Part shown: one piece after another, positions 1 to 64,000 of the stretch
How the letters are laid out: every line of letters starts with the position of its first letter
Position numbering within the stretch: position 1 is the first letter of the stretch
DNA from: an uncultured Lachnospiraceae bacterium
GTDB taxonomy: Bacteria > Bacillota > Clostridia > Lachnospirales > Lachnospiraceae
Assembly (NCBI GenBank): GCA_947626435.1
Contig: CANQSB010000007.1
Location: forward strand, 14,243 to 78,242
Direction: 5' to 3'
DNA: 64,000 nt
Notes under the pieces: generated by a model
Told to the model about the DNA's origin: nothing
Databases searched by the model: none
Seen by the model: the letters and a program-made list of their open reading frames with translations, nothing else
Made by a program: the position numbers and the translations under genes

Positions 1-495
1 GGCATGAAAAACCCGACAAGCGGCGATTTCAGCGTTATGCTCAATTCTGTCTACGCGGCGCAGCACCCTCATCCGTTCATATACCGCGGCTGGGAGGTAA
101 ATACTACGGGCAATCCGCTTGCACACACTATACTTAGGGGCGCTGTCAATAAACATGGGAACAATATTCCAAACTACCACTATGAAGATTTAGTGCGCCT
201 GCTTGACCGGTACAACGAGCGCGACCTTATGAATCCCGCCTGCATAGTTGACGCAAACCACAGCAATTCAAACAAGCAGTTTAAGGAACAGATACGCATT
301 GTAACCGAAGTGCTTCACTCACGTAAACACAATCCCGACATCTTTAATCTTGTCAAGGGTGTAATGGTTGAGAGTTACCTTGAGGAAGGCTGCCAGAAAA
401 TCGGAGAACATATATATGGTAAGTCTATCACAGATGCATGCCTCGGATGGGAGGACACTGAAAAGCTGATTTACAAAATTGCCGATTTTTCATAA
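1..495 (+). CDS. 3-deoxy-7-phosphoheptulonate (DAHP) synthase, class I, C-terminal part (5' end outside window)
   Basis: The frame is open from base 1. The translation (IVDANHSNSNKQFKEQ ... GKSITDACLGWEDTEKL) matches the conserved C-terminal core of AroF/G/H-type enzymes. Confidence 0.85.
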   Translation, partial: GMKNPTSGDFSVMLNSVYAAQHPHPFIYRGWEVNTTGNPLAHTILRGAVNKHGNNIPNYHYEDLVRLLDRYNERDLMNPACIVDANHSNSNKQFKEQIRIVTEVLHSRKHNPDIFNLVKGVMVESYLEEGCQKIGEHIYGKSITDACLGWEDTEKLIYKIADFS

Positions 496-527
496 ATTCA
501 TACAAATTTTTTATGAATTTTTACCGT

Positions 528-580
528 AAAAAAGATTTTCCTTAACTATGTTTTAGTCTTGGAAAATCTTTTTTACTTTT
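528..580. terminator. Bidirectional intrinsic terminator candidate between convergent genes
   Basis: A perfect 10-bp stem (aagattttcc / ggaaaatctt) is extended by A/T pairs and flanked by an A-run and a T-run. Confidence 0.55.
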
Positions 581-629
581 ACTGCTGTTATCATTTGATG
601 CTTTTATTGTTTTAGCCTTTTCAAACACA

Positions 630-1322
630 TTATAAAGCGATTATTAACCGCTTCACTATTTCTGAGTTTATGTACACTTCTGACAATATTCCTGCCATAA
701 AAAGTATCAATACGATTATCACTTTTCTAACTTCAATTGCTCTTTTGCGCCAACCTTTTTTTTCCGATACGCAATTCCCGTCACAACAATTTTTACCGTC
801 TTTGATAAACCATTTTTGAAATAATATAAGCATAGCCAAAAAGTAAAAGATTCCATGCGGTATAAGCAACAGCAACGAGAAAAACAATCCTATAATACCA
901 TACTGATACATCGCGGCAAATACCATCATGCCCAGTTCAAATCCACACCAGCCTAAAATTCCATATGCTATCACTCCGCCGGCAAAGCTTGTCGCACATA
1001 AAAGCAATATAATGAGCTGCCCGGCCCTTATTCCAGCAATATATTCAAGCAATCCGGCTTTGTAATCAAAAATACTTTCAAGCTGCGAAAGCTTTTGCGC
1101 TGAAACAACCGCATCAAACGGATTTTCGTTTTTTGTAACGCTTCTGCATAGATAAAAAAATACCATACCAAGGCAAAATCCTGCCAAAAAGACAAACATT
1201 CTGCTATCAGGTACGGTATTGCTATAGCTTATCCGCTTATACATATCCTCATCATACACTTTATGCTCATCAGCTTCCACACTTACTGCTCTTTTTGATG
1301 TATCGTCATTAAACTTATTCAT
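630..1322 (-). CDS. spoIIM: Stage II sporulation protein M-like integral membrane protein
   Basis: 230 aa and multi-pass hydrophobic. It has an LLIPHGIFYF motif resembling the SpoIIM PHGI(F/I)E signature. The call rests on motif and size only. Confidence 0.5.
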   Translation of the reverse strand: MNKFNDDTSKRAVSVEADEHKVYDEDMYKRISYSNTVPDSRMFVFLAGFCLGMVFFYLCRSVTKNENPFDAVVSAQKLSQLESIFDYKAGLLEYIAGIRAGQLIILLLCATSFAGGVIAYGILGWCGFELGMMVFAAMYQYGIIGLFFSLLLLIPHGIFYFLAMLILFQKWFIKDGKNCCDGNCVSEKKGWRKRAIEVRKVIIVLILFMAGILSEVYINSEIVKRLIIAL

Positions 1323-1372
1323 GGAAAATTCCTGTTTAATTTGTCCTTGTTTAAAGCTTATGAGAAATATGT

Positions 1373-1912
1373 CTAGTTTATTCGATATTTATTTTTATAT
1401 GCCAAAATCGCTGCTATAGTTTTTGAGTCCTCTATTGTGCCATTATATATCATATCTTCAAGTTCCGTAAGAGTATATGGCTTCACATCTACAAACTCAT
1501 CGTCATCAAGATGTTGATGTGTCTTTTTTAGCTCGGTAGCCAAATATATGTCTATCTTTTCATTACAGAAAGCCACTGTCGTCCTTATTGTAATAAGTTT
1601 CTCTATCTTGCCACAGGTATAACCCGTTTCTTCTTCAAGCTCTCTCGCCGCTGCATCTATTGTGGGCTCGTTTAGTTCAAGACCGCCTGCCGGTATCTCA
1701 AGAGTGTACCTGTCCAAAGCATTTCGATATTGCCTGACCATAAGCAGCCTTCCATCATCTAGCACGCCTACTGCGGCTGCGGCTCCATTGTGTCCTACAA
1801 AGTCCCACACTGCCGTACTTCCATTAGGAAGCTGCACCGTATCTTTATAATATTTTGTAATAGCGCCCTCGCACTGGAGCTCTCTTTTTAGTCTTACTAC
1901 CTTTGTGTCCAT
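1373..1912 (-). CDS. NUDIX hydrolase (ADP-ribose pyrophosphatase-like)
   Basis: Nudix box GGLELNEPTIDAAARELEEETGY; 179 aa. Confidence 0.85.
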   Translation of the reverse strand: MDTKVVRLKRELQCEGAITKYYKDTVQLPNGSTAVWDFVGHNGAAAAVGVLDDGRLLMVRQYRNALDRYTLEIPAGGLELNEPTIDAAARELEEETGYTCGKIEKLITIRTTVAFCNEKIDIYLATELKKTHQHLDDDEFVDVKPYTLTELEDMIYNGTIEDSKTIAAILAYKNKYRIN

Positions 1913-2033
1913 TTTTACCTCCGATTTACTTATATTGTATAATATATCTTAATTTTTTATTGTATTCATTATTTTAAGAAAACCGCTAAAAACCGTTTTC
2001 TACGGTTTCTAGCGGTTTGCATTTTGTTAATAA

Positions 2034-3575
2034 TTATTTCGCATACTCAACTACACGAGATTCCCTAATGACATTGACCTTAATCTGTCCCGGATATTCA
2101 AGCTCTGCCTCAATCTGTTTCGAAATATCACGAGCCATCAATACCATATCAGAGTCATTAACCTGCTCTGGAACTACCATAACACGAATCTCTCTACCTG
2201 CCTGAATAGCAAAAGATTTATCGACACCTTTAAAATTGTTGGCTATTTCTTCTAATTGTTTTAATCTGGTTGTATAGGTCTCAAGAGTTTCACGCCTTGC
2301 ACCCGGCCTTGCAGCAGAAATAGTATCGGCTGCCTGCACAAGACATGCTATAAGCGACTGAGCCTCAACATCACCATGATGAGACTCTACAGCATTAATA
2401 ACGATTGCTGATTCCTTGTATTTCTTACATAACTCAGCACCAAGCTGTATGTGAGAGCCCTCCATTTCGTGGTCAACTGCTTTACCAATGTCATGAAGAA
2501 GTCCTGCTCGCTTTGCCATCCTCACATCAAGTCCTAATTCAGAAGCTAACAAACCTGTAAGATGAGCTACTTCTATAGAATGCTTTAAAGCGTTCTGTCC
2601 ATAGCTTGTTCTGAATTTCATCTTACCAAGAAGCTTTACAAGCTCAGGATGAATACCATGTACGCCTACCTCAAGTGTCGCAGCCTCACCCTCCTCTTTA
2701 ATCATCACTTCAACTTCTCTCTGAGCCTTCTCAACCATTTCCTCAATTCTTGCCGGATGAATACGTCCGTCTACAATCAGCTTTTCGAGGGCAATCCTTG
2801 CGACCTCTCTCCTAATGGGATCAAAACCTGAAAGGATAACCGCCTCCGGCGTATCGTCAATAATAAGCTCTACACCTGTAAGCGTCTCAAGGGTGCGGAT
2901 ATTTCTTCCTTCCCTTCCTATAATTCTTCCTTTCATCTCATCATTAGGAAGCTGAACAACTGAAATAGTTGTTTCAGATACATGGTCCGCAGCGCATCTT
3001 TGGATAGCTGTGACGATATATTCTTTCGCCTTTTTGTCAGCTTCCTCCTTTGCCCTGGCTTCCATTTCCTTAATCATTACTGCAGTTTCATGTTTTACTT
3101 CGTCTTCAACAATTTTTAATAAATGCTCTTTTGCCTGTTCAGAGGTTAATCCTGAAATTCGTTCAAGTTCCTGCACTCGTTCTTCGTTGAGCCTTGCTAC
3201 AAGCTCTCTTTGCTTTGCAAGTTCTTCTTCATGTGCGATTAGGCTGGCTTCTTTTTTCTCGATAGCATCCGCCTTCTTATCAATGCTCTCCTCTTTCTGC
3301 TGGATTCTGCGCTCATAACGCTGAGCCTCCGCCCTGCGTTCTTTGATTTCTTTATCAAGCTCGTTTTTAGTCTTGATAGATTCCTCCTTGATTTCAAGAA
3401 GTCCTTCACGCTTTTTTGTCTCCGCAGTCTTGAGTGCTTCATCAATAATTTCTCTTGCTTTATTTTCCGCGTTCCCTATTGTAGCCTCGACATTTTTCTT
3501 GTAATTTGAAAACGCAACAAAGCCGATTACCGCGCATATAGCAATAATAATTATTGCCTCTATTAGATAGAACAT
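2034..3575 (-). CDS. rny: Ribonuclease Y
   Basis: N-terminal TM helix, coiled-coil, KH domain (GREGRNIR) and HD domain (LLHDIGK). I chose the ATG at 3575 because it follows GGAGGTG; the track start at 3587 is a GTG inside that RBS. Confidence 0.95.
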
Positions 3576-3769
3576 ACGCAGGAGCACCTCCTTATTAAAT
3601 TTTCATTGTACAATCTCGGTCGAAATTAATCTCCCGACTGCATATTATTCAAATGCGCATTGCGCGCAAGAACTAGATGCTGATACTACAACACTACAAT
3701 TTTAACCTTTATAATGCATTATGTCAAGACCCATAATAGAATATAATTTATAATCATTGCCTAAATGGC

Positions 3770-4384
3770 TCAATCATCCTGTCCTACAACTTTGTAAATT
3801 TTGTCCAGCGGAAATCCCTTTCTGTATAGGAAAGCTACTATTTTCTGCTTTTCCTGAAGCGTACTCTCGGCGCTGTCATAATGTTTTTTCTGCAACAATT
3901 TTCTTATAAGTTCTTCCTCATCTGAAATGTTATTTTCTTCAATGCACTCCTCAAAGGCTTTATCTATATTTTCTTTTGACACGCCCTTAATTAAAAGCTC
4001 ATTTATTATCTGTTTTCTGCTCTTAGTCGCCCCTGCATATGAAATATACGATTTGGAGTATCTGAAATCTTCTATGTATCCATATTTTTTTACATAGGCA
4101 ATCGCATTGTCTATAGCTTCGGCGGGATATTCATTTTGCCTTAGCTTATTTGTCAACTGCTGTTCTGTATAATCTCTGCTTTTCAACAGATTCATGGCAC
4201 GCAGCACTGCTCTTTTGGCAAGCACTTCGTTGACAAGCGTTTCGTATAGTCGCTCCGACAATTCTTCTCCTTGTTTTATGCCATATTTATTCAATTCACT
4301 TTTATAAAGCGCAAAGGCAGGCTGATAGTCTATATACAGCCTTGCCTTTGTTCTTGACAGCTCTGTAATATCCGTTACTAACAT
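3770..4384 (-). CDS. recX: Recombination regulator RecX
   Basis: 204 aa helical-repeat protein immediately downstream of recA, with a typical RecX C-terminus (FLYRKGFPLDKI). Confidence 0.85.
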   Translation of the reverse strand: MLVTDITELSRTKARLYIDYQPAFALYKSELNKYGIKQGEELSERLYETLVNEVLAKRAVLRAMNLLKSRDYTEQQLTNKLRQNEYPAEAIDNAIAYVKKYGYIEDFRYSKSYISYAGATKSRKQIINELLIKGVSKENIDKAFEECIEENNISDEEELIRKLLQKKHYDSAESTLQEKQKIVAFLYRKGFPLDKIYKVVGQDD

Positions 4385-4416
4385 ATATATCCCTGTTTTT
4401 CGATGTTATTCGCTTG

Positions 4417-5505
4417 TCATTCCTCGGACTGTTCGCTCTCTGCTTCCTTTACCTTTCCCTTTTTTGAAGCCTTTTCCTCTTCAGGCTCTGCCGCTTGCGG
4501 CTGGTCTGCACCTTGTAAGCCAAAGTGTGCTCTCACTTTGTTTTCAATTTCCTTGCAGACGTCCGGATTGTCCTTGAGATACTGCTTGGCATTTTCCCTG
4601 CCCTGTCCGATTTTATTGCCTTCATAGGCGTACCATGCGCCGCTTTTTACGACAATATTTACGCTTGCAGCAAGGTCAAGTATATCGCCTGTCATTGATA
4701 TGCCCTCGCCAAACATAATATCGAATTCCGCTTCCTTAAATGGCGGTGCAATTTTATTTTTTACCACCTTTACTCGTGTCCTGTTGCCCGTCACTTCACC
4801 GCTTTGTTTCAATGACTCTATCCTTCTGACATCAAGCCTCACTGACGAATAAAATTTGAGCGCACGACCGCCTGTGGTAGTCTCAGGATTACCAAACATA
4901 ACGCCAACCTTCTCACGCAACTGGTTTATAAATATGACTGTACAGTTTGACTTGCTTATAACAGCCGTAAGCTTACGCAATGCCTGAGACATAAGACGCG
5001 CCTGTAATCCCACATGAGAATCGCCCATGTCGCCATCTATCTCTGCTTTTGGCACAAGTGCCGCTACAGAGTCAACAACTATTATGTCAATAGCTCCTGA
5101 CCTTACCATGGTCTCGGTAATCTCAAGCGCCTGCTCGCCGTTGTCAGGCTGAGATATGTAGAGGTTATCCACGTCAACGCCAATATTTCTAGCATATACG
5201 GGATCTAATGCATGCTCTGCATCAATAAAGCCTGCTATGCCGCCTCTTTTCTGTACTTCCGCAATCATATGAAGCGTGACCGTCGTCTTACCTGATGACT
5301 CCGGACCGTATATCTCTACAATCCTGCCCTTGGGTATGCCGCCAAGCCCAAGCGCAATATCAAGGCTCAACGAGCCCGTAGGGATAGTCTCTACATTCAT
5401 CTGGGCGCTCGGATCGCCAAGCTTCATGACTGCTCCCTTGCCATATTGTCTCTCTATCTGACTAAGTGCGGCATCAAGCGCCTTTAATTTTTCTTCTCTT
5501 TCCAT
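4417..5505 (-). CDS. recA: Recombinase RecA
   Basis: Walker [10 protein letters not shown] and canonical RecA sequence throughout. Confidence 0.98.
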
Positions 5506-5525
5506 TTAATTAATCCTCCATTTTT

Positions 5526-5577
5526 AGAACAAGTGTTTATCTTTTAATACTATAAAACATTTGTTCGTTCTTGTCAA
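5526..5577 (-). promoter_or_regulatory. recA promoter with two LexA (Cheo-type) boxes
   Basis: Minus strand reads TTGACA (5572-5577), 17 nt, TATAGT (5549-5554). CGAACAAATGTTT (5555-5567) fills the spacer. AAACACTTGTTCT (5526-5538) lies downstream. Each box has one mismatch to GAAC-N4-GTTC. Confidence 0.6.
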
Positions 5578-5759
5578 TATTATTTTTTAAAATTTTAACA
5601 GCTTTTAAATACAGTGTGGAAATATCGGGGACAATCCCAAGAAAACATATGGTCCAATTAGGTATTACGGCTTACTGTATTAGGCTAACACATATTTGAC
5701 ATAAAAACAAGGATTAATTTTTACATTTCATTTTCACTTCCGAGAATTAAGGAATATCG

Positions 5760-6944
5760 CTATATGACTTTTCTGATTCTTTCCAATGCTTCCGACAGCA
5801 CACTTCTGGGGCAGGCAACATTAATCCTTTGGAATCCCCTGCCGCTCTCGCCAAAGATCTTTCCGCTGTCCAGCCACAGCTTTGCCTGATACACGATCTG
5901 CTCATCCAGCTCCTCTGCGGAAAGCCCGGTTTCCCTAAAATCAAGCCACACAAGGTACGTTCCTTCATGTTCTGTCATGCGCACGCCGGGAAGCTTTTCC
6001 TCCACATATTTTTTGGTAAATACGATATTATCCGCCACATAGGAATGCATTGCCTGATACCACTCTTCCCCCTTACTGTATGCGGCTTCGCATGCGACAA
6101 GTCCCATCACGCCAAGCTGGCTTATGCCTGCCGCATCCAATTCTTTACGGAACTTATGCCGCAGCTTTGGGTTAGGAATAAAAATGTTGGACAGCAGCAT
6201 GCCGGCAAGGTTAAACGTCTTGCTTGGCGATGTGCATACAATACTGATGTCCTCATATTCTTTTTTCAAATTTGCAAAGACAATATGCTCTCCATGAAAT
6301 ACAAAGTCATGATGAATCTCGTCGCTGACGACGAGCACATGATGCTTCACGCAGATATCTCCAAGCCTTGTCAGCTCATCCCTCGTCCACACCCTTCCCA
6401 CTGGATTATGCGGGCTGCACAGGAAAAACAGTTTAATCTTTTCCTCGATAATCTTTTTTTCAAAATCGTCAAAGTCAATATGATAACGGTTATCCTCTCC
6501 AAGAACTAATGTATTGCTCACCACTTTTCTTCCATTATCTTCTATCACTTCCGAAAACGGGTAATAGACTGGCATCTGGATCAGCACGCCGTCCCCTCGG
6601 TCTGTATACGCCTTGACCGCCATGGCAAGCGCAAATACGACTCCCGGCGTCTTTACCAGCCATCTTTCCTGCACGTCCCAGTCATGATGTTTTTTCATCC
6701 ATGCGCTCACGATATCAAAATACGGCTTCTGCACCTCGCTGTACCCAAAGATCCCATGCCTTGAATGTTCCACAAGCGCATCTTCGATATAAGAAGAAGT
6801 CTTAAAATCCATGTCCGCCACCCAAAGCGGCAGCACATCCTCCGGCTTCCCGCGCCTTTTCGCAAAATCATATTTCAGGCTTTTCGTGCCTTCCCTGTCT
6901 GTCACACTGTCAAAATCAAGATTTCTTTCAGCCATGCAGTTCAC
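5760..6944 (-). CDS. patB: PatB/MalY-type PLP-dependent C-S lyase (cystathionine beta-lyase family, aminotransferase class I/II)
   Basis: 394 aa with the PLP-lysine motif SPSKTFNLAG. Its start overlaps the stop of the upstream gene. Confidence 0.85.
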   Translation of the reverse strand: MNCMAERNLDFDSVTDREGTKSLKYDFAKRRGKPEDVLPLWVADMDFKTSSYIEDALVEHSRHGIFGYSEVQKPYFDIVSAWMKKHHDWDVQERWLVKTPGVVFALAMAVKAYTDRGDGVLIQMPVYYPFSEVIEDNGRKVVSNTLVLGEDNRYHIDFDDFEKKIIEEKIKLFFLCSPHNPVGRVWTRDELTRLGDICVKHHVLVVSDEIHHDFVFHGEHIVFANLKKEYEDISIVCTSPSKTFNLAGMLLSNIFIPNPKLRHKFRKELDAAGISQLGVMGLVACEAAYSKGEEWYQAMHSYVADNIVFTKKYVEEKLPGVRMTEHEGTYLVWLDFRETGLSAEELDEQIVYQAKLWLDSGKIFGESGRGFQRINVACPRSVLSEALERIRKVI

Positions 6945-8094
6945 CTTCTGTCTCTCGGAATACGTTGTCCAGTTCTTCCAGCAGATCCTTTACATCCTCA
7001 ATTCCGACCGAAAGCCTGAGCGTGCTTTCCGTGATGCCGTTTCTTTCCCGAACCTCTTTCGGCACGTCCGCATGTGTCTGTGTCGTCGGGTATGTAATCA
7101 GCGTTTCTACGCCTCCAAGACTTTCCGCAAACTTGATCATGCGGACTTTCTCCAAAACCGCCAGGGCAAATTCTTTACTTTCAAGCTGGAAAGTAATCAT
7201 CGCGCCAAATCCTCTTGCCTGCTTTTTCATCGTCTCATATCCTGGATGTGCGGGAAGTCCTGGATAAATCACTTTGGTCACCGCTTTCTGCTCCTTCAGC
7301 CAGTCCGCCAGAACAATCGCATTCTGCTGCGACTTTTCCATGCGGATGCCAAGCGTCTTTATCCCCCGCAAAATGAGCCAGCTGTCAAACGGCGCAAGTC
7401 CCGCTCCTGTTGTCTTGATTAAAAACCGAAACTTCTCGCTGATGTCTTCTCTGTTTGTAATCAAAAAGCCTGCCAGCGTGTCATTATGACCGCCCAGATA
7501 CTTCGTCCCGCTATGTACCACAATATCTGCTCCCAGATCTAACGGGTTCTGGAAATATGGAGTAAGGAATGTATTGTCCACAATCAGCAGCAGATGATGC
7601 TTCTTTGCGATATCTGAAAGTTTTTCTATATCCGTCACATTCATCATGGGATTAGTAGGCGTTTCCACATAAATCGCCTTTGTGTTCTCGCGGACATAAC
7701 TCTCCACATCTTCCCTAGAGCAGTCAATGTGGGAAAACGTAAGCCCGTTTTTTTCCGATACATTGTTAAAAAGCCGTATGCTTCCTCCGTAAAGGTCTGC
7801 GTCCACAATCAGATGATCCCCTGGCGCAAACAATTCCATTAACATGGTAATCGCTGCCATCCCCGTAGACAAAGCCAGCGCATCTATTCCGTTTTCCAGT
7901 GTTGCCACTATCTTTTCCAAATGCTCCCTTGTAGGGTTCTGCAGCCTGCTGTAATCATATCCTGTGCTTTTGCCCACACTGGGATGGGCATAAGTGGCGG
8001 TCTGATAGATTGGATAGCTTATTGCTCCGTAATTGCCGCCGCATCCTTCCTCTTCTTCCAGATGCAGACATTTTGTCTCAATTCCTCTTGCCAT
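6928..8094 (-). CDS. Trans-sulfuration PLP enzyme (cystathionine gamma-lyase / gamma-synthase / O-acetylhomoserine sulfhydrylase family)
   Basis: 388 aa with HSGTKYLGGHNDTLAG (PLP lysine) and a Cys/Met-metabolism PLP fold pattern. Confidence 0.85.
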   Translation of the reverse strand: MARGIETKCLHLEEEEGCGGNYGAISYPIYQTATYAHPSVGKSTGYDYSRLQNPTREHLEKIVATLENGIDALALSTGMAAITMLMELFAPGDHLIVDADLYGGSIRLFNNVSEKNGLTFSHIDCSREDVESYVRENTKAIYVETPTNPMMNVTDIEKLSDIAKKHHLLLIVDNTFLTPYFQNPLDLGADIVVHSGTKYLGGHNDTLAGFLITNREDISEKFRFLIKTTGAGLAPFDSWLILRGIKTLGIRMEKSQQNAIVLADWLKEQKAVTKVIYPGLPAHPGYETMKKQARGFGAMITFQLESKEFALAVLEKVRMIKFAESLGGVETLITYPTTQTHADVPKEVRERNGITESTLRLSVGIEDVKDLLEELDNVFRETEGELHG

Positions 8095-8112
8095 TTTTAT
8101 TTCTCCCTCCGT

Positions 8113-9024
8113 TTATCCTAAGGATTTATCCTTATATTTTGCTATTTCCTCCAGATATTTCTGTCCGATTACGCTGACAGGCGCATCTTTCCTTGATATG
8201 TACCCAATCGTCATCCGTTCGTCGGATTTCAGTTTTACGGCGCAATAATCATCTCCGTTCAAATCTTCACATATGATGCCGGAGCACAGCGTAAATCCGT
8301 TCAATCCAACCATAAGATTCAGCAAAGTGGCCCTGTCATTGGCTCGGATTAGTCTTTTGTACGGATAGGCGCTCAATACCTCTTCCGCAAAATAGAAGGA
8401 ATTATGTTCTCCCTGCGCAAATGCAAGGCATGGGTACTCTTCCAGCTCCTCCAATGCAATCTCTTCCCGCCCCGCCAGAGGATGTCCTTTCCACAGATAG
8501 ACATATATGCCACATTCCAGCAATGGCTGAAACTGCAGTCCATACTCCGCAAACAGCTTATTCAGGACATTCCTGTTAAAATCATTCAGATATAAGATGC
8601 CAATCTCGCTTTTGCGGTTTTTCACGTCTTCAATCACTTCATATGTTTTCGTTTCATGCACCTCAAATTCATACTCGTCCATTCCATACTGCCTTACCAG
8701 CTCCACAAACGCATTAACCGCAAACGTATAATGCTGCATGGATACGCTGAAGCTTTTTTTCACGCCTGTCTGCGAAATATATTTTGCCTCCAGCAGATCA
8801 TACTGTTCCATGACGGATTTTGCATACCCGATAAATTCCATGCCTTTTGTCGTCACAGTAATCCCGTTTTTTGAGCGTGTAAATATTTCAAACCCCAATT
8901 CCTTTTCCAATGAACGGATTGCCGAGGAAAGACTGGGCTGGGATATGAAAAGCTCCTTTGCCGCATCATTCAATGAATTTTGCCCCGCCACAGTGATTGC
9001 GTATTTCAACTGAATCAGTGTCAT
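8113..9024 (-). CDS. LysR-family transcriptional regulator
   Basis: N-terminal wHTH LNDAAKELFISQPSLSSAIRSLEKELG; 303 aa. It lies 18 nt upstream of the lyase genes on the same strand. Confidence 0.9.
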   Translation of the reverse strand: MTLIQLKYAITVAGQNSLNDAAKELFISQPSLSSAIRSLEKELGFEIFTRSKNGITVTTKGMEFIGYAKSVMEQYDLLEAKYISQTGVKKSFSVSMQHYTFAVNAFVELVRQYGMDEYEFEVHETKTYEVIEDVKNRKSEIGILYLNDFNRNVLNKLFAEYGLQFQPLLECGIYVYLWKGHPLAGREEIALEELEEYPCLAFAQGEHNSFYFAEEVLSAYPYKRLIRANDRATLLNLMVGLNGFTLCSGIICEDLNGDDYCAVKLKSDERMTIGYISRKDAPVSVIGQKYLEEIAKYKDKSLG

Positions 9025-9150
9025 TTTTGTTCTCCTGTTAACCTATTATTCCTATCAGTAAAGTATGTTAATTTATTTTATATACTATACCACCAAAAAC
9101 AGCTTTTGCATAGTTCTTTTTTTCTTTAGATGGTTATAGGTTTTTACAAT

Positions 9151-9180
9151 ATAAAAAAGCAGCCTAATAGCTGCTTTTGT
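9151..9180 (-). terminator. Intrinsic terminator after the nitrogenase-like pair
   Basis: Stem aaaagcagc / gctgctttt with a 6-nt loop and a U-run on the minus strand. Confidence 0.65.
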
Positions 9181-9254
9181 TCATTTTAGGTGAAAATTTG
9201 TAGGATAAGGATCATCAATATTTTCTGTTTCAGCCAGAGCAATCTCCAAAACGA

Positions 9255-10544
9255 TTATAGATTATCATACAAATCTTCTGTAAATGTCAGACCGCCTCTG
9301 TAGCCTGCATAGGTACGGTTAAAAACAAGCCGCTCGTTCATTGGGAATGATGCCAATATAAACTGAATATCCATTTCTAAGGCTGCTTCCCGTTCATTGC
9401 TGCTGCCGATCAGTAAAGTTATCTCTTTTTCTTCATTGAAAAGAACTTGGTTGATCTCATATTGATCTGCGGTAAACACTATCCTTGGCGGCACTGCATA
9501 CTCCAAATCGTTGATCTGGGCAATAATTCTATCCTTATCCTCCTGCCGGAACATCGGTTCCGATATGATCACAAGCACGGGAGTAAAACTGAAATCATTT
9601 GCCAAATACCTTGTGATTCCCACTGCGCTGCTTGCGTCCGCAACTACCGCAAAACGTTTCCAGCTCACCACTCCTATGGATTGCGCCAGATAGTGATAGA
9701 CATAATCCTCTTCTGCAGCAATTACCTTTTCAACCAGCTCATCATCTAAACTAAGAGCCCTTGCGACCTCTCTGACAAACTTTGTCGTATCGGTTGCCCC
9801 TACAAATAATCCCGGAATCCTTATGCTTGGAACACCGAACTTTTCTTCAAATTTTTTTGCCGGTCCATTCCACAGCCATGGATTCACAATAATATTCAAA
9901 GCTGCGCCTGAGCATTTTTTTATATCATCGATTCCCTGATGTTTTGTAAAAAAGGTGTTGACTTTCAGTCCAAGCAAAGACAATATACGGTCAATCTCTT
10001 CCAATGTACCACTCCAAAAAGGATCGTGGTAAGGAACGATCCCAAAAATATTTACGAGTTTCTCATCTTTTTGAACATCTTTTTCGATTACCTGATCGAT
10101 CATGGCATTCCAGACTATTTCATAACCCAGATTACTGTCTCCCGCAAATCCCGGCGTATCAATCGGATAAACTTTATGCCCCTTATCCTGAAACTCCTGT
10201 GTAACGCTGGTGATATCATCGCCAATGATGCCCGCGGTACATCCCGTCAGCACAAAAAAAGCATCCGCATCCATAATATCAATGGCTCCCTGAATGGTAG
10301 TCCTTAACTTGTCTGTCCCGCCAAATACTACTTCCTTTTCCAGCATATTGCTTGAAGAAAGCGATACACTGCTGACAAAGCAGGATGATTTATGTCCTGA
10401 CTGTCCCTGTTCCGCTGCCGAGGTCTGCATACAGCAGCCCGGTCCCGCACGAAAGATGGGACATACTTTATCCAAAGCTCCTAAAACAGAATTGATTCCT
10501 GCCAGAACGCAGCCGCCCCTTGGATTTTCCAATATCTGTGACAT
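9255..10544 (-). CDS. Nitrogenase component-1-type oxidoreductase, NifK/NifN-like subunit
   Basis: 429 aa with motifs PRGGCVLAG, RAGPGCC, VVFGGTDKL and LTGCTAGIIGDD. Its ATG abuts the TAA of the upstream subunit. Confidence 0.8.
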   Translation of the reverse strand: MSQILENPRGGCVLAGINSVLGALDKVCPIFRAGPGCCMQTSAAEQGQSGHKSSCFVSSVSLSSSNMLEKEVVFGGTDKLRTTIQGAIDIMDADAFFVLTGCTAGIIGDDITSVTQEFQDKGHKVYPIDTPGFAGDSNLGYEIVWNAMIDQVIEKDVQKDEKLVNIFGIVPYHDPFWSGTLEEIDRILSLLGLKVNTFFTKHQGIDDIKKCSGAALNIIVNPWLWNGPAKKFEEKFGVPSIRIPGLFVGATDTTKFVREVARALSLDDELVEKVIAAEEDYVYHYLAQSIGVVSWKRFAVVADASSAVGITRYLANDFSFTPVLVIISEPMFRQEDKDRIIAQINDLEYAVPPRIVFTADQYEINQVLFNEEKEITLLIGSSNEREAALEMDIQFILASFPMNERLVFNRTYAGYRGGLTFTEDLYDNL

Positions 10545-11996
10545 TTAAACGCCTCCCTCAATATACTTAAATGCATTTTCTTCATACCATGAATCTTTGT
10601 ATGGCAGTTTCACATGCTTTGCTAATTTCACATTAAACCCCGGATTCTGCAGCTGATCTGCAATTTTATTTCCCAGATATAATAGTCCGTCATATCCCAT
10701 CGTGGGGCGTTTGCCCTCCAAAACGTGCGTAGTCGGAATCCCAAGCTTTGCCGCCCAATCCGGCACTCCGATAAACGCATCCGGTTTTAGTTTGTTTACA
10801 AGGTTTACCTGCTCAAACGGCTGCATATTTGCAATGTCCACCACATAATTTTTGTGGATTCCGTTGAGATATTCGATATCAACCTGTGCATCGTCATCAT
10901 AGGTAGGCGTTTCCAGTCCCACAAGCTCCATGCCAAAGTCATCAATCAAAGCAGCCGCCGCAAAAGAACGCCCTGTTCCCCCGCAGATAAACACCCGTTT
11001 TCCCTGAAGCCTGTTTCTTATCTCTGCCACCAGCGGTTCTATGCGTTTATGTTCCATGGCAATAATGTCTTCCACTTCCTTTTCCTTTCCCAATACTTTT
11101 GCAATGCCACGATACCATTTATCTGTGTTACGGATGCCGATTGGCATTACAGTATGGGAATATGGAATATCATAGTCCTCCCACAAGGTTTTCATAAACT
11201 CGTCGGCAAATACTTTACAGATAGATGTAGAAGCCTCTGCCGCAGGTATCTTCTTAATCTTTTCCAGAGAACTGTAAAATGGGATATAATTTACCCTAAC
11301 GCCAATTTGCGAGAGCATACGCTCCATTTCCTTCTGATCCGCATAGCTTACGGTCGTCGGCGCAAAAAGATTGACTAACCCTTTTTCCTTTGGAACTTTC
11401 TCCTTTTTCAATATGTACTTATTGATAGATAAAAAAGCGGCATCAAAACCAGATGCGCATATTTTTGATTTAAAGCCTTCACAATGTATTGGAACCATGA
11501 TCGTATCCGGATATTCCCGCTGCAGGTCAGAAGCAATGGCATCTATATCATCACCGATAATGCCGGATGCACATGATGCGTAAATAAATGCCAGCTTAGG
11601 ATGGTACTCTTCCACAGCTTTTTTCACAGAATCCCGCAGCTTCTGCTCTCCGCCGAACACAACGCTCTTTTGGTCGATATTCGTAACGATGATCCTTGGA
11701 TTTTTAATGTTTTTAATCCCTCTGTGCGCCTGCCCTACGCGATACATATCTACCGCCATGATTGAACAGCCTATGCACCCCTGCGGGGAATGGGAAATAA
11801 AAACAGAATCCTCCAAGGACATAAGCGCCGCCATACTGTTAATCTGCTGGCATTGCAATCCCTGTGCAAAGCTTCTGTCCGCTCTTTTTAAGCAGCCCTT
11901 TTTAAAATTCTCCTCAACTTCCCTTCCTGTTGTCCCCAAATCGTTGATTCTTCCTGGTTTGCTTTCACGCACACCGGAGTATTGTACTGTTTTCAT
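10545..11996 (-). CDS. Nitrogenase component-1-type oxidoreductase, NifD/NifE-like subunit
   Basis: 483 aa with motifs SHSPQGCIGC, VVFGGEQKL, ASCASGIIGDD and HCEGFKSK, which parallel the NifD cluster-ligand regions. RBS GGAAGGGG. Confidence 0.8.
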   Translation of the reverse strand: MKTVQYSGVRESKPGRINDLGTTGREVEENFKKGCLKRADRSFAQGLQCQQINSMAALMSLEDSVFISHSPQGCIGCSIMAVDMYRVGQAHRGIKNIKNPRIIVTNIDQKSVVFGGEQKLRDSVKKAVEEYHPKLAFIYASCASGIIGDDIDAIASDLQREYPDTIMVPIHCEGFKSKICASGFDAAFLSINKYILKKEKVPKEKGLVNLFAPTTVSYADQKEMERMLSQIGVRVNYIPFYSSLEKIKKIPAAEASTSICKVFADEFMKTLWEDYDIPYSHTVMPIGIRNTDKWYRGIAKVLGKEKEVEDIIAMEHKRIEPLVAEIRNRLQGKRVFICGGTGRSFAAAALIDDFGMELVGLETPTYDDDAQVDIEYLNGIHKNYVVDIANMQPFEQVNLVNKLKPDAFIGVPDWAAKLGIPTTHVLEGKRPTMGYDGLLYLGNKIADQLQNPGFNVKLAKHVKLPYKDSWYEENAFKYIEGGV

Positions 11997-12023
11997 TCTT
12001 AACCCCTTCCAGTTATTTATTGT

Positions 12024-12086
12024 ATAGATATTATACTATTTATATAGGATTAATCAAATTACTTATTTTCTATAACCTGTAATAGA
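12024..12086. promoter_or_regulatory. Two short dyads upstream of the nitrogenase-like operon (possible LTTR-type sites)
   Basis: ATAG-N8-CTAT (12024-12039) and TCTAT-N8-ATAGA (12069-12086). These are short AT-rich motifs, so the evidence is weak. Confidence 0.25.
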
Positions 12087-12218
12087 TTTTGCCTATTTCA
12101 CATATCTATCAGGGTTAAATATTGTACATTGGTTCCAGCGAAACAAAACGAGACAGGAACTTTTCATTCCATCTCCGGTTTTCGTCCGCCTTTCTTATAA
12201 ATAGCAAAATCTCCAATA

Positions 12219-12533
12219 TTAAATATGTAATAACAGCATATAGCTTACTGTTCCCAACAAAATACTAAGTAATGTGCTATGTTTCCATTTGTAACTTACC
12301 ACTACAATTAAGACAGCTGTCAAGCTCCATATTCCATCTGCCATAAAGTTATTTCCTATGTCTTTTAAACAATAGACAATCAATATTGCCATGATAGCCG
12401 ACGGCAATATCTCTCCTAACCGTTTTATCCTATTCGGTAGGTCAGTGCCATTTCTAAATATCAGAAAAGGAAGCAGCCTAAGCCCAAAAGTTATCATAGC
12501 AGAGATCAATATCACAAATAAAACTTCTCCCAT
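12219..12533 (-). CDS. azlD: AzlD-family branched-chain amino acid transport protein
   Basis: About 104 aa hydrophobic protein. I chose the ATG at 12533, 2 nt after the azlC stop; the longer track ORF overlaps azlC. Confidence 0.8.
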   Translation of the reverse strand: MGEVLFVILISAMITFGLRLLPFLIFRNGTDLPNRIKRLGEILPSAIMAILIVYCLKDIGNNFMADGIWSLTAVLIVVVSYKWKHSTLLSILLGTVSYMLLLHI

Positions 12534-12535
12534 AT

Positions 12536-13243
12536 TCACCCACTGCCTTCTTTCTGCTTTTTTCCACTCCAAAACATTAAAATTCCAGACACAAAGATCA
12601 ACGCCGGCAGCATAAACGCCGTCTGTCCAAAAATAAGAAGACATATGATTGCTATGATAAGTCCGATCACTGCCGGAAAATGGTTTTTGTTTTTCTCCCA
12701 TTGATCCATAAAAATAATAACAAAAAGTGCAGTCATACAAAAATCAATCCCTTCTAAATCAAAAGGAAGCAGCTGCCCGATCACACCGCCTAATACAGCG
12801 CCAATCATCCAGTAGCATCTGCTGAAAAGAGCCACAAAAAACATAATGTCCTTCTTATTTTCTGTATTATCATCTATGGAACAATTTACCGCATAGGTTT
12901 CATCTGTCATGGTGTGGATCATATACAGCTTTCTTTTTCCCATATCCCGAAAAACGTCCAAAAAGGAGAGGCTGTAAAATGCCTGCCTGCTGTTCATTAA
13001 AAACGCTGTAAGCATAATTGTTATAATGGATGCCCCGCTGCTCAAAAAAGTTATCAGCACGAATTGAAACGCACCTGTATAAATAGTCATACTTGCCAGA
13101 AGTGAATAATACCAATGATATCCGGCATTTTCCATCATCATTCCATATGCCATGCTTACAAACAGATAACTGCACATAATGGGAATGGATTTTAGGAAGG
13201 CAGCTTTCATCACTTGCATATTATTTCTTTTCCCATCGCTCAT
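12536..13243 (-). CDS. azlC: AzlC-family branched-chain amino acid transporter subunit
   Basis: 235 aa multi-pass membrane protein in the canonical azlC-azlD pairing. Confidence 0.85.
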   Translation of the reverse strand: MSDGKRNNMQVMKAAFLKSIPIMCSYLFVSMAYGMMMENAGYHWYYSLLASMTIYTGAFQFVLITFLSSGASIITIMLTAFLMNSRQAFYSLSFLDVFRDMGKRKLYMIHTMTDETYAVNCSIDDNTENKKDIMFFVALFSRCYWMIGAVLGGVIGQLLPFDLEGIDFCMTALFVIIFMDQWEKNKNHFPAVIGLIIAIICLLIFGQTAFMLPALIFVSGILMFWSGKKQKEGSG

Positions 13244-14022
13244 TCCTTGTCATATCCTTCCGAAAAATCTACCCTGCACAGGTCTTTTACTACTTCACCC
13301 GCAAGAATCAATCCTGCCACAGATGGCACAAATGCCACACTGCCTGGAATATCTCTTCTTTCTGTACATTTATGTTTTGCTCCGGGCGGACAGATACAGT
13401 TTGTCCTGCAGCTGATAGCCATATCCTCCAATGGTCTTGTAGGTTTTTCTTCCGAATACACAACCTTTAATTTCTCTATACCGCGTTTTTTCAGTTCCCT
13501 CCGCATGACTTTCGCCAAAGGACATACTTTTGTCTCATAAATGTCAGCGACCTTAAACTGGCTGCCGTCTAACTTGTTCCCAGCTCCCATACTGCTGATA
13601 ATCGGTATATTTTTTTCCTGCGCCTTCATGACAAGTTCAATTTTAGCAGTAACCGTATCTACGGCATCCACAATATAATCATATTCTTCAAAGGGAAATT
13701 CGTCTGCATTTTCAGGCAGGAAAAAACTCTTATGTATGATTACATCTGCATCCGGATTGATTTCAAGCATCCTCTCTTTCATCACTTCCGCCTTATATTT
13801 TCCTACTGTTTTTCGAGTAGCTATGATCTGCCGATTCAGATTCGTCAGGCAGACCTTATCATCATCAATCAAATCAAATGCCCCGACTCCGCTTCGTACA
13901 AGAGCTTCACAGGCATATCCTCCTACACCGCCAATACCAAAAATTGCAACTTTTGAACCGGATAATTTATTCATCGCCTCTTTTCCAAGCAATAATTCTG
14001 TTCTTGAAAACTGTGTGAGCAT
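13240..14022 (-). CDS. tcdA: tRNA threonylcarbamoyladenosine dehydratase (ThiF/TcdA family)
   Basis: Rossmann motif FGIGGVGG plus LIDDDKVCLTNLNRQ; 260 aa. Confidence 0.85.
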   Translation of the reverse strand: MLTQFSRTELLLGKEAMNKLSGSKVAIFGIGGVGGYACEALVRSGVGAFDLIDDDKVCLTNLNRQIIATRKTVGKYKAEVMKERMLEINPDADVIIHKSFFLPENADEFPFEEYDYIVDAVDTVTAKIELVMKAQEKNIPIISSMGAGNKLDGSQFKVADIYETKVCPLAKVMRRELKKRGIEKLKVVYSEEKPTRPLEDMAISCRTNCICPPGAKHKCTERRDIPGSVAFVPSVAGLILAGEVVKDLCRVDFSEGYDKE

Positions 14023-14082
14023 TTATGTGTCTCCTTATTAAAAATTAACCTTATTATTACACCATAGAAAACAGCGGATGAT

Positions 14083-14160
14083 ATGCACCCGCAAATCATC
14101 CGTTTTCCTAGTTTACCTATAGGTTTTATTATAAATATGGAATAGATTCTTGTCAATTAG
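14083..14160. repeat. Copy A of a ~78-bp duplicated promoter/leader segment
   Basis: Aligns with 14489-14565 (atgcaccc...cctataggttttattataa...ttgtcaattag). Confidence 0.8.
14128..14156 (-). promoter_or_regulatory. Consensus sigma-A-type promoter of tcdA
   Basis: Minus strand reads TTGACA, 17 nt, TATAAT. The 5' UTR contains an 8-bp hairpin (cggatgat/atcatccg, 14075-14102) followed by CUGUUUUCU. Confidence 0.6.
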
Positions 14161-14201
14161 TTTTTTCTTGAGTTTCGTGAAAAAGAATATGAATTGAACG
14201 G

Positions 14202-14408
14202 CTAACCACGCTGATACCGCGCATGATACTCTGCATTAATCTGTTCGATTTCTTTTTTCCCATCTATATAATCCTGATACATGTCAAAAGGATTCCCTCC
14301 ACCAAGCCAGCAGGAAGAACAGTTTTCACATCCCCCTCCGCAATCAAGTGACTGTCTGATAATCTGCTCCCGCTCTTCTCTTGTTGTATCCTTAATCAGT
14401 AAACTCAT
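14202..14408 (-). CDS. Small Cys-rich hypothetical protein (68 aa)
   Basis: The ATG at 14408 follows GGAGGAGGG. It contains the motif DCGGGCENCSSCWLGGG. I recognise no family. Confidence 0.5.
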   Translation of the reverse strand: MSLLIKDTTREEREQIIRQSLDCGGGCENCSSCWLGGGNPFDMYQDYIDGKKEIEQINAEYHARYQRG

Positions 14409-14488
14409 AAATACCCTCCTCCAAAATACCACTCACTCATATAACACTAAATGCCCATATCAATCCTGCCACAGACGGCACAAATGCT

Positions 14489-14565
14489 ATGCACCCACAA
14501 ACCGTCCTTTCCCCTAGTGAACCTATAGGTTTTATTATAATACAGAATAAATTTTTGTCAATTAG
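14489..14565. repeat. Copy B of the duplicated promoter/leader segment
   Basis: See copy A. It is immediately preceded (14458-14487) by a 30-bp match (2 mismatches) to the 3' part of tcdA (13307-13336). Confidence 0.8.
14534..14561 (-). promoter_or_regulatory. Duplicated near-consensus promoter upstream of the Cys-rich ORF
   Basis: Minus strand reads TTGACA, 16 nt, TATAAT. The IS insertion site abuts the -35 element. Confidence 0.5.
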
Positions 14566-14610
14566 CCTTAACTTCCTGAGTTTTTTAACCCTCAATGCCA
14601 TTTGCGGTCA

Positions 14611-15153
14611 TCACTTGTCCTCATTTGTGCCCTCACAATACCCGAGTTCTACGCGAACATTCTCCATCATATATCCCAGATCATCTGATATACCATAGCC
14701 CAATGGTTCGGTAATAGATATGATACTTTCGAACTCTGCTTCGTGGAGCTTAAAGAAATCAGGATGCAGTTTTGCATAATTCAGATACTTTTCAGCTGAG
14801 GATTTAAGGCTGTTGTAAAATCTTTTTCCAAAGTCACCGTAAGCTGCACTAAATTCTGCGGCTTCAATAGCGAATACAAGATGCATCCGGGCTTTCGTTC
14901 CTTCGTCTACAGTTCTGTTCAGGTAATCATTCAGCACACCTTTGCATTCCCCTAAGGAAAACGATTCCTTCCAAAATACCTTTTCCAAACGTTTCTTCAG
15001 ACTGGCTATCCGTTCATCATTGGATTCTTCACTCCAGCAGCTGCTTTCTATATCTTTGAAACCTTTAGAAGATTTAAACATCTCAAATAAATGAGCCTCT
15101 AATTCATCTCTGGTTAAAGATTGAATTACTTTTTTATACTGCGTTAATGTCAT
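14611..15153 (-). CDS. Hypothetical protein (180 aa), passenger ORF inside the IS
   Basis: Long ORF that ends 7 nt inside the left IR. Helical, with no recognisable catalytic motif. Confidence 0.6.
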   Translation of the reverse strand: MTLTQYKKVIQSLTRDELEAHLFEMFKSSKGFKDIESSCWSEESNDERIASLKKRLEKVFWKESFSLGECKGVLNDYLNRTVDEGTKARMHLVFAIEAAEFSAAYGDFGKRFYNSLKSSAEKYLNYAKLHPDFFKLHEAEFESIISITEPLGYGISDDLGYMMENVRVELGYCEGTNEDK

Positions 15154-15210
15154 GCTCCTTACTCCTTGTCTAATTGCGTATCCTAACGAAAAAAGTATCC
15201 TGTATCACTT

Positions 15211-15447
15211 TTATTCGTCTGCTCTTGGGGCACCTGACTGTATAAATCCTATAATCTCATCCGTTGCCTTGTCACCGGCATGACAGGCATTCAGTACCTT
15301 CTTGTCATCCAGACGCTTCCGCTTCGCAACAAACTTCTCCAGTTCATTCAGTGCGGCAGCATACTTTGCCTTCGCTTCTGTCACGGAAACTTCCGCTTTC
15401 CTGATCTTCTCGTCTAATGTGATCATTCTTCCTGCCATTCCTGTCAT
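15211..15447 (-). CDS. Small coiled-coil hypothetical protein (78 aa) coupled to the transposase
   Basis: ATGA start/stop overlap with the transposase stop (15444-15447); heptad-like KAEVSVTEAKAKYAAALNELEKF. Confidence 0.5.
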   Translation of the reverse strand: MTGMAGRMITLDEKIRKAEVSVTEAKAKYAAALNELEKFVAKRKRLDDKKVLNACHAGDKATDEIIGFIQSGAPRADE

Positions 15448-17192
15448 CTGCTCCTTTCTTCCTGGGCCGCTGCCTGTTTCTCAAATGCTTCCGTTTCTAT
15501 CCGCATCAGATCGGAACTGAGTGTCCTTGCCTGACGACGTATACTGTCAGCAGTCATGCCAAATGCTTTTAGAATCGTCTTTTGCGTTGCTGTTACGGCA
15601 TAATCCAGGTTGTATTCGTTATCGGCTCCTTTCAGCATCTCTATTTTTTCCAGCTCCTTTAATGCCATCGGCACGGTCATGAAATTCGGCTTCTTATCTA
15701 ACCGGGCAGCTTCGTCCTTGAGGAGCGTGTAGATCCTGCTCCTGATGATCGTGGCTACAAAACCAATGAATATCTTTGTGTCAACGGCTTCGTTTGAATA
15801 TACCCTTTCACAGTTGGCACCGAGATAGGATTTATCCGCGCGGAATGTCTTTTCGGAGTCATCCCGGCTCTTGTATAGCACGAGTGCTTCTTCCGCAGTC
15901 ATTTTTGCGGAAGTGACAATCACAAAATATCCGCACAACCGGATCTCACGGTTGATCACATCAGCCCGTTCTATCCCCGACATAAACTTTTCATCTTCAT
16001 GCCCTTCATGCCAGAATACAAGATCAAAGTATTTTTTATAATCCCCACTGGGACGGATAGGCTCCCCCATAAGATCCCGGAGCTTCCGGCCCATCCTGTC
16101 AATCCTGTCTTCCAGCTTCTCCCGTTCCGAGGCTTTCCTTCCGTCATCATAATAAATGTGAAAGTAACGTTCTTTTTTATCGGATGCATATAGCTTTCTC
16201 CTGATTGTGATTCCGCTGACTTTAAAAGCCCGGATACTGTTCCTCCGGTCATTTTCGAAAGAACCCTGTGCTTCCAGAACCAGTTCGCTCACCAGACTCT
16301 TCATTCCTTTTATCATGATCACAAAATCATACCCGTTATCATCCATGAAGCAGATGTTTTCCTTACAGAAATATCCCCGATCCAGAATAAATCCGATATG
16401 CTCATATCCATAACTTTTCGCCTTTTTCAATGTGTGTTGCAGCTGGGAAACATCGACGATGCTGCCTGGATAGGATTCATAAAACAGCGGTTCCCGGTTG
16501 CTCCGGTCATAGGCGATTGCATAGTTGAAGATCTCATCTTCCATACCTTCTTTCGCATGACCAAGCTCAACCATCTCAATATTGCCTGCCTGGCTTTTCT
16601 TATTTGTAGAATCGTAGGAAATGTAGATCCTCTCGCGGTGATCCTTCTTCGCGTTCCATTCATTCAGGAACTGGATCCGCTGGTCAACCGTGACATCCCT
16701 GAGAAAGCCGGACACCTTCGAGTCGCTGTAGGCTTTCATGTCATCGGTAAACAAGGCGTGATTGTAGGCATAATCCGGATAATACTGCCCGGCGTTTTCC
16801 TCCGTGATAATGGAATAGGCAGCCAGATCCAGGAACAGTCCTGCATCCTGCCCGATAATCCTTGCAATCATCTCATCCAGCTTATAATCGGATATGATCT
16901 TTCGGATTACCAGGAATGCGCCGACATGAAGGCACCCGCTCCTGATCCTCCCATCCTTTTCCGAAGGAAGCAGCTCTCTCGGAAAAAATCTCAGAAACTT
17001 CTCATTCGGAAACATAAAATCCGGCTGTTCGGAATCGCGTTTTCCTATACATGTCCGTTTTGGTATACTATACTTTTTCTCCTTGGAGTATGTGCGTCCA
17101 CGCTCAATGTAAACGTATGGCGTCCCGTTAATTGTTTTGATCGTGATGTTTCCACCATCTTTCGGAATTTTTACCCTACATCCCAGATACAT
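15444..17192 (-). CDS. DDE transposase, IS1634/IS4-like
   Basis: 582 aa. The N-terminus (ITIKTINGTPYVYIERGRTYSKEKKY) is typical of IS1634-family transposases, and the ORF lies inside IR-bounded, TSD-flanked DNA. Confidence 0.8.
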   Translation of the reverse strand: MYLGCRVKIPKDGGNITIKTINGTPYVYIERGRTYSKEKKYSIPKRTCIGKRDSEQPDFMFPNEKFLRFFPRELLPSEKDGRIRSGCLHVGAFLVIRKIISDYKLDEMIARIIGQDAGLFLDLAAYSIITEENAGQYYPDYAYNHALFTDDMKAYSDSKVSGFLRDVTVDQRIQFLNEWNAKKDHRERIYISYDSTNKKSQAGNIEMVELGHAKEGMEDEIFNYAIAYDRSNREPLFYESYPGSIVDVSQLQHTLKKAKSYGYEHIGFILDRGYFCKENICFMDDNGYDFVIMIKGMKSLVSELVLEAQGSFENDRRNSIRAFKVSGITIRRKLYASDKKERYFHIYYDDGRKASEREKLEDRIDRMGRKLRDLMGEPIRPSGDYKKYFDLVFWHEGHEDEKFMSGIERADVINREIRLCGYFVIVTSAKMTAEEALVLYKSRDDSEKTFRADKSYLGANCERVYSNEAVDTKIFIGFVATIIRSRIYTLLKDEAARLDKKPNFMTVPMALKELEKIEMLKGADNEYNLDYAVTATQKTILKAFGMTADSIRRQARTLSSDLMRIETEAFEKQAAAQEERSR

Positions 17193-17266
17193 ATGCGGCC
17201 TCCTTTAGAGGGTTATATAACCCTCTACTATCATACCACATATGACGCAAAAATACAATAGAAAAC

Positions 17267-17310
17267 CAGCCGAAAAGCCCACATTTACGAGATTTTTCGG
17301 CTGTTTTTTA
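17267..17310. terminator. Hairpin/terminator between the transposase start and the right IR
   Basis: Perfect 10-bp stem cagccgaaaa / ttttcggctg followed by TTTTTT on the plus strand. Confidence 0.45.
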
Positions 17311-17507
17311 TTGTAACTTGTGAGTCCCAAATGCTAGAGGGTTAAAAATATGGGAAGTTAAGGATTAGTTTTCACTTCTACTAGGTTTTTCCACTAAAAT
17401 CTGTTAATGAAAAAAGATTAAGGAAAATTTATTGGAATTATATGTGTATTTGTGGTAAAATATCAGAGTTGAACAATTCAATAAACTGATTTGTGGAGGT
17501 ATCCAGT

Positions 17508-18065
17508 ATGAAAAAGAAAATTTTAATTCCGGTAGTATTGCACATGTGTGTATTATTGCTTTCTTCGTGCGGACAGGGGCAGAATCTGCAGGAGAGAACA
17601 TCTCCGGACGCACAGAGTGGCAGCCTGCAAACTTCAGAACAGACAAGTTTTTCTTTTGAAGGAACTGTATTCCATTATGGAACTCATGACTACGATGTTT
17701 CCTCTCGGAATCAATTAATAAACAGCATTTTATCTGCAATTCCTGTAGGACAAAAAATCGTTATTGAGTGCCATGTCGGGCCGAATAATAGCGTTTATTG
17801 TATTTTTGATACGGAAAGCGAGTCCTTTGATGAGGATATCATAGGAAACAATCTGATATGGCACAGCGATGATATAACTACCGCAGTGTATTCATTCTGG
17901 TCGGAAATCCATACATATGACGGGAACGTCATAAAAACATATAACCTTGCGGAAGATTCGGTCATTTATGATTTGGCGTTTTGTGACAATTACGCAAAGT
18001 TGGATGTAACCATCGCGCATGATGACGGTACGGAAACAGATACTATCGCCTTGCCGAGCAAATAA
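17508..18065 (+). CDS. Putative lipoprotein, function unknown
   Basis: MKKKILIPVVLHMCVLLLSSCGQ has a signal peptide and lipobox (LSSC). RBS GGAGG 8 nt upstream of the ATG at 17508. Confidence 0.7.
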   Translation: MKKKILIPVVLHMCVLLLSSCGQGQNLQERTSPDAQSGSLQTSEQTSFSFEGTVFHYGTHDYDVSSRNQLINSILSAIPVGQKIVIECHVGPNNSVYCIFDTESESFDEDIIGNNLIWHSDDITTAVYSFWSEIHTYDGNVIKTYNLAEDSVIYDLAFCDNYAKLDVTIAHDDGTETDTIALPSK

Positions 18066-18078
18066 AGCTGCGCCATTT

Positions 18079-18654
18079 TTATTTCACTCCATCTTTTATA
18101 ACATCCTTATTCTTCGCAATATAATCAACAAGCGACACCACCGTAAGCACAACGGCAGCCCACATCACTATCTGCGTAAGAACACTGAGCGCCTCAATAT
18201 CAGCTATCATAAGGCACACCATAACCATCTGGAAAACAGTCTTGAATTTGCCCCAGTAGCTTGCGGCTATCACGATGTCATTGTCCGCCGCTATCAGCCT
18301 GAAACCGCTGATAATAAACTCGCGGCTTATGATTATAATTACAATCCACGCGGGTATTCTGTCCATCTCTATAAGGCAAATAAGCGCCGAGCACACAAGG
18401 AGCTTATCCGCAAGCGGGTCCATAAACTTGCCGAAGTTAGTTACCAGATTGTACTTTCTGGCAATCTTTCCGTCAAGCATGTCCGTAAGGCTCGCAATGA
18501 TGAAAATGGCAAGCGCGATATAATCGACATATTCCATAATGCCGCCAAAAATCGCCTCAAACCATTGCCACTCATTGCAGCCGCCCAGCATAAGCAGCAC
18601 AAACGGCACTATCAATATCACCCTGAAAACAGTAAGCTTATTCGGTAAATTCAT
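18079..18654 (-). CDS. pgsA: CDP-diacylglycerol--glycerol-3-phosphate 3-phosphatidyltransferase
   Basis: CDP-alcohol phosphatidyltransferase motif DMLDGKIARK...DPLADK. Confidence 0.95.
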   Translation of the reverse strand: MNLPNKLTVFRVILIVPFVLLMLGGCNEWQWFEAIFGGIMEYVDYIALAIFIIASLTDMLDGKIARKYNLVTNFGKFMDPLADKLLVCSALICLIEMDRIPAWIVIIIISREFIISGFRLIAADNDIVIAASYWGKFKTVFQMVMVCLMIADIEALSVLTQIVMWAAVVLTVVSLVDYIAKNKDVIKDGVK

Positions 18655-19975
18655 CTGTTATATCTCCCATCAAATCGTATTCGTATGAGCCTGTTATCCT
18701 CACACTGACAAAATCACCCGTCATCAATTCCCTATCCGACTTTACAAAGACTAATCCGTCAATGTTTGGCGCGTCCTTGTAACAGCGCGCCACATATATA
18801 TCATCTTCGGGAACGCTGCCCTCTATCATAACTTCGAGCGTCCTGCCCGTCATTTTTTTTGCATTGTCAAAAGCTATCTCCTGTTGGAGCTCCATAAGCT
18901 CTGCCTGACGCTGCTGCTTAACCTGTTCATCTATCTGCCCATCAAAAAGCGCCGCGGGGGTATCCTCCTCCGGAGAATATGTAAACACGCCGAGCCTGTC
19001 AAACTCCATCTCGTCAATAAATGCCATAAGCTCCTCGTGCTCCTCGTCCGTTTCGGACGGAAAGCCTGTAATCAATGTGGTCCTAAGACATATATCGGGA
19101 ATTTCATCCCTAAGCTTTTTTATAATTTGCATGAGTTCGTGCTTATCTGTGCGCCTGCCCATAAGCTTTAATATCCTGTCTGACGCGTGTTGGATGGGCA
19201 TATCTATATAGTGGCAAATCTTTTCCTCGCTTTTTATCGTGCTTATAAGCTCGTCTGTGATTTCTTCCGGATAGCAATACAAAAGCCTTATCCAGCGCAG
19301 CCCCCCTATCCCGCACAAGCCCCGCAAAAGCTCCGAGAGCTTTTTCTGACCGTATAAGTCAACACCATAAACGGTAGTTTCCTGCGCCACTAGAATAAGC
19401 TCTTTAACTCCCTGCTCCGCAAGCGTCTCAGCTTCTTTTATGAGCGCCTCCATAGGCACGCTCCTGTAGTTTCCCCTCACCTTGGGTATGATGCAGTATG
19501 TGCAGCGCTTATCGCAGCCCTCTGCGATTTTAAGATAAGCATAGTGCCCGCCTGTGGTGACGATTCTTTTCCCTTCGGGAATCGGCTGCCTGTCTATGTC
19601 GCATAAATATTTGCCGCTCTCGCCCGCAAGCGCCCTGTCAAGCGCCTCTGTGACGGCTTCAATAGCTGTCGTGCCTATAACCGCATCGACCTCCGGTATC
19701 TCCGTTTGGATTTCTTCGCTGTAGCGCTGCGCAAGGCAGCCTGCCGCTATAAGCGCTTTTATGCTGCCGCATTTTTTAAGCTCCGCCATTTCAAGCAGCG
19801 TATTGACGCTCTCCTCCTTGGCATCGTTAATGAAGCAGCATGTATTTACCACTACCGCGTCCGCCTCGTTTTCATCGTCCGTTATGGAATATCCCTTTTC
19901 AATCAGTTTGCCGAGCATCTTCTCGCTGTCAACAAGGTTTTTGTCGCAGCCAAGGGAAATAAATAAAATTTTCAT
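18638..19975 (-). CDS. rimO: Ribosomal protein S12 methylthiotransferase
   Basis: UPF0004 N-domain, radical SAM CDKRCTYCIIP and a TRAM C-terminus. Confidence 0.95.
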   Translation of the reverse strand: MKILFISLGCDKNLVDSEKMLGKLIEKGYSITDDENEADAVVVNTCCFINDAKEESVNTLLEMAELKKCGSIKALIAAGCLAQRYSEEIQTEIPEVDAVIGTTAIEAVTEALDRALAGESGKYLCDIDRQPIPEGKRIVTTGGHYAYLKIAEGCDKRCTYCIIPKVRGNYRSVPMEALIKEAETLAEQGVKELILVAQETTVYGVDLYGQKKLSELLRGLCGIGGLRWIRLLYCYPEEITDELISTIKSEEKICHYIDMPIQHASDRILKLMGRRTDKHELMQIIKKLRDEIPDICLRTTLITGFPSETDEEHEELMAFIDEMEFDRLGVFTYSPEEDTPAALFDGQIDEQVKQQRQAELMELQQEIAFDNAKKMTGRTLEVMIEGSVPEDDIYVARCYKDAPNIDGLVFVKSDRELMTGDFVSVRITGSYEYDLMGDITDEFTE

Positions 19976-19987
19976 AAAATTTTTCTT

Positions 19988-20218
19988 TTACTCCTCGGGC
20001 ATAATTTTTATCTTGCCCTGGTTAAGCTCCTCTATGGCAATCGAAAGCGCCTTTGTCTGCTTGGTGTCTACAAGCGGCTCCTCGCCTCCGATAATCTGTC
20101 TTGCCCGCTTGGCTGTAGCCATCACTATTGAATAACGGCTGTTTACTACAGGCGTGTCGCCCTGCTCCACATCGCTGTTTACTACTTTCATTAAATCTGT
20201 GTAAGACGGATGTAACAT
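19988..20218 (-). CDS. rpoZ: DNA-directed RNA polymerase subunit omega
   Basis: 76 aa with NSRYSIVMATAKRARQI. Confidence 0.9.
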   Translation of the reverse strand: MLHPSYTDLMKVVNSDVEQGDTPVVNSRYSIVMATAKRARQIIGGEEPLVDTKQTKALSIAIEELNQGKIKIMPEE

Positions 20219-20273
20219 ATTTGTTCCTCACTTTCATAATTGTTATATAACGATAAATATCGCAAAATTTTGA

Positions 20274-20534
20274 TTATTCCGCATTGTTCTCCGCAATCTC
20301 GCCCGCTGCCCTTCCGGCTATCGTCTCGGGCATAAGCGCCGAGAGAACTATCTGGCTGCTTTCCATTACAAGCACTGATTTTGTCTTTCTGCCCTGTGTC
20401 GCGTCTATCACTGTGCCCGCCTCTTTTGCTTTCTGCACCATGCGCTTTATGGGAGCTGAATCAGGGCTCACTATGGCGATTATCTTTGCCGTATTTACTA
20501 TATTTCCAAAACCGATATGAATAAGCTTATCCAA
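20274..20534 (-). CDS. remA: RemA/YlzA (DUF370) regulator
   Basis: 86 aa with IGFGNIVNTAKIIAIVSPDSAPIKR. Confidence 0.9.
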   Translation of the reverse strand: MDKLIHIGFGNIVNTAKIIAIVSPDSAPIKRMVQKAKEAGTVIDATQGRKTKSVLVMESSQIVLSALMPETIAGRAAGEIAENNAE

Positions 20535-20559
20535 GCCGCACCTCTTTTATATACACTGA

Positions 20560-21438
20560 TTATTCAATATTCTGAATCTGCTCACGCACCTTTTCTATTT
20601 CTGTCTTCAGCTCGATGCCGCGATTTGACAGCTCTATATCGTTTACCTTGGAAAGTATCGTGTTCGCTTCCCTGTTCATCTCCTGCGCGATAAAATCAAG
20701 CTTGCGCCCGATGCTGCCTCCCTCGGTAAGCGACTGCTTCATGCTCTCTATATGGCTTTTGAGGCGCACCACTTCCTCGTCAACGCATACCTTATCAGCG
20801 TATATCGTCACCTCTGTAAGCAGCCTTGCCTCGTCTACAGGCGTATCCTGGAGTATCTCCTGCACCCTCTCAAGAAGCTTCGTGCGGTATTCTTCTATAA
20901 TCTGCGGCGAGCGTTTCCCTATATAATCTACATGGGCGAGCATGCCGTCAAGCTTGGCTATGAGGTCATCTGCCAAATTCTGCCCTTCATTGATGCGCGT
21001 CTCGACAAAGCCTTCCGCCGCGCCCTTTATCGCCTTGGCAAGAAGCTTCCAGATTTCCTCGTCGTCTGCCGCCTGTTCCTCCATGGAAAAGACTTCGGGA
21101 TATCTCGACAGTGTCGACACCCTCACATCGTCATCAAGCCCAAACTCCTTTGCCATCCGGCGAAGATAGCTTAAGTATTCCGCCGCTATGTCCTTATTAT
21201 ACTTTATGCATACATTGCTCTCCGTAAAATCTTCGTATGTGATAAAGACATCTATTTTCCCGCGCTGAATGTATTTTTTTAATTCAGTCCTGATAGAGCT
21301 TTCAAAATAGTTCAGCTTTTTGGGCATCTTAATGCTGACATCAAGATATCTGTGATTGACGGATTTCATCTCGACCGTAAATTTCCTGTCGCCCTCCGCA
21401 ACCTCGCATCTGCCAAAGCCTGTCATACTTTTTATCAT
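20560..21438 (-). CDS. yicC: YicC/YloC family stress-induced protein
   Basis: 292 aa with MTGFGR and a C-terminal EIEKVREQIQNIE. Confidence 0.9.
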   Translation of the reverse strand: MIKSMTGFGRCEVAEGDRKFTVEMKSVNHRYLDVSIKMPKKLNYFESSIRTELKKYIQRGKIDVFITYEDFTESNVCIKYNKDIAAEYLSYLRRMAKEFGLDDDVRVSTLSRYPEVFSMEEQAADDEEIWKLLAKAIKGAAEGFVETRINEGQNLADDLIAKLDGMLAHVDYIGKRSPQIIEEYRTKLLERVQEILQDTPVDEARLLTEVTIYADKVCVDEEVVRLKSHIESMKQSLTEGGSIGRKLDFIAQEMNREANTILSKVNDIELSNRGIELKTEIEKVREQIQNIE

Positions 21439-21558
21439 CGCAATCTCTCTCCATTCCTGATGCTCTTGTATTTAAAAAAGCCTATACTATCGCATAACAC
21501 TTTTTGTATTATAAAATATTACTTTTCCCGCGTCAACATTTTTGGGCTTATTTCCTCT

Positions 21559-21596
21559 TAATTTTATATCTCAACGCTTGAAAACGCAACAAAAAA
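21559..21596. repeat. 38-bp direct repeat, left copy, flanking the sortase/LRR cassette
   Basis: taattttatatctcaacgcttgaaaacgcaacaaaaaa is identical to 24901-24938. Confidence 0.9.
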
Positions 21597-21724
21597 CAAA
21601 TGCTTTATGGCGTTTTAGCCGATAATAATGTTCATTTATGTGAGATTGCACATTCCCTGAATGAGAAATCATGATGAAAAAGATGAATGATGATATTTCC
21701 AACAGCGCGGCAAAACAGCCCGTC

Positions 21725-22567
21725 CTACCGCGCCCGCCGCGCCGCTACTACCAGCCGTCCGTTCTCCGTATGATACTCACAGGTTGTCAGCGTCAGCAGT
21801 TCGTCCCCATATTCCGGCACGATTCCTGTGTCATACAGCGACAGCTCCCTGCAGTTGTCCACATAGTAGGCGAATTCCTCCTCTGTGTCTGCCTGAAAAA
21901 ATTGATAATACCGAAACACATCCGTTTCGTTCCGGTAAAAAATACGGGAGAGGAACACCGCGAATATCTCATACTCCTGCTCCTCATAAAGCGTCGTATA
22001 GCGTATCACCGGATGCTCCTGATAAAACGCTTCCTTCTCATAGCCCGTCAGCGCGCGGAACATGGAGCCGTTCTTCATATTATGGCCATGCAGCAGAAGG
22101 TTTGTGCTGCGGGGCTCTACGCTCGCCCCTTCATCAATAAAAATACACCCCGCCGCTTCCTCTTCCCCTGCAAAGTTCCTGTGAAGGTAGTAGCCATAAT
22201 CCTGCGGACGGTACATCACCGGATAGTCAATGACCGTATCGGGAATTCGAATCCAGCCTGCCAAATCGCTGTTCTGCTCATAAAGTTTCTGCATGGACGG
22301 CAGCATCGGCAAAGTTTCCGGCTCCGCTTCCCCTTCCGGCGCCGTTTCCGGAAGCAGCGGGAGGAGCTCTGCCGCTCCGCTCAGGCTGCTGCGTACCTCC
22401 TCCCGCTTCGGCTGGCCGGGCGCCCTATAATACCTCCGGACCACTCCCGCCAGCAGGACTGCCGCCACCGCCAGCAAAACCAGCGCAAGGTCCATCGCCC
22501 GCGTGACGCGACGATACCTCAGGCTTCCCTGCTTTAAGGCGTCTTGTTTTCTGTGCCTGTTATTCAT
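21725..22567 (-). CDS. srtB: Class B sortase
   Basis: N-terminal TM anchor, LLLHGHNM (His) and LTLTTC (catalytic Cys). ATGA overlap with the upstream surface-protein gene. Confidence 0.85.
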   Translation of the reverse strand: MNNRHRKQDALKQGSLRYRRVTRAMDLALVLLAVAAVLLAGVVRRYYRAPGQPKREEVRSSLSGAAELLPLLPETAPEGEAEPETLPMLPSMQKLYEQNSDLAGWIRIPDTVIDYPVMYRPQDYGYYLHRNFAGEEEAAGCIFIDEGASVEPRSTNLLLHGHNMKNGSMFRALTGYEKEAFYQEHPVIRYTTLYEEQEYEIFAVFLSRIFYRNETDVFRYYQFFQADTEEEFAYYVDNCRELSLYDTGIVPEYGDELLTLTTCEYHTENGRLVVAARRAR

Positions 22568-24741
22568 CTCTCGTCTCTTAACAATGCCATGCGCTTCCTG
22601 CCGATTACAATGCCTGCAGCGACTACCGCCGCCAACGCAATCAGTGCGGGCACGCCCGTATTTCCTGTCACATCCCCATCCTTATGGGCACGATCAAGCT
22701 CTGCCGGGGATTCCAACTGCGCAGGCGCTTCCTTTCTCTCATATTCTACCACGACGATTGGTGAAAAGCCGGTCAATGTCGCCGCGATACTGCCGTCCGC
22801 CACCGCACCCGGCTCAATCATCTCCCAAGCGCCGTCATTCTTCCTGTGATACAGAAGATAGCTGCCGCCCGCCTTCACGCCATCAACCGCAACCACTAAC
22901 TCGCCGCCATGTGCAGATGCTATATCCACTGCCGCCAGTATCCGGATTGCGGAGGCATCCGTCAGACTTGTACTGATTGCCGCTTCCGCCGAGCGGATTG
23001 TATCCGCGTCAAGCTCCAAAGCCGCCACTGCCACGCCGTCTACACGCGCCACTATTACCGCCTTTGCAAGACCTGCCGTATTTTCATCTGTGTAATAGAA
23101 GCCGCTATTGTCCACGACATCTCTTCCGCCACCCGTACTCGGTTCAGCTTCTACGCCACCGATACTTAGTTCATTTTCTACACTGCCTGTGCTTGGTTCA
23201 TTTTCTGCGTCACCTGTGCTTGGTTCATCTTCTATGTCGCCTGTGCTTGATTCGTCTTCTGCGTCACCTGTGCTCGGTTCGTCTTCTGTGTCGCCTGTGC
23301 TCGGCTCATCTTCTGCGTCATCTGTGCTTGACTCGTCTTCCGCGTCGTCTGTGCTCGGCTCGTCTTCTGCGTCGCCTGTGCTCGGCTCGTCTTCTGCGTC
23401 GTCTGTGCTCGATTCGTCTTCTGCGTCGTCTGTGCTCGGCTCATCGCCTCCGCTATCTGTCCGGAATGTAACCTCATTCTCCTCCGCCCACTTCTCAGCA
23501 TAGGAACCTGCCGCAGCTTTGATAGTCAGACCGTCGCAGCCATTGAACGCATTCTCTCCAATCGACCGGACACTTTCCGGGATTGTCACGCTGGTCAGAC
23601 CGCTGCAGCCGGAAAACGCCTCACTTCCTATCTCTGTTACATGCTCCGGAATCGTCACATCCGCCAGAGCCGTACAGCCGAAAAACGCTTGCTCCCCTAC
23701 CTTTGTTACACTGTCCGGAATCGTCACAGCTGCCAGACCGCTGCAGCCGGAAAACATACTATCGCTTATCTCCGTTACACCGTTTGGAATCTTCACATAT
23801 TTCAAGTCAGTGCAATCTATAAATGCACCTACTCCTATCTCGCTTACACTATCTGGAATTGTCACGCTGGTCAGATTGCTGCAATTATTGAACGCATCCT
23901 CTCCAATCGACCGAACGCCTTCTAGGATTGTCACTTTGGTCAGCTTTAAGCAGTGGGCAAACGCCTCGCTTCCTATCGCTGTTACACTCCCAGGGATTAC
24001 CACACTTTCCAGGCTGGTGCAAGCGCCAAACGCCTCTTTTCCTATCGCTGTTACACTCTCAGGGATTACCACTCGTTTCAGGTTGGCGCACTTTTCAAAT
24101 GCCGACATTTCTATCTCTGTTATACCCTCCGGCAGCACCACAGATTCCAGACTACGGCAGCCATAAAACGCACCTACCCCTATCTTTGCCACACTCCTCG
24201 GAATCCTCACAGATACCAAACTGCTGCAACCGTCGAACATATAATCTGTTATCTCTGTTATACTCTTCGGCAGCTCCACAGATTCCAGGCTGTCACAATA
24301 ACTAAATGCGTGCCGTTCTATCTCTATTACAGTTTCCGGAATCACCACACTTTTCAGACTTCTGCAGTGGGAAAACGCATTAGATGCGATTTTCGTTACA
24401 CTTTCCGGAATCCTTATACGCTCTTCCGTACCCTCATAGCTTTTCAGCACCCCGTCTTCGATTAGATACCCGTCCACATACAATAATTCCCCATTCTCCG
24501 AAGCCTGCAGTGGTTCCACATTCGTTTCTGTTTCCGTATCTGTCTCCGTATCTGTTTCCGTCCCTGTCTCCGTACCTGTTTCCGTCTCCGTCTCTGTTTC
24601 TGTTTCTGTTTCCGTTTCCGTATCTGTTTCTGTTTCCGTCTCCGTCTCTGTTTCCGTTTCCTCCGCCTTCGCCGGCATGACAGAAATCGTATTCACAGCC
24701 AGCAGCGCCGCTGCCGCCAGCACCAACCATCTTTTCTTCAT
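22564..24741 (-). CDS. Cell-surface leucine-rich-repeat (BspA-type) protein with a C-terminal sorting signal
   Basis: Signal peptide MKKRWLVLAAAALLA and a (TE/TD/TG)n tract. About 13 LRR units (IPxSVTxIGxxAFxxCxxLxSV). About 11 acidic decapeptide repeats. C-terminal hydrophobic helix plus GRKR tail. The ATG at 24741 follows GGAGGA. Confidence 0.85.
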   Translation of the reverse strand: MKKRWLVLAAAALLAVNTISVMPAKAEETETETETETETDTETETETETETETETGTETGTETDTETDTETETNVEPLQASENGELLYVDGYLIEDGVLKSYEGTEERIRIPESVTKIASNAFSHCRSLKSVVIPETVIEIERHAFSYCDSLESVELPKSITEITDYMFDGCSSLVSVRIPRSVAKIGVGAFYGCRSLESVVLPEGITEIEMSAFEKCANLKRVVIPESVTAIGKEAFGACTSLESVVIPGSVTAIGSEAFAHCLKLTKVTILEGVRSIGEDAFNNCSNLTSVTIPDSVSEIGVGAFIDCTDLKYVKIPNGVTEISDSMFSGCSGLAAVTIPDSVTKVGEQAFFGCTALADVTIPEHVTEIGSEAFSGCSGLTSVTIPESVRSIGENAFNGCDGLTIKAAAGSYAEKWAEENEVTFRTDSGGDEPSTDDAEDESSTDDAEDEPSTGDAEDEPSTDDAEDESSTDDAEDEPSTGDTEDEPSTGDAEDESSTGDIEDEPSTGDAENEPSTGSVENELSIGGVEAEPSTGGGRDVVDNSGFYYTDENTAGLAKAVIVARVDGVAVAALELDADTIRSAEAAISTSLTDASAIRILAAVDIASAHGGELVVAVDGVKAGGSYLLYHRKNDGAWEMIEPGAVADGSIAATLTGFSPIVVVEYERKEAPAQLESPAELDRAHKDGDVTGNTGVPALIALAAVVAAGIVIGRKRMALLRDER
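23130..23450. repeat. Coding 30-bp tandem repeat (about 10-11 units)
   Basis: Units such as tcgtcttctgcgtcacctgtgctcgg encode the STDDAEDEP-type decapeptides. Confidence 0.85.
24524..24664. repeat. Coding 6-bp microsatellite-like tract
   Basis: (gtttcc/gtctcc/gtatct)n encodes Thr-Glu/Thr-Asp/Thr-Gly dipeptide repeats. Confidence 0.85.
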
Positions 24742-24811
24742 ATTCCTTCCTCCGTTTCTTTCCGCCGCTCTGCGATAGCCCATTTACCGCAGTTACACAT
24801 GTTTTTTCTCA

Positions 24812-24839
24812 ATTATACCCCCCCCCCTATTTTTGTCAA
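24812..24839 (-). promoter_or_regulatory. Near-consensus promoter of the LRR-srtB operon with a G10 homopolymer in the spacer
   Basis: Minus strand reads TTGACA (24834-24839), aaaata + G10 (16 nt), TATAAT (24812-24817). Confidence 0.6.
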
Positions 24840-24900
24840 TAATTAACATCTACCATTTGTGTTTACCAATTTGTGTTTAAAAATAACAGTTCAACTTCCA

Positions 24901-24938
24901 TAATTTTATATCTCAACGCTTGAAAACGCAACAAAAAA
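24901..24938. repeat. 38-bp direct repeat, right copy
   Basis: Identical to 21559-21596. Confidence 0.9.
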
Positions 24939-25005
24939 GTGATATTGTAATAAAGTTATATCACATAACCACTAATATTTGTTTTGCGAGGTTAATTTCA
25001 GTCAA

Positions 25006-26778
25006 ATGAAAAGGTCAGCATTGTTTTCACTTATTTTAATGTTTTTAGCTCCTGTTGCGAATTTTTATCTGTTTGAATTTTTTATAAGCAATCCTTTTGA
25101 AAATATGAAACCGCCGATACAGCTTTTAAATATCTTATTTTTTGAGCTGTCCGCGGTGTTTCTTTTTTTTGTTTTCGGCAGGCTGAAATGGGCGCTGCGT
25201 TTCCAGAGTATCTTCTTTATGGCTGTGGGTCTTGCCAACTATTATGTGCTGTCTTTCCGCTCCGCGCCTATAATGCCTTGGGACATATATTCCGCCGGTA
25301 CGGCTTTGAGCGTGGCAGACAATTTTGAATATACGCTTGAAAAAAAGATTGTCTTTGTGCTTTTAGGGTTTGCCGCGCTTATTATATTGGAATCCCTGGC
25401 TCGGATTGATATAAAAAGCCACTGCAAAAAAGCGCGGACATCATATATCGTCCGTATCGCGGGAATTTTTGCGTCTGCATGCTTTCTGGGCGCCTATACG
25501 CATTTCGTGCAGCTTGAAAGCACTGTGCTGCGCTTTCAAATGTATGACAAGCTTTTTACGCCTACAGTCATGAGCCGGCGCGATGGGAGCGCTGTGGCGT
25601 TTTTGATGGAGCTGAAATATATTTCCATTGACACGCCTGACGGCTACAGCAAGGATAAGGCGCTGGAAATTCTTAAGCCATATGAGACAGATGTGGACGC
25701 AGCAAAGGTTGAAAAGCGCCCCAATATTATCGTCATAATGAATGAGGCATACTCTGACCCGTCTGTGCTGAGCAGTTTTGAGACCAATAAGGATTATATG
25801 CCTTTTGTCCATTCCATTATGAAAGGCGAAGTCAAAAATACTGTTTCTGGCTGCCTGAATGTATCAGTGCTTGGCGGCAACACGGCAAATACTGAATTTG
25901 AATTTTTGACAGGCAACTCTATGGCATTTCTGCCGCAGGGGAGCGTGCCGTACCAGCAGTACATCAAGGACGAGCTGCCCTCGCTTGCCTCTTACCTTAA
26001 GTCGCTTGGTTATCGGACAGCCGCCGTTCATCCCTACAACAGCACAGGCTGGAACAGAAATAAGGTATACCCTTTGCTTGGCTTTGACGATTCATATTTT
26101 ATAAGGAACTTTGTAAGCCCCGAAAGGATTAGAAAATATGTGAGCGACCGCGCCTGCTATGACAAACTGATATCGCTTTACGAAAATAAAGAGGATGACA
26201 CACCGCTTTTTATCTTTAATGTGACTATGCAGAACCATTCTTCCTACACAGAGGAATTTGACAATTTCACTCCCGACATAACTGTAGATGGCAGCAATTC
26301 AAAGGCATTGAGCAATTATTTGTCGCTTATAAAGCTGTCTGACGAGGCTGTTCACGAGCTTATCGACTATTTTGCCTGCGAGGAGGAAGACACAGCGATT
26401 GTCTTTTTTGGAGACCATCAGCCGACCAATTCGGTAGTATCCGACATATGGAAAATCAACAACAAAAACGGAAACAGCCTGTCCAAGGAGGACGAGGCAA
26501 AACGCTATCTCGTGCCGTTTTTTATATGGACAAACTTTGATATCGAAAGTGAAAACAGCGTAGAGACAAGCGCAAATTATCTTGGCGGAAAGGTTTTGGA
26601 TGTTTGCGGGCTTCCGCTTTACGATTACGCGGCTTACCTCAAGGAACTGTCCGAGAGTTTTCCGATAATAACCTCGATACGCGCAGTTGATTCCGACGGC
26701 GAGAGTCATGACATAAAGAGCGTATCGGACGAGTTAAATGATTATGCCATTTTACAGTACAATCAAATCTTTGATTAA
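25006..26778 (+). CDS. LTA synthase-family sulfatase-domain membrane protein
   Basis: N-terminal TM helices plus an alkaline-phosphatase-superfamily domain (NIIVIMNEAYSD, GNTANTEFEFLTGNS). ATG at 25006. Confidence 0.8.
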   Translation: MKRSALFSLILMFLAPVANFYLFEFFISNPFENMKPPIQLLNILFFELSAVFLFFVFGRLKWALRFQSIFFMAVGLANYYVLSFRSAPIMPWDIYSAGTALSVADNFEYTLEKKIVFVLLGFAALIILESLARIDIKSHCKKARTSYIVRIAGIFASACFLGAYTHFVQLESTVLRFQMYDKLFTPTVMSRRDGSAVAFLMELKYISIDTPDGYSKDKALEILKPYETDVDAAKVEKRPNIIVIMNEAYSDPSVLSSFETNKDYMPFVHSIMKGEVKNTVSGCLNVSVLGGNTANTEFEFLTGNSMAFLPQGSVPYQQYIKDELPSLASYLKSLGYRTAAVHPYNSTGWNRNKVYPLLGFDDSYFIRNFVSPERIRKYVSDRACYDKLISLYENKEDDTPLFIFNVTMQNHSSYTEEFDNFTPDITVDGSNSKALSNYLSLIKLSDEAVHELIDYFACEEEDTAIVFFGDHQPTNSVVSDIWKINNKNGNSLSKEDEAKRYLVPFFIWTNFDIESENSVETSANYLGGKVLDVCGLPLYDYAAYLKELSESFPIITSIRAVDSDGESHDIKSVSDELNDYAILQYNQIFD

Positions 26779-26811
26779 AATTCAGACGCAAAGGAGTATG
26801 TAACTAATCTT

Positions 26812-29304
26812 ATGAAGAAACCGAAATTACTTAAAACAAAGGCTAACAGGCTGTATATTTTTTCTTTTCTGATGCCTGTCGCCATTATGCTTGTTATTTT
26901 TTATATTCGTGACATCTATCCGTTTGGGGCGGGCGACCGCTCTTTTCTCCATATTGACATGTACCACCAGTATTTTCCGTTTTTAGTGGAGTTTTATCAT
27001 AAGCTGCGCGGCGGCGAAAGTCTTTTTTATTCTTGGAATACGGGGATTGGCTCAAACTTTTACGCGCTGTACGCGTATTACCTCGCAAGTCCTTTCAACT
27101 GGCTGTGCGTGCTTTTCCCCGAGGGGCTCCTTATGGAATTTCTTACTTACCTTATGGTTATCAAAATAGGTCTTTGCGGTATGAGTTTCACACATTATAT
27201 AAGGAAACATTTTCATACCGACAGCTTAAATATACTTTTATTTTCACTGTTTTATTCGCTTTCCGGCTTTATGGCAGCCTATAACTGGGATGTCATGTGG
27301 CTTGATGTCGTAGCTCTTGCCCCTGTCGTAATACTTGGACTTGAAAAACTTGTATATGAGGGAAACGGCAGGTTTTATTGCGCCGCGCTCGCGCTTTCAA
27401 TCATATCCAATTACTATCTTTCGATAATGCTTTGTATATTTTTAGTGCTTTATTTCATCGTGCTGTTGATAGGAAAAGGGGGTTGTTCGCCGCGCTTTTA
27501 TATGAGCGCCGCCGTAAGGTTTGGCGTCTATTCTCTGCTGGCGGGAGGCATGGCGGCAGTCCTTTTACTGCCTGAGATTGCCGCGCTCCAGTATACTGAG
27601 TTTAGTGAAATCAACTTCCCTGACACCATAAAGACATATTTTTCGGTCATTGACATGCTTGCGCGCCACCTTTTTAATGTCGGCGTTGAAACAGGGCTTG
27701 ACCACTTCCCCAATGTTTACTGCGGCGCAGCCGTATTCTTACTGCTGCCGTTATATATAATACAAAAAAACATCCCGCTGCGTGAAAAAGTGCCCAAGCT
27801 TATTTTGCTTGCCTTTATGCTTATAAGCTGCTCGGTCAATCTGCTGAATTTTTTGTGGCATGGATTGAATTACCCCGATTCGCTTCCTGCAAGGCATTCG
27901 TTTCTTTATATTTTCCTGCTGCTCACACTCTGCTATGAGGCTTTCCTCCATATACACGAGCACTCAAACAGTGAACTGCTGCTGTTGCTTATGGGCGCCG
28001 TTTTCTTCGTCATGCTCTGCGAAAAACTCATAACGGACGACGCATTTTCTTATTCAAGCTTTATCGTGACAGGAATACTTATACTGGTTTACGCAGGCTG
28101 CATTCACTCATACAGAACGCAGAATAACCACAAAGTGGCAGACAGGCTCGCCGTTATCGCATTTGCGGCAGTCATAGCGGAGGCAGGCATTAATACTTAC
28201 CTTACAAGCTGTCCTACCGTTTCGAGAGATACTTACCTGTCAAACCATGATTCGTATAAAATCCTTACAAGCCGAACTGTCGACAATGAAAAACCGAATT
28301 TTTTCAGATTTGAGAAGTTTGCGCGCAGGACGCAGAATGACGCCATGCTCATCGGATTTCAGGGAGGCTCGTATTTTTCTTCTACTCTCAACTCCCATGT
28401 AGCCGACTTTTATGAAAAATACGGAATGCGCGCAAGCCGTGTAAATTATTGCTACGACGGCGCTACGCCTGTCACTGCCGCCATTCTTTCCAACAAATAC
28501 ATGCTCTACACGCTTGACCGAGGATATGACAGCTTATTTCGACTTGCCGACACCGAGGGGAAGCTTTATCTTTATGAAAATAATTATTCCGTGCCGTTTG
28601 GCTTTGTCATTCCTGACACTTATGTCACAAATGACTATGATGATTCCCAAAATCCCGTGCAGCGCCAAAACAGACTGGTAAACAGGCTTGGCATTGACGG
28701 CGAGGTGTTTATGCCTGTCGACATCGATTCATACGGTGATATAGCCGACCTGTACGCACCTTTGTCGGCACATTATTACGCATATACCGACAACACAAAA
28801 ATCGAAGAAATAAACGCGGAATATGAGGACGGCTCAAAGACCTTTTCCAATGTCAATAAGAAATATATTCTTGACTTAGGGTATCTTGATGAGGAGGAAC
28901 TGCTCACTCTTGAGTCGGACAACGGCGAATCCCTCAATTTGGACGCGTATTCCGTTGACGAGGATGTGCTTAATGAATATATAACCTTGCTAAGACAGCA
29001 GACCATGACTGTCGACTCTTACGACGAGACAAGCATATCAGGCTCGATAACGGTTGACAAAGCGGGAATGCTCGTGTTGTCCGTACCTTATGAGAAAGGC
29101 TGGACTCTTAAAGTTGACGGTACTGACACTGATGCCGAATTGTTTGAAAATACATTTATAAGCGTAAGGCTTTCTGAGGGCACGCACGCGATATCGCTCT
29201 CCTATTATCCTGAAAGCTTCAATACCGGCGTAGCTGTATCAGCGCTGTGCGTAATGATATATCTTGGGCTGTGCTGGCACGACAAAAAGAGAGCCGTCCA
29301 ATAA
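26812..29304 (+). CDS. yfhO: YfhO-family membrane protein (glycosyl transfer to teichoic-acid-type polymers)
   Basis: 830 aa, polytopic, with a characteristic N-terminus (FLHIDMYHQYFPF...WNTGIGSNF). Confidence 0.85.
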   Translation: MKKPKLLKTKANRLYIFSFLMPVAIMLVIFYIRDIYPFGAGDRSFLHIDMYHQYFPFLVEFYHKLRGGESLFYSWNTGIGSNFYALYAYYLASPFNWLCVLFPEGLLMEFLTYLMVIKIGLCGMSFTHYIRKHFHTDSLNILLFSLFYSLSGFMAAYNWDVMWLDVVALAPVVILGLEKLVYEGNGRFYCAALALSIISNYYLSIMLCIFLVLYFIVLLIGKGGCSPRFYMSAAVRFGVYSLLAGGMAAVLLLPEIAALQYTEFSEINFPDTIKTYFSVIDMLARHLFNVGVETGLDHFPNVYCGAAVFLLLPLYIIQKNIPLREKVPKLILLAFMLISCSVNLLNFLWHGLNYPDSLPARHSFLYIFLLLTLCYEAFLHIHEHSNSELLLLLMGAVFFVMLCEKLITDDAFSYSSFIVTGILILVYAGCIHSYRTQNNHKVADRLAVIAFAAVIAEAGINTYLTSCPTVSRDTYLSNHDSYKILTSRTVDNEKPNFFRFEKFARRTQNDAMLIGFQGGSYFSSTLNSHVADFYEKYGMRASRVNYCYDGATPVTAAILSNKYMLYTLDRGYDSLFRLADTEGKLYLYENNYSVPFGFVIPDTYVTNDYDDSQNPVQRQNRLVNRLGIDGEVFMPVDIDSYGDIADLYAPLSAHYYAYTDNTKIEEINAEYEDGSKTFSNVNKKYILDLGYLDEEELLTLESDNGESLNLDAYSVDEDVLNEYITLLRQQTMTVDSYDETSISGSITVDKAGMLVLSVPYEKGWTLKVDGTDTDAELFENTFISVRLSEGTHAISLSYYPESFNTGVAVSALCVMIYLGLCWHDKKRAVQ

Positions 29305-29308
29305 AGGA

Positions 29309-31048
29309 CTAGCTCTCTGCCATTTCAAGCCCTGATATGTCAGAATCAATCACGAGCGAATAGTTCGTATAATACACCACAAAGCCGGGCTTAGAGCCGT
29401 TCGGTTTCTTGACATTTTTCTTCTGCGTGTAGTCAATCTCGACCTTTTCCTGTCCTCTTGCCTGTGAGTAGTGCGCGGCAAGTCTGCCTGCCTCTTCAAA
29501 GACCCTGTCGGGAAGCTCATCGCCGTTTGTCTTTACTATGACATGCGAGCCCGCGATGCCCTTGACATGAAACCACCAATCGTTTCCAGTGGCAAACTTA
29601 AAAGTAAGCTCTTCGTTTTGGTAGTTGTTCTTTCCCACATAAATATGGTAGCCGTCACTGCTTATGTAGTGAAACGGTTTGCTTGTGATTTTCTCCCGCT
29701 TTGCGCCGCCTTTGCGCTTTATATAACCGCTCTCTATGAGCTCCTCCTTGATTTGCGCCAAATCTTCTTCCTTCAAGGCAATGTCCAGCGAATTGCTTAT
29801 GGACTCAAGATGCCCTATTTCATCGCCCGTTTCCTTCACTAGTTCCGTAAGCGCCTCATATGTGCGCTTGAGCTTCTGGTATTTCTCAAAATATTTCTTG
29901 GCGTTTTCACCGGCGGTAAGCGTAGGGTCAAGCGGAATTGTTACCATCTCATTCGTATAATAGTTTAAGGCTTCTATGGATTTTGCGTTAGGCTCGGCAC
30001 TGTAGCCGTATGTGTTTAAAAGTTCGCCGTATATCCGGTATTTTTCGCGCTTTTGGGTGTCATCGAGCTGTTTTTTCTGCAAATCATATTTTTTGATGTT
30101 TCTCTCCAAAGCCGTCTGCACTATTTTACGCAAATCGACCGAACGCTGTTTTATCCTTGTCACAGTGTTTTTTTCGGCGTAATAATACTCAAGCAGTTCT
30201 GAAATGCTCTCAAACTCCTTCGTACTGCCGCTGCCGTATGAGGTAAGCCATATCGCCGCATATTCGGCGGGCTGCTTGTTTTCATAAACGATGTTAGGGA
30301 AAAATTCCTTGTTTTTTATGTTTGACGCCAACTCACAGAGCCTGTCCGTAACAGCGTCAAGTTCACCCTCGCTAAGTTCGCTAACGGCTTTGTCCGCGTC
30401 CACCCCTGCCCTAAAGCATATTTCATTTGCTATACAGGGAGAAATACCGGTAAAGTCGCTGTATACGGCTTTATACAAAGGCATATTTTTACTTGTGAGT
30501 ATTTGCTTTATGCCCTCGGCGGGCGTGTCCGGAAGCTCTGCCTTGTCCTGCGTCTTCGGTATGAAGTATTCGCAGCCGGGAAGCACTACGCGCACAGAGC
30601 TTACCATGTTCGATATGCGCTTGATGCTGTCGATAATCATGTCCTTGTCATCGCAGAAGATAATATTGCTGTGCTTGCCCATAAGCTCTATAATAAGGTA
30701 TTTCCTGCATAAATCGCCAAGCTCATTCAAATGCTCCAGTTCAAACCGCACCGCACGCTCAAGTCCTTCCTGCGTCACCGACACGATACGCGCGTTCTGA
30801 AGGTGCTTGCGCAAGAGCATACAAAAATTGGGTGCCGTCATAGGGCTTGTCTTGTTTTTTTCAGTCAAATATATAAGCGGCAGAGAGGCGTTGGCGGACA
30901 TCACCAAACGCGTCTGTCCGCCATTGCCCTTTATCGTCACAAGCAGCTCATCCTTTTCAGGCTGGGCTATCTTGTAAACTCTGCCGCCGACAATTTTGTC
31001 CTGAAGCTCGCTGACTACCGCAGCGATTGTCACTCCATCAAATGCCAT
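29309..31048 (-). CDS. rqcH: Rqc2/RqcH (NFACT, fibronectin-binding protein A-like) ribosome quality-control protein
   Basis: MAFDGVTIAAVVSEL N-terminus, coiled-coil middle and NFACT-R C-terminus. Confidence 0.9.
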   Translation of the reverse strand: MAFDGVTIAAVVSELQDKIVGGRVYKIAQPEKDELLVTIKGNGGQTRLVMSANASLPLIYLTEKNKTSPMTAPNFCMLLRKHLQNARIVSVTQEGLERAVRFELEHLNELGDLCRKYLIIELMGKHSNIIFCDDKDMIIDSIKRISNMVSSVRVVLPGCEYFIPKTQDKAELPDTPAEGIKQILTSKNMPLYKAVYSDFTGISPCIANEICFRAGVDADKAVSELSEGELDAVTDRLCELASNIKNKEFFPNIVYENKQPAEYAAIWLTSYGSGSTKEFESISELLEYYYAEKNTVTRIKQRSVDLRKIVQTALERNIKKYDLQKKQLDDTQKREKYRIYGELLNTYGYSAEPNAKSIEALNYYTNEMVTIPLDPTLTAGENAKKYFEKYQKLKRTYEALTELVKETGDEIGHLESISNSLDIALKEEDLAQIKEELIESGYIKRKGGAKREKITSKPFHYISSDGYHIYVGKNNYQNEELTFKFATGNDWWFHVKGIAGSHVIVKTNGDELPDRVFEEAGRLAAHYSQARGQEKVEIDYTQKKNVKKPNGSKPGFVVYYTNYSLVIDSDISGLEMAES

Positions 31049-31052
31049 TTTT

Positions 31053-32501
31053 TTATCCTATCATCCAATCATACATTTCCTGATATTTGCGCGCGGATAC
31101 GCCCCATGAGTAATCTACCGCCATCGCTCTCTCCACAATCTTGTTCCAGTCGCGCTTTCTGTCATAGAATATGCGCTCCGCATACCTTATTGTCTGAAGC
31201 ATCTCATGCGCATTGTAGTTTGTGAAGCTGAAGCCTGTGCCCGTATTTTCGTACTCGTTGTAAGGAATTACTGTATCCTTTAAGCCGCCGGTCTCACGCA
31301 CGATAGGTATTGTGCCGTAGCGCAGCGACATGAGCTGGCTTAGTCCGCATGGCTCAAACAACGAAGGCATCAGGAATGTGTCACACGCAGCGTAAATTCT
31401 GTGCGAAAGCTCCTCTGAATAGTAAATGTTCGCAGAAACCTTGCCATGATATTTCCAGTCAAAATGGCGGAACATATTCTCGTATTTCTCTTCACCTGTG
31501 CCAAGCACTACAAGCTGTATGCCGTCAGTGCTGCACATTTCGTCCATAATATAGGCTACCAAGTCCATGCCTTTCTGGTCCGTAAGCCTTGACACAATGC
31601 CTATCATCATGGCCTTGTCATTTTCTTCAAGTCCAAGCTGGCGCTGCAGCTCTCTCTTATTCTTAATCTTTTCCTTGCGGAAATTCTCGGCATTGTACTT
31701 GTGTATGATAAAGTTGTCTGTCTCAGGATTGTACTCGCCGTAGTCGATACCGTTTACAATACCGCGCAAGTCGTGAGTCCTCGCAGTAAGCAGGCCGTTC
31801 AGCCTCTCGCCGTAAAAGTCCGTCTTAATCTCCTCGGCGTATGTTTCGCTTACCGTAGTGATAGCGTCCGCATAAGTAAGACCGCCCTTCAAGAGATTGC
31901 CGTCCTTGAAGTAGCCCAGCTTATCCGGCGCAAAATATGACCTGTCAAGCCCCGTAATATTCCTTACCGTATTTATGTCATAAACACCTTGGAACTTGAG
32001 ATTGTGGATTGTCATTATCGACTTAATGCCCTTATAAAAATCACCCTGCGCAAATCTTTCCTTCAAATATACAGGAATTATGCCCGTCTGCCAGTCATGG
32101 CAATGAATGATGTCAGGTCTGAAGCCTATGACCGGAAGTATTGACAGCGCTGCCTTTGAGAAAAATACGAACTTCGTAAGCTCTCCTATTACGTCATCGC
32201 TATAAGGTCTGAAGCCTCCAAACATTTTTTCGTTGTCGATGAAGTAATAAGTGGTGCCGTCATACTGCGCCTCGAAAACTCCGACATATTCATTCTGTCC
32301 CATAAAATCCATGTAGAAATTCGTCCTGTACTGCAGCAATGATTTCATATGGTCAGACATGCACATATACTTCGGCAATATGACGCGTGTGTCAAAATAC
32401 CGCTTGTCATAATATTTTGGAAGCGAGCCTACTACATCCGCAAGTCCTCCCGTCTTGATGAATGGAACTCCCTCAGAAGCCACAAATAGAATGTTTTTCA
32501 T
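31053..32501 (-). CDS. glgA: Glycogen synthase
   Basis: KTGGLADVVGSLP motif; 482 aa. Confidence 0.95.
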   Translation of the reverse strand: MKNILFVASEGVPFIKTGGLADVVGSLPKYYDKRYFDTRVILPKYMCMSDHMKSLLQYRTNFYMDFMGQNEYVGVFEAQYDGTTYYFIDNEKMFGGFRPYSDDVIGELTKFVFFSKAALSILPVIGFRPDIIHCHDWQTGIIPVYLKERFAQGDFYKGIKSIMTIHNLKFQGVYDINTVRNITGLDRSYFAPDKLGYFKDGNLLKGGLTYADAITTVSETYAEEIKTDFYGERLNGLLTARTHDLRGIVNGIDYGEYNPETDNFIIHKYNAENFRKEKIKNKRELQRQLGLEENDKAMMIGIVSRLTDQKGMDLVAYIMDEMCSTDGIQLVVLGTGEEKYENMFRHFDWKYHGKVSANIYYSEELSHRIYAACDTFLMPSLFEPCGLSQLMSLRYGTIPIVRETGGLKDTVIPYNEYENTGTGFSFTNYNAHEMLQTIRYAERIFYDRKRDWNKIVERAMAVDYSWGVSARKYQEMYDWMIG

Positions 32502-32701
32502 GCTAAATCCCTTTCCTTACTTTTATTTTTATGGAATGACTCCATTGCGTTCATAACCTATTAAATAGATTATACACCATTCCACCTTTAAATGTAAAGA
32601 ATTTCGTGATTTTCGTGTTATTATCGTGATATTATGACACTGCGGTGACACTTTATTATATAAATTGCCAGTAATTTACGCGTTTTCCATAATGCCTTGC
32701 A

Positions 32702-33268
32702 CTATGACTGCTTATAATGCAGCCTGATTTTATCGGCTATCAGAGCGATAAATTCCGAATTTGTCGGTTTTCCTTTTCCGATATTTATGGTGTATCCGAA
32801 AAACGCGTCAAGCGTTTCCATCTTGCCTCTGCTCCACGCAACCTCTATCGCGTGTCTTATCGCGCGCTCGACGCGGCTCGGCGTAGTCTGATATTTCTTA
32901 GCAATCGACGGATATAGGATTTTTGTGATTGAATTCAGCATTTCCACATCCTCTACGGACATCATAATAGCTTCCCGCAAATACTGGTAGCCTTTGATAT
33001 GTGCCGGCACGCCTATCTCATGTATCATATCCGTCACATCCTTTTCAAGGTCGTAGTGCGTCCGCTCCACCTTATTTTCCGTTTTGGCTCCCAGCCTGCC
33101 GCCAATCAGCGTATTTCCCTGTCCCGCACCCGCAGCGCCGCCCGAAAGCTTCGTACCCGCAGGCACCGTAATCATAATCTGAAACTCCTTATTTTTGTTC
33201 AGCAGATCATTCAGTATTCCAAAAATTCTTTCATTGTCCTGTGTCGTCATTAAATTTAATTGTTCCAT
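32702..33268 (-). CDS. Spo0A C-terminal (DNA-binding) domain protein lacking a receiver domain
   Basis: 188 aa from the ATG at 33268 (RBS GGAGG). [21 protein letters not shown]...[18 protein letters not shown]...[17 protein letters not shown] is the Spo0A_C signature. The about 70 N-terminal residues show no response-regulator motifs. Confidence 0.8.
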
Positions 33269-33569
33269 ACTTACCTCCGATAAATTTACAAAATGTAGCA
33301 CCTTTTGGCAAGGATAATTATATAAGATTGTCAATTTATCTTGCAACCGTTACTTATCGCATAATTTTCGCGATTAATACGCCTTTAGCGCATAAACGGC
33401 AAAAAGCAAGTAAATTCGATAGGGGATGCGGTTTTTTATAGTCGAAAATACAAGAAAATTTATTGGTAAAATTTGCGCGATTTTATGCCTTTTTATTGAA
33501 TTTACGCGATGAATTCCGGTTTTATCCGCAGACTTCCGCAAAAATCGCGTAAAAATTTTGGTTTTTCTA

Positions 33570-33598
33570 TTGACTTTTGGGCGGATAACTAGTATAGT
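33570..33598 (+). promoter_or_regulatory. Promoter of the tRNA pair
   Basis: TTGACT, 17 nt, TATAGT, about 45 nt upstream of tRNA-Val. Confidence 0.55.
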
Positions 33599-33644
33599 GT
33601 AATAGTCGGCTGCAGCGGTTGATATCGCTTTGGCGGACGGATGT

Positions 33645-33717
33645 GGGGTCTTAGCTCAGCTGGGAGAGCATCTGCCTTACAAGCAGAGGGTCACAGGTTC
33701 GAGCCCTGTAGGCCCCA
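33645..33717 (+). tRNA. tRNA-Val (anticodon TAC)
   Basis: Manual cloverleaf: acceptor GGGGTCT/AGGCCCC, anticodon loop CTTACAA, T-loop TTCGAGC. No encoded CCA. Confidence 0.9.
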
Positions 33718-33800
33718 TTTTCTTATCATAGTTGATTCGATTTATCATTTTGGTTGAAATATAGCTGTGATGGGAAGACATATGGTAAACAATCAAATAT

Positions 33801-33874
33801 GGCGAGATAGCTCAGTTGGCTAGAGCATGCGGTTCATACCCGCAGTGTCGAGGGTTCAAATCCCCCTCTCGCTA
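33801..33874 (+). tRNA. tRNA-Met (anticodon CAT), elongator-like
   Basis: Manual cloverleaf: anticodon stem TGCGG/CCGCA, loop TTCATAC. It lacks the initiator 3xGC anticodon stem. A lysidine-modified Ile2 identity is not excluded. Confidence 0.8.
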
Positions 33875-33884
33875 CTTATTTAAA

Positions 33885-33929
33885 ATAGGCGAAAACTTGT
33901 ATTTTCAAGGTTTTCGCCTATTTATTTTG
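33885..33929 (+). terminator. Intrinsic terminator after the tRNAs
   Basis: 12-bp stem ataggcgaaaac / gttttcgcctat followed by TTATTTT. Confidence 0.7.
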
Positions 33930-33939
33930 AGCTGTCACG

Positions 33940-33991
33940 CTAAAAATACAAGCTATAGTATCATGTCCGAATCAGACGATACTATAGCTTG
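33940..33991 (-). terminator. Intrinsic terminator of pnp
   Basis: 14-bp perfect stem caagctatagtatc / gatactatagcttg followed by a U-run (tgtattttt) on the minus strand. Confidence 0.7.
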
Positions 33992-34035
33992 TATTTTATT
34001 CCTTAGTGCGGCAGTTCTCTGCTCTATTTTTAACT

Positions 34036-36162
34036 TTATACCTGAGCGACATCCTTCATAGAGAAGCTTATCCTGCCCATCTTATCCTTGCCAAGGCATA
34101 CTACCGTAACCATATCGCCAAGCGTAAGCACATCCTCTACCCTGTTGATTCTCTCGCGCGCAATCTTTGAGATGTGAACCAGCCCCTCTTTGCCGGGCGC
34201 AAATTCGATAAAGGCGCCAAACTCTTTGATGCTCACTACCTTGCCCTTGAAAATCTGTCCTTCCTCAAAGTCTGTGGTGATAATCTTTATCATCTCGCTT
34301 GCCTTGTCCATCATAGCCTTGTCTGTACCGCAGATGCTTACAAAGCCATCATCACTAATATCAATCTTGACTCCCGTCTGGTCAATAATAGCGTTGATAG
34401 TCTTTCCTCTCTGTCCTACCACATCGCCAATCTTTTCAGGATTAATCTGAAGCTGTATAATCTTGGGCGCATACTCGCCAACCGTAGGTCTAGGCGCTGA
34501 AATACATGGAAGCATAATCTCATTTAAGATGTACATTCTCGCATCCCTTGTTTTTGCGATAGCTTCCTCAACTATAGGCCTTGTAAGACCATGAATCTTG
34601 ATATCCATCTGGATAGCCGTAATACCGTCCCTGGTACCCGCTACCTTGAAATCCATATCGCCAAAGAAATCTTCAAGCCCTTGAATATCAGTCAGCACGA
34701 TGTAATCATCATCCGTCTCACCTGTAACAAGACCGCAGGAAATGCCTGCCACCGGCTTCTTGATAGGCACGCCAGCTGCCATAAGTGACATTGTTGAAGC
34801 GCATATCGAACCCTGCGATGTAGAGCCGTTTGATTCAAAAGTCTCTGACACTGTACGGATAGCGTAAGGAAACTCCTCCTCTGTAGGAAGCACAGGCACG
34901 AGAGCCCTTTCCGCAAGCGCGCCATGTCCAATCTCGCGGCGTCCCGGTCCTCTTGACGGCTTCGTTTCCCCTACTGAATATGACGGGAAATTGTAATGGT
35001 GCATATATCTCTTTGATGTCTCGTTTTCGTCAAGACCGTCAATCTTCTGCATCTCTGAGAGAGGCGCTAATGTAGTGACAGTGCAAATCTGCGTCTGTCC
35101 GCGCGTAAACATGGCTGAACCATGTACTCTGGGTATGACATCCACCTCCGCCGCAAGCGGACGAATCTGCGTTATCGCACGCCCGTCAGGACGCTTGTGA
35201 TCTTTCAGAATCATCTTGCGCACCGTCTTTTTCTGGTACTGGTAAACTGCCTCGCCAAGTATAGCGAGCCACTCCTCGTTGTCCGCAAACGCTTCCTCAA
35301 GGCGCTCTGTGATTTTCTTGATATTTTCTTCCCTTACCTGCTTTTCATCGGTAAATACAGCCGTCTCCATCTCCTCGGGTGGAACTATCTCCTTCATCTT
35401 AGCAAACATTTCCTCCGGAACGGCGCAGCTCATATACTCATGCTTCGGCTTGCCGACTTCAGCGACAATCTTGTTGATAAACGCAATTATAGTCTGATTG
35501 ACTTCATGACATTTGTAAATCGCCTCTATCATCTTGTCCTCGGGAACCTCATTCGCCCCAGCCTCTATCATGATAACTTTTTGGCTTGTAGAGGCAACTG
35601 TAAGCTGCAAATCGCCGTTTTTCCACTGCTCCTGATTCGGATTGAGTATAAACTCACCGTCAACCAGACCCATCTGTGTGGTAGCGCATGGACCGTCAAA
35701 CGGAATATCCGAAATAGATGTAACAATAGCCGAGCCAATCATAGCCACAAGCTCAGGACGGCACTCGGGGTCAACGCTCATTACCATATTGTTTAATGTA
35801 ACATCATTTCTGTAATCCTTCGGAAACAGAGGGCGCATAGGCCTGTCGATAACGCGGCTTGTAAGAATGGCGTTCTCGCTTGCCTTGCCTTCACGTTTAT
35901 TAAATCCACCGGGGATTTTTCCTACGGCGTACAGCTTCTCCTCATATTCTACGGAAAGAGGGAAGAAATCTATGCCGTCTCTTGGCTTGTCCGATGCCGT
36001 AGCTGTACAAAGAACCGTCGTGTCTCCGTAATGCATAAGCGCCGCGCCGTTTGCCTGCGCCGCAACTCTGCCTATGTCTACGGTAAGGGTATGTCCCGCA
36101 AGCTCAAGACTGTATGCCTTATAGGACTTGTCTTTCTTTTCACTGAATGTAATGTAATCCAT
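34036..36162 (-). CDS. pnp: Polyribonucleotide nucleotidyltransferase (PNPase)
   Basis: 708 aa with two RNase PH domains, KH and S1. Confidence 0.97.
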   Translation of the reverse strand: MDYITFSEKKDKSYKAYSLELAGHTLTVDIGRVAAQANGAALMHYGDTTVLCTATASDKPRDGIDFFPLSVEYEEKLYAVGKIPGGFNKREGKASENAILTSRVIDRPMRPLFPKDYRNDVTLNNMVMSVDPECRPELVAMIGSAIVTSISDIPFDGPCATTQMGLVDGEFILNPNQEQWKNGDLQLTVASTSQKVIMIEAGANEVPEDKMIEAIYKCHEVNQTIIAFINKIVAEVGKPKHEYMSCAVPEEMFAKMKEIVPPEEMETAVFTDEKQVREENIKKITERLEEAFADNEEWLAILGEAVYQYQKKTVRKMILKDHKRPDGRAITQIRPLAAEVDVIPRVHGSAMFTRGQTQICTVTTLAPLSEMQKIDGLDENETSKRYMHHYNFPSYSVGETKPSRGPGRREIGHGALAERALVPVLPTEEEFPYAIRTVSETFESNGSTSQGSICASTMSLMAAGVPIKKPVAGISCGLVTGETDDDYIVLTDIQGLEDFFGDMDFKVAGTRDGITAIQMDIKIHGLTRPIVEEAIAKTRDARMYILNEIMLPCISAPRPTVGEYAPKIIQLQINPEKIGDVVGQRGKTINAIIDQTGVKIDISDDGFVSICGTDKAMMDKASEMIKIITTDFEEGQIFKGKVVSIKEFGAFIEFAPGKEGLVHISKIARERINRVEDVLTLGDMVTVVCLGKDKMGRISFSMKDVAQV

Positions 36163-36235
36163 ACCTGCTAATCTCCTTTTCTCACTTAAATCTTCTGTCT
36201 TTATTGCACAAAACCATTTTAACGCTTAAATGATA

Positions 36236-36262
36236 CTAAAAGGGCGGAATAACCCGCCCCTT
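36236..36262 (-). terminator. rpsO terminator / pnp leader hairpin
   Basis: GC stem gggcgg / ccgccc followed by UUUU on the minus strand, between rpsO and pnp. Confidence 0.6.
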
Positions 36263-36282
36263 AAAAGTCAAAGTAATCCTGA

Positions 36283-36549
36283 TTACTTTCTGATGCCAAG
36301 CTTTTCAATCAGAGTACGGTATCTCTCGATGTCTTTTCTCTTTAAATAATCAAGCAAACCACGTCTCTGACCTACCATCTTCAAAAGACCACGCCTTGAA
36401 TGATAGTCCTTTGCGTTCTTCTGTAAATGCTCATTGAGCTCCTGTATTCTCGCTGTGAGAACAGCTATCTGAACCTCTGGTGAGCCTGTGTCGCCAGGTG
36501 TCCTGGCATACTCGTTCATAATTGCCTGCTTCTTTTCCTTAGATATCAT
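36283..36549 (-). CDS. rpsO: 30S ribosomal protein S15
   Basis: 88 aa with [14 protein letters not shown]...[14 protein letters not shown]. Confidence 0.95.
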
Positions 36550-36684
36550 TTTTTAATCCTCCATTATTATATTAACCGCCATGCGCTAAGTCCGGGCCGG
36601 AGCGTCCCTGTACCGGGCGCAGGCTGTAGTCAGTGTGGTTTCAACACACTGACATAGTATATCACATCTATTTCCTATATGCAA
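36550..36684 (-). promoter_or_regulatory. rpsO promoter and structured GC-rich leader (possible S15 autoregulatory element)
   Basis: TTGCAT (36679-36684), 17 nt, TATACT (36656-36661). The ~100-nt UTR has a perfect 9-bp hairpin (36629-36653) and a GC-rich segment before the RBS. Confidence 0.4.
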
Positions 36685-36766
36685 GACAAAATTTTTTGAC
36701 TTTTCCTAACTTTTCCTAAAAAATTTTTAAAATTTTTATCAACAGCATTTCCATCAAAAAATGTCT

Positions 36767-37375
36767 TTAGTACACGCTCACCTCGCAGGCGTTCTTCTTC
36801 ATACCCGCCTGATTAAAGCAGACTATGTTTTTATTCGTCCCTGCTGTCTCGCGTCCCATTGGAATATCATCGTAATCGCCGCAATGCAATATCGGTACTG
36901 ATATGTCCTCTTGAGCGAGCGTTGCCTGGACGTCTATTACTCTTTGATTACTACTGCCTTTCCACAAAAGGTTGTTGTCTTTTTTGTCCTGTACAAATTC
37001 GCCGTCAACGAGTATGTCTACATATTGCAAGAGTGGATAGCGCATTATTCTCTCCCAGCTATCGCCTGTATAGAGCCATATGTTTTTATTGGGGTATTTT
37101 TCTTTTATTTCTTTCATAAGTGCCTTAACGCCGTCACGGTTGGCGCTGTGCAGCGGGTCGCCGCCTGAAAATGTTATGCCTTCGATATACGGCTTATCAA
37201 GCTGTTCAAAAATCTCGGCTTTTGCTTTATCGTCAAATTCAAGTCCGCCGTCAGGGTCCCAAGTCATTGGATTTTGGCAGCCTTTGCAGCAATGCGAGCA
37301 GCCGGCTACCCACAATACCACGCGAAGACCGTCGCCGTTAAGCATATCATCTTTGGTTATGTTGTGATATCTCAT
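36767..37375 (-). CDS. nrdG: Anaerobic ribonucleoside-triphosphate reductase activating protein
   Basis: Radical SAM cluster motif within GCSHCCKGCQN; located downstream of nrdD. Confidence 0.9.
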   Translation of the reverse strand: MRYHNITKDDMLNGDGLRVVLWVAGCSHCCKGCQNPMTWDPDGGLEFDDKAKAEIFEQLDKPYIEGITFSGGDPLHSANRDGVKALMKEIKEKYPNKNIWLYTGDSWERIMRYPLLQYVDILVDGEFVQDKKDNNLLWKGSSNQRVIDVQATLAQEDISVPILHCGDYDDIPMGRETAGTNKNIVCFNQAGMKKNACEVSVY

Positions 37376-37417
37376 AATTAAAACTCATTCCTTTTATTTT
37401 TTATATAGACATTTAAT

Positions 37418-37537
37418 AAAGGTGTTCTCAACTGTCCGAATTTAGGCAAAATATATAAAATCGCGGCTAAGTGCAGCAGGCTGCAAGACGCCGCTTATTT
37501 TATATATTTTGCCTAAATTCTATGTTGTCAAATAAAG
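37418..37537. repeat. Palindromic MITE/REP-like intergenic element, copy 1
   Basis: About 24-bp terminal inverted repeats (gaatttaggcaaaatatataaaa / ttttatatattttgcctaaattc). About 90% identical to the reverse complement of 40767-40913 outside one indel. Confidence 0.75.
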
Positions 37538-37589
37538 CTTTGCAAACGCCTATTTTTTTATATAATTATAGGGAGACGCCACCTGTTTT

Positions 37590-39785
37590 TTACATGCTTT
37601 TGCGCTCTGCAATCTCTGCCATCTTTGCCTCGTTCAGCCTTGTATCGCCGTGTACGCGCGAGTACGAGAGGTATCCGTTCATTCTGTCAATCTTTGTCAG
37701 ATTTCGGCTGCCGCACTTGGGGCAGACATCCATTTCGAGCTCTTGATGACCGCAGTCGTCGCAATATGCAAGCGAAAGGTTTACGCCCTCGTAAAAGCCC
37801 ATTTCCATGGCGCGCCTTACAAGTGTCCTGATTGCGGATGTATTGTAATCAATAGGATATTTTACGTACTGTATTTTACCGCCGTTTGAGAGCTCCCAAA
37901 ATCTGTACTCCAAATCTTGTTTCTGTATTGGGGTGATGTCCTCTGTGACATGGCAATGAAAGCTGTTGCTCACGTACTCTCTGTCGGAAACGCCTTCTAC
38001 AATGCCGTACTTTGCCCTGAATTGCTTGACCTGTAAGCCGCAGAGATTTTCCGCTGGTGTGCCGTATATTGCGTAGAGGTTACCGTCCTCCTCCTTAAAG
38101 CGGTTTACTTCTTTATTTATATACTCCAAAACTTCAAGCGCGAAAGCGCCATCCTCGACAAGCGATTTGCCGTTGTAGAGCATCTGCAGTTCGTTGAGCG
38201 CTGTTATGCCAAATGACGCCGTGGCTGTCTTTAACAGCGGCTTAATCTTGTCCGACAGCTTTAAATGCCCGCCTAAAAAGCCGCCCTCGCAGTACGCAAG
38301 CGGATTGGTTGACGCACGCATATTGCCGAGATAAGCGTACGTCCTGATGTGTAGTTGTCTTATCAGATTAAGGTAATAATCGAGTACCTCGTAAAAGTCT
38401 TTGCTCTCCTGGCGTGCCTTTGCCAAAATCATAGGCAGATGGAGCGAAACTGCGCCTATATTGAAACGCCCTACAAATATCGGCGTGTCCTTATCGTCAG
38501 CGGGGTGCATTCCTCCTCTTTCGTACCATGGCGACAAAAATGCCCTGCAGCCCATAGGTGAAATTACCTTGCCGTACTGCTTGTACATGCTGGCGATATA
38601 GCCTTTTCCAGTAAGGCTCAGCCAGTCGGGGTACATAGTCTTTGCTGAGCACCTCACGCCCGCCTCAAACACGTCCTCTAATGGCTTTCCTTTGCCATGC
38701 AGATTTTCATCGTATAAAAAGACAATCTTGGGGAAAAGCACGGGTTTTTTGCAATCCTTTTTGCCCTGCCCTTTTCGCCTCACATTAAGCATCTGTATCG
38801 TCGCAAGCTTGGCGAAACGCTCTGTGCCTATGCCCGCCGTGACTGTGATAAACGGATAATCGCCGCGGCTGCTCGCCACTGTATTGAACTTGTACTCCCA
38901 GCCCTGGAAACCCTGCTCAAACTCGCGCTCCACGTCTGAAAGCGCCTCCGCCTCTGCCCTTTCGGGTGAAACGCCAAGATTTATATATTTTTCGTATGAA
39001 GACTTGTACGTTTTTTCAGCATAGGGCGCAAGGATTTTGTCAACTTCTGGCACTGTAAAACCGCCATACTGCTGGCTTGCAGCACTGAGCACTATATCGC
39101 CGATAACGTCAAAAGCCACGTCAAGCGACTTCGGCTCGTTGTACCAGATATTTCCCATCTCAAAACCGCCTGAAAGGACGCTCTGCACATCAAAAAGACA
39201 GCAGTTCATAGTATCGCGCCTTGCGGACATATCATGCACATAGATGTAGCCATCCCTGCACGCCTGAATTTCCTCCGTGGTCATAAAAAACTTCTGGTAC
39301 AGTTCCTTGTTAAACTGGTTGAAAATAAGGCTGCGCTTTGTGGAAACAAGGGCTGAATCGGTGTTTGCGTTCTCCTTGTCGCCGACGTACATGATTGACT
39401 GGCTCTTTTTGTACACATCGTCCATCATGCGTACAAAGTCCTGCTTATAATTTCTATAATCGCGATAGCTCTTGGCTACGACTGGCTTTACCTCCTCGAG
39501 CGCGCTCTCAACTATATTGTGCATTATCGGGATAGGGATTTCGTCCGCGTCCATCTCATTTACCTTGCTGATAACGTGCTCGCATATATGGCGCTTGTCC
39601 TCCTCCGTAAACTTGGTAAGCGCGCGGTATGCCGACTTGCCGACGGCGACGATTACTTTCTGCACATTAAATTTTTCCTTGCTGCCGTCCTTTTTTATAA
39701 CGTATACCTGCCGCTCAGGCTGATAAAGACTGCTGTAATCGATTTCGTCTTTCTCAACGGCATTTAAGCTGACTACCTTACCCAT
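37590..39785 (-). CDS. nrdD: Anaerobic ribonucleoside-triphosphate reductase
   Basis: ATP-cone N-terminus, C-terminal Zn ribbon (CDDCGHQ...CPKCGS) and glycyl-radical region (RMNGYLSYS). The ATG at 39785 follows GGAGGA. Confidence 0.95.
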   Translation of the reverse strand: MGKVVSLNAVEKDEIDYSSLYQPERQVYVIKKDGSKEKFNVQKVIVAVGKSAYRALTKFTEEDKRHICEHVISKVNEMDADEIPIPIMHNIVESALEEVKPVVAKSYRDYRNYKQDFVRMMDDVYKKSQSIMYVGDKENANTDSALVSTKRSLIFNQFNKELYQKFFMTTEEIQACRDGYIYVHDMSARRDTMNCCLFDVQSVLSGGFEMGNIWYNEPKSLDVAFDVIGDIVLSAASQQYGGFTVPEVDKILAPYAEKTYKSSYEKYINLGVSPERAEAEALSDVEREFEQGFQGWEYKFNTVASSRGDYPFITVTAGIGTERFAKLATIQMLNVRRKGQGKKDCKKPVLFPKIVFLYDENLHGKGKPLEDVFEAGVRCSAKTMYPDWLSLTGKGYIASMYKQYGKVISPMGCRAFLSPWYERGGMHPADDKDTPIFVGRFNIGAVSLHLPMILAKARQESKDFYEVLDYYLNLIRQLHIRTYAYLGNMRASTNPLAYCEGGFLGGHLKLSDKIKPLLKTATASFGITALNELQMLYNGKSLVEDGAFALEVLEYINKEVNRFKEEDGNLYAIYGTPAENLCGLQVKQFRAKYGIVEGVSDREYVSNSFHCHVTEDITPIQKQDLEYRFWELSNGGKIQYVKYPIDYNTSAIRTLVRRAMEMGFYEGVNLSLAYCDDCGHQELEMDVCPKCGSRNLTKIDRMNGYLSYSRVHGDTRLNEAKMAEIAERKSM

Positions 39786-39899
39786 ATCTACTCCTCCATT
39801 CATACTCCAAAAAGCGATAGTACAACGATTTTTTCAATATTCGTTGTACCGTGTTTTTCTTTATTTTTTCAAATATTTTGTATGATTTATTTTAATATG

Positions 39900-39915
39900 G
39901 CACTATATGTTGTGT
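39900..39915. promoter_or_regulatory. NrdR-box candidate upstream of nrdD
   Basis: gcactatatgttgtgt matches 14/16 positions of the acaCwAtATaTwGtgt consensus. I found no convincing second box. Confidence 0.45.
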
Positions 39916-39949
39916 CTGTATATTAGTATAATTCAAATGAAGACTGATG

Positions 39950-39989
39950 TCAACAAAAAAGCGTCTGGAAAATGCACAATTCCAGACGC
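39950..39989 (-). terminator. Intrinsic terminator upstream of the nrdD promoter region
   Basis: 10-bp stem gcgtctggaa / ttccagacgc followed by UUUUUU on the minus strand. Confidence 0.65.
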
Positions 39990-40014
39990 CGTTTTATATT
40001 GTTATTTTATTGAC

Positions 40015-40134
40015 TTATTCATTTTTAGATTTTTCAACTTTTGCCTTGGGTTTCCACACCTTGACACCGATAAAGCCGCCTATGCCTGACACTACCGCGA
40101 TTACAGCAAAGGTTAAAATATACGACAGAAACAT
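40015..40134 (-). CDS. Candidate 39-aa single-TM micropeptide
   Basis: MFLSYILTFAVIAVVSGIGGFIGVKVWKPKAKVEKSKNE has a hydrophobic helix and a Lys-rich tail, and is followed by the terminator. The RBS is weak, and the ORF is below the track cutoff. Confidence 0.35.
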   Translation of the reverse strand: MFLSYILTFAVIAVVSGIGGFIGVKVWKPKAKVEKSKNE

Positions 40135-40240
40135 TCTCAAAAATTCTATTAAATTTGCCACGACTATACCTCTTTTCCGCAAAAGCCATTTTCAGAAACA
40201 GCTCCCGCATTTTTGTAAGTTTACAGAAAACTCCATATAT

Positions 40241-40735
40241 CTATAATACCACTTCACCTATTACATCGTCAAGCAGCATATTTATATCTTTGCAATCGGC
40301 AGCCTCGGTCGCAAGCTTGTCGCAGCGCTCGTTTTCGGGGTGTCCCGCGTGTCCTTTCACCCAAGTAAATTTCACATTATGCTGCGCCTTCGCCCTTAAA
40401 AGCCGCTGCCACAAATCTATGTTTTTTACCGCCTGCTTTGCGCTGTTTTTCCAATTATTTTTCTGCCATCCCTCTATCCAATGCTGGTTGAAAGCATCCG
40501 TCACATACTTTGAATCAGAAATTATCTCCACCTCGCAAGGCTTTGTAAGCGCCTCCAAGCCTGTTATAACCGCCATAAGCTCCATTCGATTGTTCGTGGT
40601 CTTTTTATAACCCGCCGAAAACTCCCTCTCATGGAGCTGCCCCTTTGTATCAACGTACTGCAGGACCGTACCATATCCACCCGGTCCCTCGGGATTACCC
40701 CTAGCCGCCCCATCAGTAAAAATCTTAACAAACAT
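40241..40735 (-). CDS. rnhA: Ribonuclease HI
   Basis: [12 protein letters not shown]-like start, TNNRMEL, SDSKYV and [14 protein letters not shown]. Confidence 0.9.
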
Positions 40736-40766
40736 AACTTACCTCTTTCACTAAACGTTCACAAAA

Positions 40767-40913
40767 CTCTATTCGACAACATAGAATTTAGTCAAAATAT
40801 ATAAAAACGCAGCGTCTTGCAGCTTGCTGCACCTATGTACTGTATCTGCGATACAGTACATTGACGCGATTTTTATATATTTTGACTAAATTCGGACAGT
40901 TGAGAACACTTTT
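40767..40913. repeat. Palindromic MITE/REP-like intergenic element, copy 2 (inverted relative to copy 1)
   Basis: Same termini, with a G:C to T:A compensatory change in the stem. It has an extra internal 11-bp palindrome (atgtactgtat...atacagtacat). Confidence 0.75.
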
Positions 40914-40929
40914 CGCAATTACCTAATTA

Positions 40930-42606
40930 TCATACAGACGAATATTGCGCAAGCTCCGCTGCCATTTTATCCGCCTCTTTTACAATATCCTCCGAAAATC
41001 CCATCACTTCCAAAAGCTTAATCGCATTGCGCGTGTGCGCCCTTCCCTCCAAGAGATGATACGAAAACAGCACATCGCCGTCCTTTACCTCCTCCTCGAA
41101 ATGGAAGTTGTCATAGCTGTCCTCCAGCAGATGCGTAAGCTCTATGTCATGCGTCGCCGCAAAACAGTATATTCCCTTTTGCGCAAGCCGCTTTAAAATC
41201 TGCGCCGATGCCGCTATGCGCTCCACCGTATTCGTGCCACGCAGCACCTCGTCAACAAAGCACAAAAGCGGATTCTCGCTCTCCAGCGCCGCCGCGTCCA
41301 TTATGCGCTTTAACGCTTTTATTTCCACTATATAATAACTCTCACCGCCGTCAAGGTTGTCACGCAGCGCCATTGACGAGTAAATCCTGTAAAAATTGCC
41401 GTTGTATTCCCTCGCCGCGCAGGTATGGATTGTCTGCGCCAAAATCGCGTTTATAGCCGCCATTTTTAAAAAAGTGGACTTGCCCGACGCGTTTGAGCCC
41501 GTGATAAGCATACCCCTGCCCTGCGCAAAGCTGTTTAGCACGGGCTGTTTTATTACGGGGTGAAAGCCTTCCTTTATGATAAACGGCTCTCTTTTCCCAT
41601 CAAAAAGCGCAGGCACACAATAATGCGGCAGCGCAGCGCGAAAATAGCCTATCGAAATAACCGCGTCAAGATAGCCTATTGCATCAGTTATGCCGTAAAT
41701 TGCCTCGGCGTTGCCGCGCACCAGCTTTAGCATGCTGTTAAATTTTATCAGGTCAATGTGCGTGAGCATTTTTATATAGTCAAAAATCAGCTCGCCTATA
41801 TTGCCCGTAGAACTGTTGAGCTTCATCACCATGCCCGAATTGCGCTCTATGGTTTTCAGCTTGGCGCGCCTTTCCTTCAGCAGCAAAATATAGTCGTTCA
41901 TATCGCTGCCATACTCTGCCGCAATAATGCCATCGGCGCATTTCATCATGCGCATGATATAGGCGAAGCTTGCCACATACGGAGCCGCCTCGTTTTTTTC
42001 CCGCATATACGTCACTATGTTGACGCACGCCACAGCTAGCAAAAGCATAACGCCGACAGACGTATTCAAAAAGATAAGCGCAAGCGATACTACAAGCAGC
42101 GCAATTCCCACGTAATGCTTTATATTAGAGCGTCTGCCAAGCTGCTCCAAATATTTCATGTAATCATAGAGCGAATATTTTCCTGTCGTGCCAAGGTCAT
42201 TCAGGCAAAGCATCGTGTCAAGCCTTTTTTCCTCATTTCCCATCATATAGCATATGTGGCGCTCCATTTTTTCAAGGCGCTTGTCCTTGTCGGAAAGCAG
42301 CGGCTGCCGCAGCATTGCGTAGAGATACTCCTCGCCTGACGACGACTGCGCAAAATCCATCATGGAAAAAATGCTGTCCATATTCAAATCGTTCCATGTG
42401 ATGTCGTCAATGGCGTTTTGTCCCCTGAAACGGTCCGCTATCCTTTCAAGCCTGTCCTGATTTAACTCCTTATCCGCAAAGCTTCCAAAGCTTTTTCGCA
42501 AATGCTCCCTGTAATTTTTTCTCCTCTGCTTTTCCTCATAAGCCCCCCTTATCATAACGTAAAGAAAAATCAGAAAAACTGCCGAAAAAAATACGATTAT
42601 TTCCAT
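40930..42606 (-). CDS. MutS-family ATPase-domain protein with N-terminal TM segments
   Basis: Walker A GSNASGKSTFLK and Walker B FVDEVLRGTN. There are no mismatch-recognition N-domains. Confidence 0.8.
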   Translation of the reverse strand: MEIIVFFSAVFLIFLYVMIRGAYEEKQRRKNYREHLRKSFGSFADKELNQDRLERIADRFRGQNAIDDITWNDLNMDSIFSMMDFAQSSSGEEYLYAMLRQPLLSDKDKRLEKMERHICYMMGNEEKRLDTMLCLNDLGTTGKYSLYDYMKYLEQLGRRSNIKHYVGIALLVVSLALIFLNTSVGVMLLLAVACVNIVTYMREKNEAAPYVASFAYIMRMMKCADGIIAAEYGSDMNDYILLLKERRAKLKTIERNSGMVMKLNSSTGNIGELIFDYIKMLTHIDLIKFNSMLKLVRGNAEAIYGITDAIGYLDAVISIGYFRAALPHYCVPALFDGKREPFIIKEGFHPVIKQPVLNSFAQGRGMLITGSNASGKSTFLKMAAINAILAQTIHTCAAREYNGNFYRIYSSMALRDNLDGGESYYIVEIKALKRIMDAAALESENPLLCFVDEVLRGTNTVERIAASAQILKRLAQKGIYCFAATHDIELTHLLEDSYDNFHFEEEVKDGDVLFSYHLLEGRAHTRNAIKLLEVMGFSEDIVKEADKMAAELAQYSSV

Positions 42607-42662
42607 AATTAATATATATACCGCCTTTGATGTTATGATTAATCAGCCTTTATTAAACTCTG

Positions 42663-43379
42663 TCAAATTTCAAACCTCTGCCCTGGCGCCGTAATACGCG
42701 CTATTTTTTCCGCGTGCGCCTTGCCCTCATTTGTGACATACCTATCAATATAGCTGTAGTCCTCCCACATATGCATTGGGAAGACATGCGCTGCGCCTAC
42801 AGCCTCCATAAAATAGGACATTCCCATCCAGTAGGTGTTTTCAAGGTGCGGGTCAAGCGGCACAAACGCGCAGTCAATTTTCTCCCCGCGTATGGCGTCT
42901 ATCTCCGCCTCATATTCACGCTTCATTTTCTCATTGTATTCGCGGCTCTCCTCTGCCCTGCACCAGCAGTTCAAATCGCCCGCGTGATAGATTTTTACGC
43001 CCTCGCAGTCTATCAGATAAGCCACTCCTGCGTCCGTGGAGCGCAGCGTGCGTATATGGATATCGCCAAAATCCATTTCCTGCCGCTTGTACAGGTTTGT
43101 GACGTAAGAATCCCTGTCTATGGTGATACCGTTCCGTGCAAGATATTTTTCATTCAGTCTCAGCCCCGCGCCTAAAAAATAATGGACATTTTTGTATTTT
43201 GGCGCAAGGTTCAGTATTTTTACATTAAAATGATCCGCGTGCTTGTGCGAGGTAAAAAACAAAATCTGTTTGTCCGCGTCAAAATCAGGCAAATCCCCGT
43301 CGAGACAATAATCAAAGATTAAAACATGCCTTTCCTGTTCCACGCAAAAGCTGCTGTGCTTTATATATGTGACAATCAT
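42663..43379 (-). CDS. MBL-fold metallo-hydrolase
   Basis: HKHADHF (HxHxDH) motif; 238 aa. Confidence 0.8.
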   Translation of the reverse strand: MIVTYIKHSSFCVEQERHVLIFDYCLDGDLPDFDADKQILFFTSHKHADHFNVKILNLAPKYKNVHYFLGAGLRLNEKYLARNGITIDRDSYVTNLYKRQEMDFGDIHIRTLRSTDAGVAYLIDCEGVKIYHAGDLNCWCRAEESREYNEKMKREYEAEIDAIRGEKIDCAFVPLDPHLENTYWMGMSYFMEAVGAAHVFPMHMWEDYSYIDRYVTNEGKAHAEKIARITAPGQRFEI

Positions 43380-43416
43380 ACGTGTGTCCTGCTTTCGTCA
43401 ATAATACTGGAAATAC

Positions 43417-43824
43417 TCATAAGTTTGACGGTCCAAAGCCGTAGGGAAGCATTTCCTCCAGCGTCTTTTCAAGGTATTTTTCCTTTGATACAGCTGTTAT
43501 AACCCTGAAGCTTTTAGGATCGCAGAACTCCATCATCACCTGCCTGCACACGCCGCATGGATAAGAATATTCCGTGGGAGCGCCGTCGTATCCGCCCACT
43601 ATCGCTATCGCCTCAAACTCCCGCTCACCCTCGCTTACTGCCTTAAAAAAGGCTGTTCTCTCCGCGCAGTTTGTCGGAGTATAGCTTGCGTTTTCAATGT
43701 TGCAGCCTGTGTAGACCTTGCCGTTTTGGGCAAGTAACGCCGCGCCAACCTTAAATTTTGAATATGGGGAATATGAAAATTCCCGCGCTTTAAGAGCTGT
43801 CTCTATCAATTCTTCGTTGCTCAT
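43417..43824 (-). CDS. cdd: Cytidine deaminase
   Basis: CAERTA and PCGVCRQ zinc motifs; 135 aa. Confidence 0.95.
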   Translation of the reverse strand: MSNEELIETALKAREFSYSPYSKFKVGAALLAQNGKVYTGCNIENASYTPTNCAERTAFFKAVSEGEREFEAIAIVGGYDGAPTEYSYPCGVCRQVMMEFCDPKSFRVITAVSKEKYLEKTLEEMLPYGFGPSNL

Positions 43825-43939
43825 TTTAATCCTTTCTGCCGTTCATGGACGGCTAAGTACAAGCGTCTTTTTCTTTTAGCAAATTATAGCACAAACTAAA
43901 ATATCAGGCAACTTAAAGAATAATATAAATCCGCCATAG

Positions 43940-44953
43940 CTATAGTTTAAGACATTCCTTAAGTACAGGATAAACAGCCTGCGCCATTCTCATAAAGCCA
44001 AGTGAATTTGGGTGGGTGCCGTCTACTGTACACTCTCCCCGTCCCTCCTCGCCGAAAAATTTACCGCCGTCGAGGAACCATACTTTATCGTCGCCATTTT
44101 TGACAGCGTTTTCATAGGTTTTATATATAATGTTTCTTCTTTTTTCAGAATCCGCCATATCTTTATCCGTATCAGGGCGCGTCATAAATATGACAGGCGT
44201 GTCACAATGCGCCTCCCTTATGATTTTGAAAAACGGCTCATGAGTTTCGGCAAGCTGCTCTGGGGAATCAGCATTGTGGTCATAGTCGTACACAAACGCG
44301 CTCATTTCAGGAATGTCCGCGATGTATTGTGCAAATTCCTTTTCCCCGCGCGACGAGCCCGAAAAGCCAAAGTTATAATAATCAGCGTCAAGCCAGCGGC
44401 ATACAATGCTTGTGTACGCATTTCCCGCACGCGAGGCGCAGCCGCCCTCCGTAATTGATGAGCCGTAAAAGATTATCGGCTTTGCTACCGTGTACTCGTC
44501 GGGCGCTTTTAGTGCCGCGCCGTCGTCTATTCCTATTTCCATGCTTAGAAGATGGTCGTTTCGCGGCAGGTTTATAGTGATTGTTTCAAGCTCAGCCTTT
44601 TTGAAAAATGTTTTCTCCACGCTTATCTCGTCCATGGTATGTACGGCTGGCGCAATGTAGCCTAAAAATTCAGAGGACTTTCCATTTCCGAGATATATGT
44701 CCGCTCCCGCTGAGCCTGAAAGCGGTATGTTGATGTCCTCCTTCGCCTGCACCAATGTCATTTTCACGCATAAAACAGCAGAATCCGTCTTGAAACGCAC
44801 GCGCCCGCCTGTCGCTCTTTTTCCTAAAAACTGTATCGTGCTCCACTTGTCCATAATCTCAGGTTTTACACGCCAAAACTGGCGTTTTTCCTTATCTGCT
44901 ACGGCAAGTCCGTAAATTTTAATCGGCTCCTGCGTAATGTGGTAAAATTTCAT
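43940..44953 (-). CDS. SGNH/GDSL-family hydrolase
   Basis: FYGSSITEG block I and DGTHPN block V. Confidence 0.75.
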   Translation of the reverse strand: MKFYHITQEPIKIYGLAVADKEKRQFWRVKPEIMDKWSTIQFLGKRATGGRVRFKTDSAVLCVKMTLVQAKEDINIPLSGSAGADIYLGNGKSSEFLGYIAPAVHTMDEISVEKTFFKKAELETITINLPRNDHLLSMEIGIDDGAALKAPDEYTVAKPIIFYGSSITEGGCASRAGNAYTSIVCRWLDADYYNFGFSGSSRGEKEFAQYIADIPEMSAFVYDYDHNADSPEQLAETHEPFFKIIREAHCDTPVIFMTRPDTDKDMADSEKRRNIIYKTYENAVKNGDDKVWFLDGGKFFGEEGRGECTVDGTHPNSLGFMRMAQAVYPVLKECLKL

Positions 44954-45169
44954 TGTAGACCTCCTTGTTTTTTAGTATATGAATTATATTTTATATTCAA
45001 AAAATCCGCAAAACTTTGAAAATGTTTTCTCTTTACTTTTCTTTTCAGTGTATTCCCCCAATAATATCGGGAAGTTAGTTCGCCAGTTTCTTTGTGAAAA
45101 ACTGCATCAACCGCCCGATAAGCAACTTTCTGAGAAAATTCAATGTTTTTATAACCTTTCTCTTAATCC

Positions 45170-45616
45170 TTAAATATCATCATCCATGTTCGCCATCCGG
45201 TTGTCAAAAATAGTTTCTTCTATAACCCGTACGCATTCTTCGGGTTTCTTCATAATTTCATTGCCCCAAAATCTAATCACCGTCCAATCCATAAATAATA
45301 ATTTTCTATCATTTTCATAATCTCTTTCTCTATTTCGCTCTATCTTTCGAACCCAAAAATCGGGATTATTGCCCTTTAACAGTCTGGGCTTTAATACTTC
45401 CCAATCCTTCCCATGCCAAAACTCGCTGTCACAAAATATCGCAATTTTGTATTTTGTAAGTACAATATCCGGCGTACCCGGCAAAAGTTTGTAATTCTTC
45501 CTGTACCTATATCCCTTTTGCCATAATGCCTTTCGAAGCTTTACTTCAATTTTAGTGTCCGAGCTCTTAATATTCCGCATAGCCTTTCGCCGTTGCTCCG
45601 GTGTTAATTTATCCAT
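45170..45616 (-). CDS. vsr: Very-short-patch repair endonuclease
   Basis: TPEQRRKAMRNIKSSDTKIEVKLRKALW...PGTPDIVL...IFCDSEFWHG. I chose the ATG at 45616; the track ORF starts at an upstream TTG. Confidence 0.85.
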   Translation of the reverse strand: MDKLTPEQRRKAMRNIKSSDTKIEVKLRKALWQKGYRYRKNYKLLPGTPDIVLTKYKIAIFCDSEFWHGKDWEVLKPRLLKGNNPDFWVRKIERNRERDYENDRKLLFMDWTVIRFWGNEIMKKPEECVRVIEETIFDNRMANMDDDI

Positions 45617-45817
45617 AAAATTGCCCCACTCAATGATATGACTTATTTTCCAGTCGCCATCTTTTTCAATTTCTGTGCAACACAAATTCGTCAAACAGTC
45701 ACCCGTTCAATATTTAACATTATATCACTCATATGTGAAAAAATCTACTGCCCGTTAATTTCGTAAAACGACAAAAAGGCTACAGCCTAAGTCCCAGCCA
45801 TAGCCTTTCTCCATATT

Positions 45818-47320
45818 TTAAATGATAATACAGACCATCCCCCCATTAGAATCATTTACAATCTTCTGCATAGTGTCCTGCAGCTTAATCTGGCTCTCTT
45901 CGCCAATCATTGACACCTTGCCGGTAATGCCATCATTTACAAGCTGCTCTACGGTTTTTCCAAAAATATTCGTCTCCCAGATTCCTTCCTTCTGTGTTTC
46001 CGCGTCTGAAATATAATTAATCAAATCCTGCGCCTGCTGCTGCGTGCCGACAATCGGCGCAATCTCAGTCTCAATATTCGCCTTAATCATATGTATTGAC
46101 GGGCTCTGCGCTTTGATTTTTACGCCATACTTATTTCCATGCTTGATAAGCACCGGCGTATCGAGCGCAATCTCATCCCGCTCCGGCGTAACCACGCCAT
46201 ACCCCTTCTGCCTTGCGCTTTCGAGCGCGTTGAGGATTTTCTTATACTCCTTCTTCATCTTTGCAAGGCTTGACAAAAGCTGCATAAGCTGATACTCTCC
46301 CGTAATGCTCTCGCCCGTCATAGAGCTGAGCAGCTCATAGTAATATTTCGTGTCCGCTTCCAAAAAATACGCCGCCGAGCCGTCCGCAATGTTCACATGG
46401 TCGTATTTGCACCGCTTTATGTACTCGCTGCCCGCTTCAATGTCCTGCTGCACATTTTTTTCCAGAATATCGCGCACGGTATGCACCTTATCCATGGTTT
46501 CGCGCAGCCTGCCGATAATCTCCTGCTTCATAGGCGACGACACATCCATAATGTCAAGCCATTTAGGCGTGTAAAATTCAATAACCGAAACAGGGAACTC
46601 ATACATCACCTGCTCAAGAATATTTGTAATGTCCTCACGCCTAAGCTGCTCAATGTTCATAGGCATCGCCTTGACCTGATAAAGCTTTTCTATCTCCTCC
46701 GCCGCCGCTTTTGCCTCCTCGCTGTAGGGCTTCATGGTATTTACAAGCACGATAAAGGGCTTGCCAAGCTTTTTCAGCTCCAGAATAGTCTGCTCCTCCG
46801 CAGGCTTATACGCGGCGCGCGGTATCTCGCCAAAGCTTGCGTCTGTCGTCACCACTATGCCTATGGTGGAATGGTCGTTGATTACCTTCCTCGTGCCGAT
46901 TTCCGCCGCCTGCGTAAAGGGAATCTCCTCGTTGAACCACGGCGTCTTTACCATACGCTCAGCGTCCTCCTCCATATGTCCCGCCGCGCCGTCAACCATA
47001 TAGCCTACGCAGTCGATAAGACGCACCTTTACGTTTATGCCGTCGCTTATCTCTATCTGCGCGGCCTCTTTGGGTATGAATTTCGGCTCTGTCGTCGTTA
47101 TCGTCCTGCCGCCGCTGCTCTGTGGAAGCTCATCCTGCGTCCTCGTTTTCTCGTGCTCGTCTTCAATATGCGGCAGAACCATCAAATCCATAAAACGCTT
47201 TATAAATGTGGATTTCCCTGTCCTGACAGGACCTACCACGCCCACATAAATTTCACCGCCCGTGCGCCTGCTTATGTCCTTGTACAAATTATATTCCGAA
47301 CCTGTATTAAGATTGCCCAT
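45818..47320 (-). CDS. spoIVA: Stage IV sporulation protein A
   Basis: Walker A GPVRTGKSTFIKRF and full-length SpoIVA-like sequence. Confidence 0.95.
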   Translation of the reverse strand: MGNLNTGSEYNLYKDISRRTGGEIYVGVVGPVRTGKSTFIKRFMDLMVLPHIEDEHEKTRTQDELPQSSGGRTITTTEPKFIPKEAAQIEISDGINVKVRLIDCVGYMVDGAAGHMEEDAERMVKTPWFNEEIPFTQAAEIGTRKVINDHSTIGIVVTTDASFGEIPRAAYKPAEEQTILELKKLGKPFIVLVNTMKPYSEEAKAAAEEIEKLYQVKAMPMNIEQLRREDITNILEQVMYEFPVSVIEFYTPKWLDIMDVSSPMKQEIIGRLRETMDKVHTVRDILEKNVQQDIEAGSEYIKRCKYDHVNIADGSAAYFLEADTKYYYELLSSMTGESITGEYQLMQLLSSLAKMKKEYKKILNALESARQKGYGVVTPERDEIALDTPVLIKHGNKYGVKIKAQSPSIHMIKANIETEIAPIVGTQQQAQDLINYISDAETQKEGIWETNIFGKTVEQLVNDGITGKVSMIGEESQIKLQDTMQKIVNDSNGGMVCIII

Positions 47321-47382
47321 ATTTTCCTCTCCCTATGCTTGTTTTCAGTCCTAATCTAATTAAGCTTATGCGTCAGTACACA

Positions 47383-47430
47383 GAAAAAGAACTAGCGGCA
47401 TAAAATCCAAATACATGAATTTTATGCCGC
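47383..47430 (-). terminator. Terminator candidate downstream of the GH43 gene
   Basis: Perfect 12-bp stem gcggcataaaat / attttatgccgc, then a U-rich tract on the minus strand. Confidence 0.5.
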
Positions 47431-47528
47431 ATATAAGCCTGCAAATAACAAAAACCGACAGCTTTATGACAAGCCTGTCCGATTTCCGATTATGTCTAAA
47501 TTACAACATATCGAGAGTCAAAATATGA

Positions 47529-49190
47529 TTATTTAATGAACTGCCACTCTTCTACCTCATAGCTTTCCCCATAAAAAATCAGGTATAAATCATGTACGCC
47601 TGTGACCTGCTGCGTTAAGTCAGTAGTAAACACAGTAAATTCATCCGATGCCTGCTCGATTGGGAGACAGCCCAAAACATCACCGTCCGGCTTATCTGCG
47701 CGGATTTGGATTGCCCCGACAGCTCCTTCGGGGTTTTTGACTTTCGCGCTCCACTGCTTAGGAGATGCCGAGCCAAAATCCACGCCTTTCACCATCACAA
47801 AATCCCCTGTATTTATTCCGCTCAATGCCATATTTCCCGAACCGCACTGCCTGCTCTGCCCATCAGCCGCGGCACATTCTATTCCGCCCTCGACCGCCAT
47901 ATTTGCGGCGCAGTTGCTTTCGTACGGATTTACATAGGACAACTGCTCCCTGCCGGACAAGGTCTGCTTGATTTTGCCGATAGTACCGTCCTCCTGCATA
48001 GTAAAGGCATCAATATGAGTACAGCGGTATCCATGCTCTACGCCCATCGCCTTTTCCAGCACGCGGGTATGGTATGTGATATACCATTTATCTTTGAAAT
48101 AAAATACGCAGTGATGGTTATTTCCATACAGCCCAAAATATTTTCCCGGGTTTTCCAAAATAGTTTCCTTATATGTGAACGGTCCCATTGGGTTATCGCT
48201 CTCCATGCTGACTATTTCAGCGTTTTGAAAACCGTATTTAGCCATACCCTTAGCGTCTACCTGCCAGTTAGAGCAGTAAGTATAGTAATATTTTCCACCC
48301 GCCTTGTGTATGCCCGAATCCTCAAACAAATACGGAGCGTCGATACTGACAGGCTCGCCCACAATGCTTATCATATCGTCGCCAAGCTGTACCACACGCG
48401 CCGTTCCCGGATTGGCTGTCATACCCTCCGGAACTCCGCCGCCAAAATACAAGTATGCTTTCCCATCATCATCCACAAGCACCGCAGGGTCAAAAAGCCA
48501 TAGCACATCAGCGCAGTTTGGTGTCTCCCTTGTAATAAGTCCCTTCCCTATAGGGTCGGTAAACGGACCTGTGGGACTGTCCGCATTCAAAACGCCTATC
48601 CCGCCGCCGGCATCCGCAAAATAGAGGAAAAACTTCGGCTTGCCGTCAATCTCCTTCCACGCGGCGGCAGGCGCCCAGGAATTACGCGCCCAGACAGCCG
48701 CACCTGATTTTGACGCCGCGTTGATAACGCCATGGTCGGTAAAATTAACCATATCCGCTGTAGAAATCACATTTATGCTATGTATTTTACTATATGTATT
48801 CTCTGTAATATTCCCCGCGGCATCATATTCAAAGGCGTCCGCAGTCATATAAAAATATACTCTGTCCCCATAAACCATAGCATACGGGTCAGCGCCAAAG
48901 CGCTGTGTCATCAGTGGATTGGTCTGGCTGCCCTTTTTATAGCTTCTTGTAAGCTGTATATTGGCAAATAAAGCATTGTAATCCGTCTGCTTCTGCGCAT
49001 CACTCATATTTTCAGATTCCTCCGTTTCCTTATCTTCAACATTTTCAACGCTTTCAATATTTTCAACCGATACCGACATACCAGACTCCTGCGCGGAGGT
49101 TTCGTCTTCATCGCCGCTTCCGCAGGAGCACAGGCTCCATGTACACGCGAAAACCGTAAGGCATATCAGCGCCAGCGTTTTTTTATGCAT
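47529..49190 (-). CDS. Glycoside hydrolase family 43 lipoprotein with a C-terminal carbohydrate-binding module (arabinofuranosidase/xylosidase-like)
   Basis: Lipobox LCSCG, GH43 N-terminal block FGADPYAMVYGDRVYFYMT and a CBM6-like tail. Confidence 0.8.
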   Translation of the reverse strand: MHKKTLALICLTVFACTWSLCSCGSGDEDETSAQESGMSVSVENIESVENVEDKETEESENMSDAQKQTDYNALFANIQLTRSYKKGSQTNPLMTQRFGADPYAMVYGDRVYFYMTADAFEYDAAGNITENTYSKIHSINVISTADMVNFTDHGVINAASKSGAAVWARNSWAPAAAWKEIDGKPKFFLYFADAGGGIGVLNADSPTGPFTDPIGKGLITRETPNCADVLWLFDPAVLVDDDGKAYLYFGGGVPEGMTANPGTARVVQLGDDMISIVGEPVSIDAPYLFEDSGIHKAGGKYYYTYCSNWQVDAKGMAKYGFQNAEIVSMESDNPMGPFTYKETILENPGKYFGLYGNNHHCVFYFKDKWYITYHTRVLEKAMGVEHGYRCTHIDAFTMQEDGTIGKIKQTLSGREQLSYVNPYESNCAANMAVEGGIECAAADGQSRQCGSGNMALSGINTGDFVMVKGVDFGSASPKQWSAKVKNPEGAVGAIQIRADKPDGDVLGCLPIEQASDEFTVFTTDLTQQVTGVHDLYLIFYGESYEVEEWQFIK

Positions 49191-49221
49191 AGGGCCGCTC
49201 CTTTCACATCATTTCCCTGCA

Positions 49222-49389
49222 TCATCCATTTTCCGTTTTTATTTTTTTATCATATTTTACCTTAACTCTACACTTTTCCTGCACATATGCAGTAATGCCT
49301 TTTGCAGCCTCTCTAATTTCTGCCGCAGGTAAAAATTTTTCACTCTTAACAACGATTATTTTTATTTGATTTATTTTTTCTTTTTTCAT
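49222..49389 (-). CDS. Candidate 55-aa ORF overlapping the end of the upstream gene
   Basis: The ATG at 49389 lies inside an A-rich tract, and the ORF overlaps 49346-49389 out of frame. It may be a frameshifted C-terminal extension. Confidence 0.3.
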   Translation of the reverse strand: MKKEKINQIKIIVVKSEKFLPAAEIREAAKGITAYVQEKCRVKVKYDKKIKTENG

Positions 49390-49702
49390 GCGCCGCCTGC
49401 TTTTTCGCATCCTCCGCGCGCTTTTTATCCCTTGCCGCGACCTCATCCTTGTTGACTATATTCAGTACGCCCGGACTGCTTATCCTCACATAGTTTGCAT
49501 ACGGCGTATATTTTGTATGGCACTTATTACATTCAAAGCAGTTAAACTCTTCACCGTTTTCCAGCTTCACCTTCAAGATAAGCCCATACTTTACAGCACC
49601 ATCACAGGCACCCACGACACATTTGTTGATACGCTTGTCATAAACGTAAAACGTGTCCTCCCCCCTTAAAAGTACCCTCCTGACGGGAACTGTTTTATCC
49701 AT
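49346..49702 (-). CDS. Small Cys-containing (Zn-ribbon-like) protein with a Lys-rich tail
   Basis: KCVVGACDG...NCFECNKCHTKY, with a basic C-terminus. Lies 29 nt downstream of the VWA gene on the same strand. Confidence 0.5.
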   Translation of the reverse strand: MDKTVPVRRVLLRGEDTFYVYDKRINKCVVGACDGAVKYGLILKVKLENGEEFNCFECNKCHTKYTPYANYVRISSPGVLNIVNKDEVAARDKKRAEDAKKQAAHEKRKNKSNKNNRC

Positions 49703-49751
49703 CGTTTCTTCACCCTTCAACTATTCTGTTTTTAATAGTTATCCCCTTTCT

Positions 49752-50957
49752 TTATTTTGTAGCCATAAGCTTAATCATAGCCTCGTTCAGTCCCTTGACC
49801 GTAAGCTTATACATCGGAAACATTTCCTTTATGGCGGTTTCCGCCTCACGCCACGGGGCGCGTCCCGGCGCCATCTTGGGATTCAGCCAGACCACTCTTT
49901 TATAATGCCTTTTTACAAGCTGCAGCCACTGATAACCCGAAAGTCCGCCGTTTGGTCCCCTGTAATTGCCTGTATCCGAATAAAGCTCCTCGGGTGCCAT
50001 CGCGGCATCGCCCACAATCAAAACCTTGTAATCGCTGTCCGCATTCCTGAAAAGCCATTCCGTATCTATCCAGTCGCCATTGTCGCACTCAGGCGTCTTG
50101 TAAAGCTTGGAGTAAATGCAGTTGTGGAAATAGTAAACCTTTACGTCCTTGTAATGATTTGACTTGTTTACCGCCTGAAACAGATCGTTCAAAAGCTTTG
50201 TATACGGTATCATAGTGCCGCCCGAATCCATCAAAAGCAAAAGCTTTACCGCATTTTTCCTCGGCTTCATCATCTCTATCTGCAGATATCCGCCATTGTT
50301 GCAAGTCTTATCTATCGTCCCGTCAATGTCAAGCTCAGTCTTTGGAATATCAAGCTTGGTGGAAAACTGCCGAAGCCGCCTAAACGCCAGCTGAAACTGC
50401 CTGTTGTCAATCACCTTGTCATCGCGGAAATCGCGGTATTTCCTTGCACCCACTACAGCAAACGCTGATTGATACCCCGTAGAACCGCCCACTCTCACGC
50501 CACCGACATTGCCGCCTGTGTTGCCAAACTGCGTTTTACCCATCGTGCCAATCCAAAAGCTACCGCCGTTGTGCTCCGAGTCCTGGTCCTTCAAACGCTC
50601 CTTAAATTTCTCCTCGACATCATCCTTGTCCACATGAATTTCCTCAATCTGATTAAGCCAGTGCTTTTCCTCCTCGTGAAGAAGCTTGCTCATCTCAGGC
50701 TTGTCAAGCCACGCCAGCATATTTTTGCCCACTTCAGTCTCATTCTTCACTCCCTTAAAGCACTCCTCAAAAGCCATGTCAAACTTGTCATACTCCGTCT
50801 CACTCTTTACCAGTATCATACGCGCAACATAATAAAACTGCGTCAACGAACTCTCACAAAGCCCCTGATTTAGCGCATCCTGCAAGTCAAGCCACTCCCC
50901 CAGCGTAATATTAAGCCCCTTTTCCTTGCACTTATAGAAAAAATTAGAAAACATCAC
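49752..50957 (-). CDS. VWA (CoxE-like) domain protein
   Basis: 401 aa with a MIDAS-like LLLMDSGGTM in the C-terminal half. Confidence 0.8.
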   Translation of the reverse strand: MMFSNFFYKCKEKGLNITLGEWLDLQDALNQGLCESSLTQFYYVARMILVKSETEYDKFDMAFEECFKGVKNETEVGKNMLAWLDKPEMSKLLHEEEKHWLNQIEEIHVDKDDVEEKFKERLKDQDSEHNGGSFWIGTMGKTQFGNTGGNVGGVRVGGSTGYQSAFAVVGARKYRDFRDDKVIDNRQFQLAFRRLRQFSTKLDIPKTELDIDGTIDKTCNNGGYLQIEMMKPRKNAVKLLLLMDSGGTMIPYTKLLNDLFQAVNKSNHYKDVKVYYFHNCIYSKLYKTPECDNGDWIDTEWLFRNADSDYKVLIVGDAAMAPEELYSDTGNYRGPNGGLSGYQWLQLVKRHYKRVVWLNPKMAPGRAPWREAETAIKEMFPMYKLTVKGLNEAMIKLMATK

Positions 50958-51003
50958 ACCCCTCCTTCCACAAAAAATAAATGCTTAGTCACTTACAAAA
51001 CAG

Positions 51004-51819
51004 CTACGGCAGCTGCTGCCGCACAGTTTCCAAATCCTCGTCCTTCTTAACCACCACGCCCACAAACGGCAGCTGCTCCCTCAACTTATCCGCAGGAATC
51101 CCCCCAATCTGCAGCGCATTAATCCAATCAATAAGCTCCGACGTACTAGGCTTCTTGCGTATATCACGAATCGACCGTATATCATAGAAAATCTTCATCG
51201 CATTTTTCATCAGATTTTCCTCCACATCAGGATAATGCGTCCTTATAATCTCCTCCATAAGCTCCTGATTAGGAAAATCAATATAGTGGAAAATACACCT
51301 CCTAAGAAACGCATCAGGCAGCTCCTTCTCCGCATTCGACGTAATAATCACTATCGGCCTGTGCTTTGCCTTAACCGTCCGCTTAGTCTCATGAATATAA
51401 AACTCCATCTGGTCAAGCTCCCACAAAAGGTCATTCGGAAACTCCAAATCCGCCTTGTCAATCTCGTCAATAAGCAACACCACCTGCTCATCACTCTCAA
51501 ACGCCTCGCCAAGCTTACCCAGCTTGATATAATGCGCTATATCATCAACACCCTCCTCGCCGAACTGCCCGTCATACAAACGCTGTATGGTATCATACAT
51601 ATACAATCCATCCTGCGCCTTAGTCGTCGATTTAATGTTCCAAATAATAAGCCTTTTGCCAAGCGAATTTGCCACCGCCTGCGCAAGCATAGTCTTACCC
51701 GTCCCTGGCTCGCCCTTAATCAAGAGCGGCTTCTTCAAAGCAATCGCCACATTCACGCTGGAAAGCAGCTCCTTACTCGCCACATAATCCTGCGTACTAT
51801 TAAAAGTTGCCTCTGCCAT
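51004..51819 (-). CDS. MoxR/CoxD-like AAA+ ATPase (AAA_5)
   Basis: Walker A GEPGTGKT and Walker B LLIDEIDK; 271 aa. Confidence 0.85.
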   Translation of the reverse strand: MAEATFNSTQDYVASKELLSSVNVAIALKKPLLIKGEPGTGKTMLAQAVANSLGKRLIIWNIKSTTKAQDGLYMYDTIQRLYDGQFGEEGVDDIAHYIKLGKLGEAFESDEQVVLLIDEIDKADLEFPNDLLWELDQMEFYIHETKRTVKAKHRPIVIITSNAEKELPDAFLRRCIFHYIDFPNQELMEEIIRTHYPDVEENLMKNAMKIFYDIRSIRDIRKKPSTSELIDWINALQIGGIPADKLREQLPFVGVVVKKDEDLETVRQQLP

Positions 51820-52030
51820 CTTTAAATACCTCCTACCTCAATACCTTCACAAAACACTCATTTCACCCATTGACATGAGCGATTATTACAATCTAATTTC
51901 TACTTTTCAACCACATAAATCATTCAAGAAAAGTGCCCGTTCTTGGCATTTTTCGGTGTGAGATTAGAAATTCTTAGGTGCTTTAGCGCCTTGAGAAACG
52001 CCCACTGGCGTGAGCGATTAGAATTTCTTC

Positions 52031-53041
52031 TCACACTTGCCAACTTGACGAAATCTCAATCTTCTTATCCCGTATCATCAAGTCGCGTACCGCTGCCGCC
52101 GCCGATTTTTTATTGAAAAGTATCTCATTTACCTGCTCAATAATAGGCAGCTCAACATTATGCTTCTGCGCAAGCCTAAGCGCCGCCTTAGCCGAATAGA
52201 CGCCCTCTACCACCATTTTTACCTCAGCCATAGCCTCGTCCATCGTCCTGCCCTGCCCTATAAGTATGCCTGCCCTGCGGTTACGCGAATGCATGCTCGC
52301 GCACGTAACTATCAAATCGCCTATCCCCGATAAACCGAAAAATGTCTCGGATTTTCCGCCCATAGCCGTGCCAAGCCTTGAAATTTCCGCTATGCCGCGC
52401 GTGATAAGCGCCGCCTTTGTATTGTCGCCGTAGCCCAGCCCGTCAGCTATTCCCGCCGCCAGCGCCACAACATTTTTAAGCGCCGCGCCAAGCTCTATGC
52501 CAAGCACGTCAGGGCTTGTATAAACCCTGAACACATCACTCATAAAAATATTCTGTATATGCTCCGCCGTCTCCTTGCTGCGCGCACCGACCACTATAGT
52601 CGTGGGAATCCCCCTTCCGACCTCCTCCGCATGCGACGGACCTGACAAAACCGCCACATCAGCCTGCGGGATTTCCTCCTCTATAACTTGGGAAAGCGTC
52701 ATAAGCGTGCTCTCCTCGATGCCCTTTGCCACATTTACGATTATCTGCCCGTCCGCGACATATTGAGCCATGCTGTGCGCCGTAGAGCGCGTAAAAGGCG
52801 ACGGCACCGCAAGCACAAGCAAATCCATGCCCGCCACTGCCTCATTTATGTCAGTCGTAAATACAATGTCATCCGCAAGCTTGACATTCGGCAGCTTATC
52901 CTTGTTCTCATGCTCACGCTTCAGCATTTCTACCACGCTTTCCATAGACGACCACACCGTAAGAGTGTGCCCATTATTGTGAAGCAGCACGGACAACGCG
53001 ATTCCCCAGCTTCCCGCGCCTATAATTCCTATCCTTGCCAT
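52031..53041 (-). CDS. gpsA: NAD(P)H-dependent glycerol-3-phosphate dehydrogenase
   Basis: IGAGSWG Rossmann motif; 336 aa. Confidence 0.95.
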   Translation of the reverse strand: MARIGIIGAGSWGIALSVLLHNNGHTLTVWSSMESVVEMLKREHENKDKLPNVKLADDIVFTTDINEAVAGMDLLVLAVPSPFTRSTAHSMAQYVADGQIIVNVAKGIEESTLMTLSQVIEEEIPQADVAVLSGPSHAEEVGRGIPTTIVVGARSKETAEHIQNIFMSDVFRVYTSPDVLGIELGAALKNVVALAAGIADGLGYGDNTKAALITRGIAEISRLGTAMGGKSETFFGLSGIGDLIVTCASMHSRNRRAGILIGQGRTMDEAMAEVKMVVEGVYSAKAALRLAQKHNVELPIIEQVNEILFNKKSAAAAVRDLMIRDKKIEISSSWQV

Positions 53042-53118
53042 TCAAAACCTCCTTTAACTCATTATCATAGGCATTTGCAAAATCCCCTCAATAACGCAGG
53101 ACACATTTCACAGCCGCC

Positions 53119-53769
53119 TTACTTGTCACTGTTTTTCTTTGTAATGTATGTTTTCCTCTCCTGCTTATGTATAAGCCTGCTGATATTCGCCCGATGCTCC
53201 CAAAACGCAAGCGCCGCGATAAGCACAGTCACCACGTAAAGCTCATTCAGCGCCGCCTGTTCCATGCCAAACACGCCCGTCTGCCCCAAGACCACTACCT
53301 CTATTATAAGCATAACCTCCGTACAAAGCGACCCCAGCGACACATAATGCGTGAGGAAAAACGTGCCGAAAAACGTGATTATCTGCGGAATAATCATATA
53401 CGGATGGAAAAATATGATAAGCCCCGCCGTACACGCTATGCCCTTTCCGCCCTTAAATCCAAGATAAAACGGAAAATTGTGCCCCAATATCGCGCCCGCG
53501 CCTGTGTAAATCACAAGCAGATATTTAATGTCCGCGTATTGTGCGCCGAATATAAGCCTGACAAGCGTAATCGCAAGCCCTGTCTTTATAATATCACAAA
53601 ACAGCACTATCGCGCCCGCCTTTTTCCCAAGAACCCTCAAAGAATTTGTCGTGCCCGCGTTGCCGCTGCCGTACTTTCTTATATCAATTCCATGAAGCCT
53701 TCCATATATATATGATGTCTGAAAGCACCCAAATGCGTAACCTATTAAAATGCATATTATGCGTATCAT
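53119..53769 (-). CDS. plsY: Glycerol-3-phosphate acyltransferase
   Basis: GSGNAGTTN motif; polytopic; 216 aa. Confidence 0.95.
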   Translation of the reverse strand: MIRIICILIGYAFGCFQTSYIYGRLHGIDIRKYGSGNAGTTNSLRVLGKKAGAIVLFCDIIKTGLAITLVRLIFGAQYADIKYLLVIYTGAGAILGHNFPFYLGFKGGKGIACTAGLIIFFHPYMIIPQIITFFGTFFLTHYVSLGSLCTEVMLIIEVVVLGQTGVFGMEQAALNELYVVTVLIAALAFWEHRANISRLIHKQERKTYITKKNSDK

Positions 53770-53799
53770 CCTAATCCTCCATACCGCTTTAACAGCCGC

Positions 53800-55146
53800 C
53801 TACTTATCTTTTTTGTCAGATTTGCGTTCCCTTACGACAATCTTAATCGACGTCCCCCTAAAGCCAAACGCCTCTCTAAGCTTATTTTCCATATACCTCA
53901 TATACGAAAAATGCGCCAGCTCCTTGTCATTTACAAAGAACACAAACGTGGGCGGTTTCACACCTGCCTGAGTAGCATAATAAATTTTGAGGCGTTTGCC
54001 CTTATCTGATGGCGGCTGCTGCAACGCCGCCGCCTCGCCGACTATCTCGTTTACCACACCCGTAGAAATACGCAAGGTCTGATTTTCTATAACCATGTCT
54101 ATCAGATCAAAAATCTTGTTCACGCGCTGTCCCGTCATTGCGGAAATGAATATTATCTCCGCATAAGTCATAAATAAAAGGATGTTCCTTATCTTTTCCG
54201 TATAGCTGTAGACCGTCTTGCCGTCCTTTTCTATCGCGTCCCACTTATTTACGGCTATGATAATGCCTTTCCCTCTGTCATGGGCGATACCCGCTATCTT
54301 GGCATCCTGCTCCGTAACGCCCTCGACCGCGTCGATTACCAGCACTACCACGTCCGCGCGCTCCACCGCGCTGACCGTCCTGATAATCATATATTTTTCA
54401 AGCTCTTCCTTAATCTTGTTCTTGCGCCTAAGACCCGCCGTGTCAATAAAGACATACTCTTTTCCGTCATGCACTACTTCCGTGTCCACGGCATCCCTCG
54501 TCGTGCCCGCTATCTCCGATACAATTAAACGATTTTCGCCGATAAGCTTATTTATTATGGAAGATTTGCCTACATTAGGCTTGCCTACGATTGCCACTCT
54601 GGGACGGTCATCATCCTCCTGCTCGTCCTCCTTATCCTCAAAATGGCTTACTACCTCGTCAAGCATCTCGCCAAAGCCCATCCTGTTTGTGGCTGATATC
54701 GCAAACGGCTCACCTATTCCGAGATTGTAAAATTCATATACATCAGCCTCATATTTCTCAAAACTGTCCACCTTGTTTACCACAAGCACTATCGGCTTGT
54801 GACTGCGTCTAAGCATATCTGCCACCTTGGAATCCGAATCCACAAGCCCCTGCTTTACGTCCACAAGGAATATGATTACGTCCGCCGTGGCTACGGCAAT
54901 CTCTGCCTGCTCGCGCATTTGCGAGAGGATAATGTCCTTGCTGTCAGGTTCGATTCCACCTGTATCAATCAACGTAAAATTGTGGTTAAGCCAGCTTATG
55001 TCAGCATATATCCTATCCCTCGTAATGCCCGGCGTGTCCTCCACTATCGATATCCTGCTGCCCGCCAACGCGTTAAACAGCGTAGACTTTCCCACGTTCG
55101 GACGACCTACGACTGCCACTATCGGTTTTTTATTATTTTTGCTCAT
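53800..55146 (-). CDS. der: Ribosome biogenesis GTPase Der (EngA)
   Basis: Tandem G domains GRPNVGKST and [10 protein letters not shown] chose the ATG at 55146, which follows GGAGA. Confidence 0.95.
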
Positions 55147-55272
55147 TATTTTCTCCATTTCTGTTTTTATTGGAATTGCCAAGCTCTCTGCGGTATTCTC
55201 TGCCAAAAACTTTTTGTGCAAATTCAAGCTTATCATAGAATACTTCGCAATCATCCGTTTCAACCTTTATAA

Positions 55273-56598
55273 TCAAGACCTCAATATCGCCTCGATTAAA
55301 TCCCGCCCGCTTGATTTTACAATATCTACGCGGACTTGTAAAGCCTTTTCGAGTTCATTGACCGTCATATCGTCCAGAAAAATTTCCTCCCCGCTGCGCA
55401 GTACGTTTTGCGGCAGCAGCAGACGCCCGCCCAACGGCTTGTCCGCAAGCTGTGAAACTATGTCCTGTCCCGTGAGCAGTCCCGACACGGTAATCTGCTC
55501 ACCGAAAAAAACATTTTTTATCGGATAAATATTTACCTTTATCTGCGGGAAACGCGCTGTAAGCTTTTTTATAAGCTCCTCTATAAAGCCATGCGCAAGC
55601 ATGCCGGTCGCTATCGAAAGCTCGCTTGGCGCAGGCGCTGGCATTTCCACATCAAGCCCGTCCAGCGCCTCATTGAACTCATTTATCAACAGCCTGAGCA
55701 TCCCTACGCCGTTTTCAAGCTGTAAATATCCGTCATAGCGCTCCTCCTCGGGCAGTTCTTCCCCAGCCAGAATATACCACTCGTCGCTTGCATGGACAAA
55801 GTGGACTCCATGCTTTGTATACAGCTTTCTCTGCCACCTGTGAATGACCTCTAGCACTTTCCTAGCATCCTCTTTTGTAAAAGGCTCCAACGGATAAAGT
55901 CCCTCCCTATGCCGCGAAAGCCCTACAGGCACTACGGAAACACTCTCCAGATTAGGCAGGTATTTTGACAAATCCATTATGCTTCTTTCAAGCTCCTCAC
56001 CGTCATTTACACCTTTGCACAGCACTATCTGCCCATTCATCTGTATGCCCGCCTCGGCAAGCCGCCACGCCTTTGCAAGCGCGTCGCCCGCAAAACGGTT
56101 GTTCAGCATTTTGCAGCGCAGCTCCGGATTAGTCGTATGAAACGACACGTTTATAGGCGCCAGATTGTATTTGATTATGCGTTCGATATCCGCATCCGAC
56201 ATATTGGTGAGTGTCACATAATTTCCCTGAAGAAACGAAAGACGGGAGTCGTCGTCCTTGAAATAAAGCGTATCTCTCATTCCCTTAGGCATCTGGTCAA
56301 TAAAGCAAAAAATGCACTTATTGCGACACGAACGGTACTCGTCCATCAAGCCGTTCTGAAATGTTATGCCTAAGTCCTCATCATAATCCTTGTCAATCTC
56401 CAAAAGCCACTCCTCGCCGGTAGGCTTCCTAATAAGCACTTCTATATACTCATCCTGCGTGTAATATTGATAGTCAAAAATGTCCTCTATCCTGTTTCCG
56501 TTTATCTCCACCAGCGCGTCGCCCTTTTCTATTTCCATTTCCTCAGCTATGCTTCCCGGCGCTACGCTCTCGATTATATGCAATGGTTCTTTTTTCAT
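55273..56598 (-). CDS. PDZ plus radical-SAM-like DUF512 protein
   Basis: CRNKCIFC (CX3CX2C); 441 aa; located upstream of der. Confidence 0.8.
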   Translation of the reverse strand: MKKEPLHIIESVAPGSIAEEMEIEKGDALVEINGNRIEDIFDYQYYTQDEYIEVLIRKPTGEEWLLEIDKDYDEDLGITFQNGLMDEYRSCRNKCIFCFIDQMPKGMRDTLYFKDDDSRLSFLQGNYVTLTNMSDADIERIIKYNLAPINVSFHTTNPELRCKMLNNRFAGDALAKAWRLAEAGIQMNGQIVLCKGVNDGEELERSIMDLSKYLPNLESVSVVPVGLSRHREGLYPLEPFTKEDARKVLEVIHRWQRKLYTKHGVHFVHASDEWYILAGEELPEEERYDGYLQLENGVGMLRLLINEFNEALDGLDVEMPAPAPSELSIATGMLAHGFIEELIKKLTARFPQIKVNIYPIKNVFFGEQITVSGLLTGQDIVSQLADKPLGGRLLLPQNVLRSGEEIFLDDMTVNELEKALQVRVDIVKSSGRDLIEAILRS

Positions 56599-56835
56599 GC
56601 CTCTCCTTATCCGTTTCTACGGCTTTTGTGCGTTATAACGCTTTTTATGTTTCAAAATATTCCCTATATATAATAATACAAGAAAAACCTTGACGTGTCA
56701 CTAGGCGAATGTTATAAAATAATAGTAATGTACTTAAAAAGTTTCTGTTCACACATGCGCCGAACTTCGCTCCACCAAAGCTGATTGCGGCATATATGCG
56801 AACAGCGGACTAAAAGAGAAAGGATTTTTGACGAT

Positions 56836-58032
56836 ATGTCTATTTTGAGCGAATTTGCAAACACTATCCCCGTCGCGCCGATTAAGCTTGCTGTGCTCAA
56901 CAGCGCCATGGAGCTTGGGAATAAGGTAAATAAATATCTCGTAAAGGCAAGGAGCAATATAAGCAGCATATATAAGGACGATCCCGCGTTTCAGGGTTAT
57001 GCCGAAAGCAATTACCTCATGAATTTCTCTACGCCGCGCTTCAACAGCGGTGAGGGCAAGGCGGTTCTCAATGAATCCGCACGCGGCAAGGATTTGTTTA
57101 TCCTTGTAGATGTCTGCAACCACAGCCTTACATATAAGATGAACGGCTTCATCAATCATATGTCACCCGACGACCATTATCAGGAGCTAAAGCGCGTAAT
57201 TGCTGCTACAAATGGCAAGGCGCACAGAATCAACGTCATTATGCCTTTCTTATATGAAGGGCGGCAGCACAGGCGCAGCGGCAGAGAGTCGCTTGACTGC
57301 GCGTATGCTTTTGAGGAGCTTGTGGATATGGGCGTAAGCAATTTTATCACTTTTGACGCGCACGATCCCAGAATACAAAATGCCGCCCCGTTAAGCGGTT
57401 TTGATAATTTCTCGCCAAATTACCAGTTTGCACGCACCTTACTTCGCGCCGAAAAGGACTTGGTGCTTGACAAGGATCACATCATTGTCATTTCTCCTGA
57501 CGAGGGCGCTTTGGAGAGGGCTATTTATTTTTCTACCGTACTTGGCGTTGATACCGGCATGTTTTACAAGCGCCGCGATTATTCTACTATCGTAAATGGC
57601 AAAAACCCTATTGTCGCGCATGAGTTCCTTGGAAATGATATTAAGGGGAAGGATATCATTATTATTGACGATATGATTTCTTCCGGTGAGAGTATGCTTG
57701 ATACTTCAAGGCAGCTTAAAAACATGAAGGCTAAGCGCGTGTTTATATGCGCTACATTTGGGCTGTTTACCAACGGGCTTGACGCGTTTGACAAGGCGTA
57801 TGCTGACGGGGTATTTGACAGGGTTATCACTACCAATCTCTGCTATAGGCCGCCTGAGCTGCTTAAAAAGAAGTATTACCTTGAAGCTGATATGAGCAAG
57901 TTTTTGGCTTCGATTATCAATTTTATGAATCATGATTTGTCTACGGAAAATGTTATGACGCCTACTAAGAGGATTCAGAAGATTTTGGCTCAGTATGGTG
58001 AAGGAGCTAGTGATTTTGATGATGAAAAATAA
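56836..58032 (+). CDS. prs: Ribose-phosphate pyrophosphokinase (long form)
   Basis: DAHDPRIQN and the PRPP-binding loop IIIDDMISSGES. ATG at 56836. Confidence 0.9.
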   Translation: MSILSEFANTIPVAPIKLAVLNSAMELGNKVNKYLVKARSNISSIYKDDPAFQGYAESNYLMNFSTPRFNSGEGKAVLNESARGKDLFILVDVCNHSLTYKMNGFINHMSPDDHYQELKRVIAATNGKAHRINVIMPFLYEGRQHRRSGRESLDCAYAFEELVDMGVSNFITFDAHDPRIQNAAPLSGFDNFSPNYQFARTLLRAEKDLVLDKDHIIVISPDEGALERAIYFSTVLGVDTGMFYKRRDYSTIVNGKNPIVAHEFLGNDIKGKDIIIIDDMISSGESMLDTSRQLKNMKAKRVFICATFGLFTNGLDAFDKAYADGVFDRVITTNLCYRPPELLKKKYYLEADMSKFLASIINFMNHDLSTENVMTPTKRIQKILAQYGEGASDFDDEK

Positions 58033-58124
58033 TTAGTGTGGCTGTAGGCTACTCGAGTATAGAGGCATGCATATTTCTAGCCTTATATTAGTGGTTCAAA
58101 AAATAGGTTATTATGCAACTGTCC

Positions 58125-58290
58125 GCCCGAGCAGGAACATACATCCCATTCAGACCCGCTTGCGCTTACGGAAAGCGTAGCGGACACTAAGCTCAATGGC
58201 GCTGTAAAAGGAGCTGCGCTTTTACAGCTTATTTCGCTAAGTGCCGACGCATTCCAACGGTCTTCATGGGATGTATGCTCCTGCTCGGGC
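58125..58290. ncRNA. Rod-like structured RNA candidate with 6S-like architecture
   Basis: Closing helix 58125-58156 / 58259-58290 (about 29 bp with one mismatch and a 2x2 loop). Asymmetric central bubble. Inner helix 58181-58192 / 58236-58246. Terminal perfect 10-bp hairpin 58201-58228. The minus-strand version turns the A/C mismatch into G-U and the 2x2 loop into tandem G-A. Confidence 0.35.
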
Positions 58291-58372
58291 TACTTTATTG
58301 GCTGTGTACTGTTTGCCACAGCGCGCAAGAAGGACAGGCTTGAAACACTTTTTACAACATGAAATAGTATAT

Positions 58373-59239
58373 TTATTCCTGCTTTATAATGTCTATAATC
58401 CTATCTTTCAGAATGATGCTGTTCCCCCATGTGTACACAAGCTTCATAATTAATACGGCCATTCCAAGATATATTGCCATCTGCCATGCCGGAAACTGTT
58501 TAAAAAACTCCACCCATGTGACACGAAAACTCCACAGGCACACTGCAATCAATATAAATAAGATTGGCATCGCATAAAGAAACGGTCTTATGGAAAATAT
58601 GATGCTTTCATTCCGTAAAACTTTTCGCACCCTTCTTCATCCATTCCTACAGAATGCAGCATTGCAAGCGCTATTGTAACCCATGAGTAAGAAACATCTA
58701 CCTTCATTTCAAAAAGCTGATCCATAAGTCCGGCATATTTATTCAATAGGAAAGAAGCAAATCCCACTCCAAGAAAATCAGCCAATACAATAGGCAGAAG
58801 AGGTGCATAACTTCTTCCGAATTTTTCCGGTCCAAATTGCCGGTCGGCTCGTCCGCCTTTCTGCCGTCCATTGATATCGGCAGCAGAATATTTTTTCCAT
58901 GTTCAGGAAAGGAATAAGGTTATAAAACTGGTAGATAATCCCTATTTTCTGCCTTCTCAGTTTTGCTTTCTGCTTTTCATCCATTGCGGTAAGTTCTTCC
59001 CCATCAATCCAAATCTGCCCACAGGTGGGTTCATCCACACTGCCAAGCATGTGCAGGAATGTTGATTTCCCTGATCCGGATGCTCCTGTGATCACATCAA
59101 AGTCACCCTTTTCAACCGAGAAATTTTCTATATCAAGCGCCTCTACCATTGTATGTTCACTTTTATAGCTCTTTCGCAAATTATTAACCCTTAATATCTC
59201 CATATCTACCCTTTCCAAATTATGCCCTCCCCATAGCAA
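58373..59239 (-). pseudogene. Decayed ABC transporter locus (ATPase with frameshifts and an internal deletion, plus membrane-protein fragments)
   Basis: An intact Walker A region (GASGSGKST ... IIYQFYNLIPFLN) is followed by a frame change. A second frame reads NILLPISMDGRK-ADEPTGNLDRKNSEEVM, so the Q-loop-to-signature segment is missing. Downstream ORFs are fragmentary and overlap. Confidence 0.55.
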
Positions 59240-59246
59240 TGCCGAT

Positions 59247-59666
59247 TTACCGCATCCGTTTTTTCTGCTTCATCCAAACAGAAAAATATTCGATACCAAG
59301 ATCCATTCCGCAAATAACGGCAAATCCTTTGATAATGGTATAAATGTCCACTTTTTCCCTTGATATCTCAATAATAAAACATATAACTGCTAAAGAAAAG
59401 TAAATTGCCGCTCTTAGCAAACTCCCCTTTAAAGGTATTTTTCCTATTTTTTGGAGTATGGGAATGTCCAGCAGGAATTTGAAAATCAGCCAAATATAAA
59501 TTCCATAAAGCATAAATGTCACTCTGTTGCTCCATGGAAATGCTGCTTCGGGATGATTAACTGCATAGCCGATAAAGCAAATTGCAATAATCAGTAAAGA
59601 TACGCCAATAATCAAAGTTGTTTTTCTATTCACGGTATCCCTCCTAAACTCCGATTGAACTTTCAT
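59247..59666 (-). CDS. Hypothetical 4-TM membrane protein
   Basis: 139 aa with four hydrophobic segments. Confidence 0.55.
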   Translation of the reverse strand: MKVQSEFRRDTVNRKTTLIIGVSLLIIAICFIGYAVNHPEAAFPWSNRVTFMLYGIYIWLIFKFLLDIPILQKIGKIPLKGSLLRAAIYFSLAVICFIIEISREKVDIYTIIKGFAVICGMDLGIEYFSVWMKQKKRMR

Positions 59667-59724
59667 ATTTCTCTATCGCTTTAGTTACCAACTTAAATGC
59701 CTGTTTTGTTTACTTGTTACCAAT

Positions 59725-60378
59725 TTATCTTGCCAGTTCCCGAACGACCTCATTATATCTTGTTGTCTTATGGTCTATATCTTCCTGCGTTACTCCATAA
59801 TAGCGCCAAAGAGCTTTTTCCCACTTTTTGAATTTCTTCATTTTCTTTTTCGAGCCGCCGGCGGACATTCCGATATACGACGAATGCCTGCTCTCCAAAC
59901 TCACCCGCACTGTCAGGTCATCTTCTTCCCTTTCTAAAATACAAAGGTCAATGTCAAACACTTCTTTAGGAACCTTTTCCGCCTTCTGCCTCCTGAGTTC
60001 CATCGCTTCCTGAAATTTTTGGAATCCTTCCGCATCCTGACTTTCCAGTTGAGGATATTTTGCATATTCGCCCAATAGTTCCGGCGCATATTGCATGATA
60101 TAGGACGCTCTCATTTCCCTGTATTCTTCCTGATACGCTTCTGTCGCTTGATCCAGTTCTTTGCAGCCTATAATATCTTTAAGATACTCTGCCACTTCCT
60201 CCATGCTGTGCCCGTCTGCCCTGATATGCCGCTCTATCCTTTTCTTTTTCCTGTCATAGATATACTTTTGCCATTTCTGTTTGAAGTTTCTTTTACTAAC
60301 ATGCTCTTTCCCCGCTAACAAAACGGAAGTCGGACCATCAGCATGACCAATGATCGTGATATTTTCTGCTTTCTTCAT
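59725..60378 (-). CDS. Hypothetical protein (217 aa), charged/helical
   Basis: The ATG at 60378 follows GGAGAG. I recognise no motifs. Confidence 0.55.
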   Translation of the reverse strand: MKKAENITIIGHADGPTSVLLAGKEHVSKRNFKQKWQKYIYDRKKKRIERHIRADGHSMEEVAEYLKDIIGCKELDQATEAYQEEYREMRASYIMQYAPELLGEYAKYPQLESQDAEGFQKFQEAMELRRQKAEKVPKEVFDIDLCILEREEDDLTVRVSLESRHSSYIGMSAGGSKKKMKKFKKWEKALWRYYGVTQEDIDHKTTRYNEVVRELAR

Positions 60379-60466
60379 AAATCTCTCCGATCCCAAAATT
60401 TAATTTCAATCTTTGCAAACATCAATCCATGCGGTGAATCCGGAATATTTTTGCTCATTAAGAATA

Positions 60467-60871
60467 CTAATATTTTTTATCTCGAAAAAATGTAATATAT
60501 AAATGAAGTAATTTTATGGATATATTGTATCCATTTGAATATTTTTCCGGTTCGTTAAGGAAACAATTTAGTTGGTCTTCGCTTATTCCCAAATATTTTG
60601 CAACAGCAATTCTTGATACCTCTAAATAATCACATAACACGGAAACAATATCATATAAATAAGACTTGTTTTCAGTATTACAACAATACAACTGAGTTAA
60701 AAACCAGAGAACCGCATTAAGTGCATGGATGTCATTTTGACTTAACTTCTCCCTGTTATAACAACGATTAATTACATCAATAGAGGTATTTGTTACCTTA
60801 CTCAAACATTCCAAAGAAAAGCCCTCAGATAAAAATTGTTCTAGTAAAGACCATATGTCTCTGACCTGCAT
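60467..60871 (-). CDS. Putative HTH-containing protein (134 aa)
   Basis: Two HTH-like segments (FSLECLSKVTNTSIDVINR; VSRIAVAKYLGISEDQLNCFL). Confidence 0.45.
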   Translation of the reverse strand: MQVRDIWSLLEQFLSEGFSLECLSKVTNTSIDVINRCYNREKLSQNDIHALNAVLWFLTQLYCCNTENKSYLYDIVSVLCDYLEVSRIAVAKYLGISEDQLNCFLNEPEKYSNGYNISIKLLHLYITFFRDKKY

Positions 60872-61049
60872 TAACTATCAACCTTTCCTTTCTGCAAATC
60901 TCGATTTGCCGTTCTTCTATCCTTTTATCGACATATCCTGTCGGATAATAGCCTGATGATATTCCATTGATACCCATTTTTCAATCCTCCATTATTTTGC
61001 AACCCTTCTGTCAGCCAAAGACAAGCTGCTCTTTCAACTTTGAAAAAGA

Positions 61050-61550
61050 TTATAACTTTTCCAGCTTTTCCAGAAATGTAGCATAAAACTCCCTTTCTTT
61101 CATACACGCCTGCTGAACCTCTATGCTTTTGGGAATATATACTATCGGATGCTCCAAATTATACAGTGCTTGCTTCGTCGCCTGAATTGCGGATTCTGTC
61201 GTATTACCCAAAATGTCCAAACTGTCCGCATCTCCCTCTCCCCGAAGCTGTTTGTTAAGCCTTTGCACCATCATTTGTGATATGTGGCTCAACATTCCGT
61301 TCGCCTTTATGCCCAAACCATTTGCATTTACTTCCTTCGCCGCTTCCATCCATGCGTCTTTTACATTCTGCGAAGCATTCGGAGCAATCATATCGAATGC
61401 TTTTTCATCAAAATCTGCTTCCGGCATATACCGATTCACATTTTTGCTTTCTTGGACAGCCTGTTCAGGATTAAATTGAGGAACATTATCCTGCTTATGC
61501 CTAATATCATATGGCACATTACTCATAGAATATTCAGAGCTAATCTGCAT
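61050..61550 (-). CDS. Hypothetical protein (166 aa)
   Basis: ORF with RBS AAAGGAGG; no recognised motifs. Confidence 0.55.
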   Translation of the reverse strand: MQISSEYSMSNVPYDIRHKQDNVPQFNPEQAVQESKNVNRYMPEADFDEKAFDMIAPNASQNVKDAWMEAAKEVNANGLGIKANGMLSHISQMMVQRLNKQLRGEGDADSLDILGNTTESAIQATKQALYNLEHPIVYIPKSIEVQQACMKEREFYATFLEKLEKL

Positions 61551-61597
61551 AGCGCAACGCCTCCTTTTGCTCTCTTATAAAGTCCAAGCCTTTCTCG

Positions 61598-61660
61598 TCA
61601 CCGCTCTAAGCAATCCCAGAACTGCTTATATTTTGCATAGCCTGGTAAATTACTCATCAT
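61598..61660 (-). CDS. Candidate 20-aa peptide MMSNLPGYAKYKQFWDCLER
   Basis: GGAGGA lies 6 nt upstream. The start region is conserved with the second copy at 63835-63891. Confidence 0.3.
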   Translation of the reverse strand: MMSNLPGYAKYKQFWDCLER

Positions 61661-61991
61661 ACATATTCCTCCTGCTTTTTTTATCTATTCAATTTATCGT
61701 CTATTCTTCCAAAAAACTATACCCCCTTGCACCGGATCCCATTTTTGGCACCAAATGACTATATTACAACATGATTACCACCTAAAACTCCCTGCCGCCA
61801 CAAATAAGCACCATATCAACCATCCTTTTGGTGGCTGTTTGTGTCAAAATTTAATTTACATTTTCTCGCGACTGTGCTATGCTCTTGTAAGAAAAGGTGA
61901 TTGGAATTTAGTAAAGCGCTTGGTCTTTCCAGGTCTGGTATATCTGAAACGGAAAGCGAATGCCATATTTTTATTTAGAAAGGATGATAAT

Positions 61992-62180
61992 ATGTCAAAA
62001 CAGCAGAAACTTGAGTATATGATTTCCAATATTCCCGATAATAAACTGGATATTGTCCTTGCGTTCGTGGAATTTATCCTTAATCAAGAAACGGAAATCA
62101 ATAACTCTTTATTGAGCGAGCCAAGTCTTGCAAAGGACTGGTTAAGCGAGGAGGAAAACGCTGCATGGGAAAATTTATAA
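61992..62180 (+). CDS. Putative antitoxin (MazE/DUF2281-like, 62 aa)
   Basis: Small acidic protein that overlaps the toxin start by 16 nt. Confidence 0.6.
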   Translation: MSKQQKLEYMISNIPDNKLDIVLAFVEFILNQETEINNSLLSEPSLAKDWLSEEENAAWENL

Positions 62181-62494
62181 AAGGTGATGTGGTTGTACTC
62201 CCGTTTCCGTTTACTGATTTAAGTTTTGCAAAAAAACGCCCCGCACTTATTATCGCCGATTTAAAGGGCGATGATTATATCATGCTTCAGATTACTTCAA
62301 AAAATGTTAGGGACGCTTATTCCATCTCCCTGCTGAATTCGGATTTTTTATCAGGGAGTCTTAATCAAAACAGCAATATCCGCCCAAACAAAATTTTTAC
62401 TTTGGACGAAAAACTTGTGCTTTATAAGATTGGACATATAAGCACTGAAAAATTTGCGGAATGTGTAAGCCAAATACATTCTATCATTAAATAA
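62165..62494 (+). CDS. mazF: PemK/MazF-family toxin
   Basis: GDVVVLPFPFTDLSFAKKRPALII N-terminal signature; 109 aa. Confidence 0.85.
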   Translation: MGKFIKGDVVVLPFPFTDLSFAKKRPALIIADLKGDDYIMLQITSKNVRDAYSISLLNSDFLSGSLNQNSNIRPNKIFTLDEKLVLYKIGHISTEKFAECVSQIHSIIK

Positions 62495-62628
62495 GGGGTT
62501 GCATCACTTGGGGCAGCGACCAAAGCAGGGCGACGAAGTAAAATACCATTCAGCACAAACCGTGTGTTCAAAGCTCACTTTGAAAAATCCAGGCGAATAT
62601 TTGTACTCACGCTGCTTGTTCCGGCATT

Positions 62629-63828
62629 TCACAAGGTTATATATTTTTCGCTGTTTAGAAAATTTCTGAGTTCCATGTTATCCAATGAAAACCATATATC
62701 CTGATGTTTATCCAAAAGACCTCCGCCCACATAATCAATCTCAAGAAACATATCCGCAATATTATCCCAGCCCCTGAATGAAAGCCTGCTTACCATTTCC
62801 CTGATCCAGTCTTTCATCTGCTGTTTATGGCTGTCCGGCACGCTCTCCGCATTATCAATCGCACTGTCCACAATATCGCAGACATTCTGCCCATCCTCCG
62901 TATAATAGCTTCCGTCCCTTTCTTCCAATTCATTCAGTTTCAGCCCGGTAAAGTCATAAACCTGTTGATACGCCTGATATTTCAAAGTCCCATCCTCTGT
63001 GATCCGGCTGCTGTTCGCTCCATCCTGCGTTGCACAATTTTTAATGTGACGATACAGATTTTTCCCGTTCTCCCCGACATTTAAAGCCGCTTCCATCCTC
63101 TGTTTTTTATCACCGTCAACACCCTCAACGGATATGTAATAGGAATACGGATCAACGGAAAACATGCATTGACTGTCCCCGTCCCACTCAATATTGCTGT
63201 CTTTTAAAATATTTCCAATCTGAGCGTTTACCATTTGTCTGTTAAAAACCGTTCTGGCTGCATCAACTGCTCCGCCGTTCACTTCAATCCCCCTGAAAAG
63301 GGAGTCTTTATACTTTACGCCTTTTATGGAACCGGTGTTTAACATCTGTTTTTCATAATTAAACGCAATCTGCCGTTCTTCGTCTGTCAGATCGCCCGCA
63401 TACCATGAACAGGTTTTATCAAAATATTTCTGTTCAATATAGCTGTCCGGATCAGCGTGTGATTTCGCTATATCCGCAAGTTTTGCATATTTTTCCGTAA
63501 GCGCCGCCTTAAAAGCGTGGTAATTGTCCTGATACACATCTGCATTGTTGGCTTTGATCTCACTGCCTGCACTTTCAATCGCACTCTGATTTGCCTGTTT
63601 TGCTTTCTCTATGTATGACTGCAAATCGATGGACTTGTCAACGCTTCGGTTCTTTGAAGTTCCCTGCGCCCTGCTTGCCGCAAGCATATTTTTCGCAGCG
63701 CTGCTGATTTCGAGGACATCCCGGCACCCCGTTGTACAGGGTTTTGTCTGAATACTCTTTTTTACAGTTCTTTTCCTAAGCAGCAAATCAATGAGGGAAA
63801 TGTCATTGATCTGATTTAATTTGAACAT
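62629..63828 (-). CDS. Hypothetical protein (399 aa)
   Basis: Long ORF with no signal peptide or TM segment. Not recognised with confidence. Confidence 0.6.
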   Translation of the reverse strand: MFKLNQINDISLIDLLLRKRTVKKSIQTKPCTTGCRDVLEISSAAKNMLAASRAQGTSKNRSVDKSIDLQSYIEKAKQANQSAIESAGSEIKANNADVYQDNYHAFKAALTEKYAKLADIAKSHADPDSYIEQKYFDKTCSWYAGDLTDEERQIAFNYEKQMLNTGSIKGVKYKDSLFRGIEVNGGAVDAARTVFNRQMVNAQIGNILKDSNIEWDGDSQCMFSVDPYSYYISVEGVDGDKKQRMEAALNVGENGKNLYRHIKNCATQDGANSSRITEDGTLKYQAYQQVYDFTGLKLNELEERDGSYYTEDGQNVCDIVDSAIDNAESVPDSHKQQMKDWIREMVSRLSFRGWDNIADMFLEIDYVGGGLLDKHQDIWFSLDNMELRNFLNSEKYITL

Positions 63829-63834
63829 AATAAT

Positions 63835-63891
63835 TCACCTTCTATCATATGGCTGCATACCATACCGTCCAATGCCTAAATTACTTATCAT
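63835..63891 (-). CDS. Candidate 18-aa peptide MISNLGIGRYGMQPYDRR
   Basis: GGAGGA lies 6 nt upstream. Its stop is 6 nt before the 399-aa ORF. Paralogous to 61598-61660. Confidence 0.3.
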   Translation of the reverse strand: MISNLGIGRYGMQPYDRR

Positions 63892-63924
63892 ACTTGTTCC
63901 TCCTGCTTCTTTATCTATCCAACT

Positions 63925-64000
63925 TTATCGTCCGCCAAGCAAAGAAGCGCTGTCTGCCATCGTTTCTGTCAGAACATTTGCTTCATAGGCATTCGACGCT
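63925..64000 (-). CDS. 3' end of an unidentified gene (continues beyond the window)
   Basis: Open frame reading ...ASNAYEANVLTETMADSASLLGGR, with its stop at 63925-63927. Confidence 0.3.
   Translation of the reverse strand, partial: ASNAYEANVLTETMADSASLLGGR

Follow-up and report, generated by a model that had tools for sequence, protein, structure and literature searches.

Among the Group IV nitrogenase-like enzymes (NFLs), an active research frontier, functions have been assigned only to Nfa, CfbCD, MAR, and ISR; many clades of the group are uncharacterised, and reviewers regard these as the main open problem of the field (PMC13474568). For methylthio-alkane reductase (MAR) of R. rubrum, both the function and its control by the LysR-type regulator SalR have been described (PMC13474568); its subunits MarD and MarK (Group IV-C; PDB 9FMG, 9D9U) are encoded in the marBHDK operon, in which marB and marH adjoin them. 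In MarD, Trp195 and His375 lie around the belt sulfide S2B, and Arg428-His429 on loop I ligate the cofactor. The Arg428-His429 loop is required for MAR activity and is reportedly a conserved feature of almost every Group IV NFL, and substitutions of His429 inactivate the enzyme. Further nflDK pairs of purple bacteria, namely the extra pair nflDK of R. rubrum and NflDK3 of R. palustris (RPA2363-64), have no H or B of their own; they lie near sulfur/methionine genes and share the regulation of the mar genes, through either a LysR-type regulator or sulfur limitation (PMC13474568; bioRxiv 2026.08.20.746119).

The gene pair described here lies in a 64-kb stretch of DNA from an uncultured Lachnospiraceae bacterium of the gut or rumen, the whole of which is called the window in the following. 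The pair is orthologous, with 86-97% identity, to the D2K2 pair of Lachnospiraceae, a 'second DK pair' that is present in more than 240 genomes of this family, among them Butyrivibrio, Eubacterium, Dorea, Blautia, and Roseburia. Cultured carriers include B. hungatei XBD2006, E. ruminantium ATCC 17233, and Clostridium sp. AM49-4BH. Like the extra nflDK pairs, it has neither H nor B beside it, and like MarDK, it occurs in a sulfur-assimilation context with a neighbouring LysR regulator; in contrast to the marBHDK operon, it is unlinked from both marB and marH across the 64 kb.

The gene pair and its flanks

Two translationally coupled reading frames in TAA/ATG contact had been described in an earlier note on this DNA, and their coordinates and the contact are borne out when read in the sequence (Table 1); both lie on the minus strand, and the junction is GAGGGAGGcgttTAAATG, with a strong RBS within the 3' end of the D2 gene. 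The motifs that the note had listed are all found in the translations as well, SHSPQGCIGC, ASCASGIIGDD, and HCEGF in D2, and RAGPGCC and LTGCTAGIIGDD in K2. The gene order is found again in three independent metagenome assemblies; the arrangement is thus not an assembly artefact. Relative to the nearest relatives (dS 0.2-0.7, including the full-cluster locus L020), dN/dS is 0.02-0.045 for D2 and 0.05-0.07 for K2. D2K2 is an intact, strongly conserved pair under purifying selection.

Table 1. Features of the D2K2 locus, in window coordinates.
Feature	Position	Strand	Remarks
PatB-family C-S lyase	5760..6944	-	TIGR04350, 458.6 bits vs cutoff 340
Cys/Met-metabolism PLP enzyme	6928..8094	-	Cystathionine gamma-lyase/synthase or sulfhydrylase type; PF01053, E 7e-143
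LysR-family regulator	8113..9024	-	Pfam HTH_1 and LysR_substrate
Intrinsic-terminator-like hairpin	9155..9178	-	10-bp stem and T-run, 77 nt past the K2 stop
K2, nitrogenase-like beta-type subunit	9255..10544	-	429 aa; PF00148, E 1.1e-74
D2/K2 junction	10542..10560	-	RBS GAGGGAGG, then TAA abutting ATG; translational coupling
D2, nitrogenase-like alpha-type subunit	10545..11996	-	483 aa; PF00148, E 1.5e-80
Promoter-like site TTGATT-16-TATAAT	12030..12057	-	~35 nt upstream of the D2 start; candidate only
Dyad ATAGAT-N16-ATCTAT	12082..12109	.	Upstream of the -35 hexamer; candidate regulator site
AzlD	about 12219-12533	-	Pfam AzlD; 104-aa gene call in L005
AzlC	12536-13243	-	Pfam AzlC; directly upstream of the pair with AzlD

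With the terminator-like hairpin behind K2, D2K2 appears to form a self-contained bicistron. The promoter-like site matches the consensus at 10 of 12 positions, in a scan that found no more such sites in the region than expected from shuffled sequence; it sits in a 220-bp intergenic region that is absent from the nearest relatives, where D2 instead follows directly behind another gene. Comparison of the upstream regions yielded no regulatory motif common to the window and its relatives. The dyad was rejected as a regulatory motif, its arms being short and the DNA AT-rich, without statistical support; riboswitch or T-box control was rejected as well, since two tRNAs were all that Rfam returned for the window at gathering thresholds.

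The flanking genes named in the earlier note are recovered by Pfam and NCBIfam, AzlC/AzlD upstream, and the LysR regulator, the Cys/Met-PLP enzyme (Cys_Met_Meta_PP), and the PatB-family C-S lyase downstream. AzlC/AzlD, a pair of the branched-chain amino-acid exporter type, adjoins D2K2 in none of the 80 related loci of the layout survey, and a DDE transposase is located 3.4 kb upstream. On the other side, tblastn layouts place orthologues of the LysR regulator (72-73% identity) in the leading position of the full NifB-X-H-D1K1-D2K2 clusters of loci L090 and L095, and orthologues of the Cys/Met-PLP enzyme, which itself falls under every NCBIfam equivalog cutoff, at the flanks of nfl clusters in loci L044, L072, L078, and L083; L072 repeats the order seen in the window (D2, K2, Cys/Met-PLP, PatB). 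Further neighbours of sulfur type in relatives are CysK-like, CysE-like, CymR/IscR-like Rrf2, and NifS proteins, and ABC transporters of SsuA and cystine type; in the nearest relatives, a PNPOx-like flavoprotein follows directly after K2. The sulfur, or Cys/Met, gene context that had been proposed from the window alone thus holds for relatives too, in which sulfur genes occur near D2K2 and orthologues of the window's flanking genes stand beside full clusters.

Family relationships and cluster ligands

Both proteins match PF00148 over its full length (profile positions 1-398 of 399), with 271.5 bits for D2 and 252.2 bits for K2 against a cutoff of 28.6. The best PDB matches are MarD for D2 (9FMG_A, E 2e-68) and MarK for K2 (9D9U_C, E 2e-71), the next ones following at ~1e-30; the pair is thus nitrogenase-like, as the earlier note had it, and MAR is its closest characterised relative (E ~1e-70). 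MarD also ranks first in Foldseek, at 28-30% aligned identity, with an AlphaFold model of the D2 monomer that was predicted from a shallow alignment and has a pLDDT of 66, with low confidence around the cluster sites. The MarD-like D1 that is co-resident with D2 in relatives is only 28.7% identical to it, and in a neighbour-joining tree with 100 bootstraps (a distance tree only, without curated Group IV-A to IV-F references), the D2 clade has 100% support, joins P0124/P0125 at 87%, and stands apart from the clade that holds R. rubrum MarD and the Lachnospiraceae D1. Judged by sequence, D2K2 is a distant paralogue of MarDK, outside the MarDK clade. NflDK3, by comparison, is 52-56% identical to MarDK1 and keeps His429, whereas D2 is without that loop and far more divergent. 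The earlier note had named, as an outcome that would speak against its reading, a place inside a characterised clade with a NifH partner elsewhere; one half of this applies, the NifH partner being found in relatives, the membership in the MarDK clade not.

Among NCBIfam models, NifE gives the top match (TIGR01283, 170 bits vs cutoff 505); nifD reaches 147 bits (TIGR01282, cutoff 653), NifN 41 (TIGR01285, cutoff 327), the best of the DPOR/COR models, BchB, 98 (cutoff 490), and CfbD 45 (cutoff 268). A DPOR/COR (BchNB, BchYZ) or CfbD identity was rejected on these scores, which are far below the equivalog cutoffs. NCBI pipelines annotate orthologues as 'NifE'.

The P-cluster ligands were examined at the positions of NifD 62/88/154 and NifK 70/95/153. 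In alignments to the R. rubrum proteins (PDB 9FMG for MarD), C49/C74/C142 of D2 correspond to MarD C66/C91/C158, and C12/C37/C102 of K2 to MarK C32/C56/C121; these six putative ligands are 100% invariant in 81 D2 and 75 K2 orthologues, and the earlier statement that the regions of the bridging-cluster cysteines are kept is upheld by this alignment. C260 of D2 is equally invariant; phmmer, MAFFT, and hhalign all pair it with MarD C270 and NifD C275. Invariant too are H424, C180, and R343 of D2, the last corresponding to NifD Arg359, and C38 of K2. D2K2 thus has the six P-cluster cysteines and the cofactor cysteine in common with MarDK, and the PF00148 fold, the P-cluster cysteines, and the equivalents of Cys275 and Arg359 in common with Mo-nitrogenase NifDK.

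Around the cofactor, D2 differs from both. The Arg428-His429 loop of MarD has a 4-residue deletion (FIGVP----DWAAK vs IIRHNGLAPLAS), with V411/P412 of D2 in the Arg/His columns; the co-resident D1 paralogue of relatives does carry RH. Of the MarD residues around S2B, W195 is replaced by C180 and H375 by T365, both invariant in the 81 orthologues. In addition, C73/Q74 of MarD are A56/A57 in D2. Nor does D2 have the NifD residues Gln191, His195, Val70, Arg96, and Lys426, the last of which anchors homocitrate, C180, F184, and V82 taking the places of Gln191, His195, and Arg96, and gaps those of Val70 and Lys426. In place of the Arg-His loop, D2 appears to carry a histidine on a loop of nitrogenase type: H424 aligns with NifD His442 in phmmer (1MIO, 9P1X) and hhalign, with an offset of two residues in MAFFT, and stands 10 residues upstream of GYDG, the same distance as that of H442 from GFDG in NifD; its placement varies by aligner, and the equivalence depends on where the gap is placed. 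With the Arg428-His429 loop deleted, D2 may hold a different cofactor, or none.

Partner genes in the window and in relatives

The 64-kb window contains no NifH-type or NifB gene, as the earlier note had said: no NifH-type P-loop or cluster motif occurs in its six frames, no member of the Fer4_NifH, NifB, or NifX families was found by Pfam among its remaining reading frames, and relaxed tblastn for remnants of H, B, X, and CysK genes gave nothing below E ~0.06. NifH, NifB, and NifX are absent from the 52 kb upstream and the ~14 kb downstream of the pair. The stretch beyond the left end of the window carries further housekeeping genes. A search for an H partner in the same metagenome returned at least 8000 matches with generic names; one NifH candidate (P0375), whose contig footprint is similar, was rejected because it belongs to another organism. 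The H proteins nearest to the closest full-cluster relative are on contigs of 1-2 kb.

In relatives, linkage is the rule. A survey of 80 related loci, 54 of them informative, with a limit of 10 kb, found D2K2 near other nfl genes in 43 of the 54, comprising 22 with NifH and D1K1, 15 in which D1K1 is in view, and 6 that have NifH and/or NifB and lack D1K1. The series NifB-like, NifX, NifH, (CysK), D1K1, NifX2 lies within 10 kb upstream of D2K2 in 22/80 loci, and H adjoins the pair in 26/80; D2K2 relatives thus also have the marBHDK-like partners (NifB-like, NifH), the associated NifH resembling Clostridium NifH more closely than MarH. No related locus contains nifEN-type genes. D2K2 is the sole DK pair in L044, from the cultured Clostridium sp. 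AM49-4BH, where it stands beside NifB/NifX/NifH/CysK/Rrf2, and in L063, beside NifB/NifH; in L012, NifB/NifX/Rrf2 adjoin D2K2, with no other DK pair and no H within 10 kb. These three loci argue that D2K2 acts as a catalytic partner by itself and needs NifB-type maturation.

The orphan layout recurs in four isolates, B. hungatei NK4A153 and XBD2006 and Butyrivibrio sp. LB2008 and M55, for each of which one NifH gene is listed with its gene ID (Greening et al. 2019, PMC6776011 Table S2). The D2K2 context in orphan-layout isolates is not sulfur-related (pgk-tpi; feoAB), and context alone is thus weak evidence for function. With these NifH-positive isolates and the 43 linked loci, a reading of the family as an orphan one is not supported; the orphan look of the window pair is most probably a difference in linkage, not a new way of working. 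The electron donor had been expected to be encoded elsewhere or to be different in kind; given the NifH-linked relatives, the former is likely and the latter finds no support.

Function and significance of D2K2

We consider it likely that D2K2 is a catalytic heterotetramer, a Group IV NifH-dependent reductase in Cys/Met sulfur metabolism whose partners are encoded elsewhere in the genome. A second MAR isozyme with the substrates of MarDK (DMS, EMS, methylthioethanol) is improbable: MarDK is the closest characterised relative, a true MarDK-like D1K1 co-occurs with D2K2 in many clusters, and specialised isozymes (Mar1, Mar2) exist in R. palustris, but D2 falls outside the MarD clade, has little identity to the D1 beside it, and shows W195, H375, R428, and H429 invariantly replaced or deleted, H429 being a residue whose substitution inactivates MAR. 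Because these active-site residues differ, the substrate of D2K2 probably differs from those of MAR. The missing MarD-type His ligand would also fit a non-enzymatic role like that of NifEN, with D2K2 as a scaffold, carrier, or store for the D1K1 cofactor, as would the top rank of NifE, the 'NifE' label, and the position of D2K2 behind another DK pair in many genomes, a tandem reminiscent of nifDKEN, as put forward by Dos Santos et al. 2012. We hold this to be unlikely, as the NifE score is far from its cutoff, MAR does without NifEN, and D2K2 has no second DK pair beside it in the clusters of L044, L063, and L012 and is alone in Butyrivibrio; moreover, NifN-type subunits in the literature are without most P-cluster cysteines, whereas K2 keeps all three, which implies a full P-cluster site.

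A further reading is that D2K2 operates without a NifH-type Fe protein in this organism, with a donor such as ferredoxin, flavodoxin, or a flavoprotein. No H gene occurs in the ~66 kb around the pair, nor near the NifB/NifX/Rrf2 and D2K2 genes of L012, and the PNPOx-like flavoprotein right behind K2 could be read in this sense; however, all characterised members of the superfamily are two-component systems, and the loci with adjoining H, together with the NifH listed for 4/4 orphan-layout Butyrivibrio checked, make such a donor very improbable. Also very improbable is a non-functional remnant of an nfl cluster that was lost or rearranged, for example via the nearby IS element: the upstream cluster genes are missing, the transposase is close, and none of the 80 loci has the AzlCD neighbourhood, yet the reading frames are intact with every ligand kept and dN/dS at 0.02-0.07, D2K2 is equipped with a promoter-like site, an RBS, and a terminator, several metagenomes contain the locus with identical sequence and layout, and pseudogene traces are absent from the window.

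In the NifH-dependent reductase favoured here, the genome would encode a NifH-type Fe protein at another site, and this would pass electrons, in an ATP-dependent manner, to a P-cluster bridging D2 (C49, C74, C142) and K2 (C12, C37, C102). From there they would reach a NifB-derived Fe-S(-carbide) cofactor, with C260 as one ligand and H424, on the nitrogenase-type loop, as a probable second. An organosulfur compound would be reductively cleaved at this cofactor, and the freed sulfur species would enter cysteine and methionine synthesis via cysteine synthase, the Cys/Met-PLP enzyme, and PatB, with LysR and/or Rrf2 controlling the sulfur route. The presence of NifH and NifB in the source genome, H424 as a ligand, and C-S bond chemistry are what we infer. 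More tentatively, the D2K2 lineage could possibly be a functionally new class of nitrogenase-like reductase and no MAR isozyme, in which a NifB-derived carbide cluster would sit on a Cys/His pair of nitrogenase type (C260/H424) in place of the Arg-His loop of nearly all other Group IV members, the invariant C180 thiol would occupy the substrate-facing Gln191/Trp195 position, and the reaction would be an undescribed reduction of an organosulfur (or other) compound that animal guts commonly contain. If so, D2K2 would be a natural intermediate between cofactor ligation of MAR type and of N2ase type.

D2K2 belongs to one of the uncharacterised Group IV clades, one that is very widespread in Lachnospiraceae of gut and rumen, conserved there to an unusual degree, and routinely mis-annotated as NifE or nitrogenase. 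The NifH that serves the clade looks like a canonical one of Cluster III and thereby inflates estimates of gut and rumen diazotrophy that are based on nifH. The invariant loss of the Arg-His motif, together with what appears to be a histidine on the nitrogenase loop, makes the pair well suited to asking how the surrounding protein may tune one Fe-S-carbide cofactor to different substrates, a question that is testable because several D2K2 carriers are cultured isolates.

Gene content of the window

The window's D-like and K-like nitrogenase-like genes, D2 and K2, are two open reading frames lying where the earlier note had placed them; the stop codon of D2 touches the start codon of K2 (GAGGGAGGcgttTAAATG), with the ribosome-binding site inside the 3' end of D2. 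A promoter-like site (TTGATT-16-TATAAT) lies 5' of D2, and 3' of K2 comes a hairpin of 10 bp plus a T-run; together with the coupling, these mark D2K2 as a self-contained bicistron. Upstream, D2 has its own promoter-like region of 220 bp, for which its nearest relatives have no equivalent. Just 5' of the promoter-like site is a perfect dyad (ATAGAT-N16-ATCTAT), too short for assessment at 6 bp but a candidate target of the neighboring LysR regulator. Directly 3' of K2, the nearest relatives carry a PNPOx-like protein of the flavin-binding type, which is missing from the window; there, the terminator follows K2 instead.

Coordinates of D2K2 and of neighboring or related features (window positions unless a related locus, L, is named)
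Feature	Position	Strand	Length
K-like (K2)	9255-10544	minus	429 aa
D-like (D2)	10545-11996	minus	483 aa
Dyad	12082-12109
TcdA-like ThiF-family gene	13240-14022	minus
DDE_Tnp_1 transposase	15444-17192	minus	582 aa
GC peak	22001-24000
BspA-type leucine-rich-repeat (LRR_5) surface protein	22564-24783	minus	739 aa
PNPOx-like gene	L019:6696-7106		136 aa
PNPOx-like gene	L021:12814-13224		136 aa
PNPOx-like gene	L014:12759-13169		136 aa
Genes beside D2K2 in a 91%-identical relative	L012:7832-9767
H gene (NifH)	L001:4900-5748

As the earlier note had stated for the ORFs it classified, the window holds no NifH-type gene: a six-frame scan for the P-loop and cluster motifs was empty, as was relaxed tblastn across the window for remnants of NifH, NifB, NifX, CysK or D1/K1 (the MarDK-like pair of related clusters). 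No riboswitch was detected in the window. Apart from one DDE transposase, its other ORFs have housekeeping roles (recA/recX, rny, pnp, nrdDG, mutS2, spoIVA, spo0A, der, plsY, gpsA), and the ~5 kb beyond its start hold housekeeping genes only. The order ThiF, AzlC, AzlD, D, K, LysR, Cys/Met-PLP, PatB, RecA is found in three independent metagenome assemblies. The transposase, 3.4 kb upstream of D2K2, has its neighborhood also on a contig from an independent metagenome (L006) and may be linked to the rearrangement that parted D2K2 from the remaining cluster. Copies of the ThiF-family gene, 66-90% identical to that of the window, occur no more than a few kb away from D2K2 in six related loci of otherwise different layout (L026, L028, L031, L036, L045, L057), and in L014 a Rhodanese-ThiF fusion lies immediately upstream of D2; this recurrence may reflect either conserved synteny or a link to sulfur transfer. 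The GC peak (0.55, against ~0.43 elsewhere) coincides with the leucine-rich-repeat gene.

Family assignment and cofactor ligands

Both proteins match PF00148 over their full length (D2 E 1.5e-80, K2 E 1.1e-74; Pfam). [quoted passage not shown] All NCBIfam equivalog scores are far under their cutoffs (nifE 170/505 bits, nifD 147/653, BchB 98/490, CfbD 45/268). In a bootstrapped neighbor-joining tree, the D2 proteins of the window and of C1.1 form a clade with a 54%-identical representative (100% support); this D2 clade groups with other uncharacterized lineages, apart from the clade of R. rubrum MarD and Lachnospiraceae D1. The 90% protein cluster containing the window's D2 has 3754 members and a representative of 908 aa, the length of its named Bacteroides transglutaminase-like members; it looks like a clustering artefact, hence the missing 100% match to the window's own D2 in the homologue search.

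Mapping of published ligands places cysteines at all six P-cluster positions (D2 C49/C74/C142, K2 C12/C37/C102); D2 C260 aligns with MarD Cys270 and NifD Cys275. These putative ligands show zero variation in 81 D2 and 75 K2 orthologues. For this mapping, MarD was reconstructed from a printed alignment; its residue numbering and that of A. vinelandii NifD checked out. The invariant His424 of D2 is aligned to the FeMo-co ligand His442 of NifD by phmmer (1MIO, 9P1X) and by hhalign (A. vinelandii NifD), whereas MAFFT places its gap differently, offsetting the two by two columns; the distance from His424 to the GYDG downstream of it is exactly 10 residues, the same as from His442 to GFDG. In the model of D2 (pLDDT 66, pTM 0.62), whose cluster-site regions are too uncertain for a decision on this equivalence, His424 follows a short strand and precedes the next helix, a placement topologically consistent with NifD.

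D2 departs from MAR at residues highlighted in the MarD structure. MarD Trp195 and His375 are replaced by Cys180 and Thr365 (both invariant), and Cys73/Gln74 by Ala56/Ala57; the Arg428-His429 loop is deleted, D2 being 4 residues shorter here, which makes the D2 clade an exception, since this loop is reported for nearly all nitrogenase-like (Group IV) enzymes. The Arg of NifD position 359 is kept (R343), but the catalytic Gln191, His195, Val70, Arg96 and Lys426 of nitrogenase are all missing; N2 fixation by D2K2 is thus not expected.

Linkage of D2K2 in relatives

In Lachnospiraceae bacterium C1.1, the 89%-identical orthologue is the second DK pair within a cluster ordered LysR, NifU, NifS, NifB-like radical SAM (291 aa), NifX-like, NifH, D1, K1, NifX-like, cysteine-synthase-like, D2, K2, ABC transporter, then PALP, PatB, Cys/Met-PLP. 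The true equivalent of MarD in this cluster is D1, which scores 307 bits to 9FMG_A, keeps the Arg-His loop and is only 28.7% identical to D2 (K1 to K2, 37%). The H protein scores over the nifH equivalog cutoff (468 against 394 bits) and is nearer C. pasteurianum NifH (490 bits) than MarH (289 bits).

Scanning 185,579 species genomes, among which the window's own is not included, yielded 247 relatives of D2. Identity is 86-97% for each of the best 80, whose sources are Butyrivibrio, Eubacterium, Dorea, Blautia, Roseburia, Lachnospira and many MAGs. NifH and D1K1 lie at most 10 kb upstream of D2K2 in 22 of these 80 loci; 15 have D1K1 in view where the locus edge hides the rest, and 6 have NifH and/or NifB without D1K1. 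The family is not orphan, NifH, NifB or D1K1 being near D2K2 in 43 of the 54 informative loci. Eleven are orphan over inspected flanks of no less than 9 kb on the upstream and 7 kb on the downstream side, and 26 have flanks too short for classification.

In three loci D2K2 is the sole DK pair beside reductase or maturation genes: L044 (isolate Clostridium sp. AM49-4BH; Cys/Met-PLP, PatB-like, NifB-like, NifX, NifH, PALP, NifX, Rrf2, D2, K2, trpE), L063 (D2, K2, NifB-like, NifH) and L012 (NifB-like, NifX, Rrf2, D2, K2), the last with neither NifH nor D1K1 within 10 kb. Such clusters speak for a catalytic role of D2K2 itself, with a NifB-type cofactor. L012 stems from a 91%-identical relative; its NifB-like radical-SAM protein is short (227 aa), a DUF2292 gene stands before it, and the spoIIIA operon follows D2K2. 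In a different organism (L096-L098), at least three PF00148 DK pairs surround a single NifB-NifX-NifH core, along with SsuA-type ABC transporter genes.

Orthologues of the window's LysR (72-73% identical) head full clusters in L090 and L095, and L072 (D1, K1, X, D2, K2, Cys/Met-PLP, PatB) has the window's downstream order; the window thus has the look of an ancestral cluster's downstream part, in which D2K2 gained its own promoter-like region.

Cultured strains are among the 11 orphan layouts, such as B. hungatei NK4A153 (pgk, tpi, D2K2, lacI) and E. ruminantium ATCC 17233 (feoAB, pfkB, D2K2, GNAT, GH43). In Table S2 of Greening et al. (2019; PMC6776011), one NifH gene each, with gene IDs, is entered for four strains, B. 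hungatei NK4A153, XBD2006 and Butyrivibrio sp. LB2008, M55, which are exactly those carrying an orphan D2K2; NifH is also entered there for two further strains of E. ruminantium. Cluster III NifH is likewise reported in Butyrivibrio and Lachnospira (Igai et al., 2016; PMC4995403). In these best-sampled analogues, orphan therefore means unlinked, not partnerless; by analogy, the window's own genome would carry its NifH partner elsewhere, and the lack of a reductase is most probably a difference of linkage only. The NifH of L001 and of L020-L095 belongs to non-nitrogenase clusters, yet scores over the nifH equivalog cutoff and is much nearer C. pasteurianum NifH than MarH. Surveys of guts and rumens would count it as genuine Cluster III nifH, a 'pseudo-nifH' problem.

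Proposed function

D2K2 is best read as an ATP-dependent reductase of two components, in which a NifH-type Fe protein would hand electrons to the P-cluster, from which they would pass to a NifB-derived cofactor held by C260 and probably also H424; the substrate would be an organosulfur compound other than those of MAR, and the product would feed Cys/Met synthesis. The sulfur theme is supported by recurring cluster partners: CysK-like (335 bits, slightly below the cysKM cutoff), CysE-like and CymR/IscR-like Rrf2 proteins, NifS, SsuA-type and cystine-type ABC transporters, Cys/Met-PLP and PatB.

A plain MAR isozyme is less likely, as almost every highlighted active-site residue differs and D2 falls outside the MarD clade. 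The same holds for a NifEN-like scaffold: K2 retains three cysteines, clusters occur with D2K2 as their only DK pair, and MAR needs no NifEN. An enzyme independent of NifH would be without precedent in the superfamily, and isolates with the orphan layout have NifH, so this too is the less likely reading. Judged from its sequence, D2K2 is functional; against the nearest relatives, including the full-cluster carrier L020, dN/dS is 0.02-0.045 for D2 and 0.05-0.07 for K2, at unsaturated dS of 0.2-0.7. This strong purifying selection and the intact predicted expression signals make a remnant less probable than a two-component reductase.

NifE/N-like pairs with six P-cluster cysteines and Cys275, lacking His442 and tied to cysteine synthase genes, have been described, as have several DK pairs per genome (Dos Santos et al., 2012; PMC3464626), and uncharacterized MarD/K homologues are mentioned in Bacillota. 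R. rubrum and R. palustris likewise have extra nflDK pairs without H and B genes of their own. Within the Group IV radiation, D2K2 belongs to this recognized part that awaits a functional assignment, and its predicted cofactor environment is distinct and invariant.

Follow-up and report, generated by a model that had tools for sequence, protein, structure and literature searches.

A run of ten G residues lies inside a promoter that would drive an LRR surface protein and a sortase in an uncultured Lachnospiraceae bacterium of the rabbit gut. The question raised by this locus is whether the run is part of a switch, in which the gain or loss of a single G would change the strength of the promoter, or whether it is an incidental feature of a promoter that is always on. 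To our knowledge, what has been established about slippage of repeats as a means of phase variation comes almost wholly from pathogens such as Neisseria, Haemophilus, Campylobacter, Helicobacter and the mycoplasmas. We analysed the whole 64-kb stretch of DNA in which the locus lies (hereafter the window) and compared it with other assemblies, with related loci and with promoters of the same design elsewhere. Our preferred reading, to which we give a probability of about 0.6, is that the G10 promoter is a functional slippage switch for the LRR protein and the sortase.

The promoter was read directly from the sequence. On the minus strand, 24839-24812 is TTGACA-AAAATA-GGGGGGGGGG-TATAAT with a spacer of 16 nt, which is exactly what the earlier note had described for the coding strand. 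The elements of the promoter region are the following:

24834-24839, minus strand: -35 hexamer TTGACA (sequence, promoter scan)
24828-24833, minus strand: AAAATA, the A-rich portion of the spacer (sequence)
24818-24827, minus strand: G10 homopolymer (C10 on the plus strand), the proposed slippage site (sequence, run search)
24812-24817, minus strand: -10 hexamer TATAAT (sequence, promoter scan)
24742-24805, minus strand: predicted 5' UTR of about 64 nt, its start placed near 24805 from the hexamers
24855-24882, minus strand: two direct repeats TAAACACAAAT, 14 nt apart, ending 15 nt 5' of the -35 hexamer (repeat search)

The G10 tract occupies the -10-proximal portion of the 16-nt spacer, with TATAAT directly adjoining. 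Its ten residues exceed the length of about 8 G/C from which a mononucleotide tract can slip. The bases 5' of the -10 hexamer are GG and, therefore, the promoter is without a TG extended -10 element. The AT-rich intergenic setting claimed for the tract holds, as does the distance of about 70 nt to the LRR gene: 70 nt separate the end of the -10 hexamer from the ATG at 24741, which is preceded by a GGAGG ribosome-binding site at 24753-24749. In the promoter scan, 24839-24812 was the sole 12/12 site within 20-27 kb, and no second good minus-strand promoter was found in the intergenic region of the LRR gene. From their sequence, we infer that these hexamers would form a promoter really in use.

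The surroundings of the promoter were searched for other modes of control. The 5' UTR contains a small hairpin and is without a terminator; a riboswitch or attenuator was ruled out, there being no Rfam match and an unremarkable fold. A switch by promoter inversion was also ruled out, the promoter being without flanking inverted repeats. The TAAACACAAAT repeats may be a candidate regulator-binding site or an UP-like element.

The earlier note had remarked on this tract as the only long G/C homopolymer noticed in the window, and a run search confirmed it: G10/C10 is the sole G/C run of 7 or longer in 64 kb, the next longest being 6. By our own estimate, about 0.03 G/C runs of 10 or longer would be expected in 64 kb at 44% GC. 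Related Lachnospiraceae/Clostridia loci, 1.94 Mb in all, contained four G/C runs of 8 or longer and none of 10 or longer. The perfect promoter pattern TTGACA-N15-19-TATAAT occurs three times in the whole 64-kb window versus 0.1 expected from shuffles. The coincidence of the tract and the promoter is far from chance. The spacers of the other two perfect promoters (14128-14156 and 14534-14561) are AT-rich, and that of 14534-14561 is likewise 16 nt long.

The regions of these two other promoters (14100-14160 and 14500-14561, minus strand) have a feature of their own. Downstream of each promoter is a leader of about 70 nt, similar between the two (AAAACCTATAGGT..ACTAGG..GGGTGCATA..); what comes next is a 76-aa Cys-rich ORF in one case and a ThiF/TcdA-like gene in the other. 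Neither leader had a match in Rfam, and the pair may represent leaders or riboswitches of a kind not yet described.

Downstream of the G10 promoter, the proposed operon of an LRR surface protein and a sortase stood up to closer analysis, as two overlapping genes with matches to LRR_5 and Sortase:

22564-24741, minus strand: gene for a 725-aa secreted BspA-type LRR protein (ORF, LRR_5, signal peptide)
21725-22567, minus strand: gene for a 280-aa class-B-like sortase with a TLTTC motif (Pfam, TIGR03064)

The LRR protein consists of a signal peptide, Thr/Glu-rich repeats, about 13 LRR units and acidic 9-aa repeats, with a unique domain, a hydrophobic stretch (VPALIALAAVVAAGIVIG) and an RKR tail on the C-terminal side. 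Pfam LRR_5 matched it over four stretches with 506 bits against a cut-off of 27.7 (E = 2e-154). A canonical LPXTG or NPQTN motif is absent from the protein, the nearest sequence being VTGNTG. No relatives of the C-terminal domain were detected, no orthologue came out of a full-length homologue search, which the LRR domain swamped, and the exact sequence was absent from the clustered protein collection. The gene also contains three in-frame tandem arrays (at 24500-24685, 23078-23472 and 23525-24412), made of 12/18-nt Thr-Glu repeats, at least 10 acidic repeats of 27 nt and LRR units of 69 nt; their copy number could vary independently of the promoter tract.

The start of the sortase gene overlaps the stop of the LRR gene by 4 nt. 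Its product matched Pfam Sortase with 51.7 bits (cut-off 26.6), and class B was the best-scoring class, TIGR03064 giving 138 bits, which is below its cut-off of 153.75. The nearest relatives of the sortase share at most 62% identity, and no G tract was found near the closest of them. The protein clusters of the sortase and of the neighbouring LtaS-like sulfatase have only 1-2 members each. In one run guessed to be RNA, error-free contigs of the LRR and sortase genes were present and none extended over the 5' UTR; such contigs fit an active promoter and prove nothing.

The promoter and the two genes belong to an accessory cassette of 3304 bp (3342 bp with one repeat copy), located between yicC and the LtaS-like/YfhO genes:

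21597-24900, minus strand: accessory cassette with promoter, LRR gene and sortase gene (repeats, empty sites)
21559-21596, no strand assigned: left copy of a 38-bp perfect direct repeat (repeat search)
24901-24938, no strand assigned: right copy of the 38-bp perfect direct repeat (repeat search)

Four other gut metagenomes (X7, X8, X9 and X11) have the empty-site joint 21558->24901, at which 3342 bp are skipped and a single repeat copy is present. The flanks of the empty-site contigs are about 95-97% identical to the window. In the nearest species among the representative genomes, yicC lies directly beside the LtaS-like/YfhO genes, which indicates that the empty state is ancestral and that the promoter arrived with the cassette. 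No integrase, recombinase or transposase was found in the 3.3-kb cassette, the LRR and sortase genes being the only ones. A plasmid or phage origin of the cassette was ruled out, with no match in plasmid and phage collections.

Several observations concern the neighbourhood of the cassette. The empty-site contig of X11 diverges from the window left of 21508. A gene for an IS4-type DDE transposase (582 aa) lies at 15444-17192 on the minus strand, about 4 kb from the cassette, and is also present in L083, an ENA assembly. A yicC promoter, TTGACG-17-TATAAT, was found at 21508-21536 on the minus strand, just past the left repeat and in the orientation of the cassette genes. As there is no clear terminator 3' of the sortase gene, transcripts started at the G10 promoter may extend into yicC-remA-rpoZ.

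We then compared the length of the tract across assemblies. Every assembly that spans it has G10: the window, L001 (a Logan contig of run X1, 100% identical to the window), L083 (99.96% identical to the window) and X2 contig 2, all from one sample/study. No contig with an alternative tract length was found at 80% likeness; because contigs drop rare variants and the sequences come from one sample/study, this comparison carries little weight either way. Of four runs, three (X2, X3 and X4) have Logan contigs that are broken at the tract. Such breaks fit length heterogeneity and Illumina difficulty at G runs equally: Illumina error at G runs is known, and contig breaks are expected there (PMC9187656). 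Two further strains (98-99% identical; contigs L002 and L084, runs DRR848765 and DRR848887) carry the cassette, and their contigs stop short of the promoter. The variants found of the LtaS-like gene were all from the same sample. The same promoter with any tract length had no match in species-representative genomes or in JGI metagenomes; the species is absent from the GTDB representatives, in which the best YicC match is 83% identical.

The depth of the contigs around the tract was uneven. In X2-X4, the C tract and the AT-rich piece upstream (24818-24930) lie on a short Logan contig with a word depth of 17.5-22, about twice that of the long contigs flanking it (8-12), and the word depth of the 38-mer repeat was 33-40. 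Local coverage bias, a second strain sharing the piece and another copy are the candidates for the extra depth of 24818-24930. In addition, a 355-nt contig of low depth (X6 contig 9) has exact matches of 19 nt and 18 nt to the cassette (21728-21746 and 24799-24816) in opposite orientations, and runs into unrelated GC-rich sequence exactly at the expected start of the C tract. This contig could be chimeric, match by chance or represent a rearranged variant.

Promoters of the same design were surveyed in species-representative genomes with the pattern TTGACA-N0-10-G9+-N0-10-TATAAT, that is, with perfect hexamers and a tract of G9 or longer. At least 123 promoters in at least 120 loci matched, while a rough expectation for the entire collection, estimated by ourselves with no tool and assuming a low-GC composition, is about 17. 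Among the matches listed, the hosts were mostly gut MAGs of Clostridia and Bacilli, many from rabbits; others were Selenomonadales, Saccharibacteria, Treponema, Fusobacteria-like genera and one Helicobacter. In 57 of the 123 matches listed (46%), no base separates the tract from TATAAT, versus about 9% expected under free placement. The downstream ORF has a signal- or TM-like start in 76 of 98 matches listed (78%) versus 218 of 696 controls (31%; odds ratio 7.6, p = 3e-18), the controls being a crude set of other ORFs of at least 150 aa in the same loci, some of them spurious. A lipobox-like motif is present in 20 of those 76 ORFs, and LRR_5 is the commonest downstream Pfam family among the matches listed (6 of 98 versus 6 of 696 controls). 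Two or three such promoters per genome were found, among the matches listed, in Lapin-033 bin54, a Hadza Bacilli MAG, Gallimonas merdigallinarum, Ancillula and Streptobacillus notomytis.

Tract length differs between near-identical paralogous promoters of one genome in four pairs among the matches listed; ungapped clustering by flanks gave only three clear pairs, and other related pairs were chosen by eye:

L221 and L280: G9 and G10
L195 and L284: G13 and G12
L193 (two promoters): G11 and G12
L262 (two promoters): G10 and G11

Runs X1 and X9 contain a relative of the L186 promoter whose tract is longer than the reference by at least one G. Among the matches listed from loci L165-L284, the spacer is 17 nt long in 6, 15-16 nt in 29 and 18-20 nt in 72. 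The shortage of spacers of the optimal 17 nt may reflect sub-optimal spacing in most assembled states or, equally, the requirement for G9 or longer. In the literature searched, promoters of this kind were not described for Lachnospiraceae or other Clostridia. Tentatively, and at a little below even odds, we suggest that these promoters form a widespread sigma-A class in gut Clostridia and Bacilli and in some other gut phyla. The class would be marked by an A-rich stub followed by G9-G15 abutting TATAAT, would stand preferentially ahead of secreted proteins, lipoproteins and BspA-type LRR proteins, with several members often present in one genome, and could make up a slippage "phasome" of commensal Firmicutes, whose member in the window would travel with its cargo as a 3.3-kb cassette with a 38-bp duplication.

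For the locus itself, the proposed mechanism is as follows. G10 would be the length-variable portion of the spacer of a sigma-A (sigma-70-type) promoter, which would transcribe the two-gene cassette of an adhesin-like LRR protein and its dedicated class-B-like sortase. During replication, slipped-strand mispairing would add or remove one G, giving a -35/-10 spacing of 15 nt with G9, 16 nt with G10, 17 nt with G11 and 18 nt with G12. With no TG extended -10 element to compensate, promoter strength should follow spacing. Cells of one clone would then express the surface protein at graded levels that are heritable and reversible; the majority state in the sequence data (G10, 16 nt) is probably on or intermediate. 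We infer that slippage of the tract is frequent enough in this organism to be of use, and that expression tracks tract length. The earlier note had put forward a tract-length switch of this adhesin-like protein; the anatomy of the promoter, the match to porA described below, the recurrence of the design ahead of secreted proteins in the survey and the differing tract lengths of paralogous promoters speak for it, whereas a change in length was seen nowhere among the four G10 assemblies, which come from one sample/study.

Three other explanations were weighed against a slippage switch. Were the G10 tract a sequencing or assembly artefact, such as two-colour-chemistry poly-G or a homopolymer mis-join, contigs ending or starting inside it, as the Logan contigs of X2-X4 do, would be accounted for. 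The tract is internal, however, with unique sequence on either side, an identical G10 came from three assemblers/runs (window, L001 and L083), and X2 contig 2 reads through it, also with G10. Because the same G10 is found in L001, L083 and this second Logan contig, we conclude that it is not an assembly artefact of the window, and regard an artefact of any kind as extremely improbable. It could also be that the promoter is fixed and constitutive and that the G run is incidental, for instance a relic carried with the cassette, slippage being rare and of little consequence. The G10 of all four tract-spanning sequences agrees with this, as does the 16-nt spacer of a second perfect promoter in the window, and no orthologous cassette was found for comparison. 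Since 14534-14561 also has 16 nt, this spacing could by itself mean "on", and the effect of a one-base change may be only modest. Against an incidental run, the window contains no other G/C run of 10 or longer, and 1.9 Mb of related DNA contains none. At least 57 promoters of other genomes also have such a tract in a perfect spacer, abutting the -10 hexamer, and this placement goes with secreted proteins; tracts of G9-G11 are hypermutable wherever measured (PMC3639595, PMC9187656). We consider a fixed promoter unlikely.

The remaining alternative places the relevant on/off variation in the cassette as a whole, which would be gained and lost as the 38-bp repeats recombine, the G tract being secondary. 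Much of what is known of the cassette favours such events: the repeat at its two ends is perfect, the empty-site joints in X7, X8, X9 and X11 are exact, and yicC is next to the LtaS-like gene in the nearest species. As an account of switching, gain and loss has less to offer, for a deletion is not readily reversible and the cassette is without a recombinase. The empty sites, moreover, are in relatives with flanks about 95-97% identical, which points to presence or absence at the level of lineages and not to switching within a population. The G tract would also be left unexplained, and both mechanisms can coexist. Gain and loss of the cassette is a second source of on/off variation beside the tract; that it is the relevant one, with the tract secondary, we find highly doubtful. 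A slippage switch is the reading that we retain.

If this promoter and its many counterparts in gut Clostridia and Bacilli do switch, dominant commensal Firmicutes too would vary their surface proteins stochastically, with consequences for colonisation, for immune/IgA recognition and for phage adsorption. The single consensus tract length of a metagenome-assembled genome would then mask a mixed population. The structure of the cassette suggests a ready-made unit of switch and adhesin able to pass between strains. The class of promoters found in the survey is a more interesting lead than the single locus, and can be tested straight from tract-spanning reads.

Phase variation is a well-supported candidate reading of this locus, owing to the architecture of the promoter and to analogy with known systems, of which porA of Neisseria meningitidis is the closest match. 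That homopolymer slippage between the -35 and -10 hexamers alters promoter strength, taken as established in the earlier note, matches the porA series, in which expression is highest with 11G and is lower by about 2-fold with 10G and by about 13-fold with 9G (PMC3639595). Both loci have a G tract of 9-11 in the spacer of a sigma-70-type promoter ahead of a surface-protein gene. In porA, one-base changes alter the spacing, and expression is graded, not strictly on/off (PMC3639595). The porA gene, however, encodes a core-genome porin of a Gram-negative pathogen, whereas the window locus is a predicted switch in a Gram-positive-type commensal, with an LRR protein and its own sortase in an accessory cassette.

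Two systems resemble the window locus in host or in cargo. In Bifidobacterium breve, G10/G11 tracts of bbr_0113 and bbr_1889 switch sortase-dependent pili, the heterogeneity of the population was shown by error-corrected sequencing, and G tracts in promoter spacers are mentioned in the same paper (PMC9187656). Both hosts are gut commensals with a Gram-positive envelope and sortase-linked G tracts; B. breve differs in being a high-GC actinobacterium, in the tracts being intragenic and acting by frameshift, and in the products being pilins rather than LRR proteins. In Ca. Mycoplasma girerdii, BspA-like genes are under phase variation by simple sequence repeats, as deduced from metagenomic reads (PMC5476646). 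The likeness lies in the BspA/TpLRR-type LRR surface proteins; the repeats of this species are CA dinucleotides causing frameshifts within genes, and not a promoter homopolymer.

Promoter-located repeat switches are also found in opc and fetA of Neisseria and in vlp of Mycoplasma hyorhinis. To these may be added the hif fimbriae of Haemophilus influenzae, with indels in the promoter region as far as the summary in PMC9187656 describes them, and the tpr genes of Treponema pallidum, for which PMC7864442 treats both poly-G and the promoter. In all of them, as proposed for the window locus, a repeat in or near the core promoter sets the transcription of a surface protein; they differ in repeat units or positions and in phylum, and all are in pathogens. 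Within the Clostridia, cwpV and the flagellar switches of Clostridioides difficile give phase-variable expression of proteins of the cell wall or surface (PMC2784873). These differ in being driven by a recombinase through site-specific inversion of DNA, and not by slippage. By its sequence, the window locus would belong to the known, porA-type kind of homopolymer in a promoter spacer.
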